A program made the translations under genes and the position numbers. This document shows positions 1 to 22,311 of a stretch of 22,311 nucleotides of DNA, piece by piece (the first letter of the stretch is position 1; each line of letters starts with the position of its first letter). Under the pieces are notes generated by a model. It was not told the origin of the DNA. It saw only the letters and a list, made by a program, of their open reading frames with translations, and did no database searches. Source of the DNA: an archaeon (lineage in GTDB: Archaea > Asgardarchaeota > Thorarchaeia > Thorarchaeales > Thorarchaeaceae); assembly GCA_024276825.1 (NCBI GenBank), contig JAJRWI010000058.1, forward strand, positions 1-22,311. The letters run 5' to 3'.

Positions 1-211
1 ATAGCTGATACTCGCCATCTGCAGACTTATTGACAATCCCCATCTTAGCCAGCCTATTGAGCTGTCTTGAGGTTTCTTGAACAGTCACGTCAATCTCTCT
101 TGCAAGTGCACTCAACCTCATTCTCTGCTTCTGAAGCGAATGAATTATCTCAAGTCTCGTAGCATTAGCTAGTTCAAAAAACAGTTCGGACATACTCTCA
201 AGAATTTCCAT
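1..211 (-). CDS. ArsR-type winged-helix transcription regulator, N-terminal part (runs off the window start)
   Basis: Not in the ORF track. Manual translation from ATG 211 gives MEILESMSELFFELANATRLEIIHSLQKQRMRLSALAREIDVTVQETSRQLNRLAKMGIVNKSADGEYQL, matching the ArsR pattern (LF..LA...RL.I...L, HTH, wing). Divergent from the flavodoxin pair. Confidence 0.85.
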   Translation of the reverse strand, partial: MEILESMSELFFELANATRLEIIHSLQKQRMRLSALAREIDVTVQETSRQLNRLAKMGIVNKSADGEYQL

Positions 212-295
212 AATGTTTTTTTCATAATTGGTGCTGAGATTTCAGCTTTTCTCTTTAAAAGGTATTATTACTCTGCATCAATCAAACAAAAGTCG

Positions 296-880
296 GTGTT
301 AGAATTGAAGGCACTACTACTGGATGGGTTTGACGATAGAACACATGAAACAGAGTCAGTTGAAGACCTGATTATGTCATCTCTCGAATCAAACGGTTGG
401 ACGCTTGAAGTTGTGCGACTGCGTGATTTGAAGATAGCATATTGTCAGGGATGCTTCAAGTGCTGGGTCAAGACCCCTGGAGTCTGCGTGATTGATGATG
501 CTGGACGCGAAGTCACCCGCAAGATTGTTCAATCGGACTTGGTGATCTATTTTACGCCAGTCACCTTCGGTGGCTATTCGTCCACATTGAAGAAGGCACT
601 CGACAGGTCAATCTCTCTGATTCATCCATTCTTTGAGAAAACGCATGGGGAGTATCACCATAAAAGACGATATCCCAAGACCTTTCATTTCATTGGGCTC
701 GGAGTTCTATCTGAGCGTGATAATGAACAGGCACAGATGTTCTCTCATCTGATTGAGAGAAATGCATTAAATCTACGAACTGAAAAATATGCATTATCAA
801 TCATCTATCCTGGCCAAGAACTCGAAGAGATCAAGGGCAACTTTGACAATGCACTACTGAAGGTGGGGGTGATTCGATGA
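296..880 (+). CDS. Flavodoxin-fold protein, NADPH-dependent FMN reductase / iron-sulfur flavoprotein family
   Basis: CQGCFKCWVKTPGVC Cys motif, then DD, SDLVIYFTPVTFGGYS and LKKALDR. True start may be TTG at 305. Confidence 0.85.
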   Translation: MLELKALLLDGFDDRTHETESVEDLIMSSLESNGWTLEVVRLRDLKIAYCQGCFKCWVKTPGVCVIDDAGREVTRKIVQSDLVIYFTPVTFGGYSSTLKKALDRSISLIHPFFEKTHGEYHHKRRYPKTFHFIGLGVLSERDNEQAQMFSHLIERNALNLRTEKYALSIIYPGQELEEIKGNFDNALLKVGVIR

Positions 881-1554
881 ACAGGTCAAAGAGAGCATTA
901 CTCATAGTTGGCAGTCCAAAGCAAGAGAGAAGCACTTCTTACGCACTGCTGTCCTACCTTGAGAAGTATCTCAATAAACATGGGATAGAAACAGAAACCT
1001 CCTTTGTCCTGAAACTCTTGCACGAGTCAGATGGCATTGATAGGATCATTGCATCTATCAACAACTCCGACTTTGTCATCCTTGCTGCTCCCTTGTATGT
1101 GGACTTACTTCCTGCACCAGTGATTTTGATGATGGAAAAGATTGCAGGGAAACGCACCTCGACTTCTGAACATCAACCGATGTTCATAGCAATCATTAAC
1201 AGTGGTTTCCCAGAGGCCCATCAGAATCGCCTTGCAATAGAGTTCTGCAAGATGTTTGCAAAAAAGGTCGGTTTCCTCTGGGGTGGCGGGCTGCCCTTTG
1301 GTGGGGGTGCTGCAATAAACGGAGAGTCTCTGGAGCAGGCTGGCTCGAGAGCAAGATTTGCACGTCCAGCCATGGAATTGCTGGCAAAATCCCTTGCTGA
1401 TGGGATGGGTGTCCCAGATAAAGCAGTCGAGCTGATAAGTAAACCCATCATTCCAAAGTTTCTGTATGCAAGAGTTGCCAATCGCAGTTGGGTCTCTCAG
1501 GCCAAAGAGTATGGTATGCACAAGCAACTCGATGCTAGACCCTATTTGGAGTGA
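877..1554 (+). CDS. Flavodoxin-like NAD(P)H-dependent oxidoreductase
   Basis: ALLIVGSPK..STS FMN loop, APLYVD and NSGFPE motifs. ATGA overlap with the upstream gene. Confidence 0.8.
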   Translation: MNRSKRALLIVGSPKQERSTSYALLSYLEKYLNKHGIETETSFVLKLLHESDGIDRIIASINNSDFVILAAPLYVDLLPAPVILMMEKIAGKRTSTSEHQPMFIAIINSGFPEAHQNRLAIEFCKMFAKKVGFLWGGGLPFGGGAAINGESLEQAGSRARFARPAMELLAKSLADGMGVPDKAVELISKPIIPKFLYARVANRSWVSQAKEYGMHKQLDARPYLE

Positions 1555-1709
1555 TTAATATTTCCGAGTTTCAAGGTCTTGGCAATCATAGAATGGCCCT
1601 GACCTTGTGATCTATTTCTTTGAAAATGGCTGGCTGATGATAATCATGCAAATTGCATAATAATGGAATCAATTATATAAATTCTGAAAGAATAGCAATA
1701 TGAACTATA

Positions 1710-2063
1710 TTGCCAATGATTGCAGCTTGCGGGATTGATTGTGAACCTTGTCCAATTAGAAGAATGATATTTGATGATGATGCGGCAAAAGAGGTCATTG
1801 CATGGTTTCATGAGAGGGGATTCCTGAAATCTGAAGAAGGCTTGGATGAGGCTATTAAGAGAAACATGTACTGTTGCGGTTGTTTTGGAGATCGTGATAG
1901 ACATTGGTCACCAGATTGTGAGATCTTGAATTGTTGCGTTGATACCAAACATCTTAACAATTGTAGTGAGTGTGATGAGTTTCCCTGTAATAGACTCACT
2001 GATCGCGCTCAGAATAACGCTCGCTATGACGAGGCATTGGAACGACTCAAATCTCTTCGATAG
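1710..2063 (+). CDS. DUF3795-family Cys-rich protein
   Basis: ACGIDCEPCP...CCGC...CEILNCC......CSECDEFPC pattern. Confidence 0.85.
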   Translation: MPMIAACGIDCEPCPIRRMIFDDDAAKEVIAWFHERGFLKSEEGLDEAIKRNMYCCGCFGDRDRHWSPDCEILNCCVDTKHLNNCSECDEFPCNRLTDRAQNNARYDEALERLKSLR

Positions 2064-2104
2064 AGCAAATCTAAATCATTTTGCCTGCCAAGTTGGAAAC
2101 ACAA

Positions 2105-2434
2105 TCACTCTTTAGAGATTGCCCTGACCTTGTCCTCCATCCTGCGTGGCTTGTCGCGTCGGTCATCAATCCTCAGTAATGTGGAAACTCTCTTGGCCCC
2201 AGCTATGAACATCCTCTCATGTGCAGCCTTTGTGGCCTCAAGAATTTCATCAACAGAGTCAGCCTCAAGTATTGAACTCATGGGGGTATGCAGCACTCGA
2301 ATGTTTGGAAACTCGTCGAGCACCTTGACTGACTCTTTCACATATTTGCTCAGACTTGTTCCTACTCCAAATGGAGCAATCACCAGTTCTGCGATCACCT
2401 TTGTCCTTTTCTCTCTCCTGCTAATTGTCATCAC
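2105..2434 (-). CDS. MTH1187/YkoF-family thiamine-binding protein (DUF77)
   Basis: VIAELVIAPFG.GTSLSKYV, TPMSSILE and RVSTLLRIDDRRDK...MEDKV motifs. Confidence 0.9.
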   Translation of the reverse strand: MMTISRREKRTKVIAELVIAPFGVGTSLSKYVKESVKVLDEFPNIRVLHTPMSSILEADSVDEILEATKAAHERMFIAGAKRVSTLLRIDDRRDKPRRMEDKVRAISKE

Positions 2435-2517
2435 CTATCACTCTTCCATGTCAGAAGGCTCACTATCTCTTAACAAACAAAATGATATAACTTTCATTGT
2501 GGATGTTTTTGCTAGTA

Positions 2518-2979
2518 ATGTTGAAGCACAAATTCACATCACGAATGTACCAGTTTGTCAGACTCATGTTGACACTCTCCATTCCAGTTTAAATCTTCTT
2601 TCTCGTATTGCCAGTAGTTTACTTCTCAATTCCAGAAATACGTGAATCCCTGCTATCTGGTACATCACCAATTGCAGCCTTTCTGGGAGCAATTTTCATG
2701 ATATTCTTGAGTCTTGTTTCTCTCTACATGTTAAGAGCATGGATCCTCACTTTTCGCAAAGAGTAGGCATCGGGTGTCATCGAATCAATGACAATTCGCT
2801 ATTCTCGAGGTGGGCATATTTATAGATGGGTGAAATTAATTGTTGACAACAAGACATGGCGTGTGATTGATGAGAGTGACTTGAGTAATCAGCTCATCGA
2901 AGGTATGGATGTATCAATGATTGTGGATGGAAATGGTCTGATCACACATATTGACTGGTAGTCTGAGATTGAAGACTAG
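2518..2979 (+). pseudogene. Interrupted membrane protein (two TM helices plus a beta-rich C-terminal domain) with in-frame stops
   Basis: One frame reads MLKHKFTSRMYQFVRLMLTLSIPV*IFFLVLPVVYFSIPEIRESLLSGTSPIAAFLGAIFMIFLSLVSLYMLRAWILTFRKE*ASGVIESMTIRYSRGGHIYRWVKLIVDNKTWRVIDESDLSNQLIEGMDVSMIVDGNGLITHIDW*SEIED*. Stops at 2590 (TAA), 2764 (TAG) and 2959 (TAG). It fills an otherwise empty gap. Confidence 0.6.
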
Positions 2980-3028
2980 GCATTTTCAAACGAATCTTGG
3001 CCCATGACATTAATACTCTGGAAGTTTT

Positions 3029-3799
3029 TCATGGATGCTCTTTGTAAGCACGCACAACAATACTTCTATCCTTGTCTTGATTTAGCGGGTGCTCGTGATA
3101 GTTCGAGTAAAACTCAACAGTGACAAACTGACAATCGCTCAGTATCTCTTGCAATATTTCTTTGTCTAACCTGAGGACATTCTGCGATGCCATGACTGTC
3201 GCCCAGCTGTTTCTCTCCTTCTTGAATGAAGTCATGACAAGAGTACTGTAGTTTTTGTCTTTATGGTGCTGGAAGAACCTTGCAAACAGATACCTCACCT
3301 CTCCAGAGTCATAGACACCCTTGATAGGAAAGTAGGCAAATCCATCCCTCAATATGGAACGAAAGTTTAGCACCTGAATCACAAAAGCGCCCTCTTGTGT
3401 CAATATGCCATTAATGGTCTTGATCAATTGTTTTACTTGGTCTACAGTTTCGAGCAATGCAAGTGAGTTCCCCAAACATAAGGCAAGATCGAATTTTCCA
3501 GTAGTCATGGGGCTAATATCCAATATGTTTGCGACAATGAACTCAGGTGGGTTATCCAGACCTTTTGCAAGACTCTTGGCTTCATTGATCATGGTAGTGC
3601 TCTTGTCCACACCTATGACTTCGTGCCCTTGCTCTGCCAAGGCAATAGCATGCCTTCCACTACCGCAAGCAAGATCCAGCACTCTAGCAGACTGCCTATC
3701 TCCGAGGGTTTTTAAAATAAAAGGAATCTCTCTTGCGAGCCTCCTATCCCAGTCAATTGAACGGTCATACGCAAGTGCCATCTCATCAAAGGAACTCAT
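3029..3799 (-). CDS. Class I SAM-dependent methyltransferase
   Basis: VLDLACGSGRH motif I, GVDKS motif II and FDLALCLGNSL. Directly downstream of the dehalogenase gene. Confidence 0.9.
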   Translation of the reverse strand: MSSFDEMALAYDRSIDWDRRLAREIPFILKTLGDRQSARVLDLACGSGRHAIALAEQGHEVIGVDKSTTMINEAKSLAKGLDNPPEFIVANILDISPMTTGKFDLALCLGNSLALLETVDQVKQLIKTINGILTQEGAFVIQVLNFRSILRDGFAYFPIKGVYDSGEVRYLFARFFQHHKDKNYSTLVMTSFKKERNSWATVMASQNVLRLDKEILQEILSDCQFVTVEFYSNYHEHPLNQDKDRSIVVRAYKEHP

Positions 3800-3819
3800 T
3801 ATTCAGTTTCACTCACACA

Positions 3820-5175
3820 TCATTTTTTCCAGATTGTACGCGGATCGACCTGGCGCCCAAAGCCTGCAAGTTCGTCCATTTTGACAATTAGTCTATTCAG
3901 CCATGGCATATGTTGAACCATCCATAGTACTATCTTATGAAGAATGTTGTTTGGCTTGTTGTATGGGCATGAGCGAATGCAGTTTGAGCAGTCGCTCCCA
4001 TTCTCAACCCAGAACCCGTAGCATGTTTCTGGGTTAATATACCACTTTCTAATCCCGGGATTGTTCGATTTAGTTTCCCCCTGCCAAGTCCTGCCTCTGT
4101 CATATGAGATGGATTGTGATGGGCAATGTTCTGCACACTTCTTGCAGGCTTCACAAAACCGTACAACCGCCCTGCAAAAGTCGAAGTTTGGCTTGTCGGG
4201 GATTAGAGGCATATCAGTGAGTATCTTGGCAATTCTCACTCTTGGACCGAACTGCTTTGTAATCAAAAGCCCATGACGACCATATTGTCCAAGACCAGCA
4301 TCAATTGCCAAAGGAACACTCAGGGCCACATTGTTTCCGCAGGGTATTGCTAAATAGCCCAATCGTTAGATATACTCCGCCAGCTCTATCTCCAAGAATG
4401 CCATTTTCGAGTATCCCAATGCTGTAGCGACTGATGCAGCGAAGGCAGGAGATGAGTTGATCTTGTCATAATCCATCTCTACTGCCATGACCACTGCAAA
4501 CATGATGGACTCGTCAATGTCATAGGGTTCCCCCTCGATATTGGTCTGGTAGATCCACTTTCTGTCCAGTTTTGCAACGCCCACAAGTGATGCGCCAAAG
4601 AATCGTGCTACTCTCTTGATGTGTTGTGTCAATATCTCGGGGTCTGCCTTCAAGCGTCTTTGAGGTCTTTTGCTCTTGTGCTGCTTCACATCATATGCAT
4701 CCGATGCATTGAATCTAGAATCATACAGCTTCCATGTGGCGATTGAGAGTTCAAGATCAAGTCTGCCATATCCCGCAATCCTCTTTCTAACCACACTCTC
4801 TGATGAGTGATACACTCCCTTCTGATAGTGTTGAAATGAGGGGTCCTTGTACACTCTTGCAAATATCATGTTGGCCTCTGGAAACCTCTCAAAATAATCA
4901 GCAACCTCATAGGGCCTTTTGTCCTCCTCGATCTTGACACGAGCCCTCCTCTTCGCCTGCCGCCTCGCACCTCTCTTCTCGTCCAATGATATCGCATCGA
5001 AAGGACATGCGCGGGCACAACTCAAACAACTCGTACAAGGCTGGTTCTCAAAGTGTGGGTGCCCATCACCCTCATCAAACTTGATGTATACATTATCTCC
5101 GTGAATTCTTTGACATGCTTGAATACACTCAAGAGCACACTCGTTGGGCCTACAGAGAACGGCATCAATCCTCAT
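3820..5175 (-). pseudogene. rdhA: Reductive dehalogenase (RdhA/QueG-superfamily cobalamin Fe-S enzyme) split by one in-frame TAA at 4366-4368
   Basis: ORFs 4366..5175 and 3820..4362 share a frame: AEYI*RLGYLAIP. Motifs include IKRVARFFGASLVGV, WIY, AIDAGLGQYGRHGLLIT..FGPRVRI.KILTD.PL, FCEACKKCAEHCPSQSI and C...W......CSNCIRSCPYNK. Confidence 0.85.
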
Positions 5176-5276
5176 TTGACATCATCTTTGAACCCGTTCA
5201 TTGCCATTGATTAGTTTCTTGGTGAGCGTCATTTTTGAGAGTAGCCTTCTTTAGTAAGTTCATCAAACAGAACTCT

Positions 5277-5618
5277 GTGCCAATCGATAAATCATTTAGA
5301 GAAACATGGAGGATCATTGGTCAATACAAAGGAATCTCTGTGTGGCGACATCCTGAGAGAGAAGAATATATTCATGGCTCTGTGGTTGGTGTCTGCATCT
5401 CCTCATGTATTGGCTGTTTGAAATGCATTGATGCCTGCCCCACCAATGTGTTTGTTGAATTTCATGATGGTCAGGAGCATCTTGCTGTTTCACCAGAGAG
5501 AGAGCACGACTGCATTCTATGTTTCGCTTGCGAACTATTATGTCCTGCACAGGCAATTCATATAGAACAGAATGGAGGGTCCAGTGACACACTAGACTCT
5601 TTACTGAGAAGTGCATAA
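5277..5618 (+). CDS. 2x[4Fe-4S] ferredoxin with an N-terminal extension
   Basis: CIGCLKCIDACP and CILCFACELLCP motifs. GTG at 5277 (MPIDKSF) preferred over the TTG at 5235. Confidence 0.85.
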   Translation: MPIDKSFRETWRIIGQYKGISVWRHPEREEYIHGSVVGVCISSCIGCLKCIDACPTNVFVEFHDGQEHLAVSPEREHDCILCFACELLCPAQAIHIEQNGGSSDTLDSLLRSA

Positions 5619-5640
5619 ATTATCCAGTGAGGTATGATTA

Positions 5641-6783
5641 ATGTTTGACGTGTTGTTAACAGATGAAGAGAAGGCAATTCGTGATGAGGTCCGCTCCTTC
5701 GTGAGAGACAAGGTTGATCGTGAACTCATAATTAAGATGGACTCGAAGGAGAAGGAATATCCCTATGAATTTGTGAAGGCCGCGGGAGATGCGAATCTGC
5801 TAGGCCTTAGATTCGAGAAGAAGTATGGGGGCCGCGAACTTGGATGGGTCGCCGAAATGGCGGCTATTGAGGAAGTTGGAGTCCTTGGGATTGCTCTCAG
5901 CTGCGCCTATTCACTCCCATCAATCATTGGTGAAGGGATCGCCAAATTCGGTACCGAAGAGCAGAAGCGTGAGTATCTCCTCCCAACCCTTCAGGGAAAG
6001 AGGATTGGTGGCGAGGGCCTGACTGAGCCCCGCAGTGGTAGCGACTTCTTTGGAACGGTCACTACAGCAATCAAAAAGGGTGACTCATTTATAATCAATG
6101 GTGAAAAACGGTTCGTGGCTGGTGGTGTTGGTGCAGACTATTTTCTCATCTATGCCAAGACCGACTTTAAGGCAAAGCCCCATGAGTCATTAAGCGCTTT
6201 TCTCATTGATCGTGACCATGGTGTCAGAGTTGAGGAAGAATACGAACTGATGGGTTGTCGCGGAATGGGCGCTGCGAGAATTGTCTTTGAGAATCTGGAG
6301 GTCCCAGAAACCGCCCTTCTGGGAGAGACCAATAAGGGTGCTGATGTGTTCAATGCAATGATGGTTCCTGAACGACTGACCTCTGCTGCTGGATCTGTTG
6401 GTATGGGACAGGCCGCTCTTGAGATAGCAATTAGATACGCTGACAAGCGAGAGGCCTTTGGCAGAAAGATCCGACGCTTTGAAGGAATAAGCTTTAAGGT
6501 GGCAAAGTGCATGACCGATCTTGATGCTGCGCGTGGTCTAGTCTTCAGAGCTGCCAAAGTGGCTGATACAGGTCGCTGGTGTAGAAAGGAGGTCTCTCAG
6601 GCAAAGGCCTTTGCCACCGAGGCCGGCTTTAGGGCTGTACACGAGGCCATGCAGATCATGGGCGGTATCGGCTACACTGATGTCTACCCCATTGAACGTC
6701 TGTATCGTGATGCACGATTGGCCACTATTTGGACTGGGAGTAATGAGGTTCAATGGTTGATCATTCAGAATGAGGTATTCTAA
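5641..6783 (+). CDS. Acyl-CoA dehydrogenase (C-terminus possibly truncated; frame stays open to TGA 6901-6903)
   Basis: GLTEPRSGSD, INGEKRF, R.AFGRKI, QIMGGIGY..YPIERLYRDAR...IWTGSNEV motifs. Confidence 0.95.
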   Translation: MFDVLLTDEEKAIRDEVRSFVRDKVDRELIIKMDSKEKEYPYEFVKAAGDANLLGLRFEKKYGGRELGWVAEMAAIEEVGVLGIALSCAYSLPSIIGEGIAKFGTEEQKREYLLPTLQGKRIGGEGLTEPRSGSDFFGTVTTAIKKGDSFIINGEKRFVAGGVGADYFLIYAKTDFKAKPHESLSAFLIDRDHGVRVEEEYELMGCRGMGAARIVFENLEVPETALLGETNKGADVFNAMMVPERLTSAAGSVGMGQAALEIAIRYADKREAFGRKIRRFEGISFKVAKCMTDLDAARGLVFRAAKVADTGRWCRKEVSQAKAFATEAGFRAVHEAMQIMGGIGYTDVYPIERLYRDARLATIWTGSNEVQWLIIQNEVF

Positions 6784-7035
6784 GAGGTTCTTTCAATGAA
6801 CAGGTCATTGAAGCGGGATGTAGAACTAGACACTCCAGGGTTTCATAAGACCAAAGAAAAAGTATACTCTGTTCCCCCGGACAGGTTCATGCCAAAAGAT
6901 TGAATGATAATGGTGTTGGGACTGATTTGCGGCTTGCACTTCGGCATTGAAGTCATGCGTGTGAAACTCATATACAATTGATCCCAATTGTCAGCCTGCT
7001 ATGCAGTATCTAATGATTTATTAACAATCGAATCA

Positions 7036-7047
7036 TAACTATAGTTA
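7036..7047. promoter_or_regulatory. Perfect 12-bp palindrome TAACTATAGTTA, candidate operator
   Basis: Lies in AT-rich DNA about 35 bp upstream of the 7082 start codon. Confidence 0.35.
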
Positions 7048-7081
7048 ATTAATTCACAGTTGAATTTGAAGAGGTATAAAA

Positions 7082-7249
7082 ATGGCAAAGCTCGTTTGTT
7101 CAAAATGTGATCATAAAGAGTCAGTACCAATGCATTGCGGAAAAGAGATGCGCAAGGAAGGCAACAGCCTTGTCTGCTGGATGGGCCCTGGCTGTGGCAT
7201 TCAATCAATTCCGGAGCACTGCGGAGCTCAAATGGATTTAGTGGAGTAA
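7082..7249 (+). CDS. 55-aa tandem Cys/His metal-finger protein (desulforedoxin/Zn-ribbon-like)
   Basis: Not in the ORF track. MAKLVCSKCDHKESVPMHCGKEMRKEGNSLVCWMGPGCGIQSIPEHCGAQMDLVE*. Purine-rich GAGG lies upstream and its TAA overlaps the next ATG (TAATG). Confidence 0.8.
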   Translation: MAKLVCSKCDHKESVPMHCGKEMRKEGNSLVCWMGPGCGIQSIPEHCGAQMDLVE

Positions 7250-7806
7250 TGGAATTGATACTTGAAGAGATAGCAAAACGAAAGAGTGGTCGTGCATATG
7301 ACCATGATAGACCAGTTTCAGATGAGATGATAAGGTCAATCATTGAGGCTGGTCGACTTGCTCCCTCATGTGCCAATACGCAGGCCTGGGACTTTGTGGT
7401 CATAAGGGATCCCGCAATCAGAGAGAAGGCCGATGAGGCTTTGACAGGCGGAAATTACTGGGCCAAGAGAGCGCCAGTAATGATATTTGTTGTCACACAT
7501 CCCAAAGATGGTTGTTCGGTTCATGGCCTGAATTATTTTATGATGGACGTTGGACTCGCCGTTGAGAATATGCTCATTCAGGCAGTCCACTTGGGCCTGA
7601 TGGGACATCCAACAGCCGGATGGAATGAGGACAAGCTCAAGGAGATTGCAGGAATACCTCATGATCATAAGATAGCGACAGTGGTCTTCTTCGGATACGA
7701 ATATCAGGGTGAACCGACATTTCTCAGCGACAAGCATCAAGCAATAGAGCGGGAAGGTTCCCAACGAAAAGAGGTTTCCGAAGTACTCCACTGGAACCAT
7801 TGGTGA
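7249..7806 (+). CDS. Nitroreductase family protein
   Basis: IAKRKSGRAY, AGRLAPSCANTQAWDFVVI and DVGLAVENMLIQAVHLGL. Start reassigned from 7135 to ATG 7249. Confidence 0.92.
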   Translation: MELILEEIAKRKSGRAYDHDRPVSDEMIRSIIEAGRLAPSCANTQAWDFVVIRDPAIREKADEALTGGNYWAKRAPVMIFVVTHPKDGCSVHGLNYFMMDVGLAVENMLIQAVHLGLMGHPTAGWNEDKLKEIAGIPHDHKIATVVFFGYEYQGEPTFLSDKHQAIEREGSQRKEVSEVLHWNHW

Positions 7807-7866
7807 GCATCGCAAGAGATTTCAAGCATGCTGCCTTAGATTTCATAATACTGGAGTGTAGAATCC

Positions 7867-8235
7867 GTGCAAGGCTTCTTATTCTTTAATGCAATCTGGT
7901 ACGTACTCCCCTCTATCATTCTAGGACTCATTATTGGGCGGATGATAGGTGGAAACAAGGGATATACGGTATTTGAACGACTTGCTTTGGCCATAATCCT
8001 TGGTACTGTGGGCGGCCTTATTGTGTCCTTTATTGTAGGAACGCAGGTTGAGATAAATACACAATATGTCCTTCTTGGAATTGCATCATTCCTCACAGCG
8101 ACCTTCTTCGGCGCAGCGACCAATTGGGCAGAACCACCCCCTCCAGATCCGAAAAGGCACATAATCTACGACTTCGATGATGATGACGAGGCGTTCGATC
8201 GTGAGATCGAAGAGGCTCTGGGTGGTTCAAACTAG
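7867..8235 (+). CDS. Three-TM membrane protein with a Pro-rich and acidic C-terminal tail
   Basis: Three hydrophobic segments, then EPPPPDPKRHIIYDFDDDDEAFDREIEEAL. Confidence 0.75.
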   Translation: MQGFLFFNAIWYVLPSIILGLIIGRMIGGNKGYTVFERLALAIILGTVGGLIVSFIVGTQVEINTQYVLLGIASFLTATFFGAATNWAEPPPPDPKRHIIYDFDDDDEAFDREIEEALGGSN

Positions 8236-8310
8236 ACGAGTCCATGCACATAACTACAATAAAGACACCTTGCCTGTGAATCTAGTAACTCTCAAAGGAG
8301 TGTAAGACAA

Positions 8311-9546
8311 GTGAAAAAGAATCTACCATACATGTTGAGTCTGTTCTTAATAGCTGGACTCCTATGGAGTGCGGCACTGACGCCTGTCATGTCAGTTCCT
8401 CCTGCAGGTTGGAGTGGCGATGACAATCTCGCCTTTTTGCTGAATGTCAATGGGGTTTCAGCTGCAGACTCCGACTTGAGCAATCCGATAGTGCTTGAGA
8501 GCAATGGCAATGTTACACTTGAACTCACAATCGATGTGAACAATAACCTGACACTTCTCTCTGGTAAGTTTGTCCTGTCTTACATGGGATTTCCCATCGT
8601 GAATCAGCCCTTTGAACTGAATCAGATTATTCCCGCAGGATTCAACGCAGTCTTGATGAACACTACCCTGCCATTAGGCGACTTACTAAGTATGGGCGGA
8701 ATCGATCTCTTCACTGGTACTGTGATTGGTAGCTTCTCTTTCACTTACTCATTGAACCTCACTGCCCCATATACAAACACTACAGTGTCTGATGACTTTG
8801 TACTCAAGGTTGGAGGTACTGGTGCTGCTGCGATCTTCTCAGTATCAGGTCTACTCACTGTTGGCTTTACAGTGATGGCAGTGTTCAGTTTACTCATGGC
8901 ATTAGATGACTTTCAACAAGGCATTCTTGCTGCAAGGAAAATGCGAGGAGCATCTCGCGCATCCGAAGTTGGAATCTTTCCAAAGCCTGTGGTTCTCAGA
9001 CGCAAGTCCAAGAAGAAGGGCGAGCAAATAGATATGGGGGAACTTAAACGGAGAGTCAGTCAACTTGCAGCTAACTCTTGGGATGGGAAACGCTGTCCAA
9101 AATGTGGCAAGAAGTGGAAGAAGGACGCTTCTACATGCTCTAAATGCAATATCACTAGAAACGAGGCACTCAGTTATTTCTCAACAGACATTGCAGAATA
9201 TGCACCAAAAGCAGTAAAGATAGTCAAGCCCAAATCAAAGATCACTGTTGGCAAGTTCTCCAAGCGTCTTAAGCTCAAACCCAACAAGGGCGGAGCACTG
9301 GCAGCTGCGCTCACTGATATGGGAATCTTCAGGACCCGTAGTGTTAAAGTGCCTGTGAACAAGGTCGCAATGGCAGGAATGACTCTGGCTAGCACTTACT
9401 GGAGCTGGCAACAGATTTTTGGCAACGCAACTCCAAGTTGGGTTGATATTCTGCTGTCATTCACTCTGGGTCTATCAATCTCTGTGTTGGTCGCCTATTT
9501 TATGAAGTGGTTGGCACGAGTGCCGCGCTTTGGATACGATGATTAG
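8311..9546 (+). CDS. Membrane protein: signal peptide, beta-rich ectodomain, TM, Zn ribbon, wHTH-like segment, two C-terminal TMs
   Basis: Hydrophobic N-terminus, TM at about aa 175-198, CPKC...CSKC, and ITVGKFSKRLKLKPNKGGALAAALTDMGIF resembling a winged helix. Confidence 0.75.
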   Translation: MKKNLPYMLSLFLIAGLLWSAALTPVMSVPPAGWSGDDNLAFLLNVNGVSAADSDLSNPIVLESNGNVTLELTIDVNNNLTLLSGKFVLSYMGFPIVNQPFELNQIIPAGFNAVLMNTTLPLGDLLSMGGIDLFTGTVIGSFSFTYSLNLTAPYTNTTVSDDFVLKVGGTGAAAIFSVSGLLTVGFTVMAVFSLLMALDDFQQGILAARKMRGASRASEVGIFPKPVVLRRKSKKKGEQIDMGELKRRVSQLAANSWDGKRCPKCGKKWKKDASTCSKCNITRNEALSYFSTDIAEYAPKAVKIVKPKSKITVGKFSKRLKLKPNKGGALAAALTDMGIFRTRSVKVPVNKVAMAGMTLASTYWSWQQIFGNATPSWVDILLSFTLGLSISVLVAYFMKWLARVPRFGYDD

Positions 9547-9554
9547 AACAAGCC

Positions 9555-9584
9555 TCCCATCCAATCGGATGGGATCTCTTTTTT
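9555..9584 (+). terminator. Hairpin plus T-tract terminator
   Basis: TCCCATCC-AATC-GGATGGGA (8-bp stem) followed by TCTCTTTTTT, 9 nt after the TAG. Confidence 0.65.
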
Positions 9585-17800: not shown

Positions 17801-20002
17801 TTGAATAATTATATGATCATTTCAAATGTATTTCAATCTAATCTGACTATTGATGACATCAGACAAAACCTAGATGTTTTCAAAATTGAAGGCGTAGGTG
17901 TAGGGTTTCAGAAATATGGGATTATCAGCAAAGCGATTAAAATTTTGGAACAAATTAGCAGAACTTCTTTTGTCCAATATTCGGAAAATCAGCAAGACTA
18001 TGCAATTGGTTTTATCAAAACGCCAATCAAAGATACACGAATGATTGATGCACATGTAACATATGAGGGCAAAAAGACACTTGATCCGTCATTATCACTA
18101 AACAAAACACTTGCCTCACTATTGAACAAAACAAAAGAATACAAATTAAGGGCTATCTTATGGAAGGGTGGACCCCATGCCTTTTTTTCAAAGAAAGGAA
18201 CAGAAATTCATGATAATGGATATAATATCCTTCTCTTTGAAGGCCTGAATTTTCGATATAATATTCTTAATGATGGACGGATAGTTCTCTCTCTTGATGT
18301 TATGACAAAATATTACGAGTCTAGTCCCTATCTTGAATATATTGAAGAAAATGGTTTGCAATCACTTATGGAAGAAATAGAATATAACAAACAATATATG
18401 AAGAATTTAGGGAGGACCTTCAAGGGAATTCATTTCTTCTATAGTTTGTCACCCATGGATGTAACAATTGATGGGTTTGATCCACGTCCAATATCAGAAA
18501 TTCCTGTAAAGTCATATTCTGGAACACATGGGAATGATTCTCAAACAATTGCAGATTATCTGTTATTAAAATATCACAATAAAAACTTGGGAGGCAGGTT
18601 AGACTTGGATCAACCAGGACTGCGACAAGGAACTATGACTTTTGCACCACAATTTCTTTTTAAGAGCATACCTTTTCAAGATGTCCCCTCAAAGATTAAA
18701 GATGGCTATACCTATTACACTGATGATGCTCCATTCTATGATCGTGATTTGGAACATACTGCAAGAACCCGCTGGAATAAGACTATGGATTTTTTTGAAA
18801 AATATGATCTCTCATTACTTGATTTTGGTCCGCATAAGCTGCTATTTCAAAAGCCACTTGAATACCCTCCTTCAAATCATTTTAGACTACCATATATCAT
18901 CGCAGGCCGGAAAAAAAGGGTATTACCTTCACAAATTCAAGATGAGTTAAAGAATGGATTGTATCAAATTGTGCGGATTAAGAAAATATTTGTATTTTCT
19001 AAGACCAAAATGTACCTAAAACATTTCTATAGGCTACTGGTTCAATATGCTAAAAGTCAATTGAATGTTAGACTACCAAACAAGCCGATTATTCTGGAAA
19101 CCGACTTGAAAGCTATGGAAACCCAAATTCAGCGCTCATTATCAATCAAACCTGAACAATCATTAGTGATTGCAATTATAGACGATAAGGATAATCAGTT
19201 ACATGACAAAATAACAAATATATGTGGTCATCTTGGGGTTCCTTCAAAATGCATTACTTCCACCGTGGTTAAAGCAATCACTGGTGGGAAGAAATTCTAT
19301 CTCTCCGGTTTTATATCATCACTCTTAACACGAGCTGGATTTATCCCATGGGTTTTAGATACCAAATTACATTATGATTGCTACATCGCAATTGATGTTG
19401 GTCGCGCAAAATCCGAAACTTGGGCATTTTTAATTGTGTATAATAAAAACGGTCTGTATAAACTAGGTGAGAAAAAACTAACTGTTGGGGAGTCAATTAC
19501 AAAGGTGGGCCTTGAGTCTTGCATTGAATATGCACAGTCAGCTGTTCCAAATGCAAGATCAATAATATACCTTCGTGATGGAAGTATAGGTAAGCAAGAA
19601 TATCTTGCATTTCAAGAAATTCTTGAAAGGTCTGCACTTCATCATGGCGCCATTGTATCCGTAAGAGAATCAACTCCCTTTAGAATCTATAGAGGTAATG
19701 AGTCCGATGTCTGGCGTCCAAATTCTGGTGATTATTATATTCTCGACAATTCAAATATTGTTCTTTGCGCTGCAGGAGCAGACGAATATAGTCATGGTAC
19801 ACCAAATCCAATTGTAATTGATTTCATTCCAATAAAAGGAACTATTGAAATGTTGAAGGCGGTCGAAGATATATTCAGGCTCTCATATTTAAATTGGGCA
19901 TCGCCTGGAAAGAGCTTTTCAACTCCAGCTCCTTTACGAATGGCCCACAAACTTGCAAGGGAAACAAGCCTAGGGCTTGAACGCAGTACTCTTCCCTTCT
20001 AA
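17801..20002 (+). CDS. ago: Long Argonaute (N-L1-PAZ-L2-MID-PIWI) with an intact DEDH catalytic tetrad
   Basis: 733 aa. PIWI motifs YIAIDVG (D532), GESI (E564), YLRDG (D593), P..GDY, GTPNP, DIFRLSYLNWAS and PAPLRMAHKLA (H716). MID segments GVPSKCI and RAGFIPW. L1 segment GRIVLSLDV. Confidence 0.92.
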   Translation: MNNYMIISNVFQSNLTIDDIRQNLDVFKIEGVGVGFQKYGIISKAIKILEQISRTSFVQYSENQQDYAIGFIKTPIKDTRMIDAHVTYEGKKTLDPSLSLNKTLASLLNKTKEYKLRAILWKGGPHAFFSKKGTEIHDNGYNILLFEGLNFRYNILNDGRIVLSLDVMTKYYESSPYLEYIEENGLQSLMEEIEYNKQYMKNLGRTFKGIHFFYSLSPMDVTIDGFDPRPISEIPVKSYSGTHGNDSQTIADYLLLKYHNKNLGGRLDLDQPGLRQGTMTFAPQFLFKSIPFQDVPSKIKDGYTYYTDDAPFYDRDLEHTARTRWNKTMDFFEKYDLSLLDFGPHKLLFQKPLEYPPSNHFRLPYIIAGRKKRVLPSQIQDELKNGLYQIVRIKKIFVFSKTKMYLKHFYRLLVQYAKSQLNVRLPNKPIILETDLKAMETQIQRSLSIKPEQSLVIAIIDDKDNQLHDKITNICGHLGVPSKCITSTVVKAITGGKKFYLSGFISSLLTRAGFIPWVLDTKLHYDCYIAIDVGRAKSETWAFLIVYNKNGLYKLGEKKLTVGESITKVGLESCIEYAQSAVPNARSIIYLRDGSIGKQEYLAFQEILERSALHHGAIVSVRESTPFRIYRGNESDVWRPNSGDYYILDNSNIVLCAAGADEYSHGTPNPIVIDFIPIKGTIEMLKAVEDIFRLSYLNWASPGKSFSTPAPLRMAHKLARETSLGLERSTLPF

Positions 20003-21001
20003 ACTCATCTGAATAATGTTCGATACACTTTCAAACACATTAAAGTACCTATTATCTGGTGCATTGTTTATTAATTTCCAACCAACGTTGAATAAGCATC
20101 TAACATCATTTGGTGGTTGGGATGTAAATTCAACAATATCATAATCTATTTCGGTCATACTATCAAGTGTGAATTTGAAACTTGTTTGACATGCTGCTTC
20201 TTTTATAAGATCAATTGAATCCACAATCTCCTCGTCTGCCCAATCATATACCAAAATGTTGCGAGCAATCTCCTCAATGTCATTAGCAGTTTTATTAAAT
20301 CCATTCTCTCTTAATACTTCAGTCATTAGATGGACTCGAAATGAATGATGGGGATGTTCGTCTGCAAATTGATTGAAAACAGGCCATAAACACTCTATAT
20401 ATGCAAAGGGATATGGGGGACCAATAAATGATGTTGCAATAGCATCACAAATTGCCTCTTCTATTCTTCCTTCTTGATACTTAATATCCAATCCTGAATG
20501 AATTTGCTTGCTAATTTTCATAACAACATCCTTTGAACTTAACCAACAATGAGCAATCTCATGAATTGCAAGAGACCAAAATATAGGGGGGTCAAACTCG
20601 TGCACTAAAATAATAAAATAATCAATATCTGATGATGAATCTATTCTGTTGTAATAATCAAAAGCACCAGTAGCTCCATAGATTGTTGAAAACACTCCTA
20701 ATGTTGGATCACTTATTTCCATCATTTTGGAACAATACTCAATAAGGCCTTGCAAAGATATCCACTTGTTTGATTTACTACATTGAACAGCAGTTGATAT
20801 CAATTGCTGTTGAAATGTTAACCAATCCAATGAAAATCGAGCAAGTCGAATATCATTTATTGTGTAAATACTATCAATGTCATGAGAAGCTCTGGATATG
20901 TATTCAGAAACTCTGTCACTCAAATACTTTGAATATTTCTTAATAATGTCAAACGGGACCTTTTGTGGCATTGTTTCTAATTGCTTGTTTAATAATCGCA
21001 A
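19970..21001 (-). CDS. HEXXH zincin-like protein (real start possibly ATG 21033 via an A-run frameshift)
   Basis: LAIHEIAHCW...EEAICDAIA...GPPY...HPHHSFR. Overlaps the ago 3' end by 33 nt. Confidence 0.7.
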   Translation of the reverse strand: MRLLNKQLETMPQKVPFDIIKKYSKYLSDRVSEYISRASHDIDSIYTINDIRLARFSLDWLTFQQQLISTAVQCSKSNKWISLQGLIEYCSKMMEISDPTLGVFSTIYGATGAFDYYNRIDSSSDIDYFIILVHEFDPPIFWSLAIHEIAHCWLSSKDVVMKISKQIHSGLDIKYQEGRIEEAICDAIATSFIGPPYPFAYIECLWPVFNQFADEHPHHSFRVHLMTEVLRENGFNKTANDIEEIARNILVYDWADEEIVDSIDLIKEAACQTSFKFTLDSMTEIDYDIVEFTSQPPNDVRCLFNVGWKLINNAPDNRYFNVFESVSNIIQMSLEGKSTAFKP

Positions 21002-21033
21002 TCTGTAATTAAGTAATATTACATATTTTTCAT

Positions 21034-21432
21034 TTAATGAAGGAAAAGTGATCGTGGATCTACACTCCTTGATGTTATGTTGATGGCATTATTTGCAATA
21101 ACTCGAAGAATATCAAAACATTTCCCACTTGTTTCATTGTTCTCAATATGTTGGATGCAATCATCAAGTCTTTCTATTAGTCCTGTTGGATCTATTTCTA
21201 ATTCCTTGACGAGGTTTTCTGCTAATTCAACTAAGAAAGCCTCTACTATGATTTCTCTCTCTATGAAACTTCTTGCTCCTTCTATTATCTCTCTCAATAT
21301 TTTGATAATCCTCTCTCTAGTGTGCTCATCTGGTGTATTCAAGGTTCTTGCTTCATGAATGAAATCTGAAACCGCTGACGCAATACGCATTCCTCTCATT
21401 GAATCTTTTGAGAGCATCCAAATGCTTGCCAT
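21034..21432 (-). CDS. 132-aa alpha-helical hypothetical protein, probably co-transcribed with the HEXXH gene
   Basis: Its TAA is immediately followed by ATG (TAAATG). GGTGGA lies upstream of its start. Confidence 0.7.
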   Translation of the reverse strand: MASIWMLSKDSMRGMRIASAVSDFIHEARTLNTPDEHTRERIIKILREIIEGARSFIEREIIVEAFLVELAENLVKELEIDPTGLIERLDDCIQHIENNETSGKCFDILRVIANNAINITSRSVDPRSLFLH

Positions 21433-21619
21433 AATACTCAGTCCACCACTATCAACTTTGCTGCGTAATTAATTAACTCATTTGTAATAATAAAATGTAG
21501 AACCTTTTATTTCTGTCTTTTTGTTGCTTATTTAACAATTGCTAGATTATGATATTCATTTTACTGATAATTGCCATTTTGAATTCTCACAGTGATTAAG
21601 ACCTTCTTCTTCTCCCAGC

Positions 21620-22311
21620 TCAAATATTGGTCACCTTGACTGCCATTTTTTCCAATTGTTTTGCAATGATGCTTCGATGACAAAATTGATTATCTCTCTA
21701 AAAACAAAGAAGCGCAACTCTGCTTTGCTCACTCATTTTCTTTATTCTTGCTAGAATGTCTTCCTTATTGATTAATTCTGCCTCATATCTTTTGAAGAGT
21801 TCTCGATAGTCCTCATAGGATTCAAGATTTTTCCTTAATGACGCCTCAATGCCAAGCTCTGGAATATGAACATACTGAATCTTGAATCTACTCAGGTAAT
21901 CACTCAATTTGGTCTTGTTGAAGCCAAATTTGCGGCTGGATGGGTTCTTTCGTACATCAATGACAACATTGACACCATTGGATATCATTACACTAAGAAA
22001 CTCATCAATAGTCCTGCCTTCATAACCAATGGTAACTACTCCCTTCCCCTTTTTCTGGGAGCCTTTCTCAATTTGGTCATAAACCGTATATTCTGGATAG
22101 TTGGAATAGACATAGTTCAGTATCTCTTCATTGTCCATTTTTTGAATGCCTCTATCTGACGGTCGATGATCTCTTTGATAGAATTATCAATATTATTTGG
22201 AATATGCTTCAACTCTCTTACTTCAATGTCTGACTGCCTGATAATTCCCTCTCTCTCCAGACGATAGAGATCATGATACATCTGAAACGAAAATGGGCCG
22301 TATTTATATGG
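21620..22311 (-). pseudogene. SocA/Panacea-like N-terminal domain fused to DUF488, with a frameshift near 22139-22143 and an in-frame TAG at 21698-21700
   Basis: Window end reads PYKYGPFSFQMYHDLYRLEREGII...EAFK, then a frameshift in an A-run. Next come TIGYEGRT, VIDVRKNPSSRKFGF, YVHIPELGI and LLCF*RDNQFCHRSIIAKQL (family motif LxCxE....CHR). Confidence 0.85.

Follow-up and report, generated by a model that had tools for sequence, protein, structure and literature searches.

The Argonaute gene of this contig appears to encode one part of a three-part mobile anti-invader system, in which a guide-sensing slicer is coupled to a plugged protease; we put the probability of this reading at about 0.55. 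The system would be composed of a long prokaryotic Argonaute (Ago), a small helical protein and a putative zinc peptidase of the zincin type, encoded by three adjacent genes. As this trio reaches the operons of bacterial DNA-guided, RNA-cleaving (D-R) prokaryotic Argonautes (pAgos) as well as many archaea, the Ago appears not to be a stand-alone protein. Coordinates refer to the window, i.e. the whole stretch of 22,311 nucleotides that was analysed.

Table 1. Position of the trio and of the surrounding features in the window
Feature	Position	Strand	Remarks
Long prokaryotic Argonaute, 733 aa	17801..20002	+	ORF intact, no internal stop
Ago catalytic codons	D532 19394-19396; E564 19490-19492; D593 19577-19579; H716 19946-19948	+
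Unnamed putative zincin (gluzincin/M48-like) metallopeptidase, 343 aa	19970..21001	-	HExxH motif, AF2 pLDDT 88
Small helical protein, 132 aa	21034..21432	-	Directly upstream of zincin
ago/zincin coding overlap, tail-to-tail	19970..20002		33 bp in the window, 4-51 bp at the loci of homologues
Low-GC accessory island	15500..22311		GC 0.36; context, outside conserved trio; reaches contig end
mazF/PemK pseudogene	16311..16700	+	In-frame TAG 16521-16523; context only
DUF488 gene, PADLOC PDC-M19A-like	21620..22138	-	In-frame TAG 21698-21700; context only

The Argonaute gene and its island

The ago reading frame starts with a TTG codon, and the database call begins at ATG 17813 and yields a protein of 729 aa. 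Residues 456-720 match the Pfam Piwi domain above cut-off and the PADLOC pAgo models match with an E value of 1e-44, the best family model being PprPIWI, a name for which a literature search returned no paper. The first-pass annotation had described an intact long Ago with a D532-E564-D593-H716 tetrad, and the uninterrupted frame together with these matches bears this out. No Pfam match to a PAZ domain was found in the window Ago; in profile-profile alignments with full-length long Agos the family is nevertheless covered over positions 5-723 by D-R Agos (23-727 by the TtAgo type), and for this reason the protein is a full-length long Ago, of N-L1-PAZ-L2-MID-PIWI architecture. The AF2 model has a pLDDT of 51 with a low-confidence N-PAZ lobe, and the Foldseek ranking of this poor model confirms the fold but does not allow clades to be ranked.

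All four residues of the tetrad align with the D/E/D/D of TtAgo, the D/E/D/H of HrAgo1 and the tetrad of RslAgo. In VbAgo and in the PDB entries 8xih/9wmd the catalytic D/D/D stands opposite D532, D593 and H716; the two entries would be MbpAgo judging from their length of 795 aa (the MbpAgo length is given in PMC13346755). The earlier assignment of the catalytic residues is thereby upheld, and the intact tetrad, aligned with that of slicer Agos, makes the window Ago probably able to slice, as had also been proposed. Across 32 members of the core family, as we call the closest group of homologues, the tetrad is DEDH in 25, DEDD in six and DDDH in one. The 5'-phosphate pocket of the MID domain is non-canonical, with H468/T472/K483/R511 in place of Y/K/Q/K, and does not conform to the (Y/H/R)-K-Q-K pattern; the motif HTKR is found in 14/32 core members and the second lysine is missing in 32/32. 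The C-terminus, ending in PF, is conserved. R713 occupies the position of a lysine in D-R pAgos (K759 of PliAgo) and of a histidine in most others (PMC9360449). The genome that encodes HrAgo1 is listed under the same phylum, which supports the Asgard host, and one homologue, at 53% identity, carries the name Thorarchaeota, from which the class would be Thorarchaeia.

The location in a low-GC island is confirmed: GC is 0.36 in the island, 0.446 in the left 15.4 kb and 0.436 on average in the genome, and among 2.2-kb windows along the genome ago itself, at 0.358, ranks in the bottom 0.7%. Restriction-modification, McrBC, Mrr, UvrD, integrase and terminase genes are found as neighbours of trio loci. 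The reading frames of mazF and DUF488 both run on past their TAG codons. Read-through as pyrrolysine was considered and rejected, since a search of the genome, which is 98% complete, turned up no pyrrolysyl-tRNA synthetase (PylS), and since TAG behaves as a normal stop codon, long ORFs ending with it as often as with TAA; relaxed ARAGORN calls bearing on this question are noise. Both genes are therefore broken, as first annotated. A scan of the window for promoters and terminators, made with a bacterial consensus on an archaeal host, gave results at chance level.

A helical protein and a putative zincin beside the Argonaute

That ago has no co-oriented partner is literally true of the window, but the statement misleads, since two convergent partner genes are conserved; the suggestion of a possibly stand-alone nuclease finds no support, these two genes being kept with it in a wide range of archaea and also in the D-R operons of bacteria. 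The 343 aa protein starts with an N-terminal helical hairpin followed by H147-E148-xx-H151, E182, C185-D186, G194-P195 and (H/Y)P-xxxx-R222. H147, E148, H151, D186, G194 and R222 are present in 33/33 homologues and E182 in 32/33, so that both the HExxH motif and the distal glutamate ligand are in place. By its motif the protein is a probable zinc peptidase. It has no Pfam, PADLOC or NCBIfam match, the cut-offs of Peptidase_M48/U49 and CapP not being reached. Its model resembles most closely the structure of BepA, an M48 peptidase (Z 8.6, rmsd 5.2, 163 residues aligned), and it also matches Q74D82 (Z 7.8), both Z values being near background for helical proteins. The weak Foldseek matches are zinc peptidases, TM scores to Atlas M48/M56 proteins are 0.33-0.38, and the nearest Atlas clusters contain unnamed, chiefly bacterial proteins.

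The helical protein belongs to no known family, with no match in Pfam, PDB or Atlas, no transmembrane segment found and no match to HTH or other DNA-binding domains. An identity as a HeLo protein or pore-former was considered and found no support. Among the archaeal members an N-terminal M-x-x-x-W is conserved. The complex of the helical protein with the zincin is predicted with a score of 0.79, against 0.47 for the best control, on a scale where the mark was reached by 58/80 solved pairs and by 2/110 mismatched pairs; contacts agree to at least 77% between runs and the pLDDT of the partner is 83. In the model the conserved W5 of the helical protein contacts E148, H151 and E181 of the zincin, residues 3-9 run alongside zincin strand 109-116, and the extra N-terminal hairpin of the zincin binds the partner. 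The helical protein is thus predicted to bind the zincin with its N-terminus in the active site, at the position of a substrate or an inhibitor.

Genes for the two proteins accompany 34 distinct Agos (less than 90% mutual identity), 27 in convergent and seven in co-oriented layout; since these loci are kin to each other, the numbers document conservation and not independent events. Within the class, Ago is present in 4/87 genomes and the zincin in the same 4/87, adjacent every time. This patchy distribution, with homologues on a provirus and on plasmids, agrees with the horizontal spread proposed in the first-pass annotation. The loci of close homologues that were examined all carry the helical and the 343-aa ORFs, at 35-39% and 40-45% identity respectively, every core-family locus with downstream sequence has the pair, and the layout is kept at 26-41% Ago identity, including in a Thermoplasmatota genome and the provirus. 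All metagenome loci with room downstream have the pair, with overlaps as given in Table 1; in one of them (L034) the zincin gene is split. More distant archaeal Agos, at 23-26% identity over MID-PIWI, also adjoin the pair, and the trio is found on plasmids of cultured haloarchaea. The linkage persists through an IS insertion and through inversion: in metagenome locus L031 and in two other Asgard genomes the genes are co-oriented in the order ago-helical-zincin. Haloarchaeal Agos with a replaced tetrad (e.g. S-x-N-R) retain both partners.

In bacteria the pair is located 3' of the gene for RslAgo (WP_013921749.1), a characterised nuclease that cuts RNA with DNA guides, and of those for related Agos from Rhizobium, Emticicia and a cyanobacterium. 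Homology between the bacterial and archaeal zincins is clear (hhalign probability 98%, E 1e-13) and that between the helical proteins is weaker (84%, E 7e-6). Among the 72,556 plasmids of PLSDB, an RslAgo-like Ago and the zincin are each found in five records; the two sets of five are identical, and the genes are again adjacent. No zincin was found at 34 control Ago loci (other Asgard Agos, TtAgo, NgAgo-like Agos), mostly searched with 1.5-kb flanks. The bacterial trio operons begin with HTH or sigma-70 genes, and no conserved HTH or sigma gene is present at the archaeal core loci. A search with an HMM of five Cas4-like PD-(D/E)XK nucleases found nothing in the genome or in loci L001-L080.

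Relatives of the zincin also occur beside dCTP-deaminase-like genes without Ago, and the same genome carries an orphaned, broken and decaying partner pair on another contig (C16); both observations count against a single three-part system.

Relationship to characterised Argonautes

In the MID-PIWI trees the window Ago lies within a core clade with 100/100 support, whose named or inferred hosts are archaeal. D-R-like Agos form a 99/99 clade without the core family in the careful tree, and monophyly of the zincin-linked Agos has an SH-aLRT of 99 in the quick tree and 73/58 in the careful one; the same values apply to a sister or near relation between the core family and the D-R clade. Profile scores of the core family are 390 for D-R Agos, 312 for canonical long-A Agos and 95 for the HrAgo1 group, whose profile is shallow; this last score is the lowest of four groups. 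The best PDB sequence matches of the family are the MbpAgo-length entries 8xih/9wmd and VbAgo.

The nearest characterised sequences are the D-R long pAgos, i.e. the PliAgo/RslAgo and PnyAgo/MbpAgo groups and VbAgo (PMC9360449, PMC13346755, PMC10448046). Like these the window Ago has an intact tetrad and a basic residue three positions before the last catalytic residue, and the RslAgo operon and the sigma-70-type operon of Emticicia carry the same helical and zincin genes downstream. Unlike them it falls in a separate archaeal clade, at about 19-22% identity, its MID motif H/T/K/R is neither RHSY nor HKQK, its gene is not preceded by one for a Cas4-like nuclease or by an HTH or sigma gene, and its partners are convergent. 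With the Cas4-like nuclease missing, the guides of the window Ago have no evident source, which counts against the proposed system. For the D-R operon PMC9360449 describes the upstream nuclease and regulator, and the word "peptidase" is absent from the paper; it also reports that RslAgo cuts RNA in vitro without partners, which speaks against a single system. Nearest characterised relatives, shared neighbourhood and the position of R713 at K759 of PliAgo together suggest DNA guides and RNA targets for the window Ago, a reading that we consider evenly balanced. Against a D-R type it can be noted that CpAgo, a DNA-cutting enzyme, comes close to VbAgo when scored with the profile of the family (83.6 and 85.8 bits) and that the Cas4-like nuclease is absent. 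The lack of the second MID lysine also counts against the proposed system.

It was also proposed that an Asgard Ago of this kind bears on the origin of eukaryotic AGO/PIWI proteins, and with an Asgard host and the DEDH tetrad that both HrAgo1 and human AGO2 possess, the window protein might have been a stand-alone Ago of the eukaryote-proximal, HrAgo1-like clade, acting on RNA with RNA guides. Identity to HrAgo1 is 18.6% over MID-PIWI, HrAgo1 (PMC11217426, PDB 8r3z) is separate from the core family in both trees, and in an AU test a tree forcing the core family together with the HrAgo1 group was rejected, though only at a borderline p=0.049. The trees contain no eukaryotic sequences and use HrAgo1 as proxy; with this proxy, the MID-PIWI phylogeny suggested as a check in the first-pass annotation places the core family elsewhere. 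As query HrAgo1 matches PIWIs with an E value of 1e-81, whereas a PDB sequence search with the core family, up to E=10, returned neither a eukaryotic Ago nor HrAgo1. Host, long architecture and tetrad are shared, but HrAgo1 has a canonical MID pocket and no zincin pair, and its gene adjoins those for RNase III and a helicase (PMC11217426). The genes called in the window and at the core loci include no conserved RNase III gene, and helicases are only sporadic, as UvrD. This alternative is already largely refuted and we hold it to be very improbable: by sequence the window Ago appears to lie away from the HrAgo1 clade and not to be eukaryote-proximal. An Asgard Ago with a DEDH tetrad need not inform the origin of RNAi.

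A proposed protease-coupled Argonaute and its alternatives

In the proposed system the Ago would load short guides, most likely of DNA, and recognise complementary invader nucleic acid, the window copy probably slicing the target; a target of RNA seems somewhat likelier than one of DNA, at about 50:30. In the complex that the zincin would form with its helical partner, the N-terminus of the latter would occupy the active site and serve there as plug or as cognate substrate. Once the Ago recognises a target, this complex would be switched on, and the proteolysis so released or activated would provide a second, abortive or signalling layer beyond slicing. We infer the coupling of Ago to peptidase, as well as the substrate and the outcome for defence; for the coupling the main argument is that both dead Agos and inverted operons keep the pair. 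Retention of the partners by dead haloarchaeal Agos would be expected if the role of the Ago is to sense on behalf of an effector. Widened to a class of Argonaute-based immunity, a counterpart of Craspase, the proposal would be that a long Ago, whether or not it is catalytically active, turns on the plugged zinc protease upon guide-target recognition in Asgard archaea, Thermoplasmatota, haloarchaea and the bacteria with RNA-cutting pAgos, and that this accounts for what D-R pAgos do in vivo. This wider proposal is tentative, with the odds slightly against it.

The same three genes could instead form a regulatory module, in which the zincin alone senses damage or invader nucleic acid, like CapP and IrrE, and clips the helical protein so as to control expression or activity of the Ago, the sole effector; in the bacterial D-R operons the signal could reach the co-encoded HTH or sigma-70 factor. 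One zincin homologue does weakly match the PADLOC capP model (E 9e-4), zincin relatives stand beside dCTP-deaminase-like genes, bacterial operons are led by HTH or sigma-70 genes, and the convergent overlap would allow antisense coupling. We judge this unlikely all the same, as searches with the helical protein gave no match to HTH or DNA-binding domains, the archaeal core loci have no conserved HTH or sigma gene, and dead haloarchaeal Agos which keep the pair argue that the Ago is not the sole effector there. Those dead Agos likewise stand against a role of the peptidase and a helical adaptor in maturation or recycling, by which they would process the Ago, or strip proteins off target ribonucleoproteins so that it can slice, with no toxic output. 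RslAgo and its relatives are moreover active when expressed alone (PMC9360449). M48-like peptidases such as BepA, the best fold match, work in protein quality control, which would fit such a role. A reviewer voiced a similar idea on the rare zincin-pPIWI-RE fusions (PMC3702460), but on balance this role seems to have only a slim chance.

An equally slim chance is given to an independent slicer accompanied by a hitch-hiking protease-inhibitor pair, which would stabilise the mobile island in the manner of a toxin-antitoxin and be uncoupled from the Ago. The pair is a transcription unit of its own in most archaea, a plug-like binding is predicted for it, an orphan copy exists on C16, and long-A Agos are generally stand-alone (PMC12094033). 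An addiction pair should, however, recombine freely, yet adjacency is maintained between lineages as distant as Asgard archaea and Bacteroidota, with Agos about 19% identical, and in both orientations, co-occurrence is reciprocal (4/4 genomes and 5/5 plasmids), and the orphan copy is decaying.

No paper describing the Ago-helical-zincin trio was found in the open literature, where a search for pAgos with peptidases gave only the rare zincin-pPIWI-RE fusions, which belong to a different family (PMC3702460). Peptidases are absent from the listed accessories of long-A Agos (PMC12094033). In the survey of Ryazansky et al. pAgo operons were defined by same-strand genes only (PMC6299218), so that convergent partners in archaea may have been overlooked. 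The natural role of DNA-guided RNA-cutting pAgos, studied as single proteins, is described as an open question in PMC9360449. If the two genes do encode a protease and its plug, D-R Agos would be the sensors of a multi-protein system.

Accessory-coupled pAgos include the short-Ago systems SPARTA and SPARSA, SiAgo-Aga1-Aga2 and the long-B systems, and CRISPR type III has guide-activated protease systems, namely Craspase (Csx29-Csx30-sigma) and CalpL-CalpT-CalpS. In the former group, to which APACE1 (PMC12094033) can be added, the Ago has constant accessory partners, as here, and inactive Agos depend on these for their effect. The known partners are NADases, nucleases and membrane proteins, in distinction to the putative metallopeptidase of the trio; most members here also keep the tetrad and most archaeal loci are convergent. 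Coupling to accessory proteins is thus already known, and it is the protease-coupled Ago which was not found in the open literature. The trio would work on the same principle as the CRISPR systems, in which target sensing is combined with a protease and its cognate substrate and in some cases with a sigma factor. It is not known to be homologous to them, and has an Argonaute in the place of the sensor and a putative zincin in that of the protease. The window zincin differs from the CapP-CapH and IrrE-type regulators and from the M48 peptidases (BepA, Q74D82) in lying outside Pfam and NCBIfam, in its extra N-terminal hairpin and in a partner that is not an HTH protein, and shares with them the HExxH motif, the distal glutamate and, as far as Z values near background suggest, a possible M48-like core.

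Further partner-pair and Ago traces in the genome of the window

The genome that carries the window holds a second, orphaned partner pair on contig C16, in which the helical ORF is unbroken (42% identity) and the zincin is interrupted by a TAG codon and ends short of its HExxH motif; no Ago was found nearby. On contig C60, within a low-GC patch, there is an Ago C-terminal remnant belonging to an Ago other than that of the window; another Argonaute was formerly present in the genome.

Features by location (G000, genome of the window; L112, Emticicia plasmid)
Feature	Location	Strand	Remarks
Orphaned second partner pair (L022)	G000:C16:37256-38199
Ago C-terminal remnant (L110)	G000:C60:5584-5799	-	72 aa
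249-aa ORF and mazF	window 15549-16700
Divergent actin-family protein	window 13515-14537		Pfam Actin, E 5e-8; host part of contig
S-adenosylmethionine-decarboxylase-like ORF and adjoining 678-aa membrane-anchored protein	window 10030-12455		read by eye
Two neighbouring ORFs like halves of a reductive-dehalogenase-like iron-sulfur protein	window 3820-5175	-	read by eye
Emticicia plasmid operon: sigma-70 factor, small unknown gene, probable nuclease, Ago, helical protein, zincin	L112:863-7021

Operons and plasmid Agos in other genomes

Full bacterial-type D-R operons, composed of a PD-(D/E)XK nuclease, ago, the helical protein and the zincin, are present in two other Asgard genomes, G315 (contig C3, L108) and G195 (contig C78, L109), with an additional HTH gene in G315, and were likely acquired by horizontal transfer. 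The G315 Ago has Gln at the second catalytic Asp position. The Emticicia operon is reminiscent of type III CRISPR systems with protease-released sigma factors. In the haloarchaeal plasmid Agos (L097-L100, L044-L049), which are annotated as "hypothetical", the catalytic tetrad is gone and the helical-zincin pair is retained; in Natrinema, IS5 and further genes lie between ago and zincin. For the comparison protein HrAgo1 (L051), the genome sequence gives Y512 and Q528, differing from the Phe512 and Asn528 of the published text (PMC11217426).

Genes neighbouring the trio and the zincins

In locus L001, too, the 249-aa ORF and mazF are paired 5' of Ago, at 26% and 37% identity. No family matched the 249-aa protein of the window. 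NurA-HerA-Mre11(-Rad50)-like clusters adjoin the trio in two Thorarchaeia-type loci (among L001, L002 and L003) and could possibly be the source of DNA guides. In other Asgard genomes (L086, L089-L094), trimeric dCTP-deaminase-like (DCD) genes have related zincins, without Ago, immediately upstream, either of about 460 aa with HExxH or of about 615 aa without a match to it, a pairing which possibly constitutes a second undescribed module.

Elsewhere in the window, the 678-aa protein reads by eye as having a methyltransferase or aminopropyltransferase-like domain at its C-terminus, and the dehalogenase-like halves are apparently divided by one stop.
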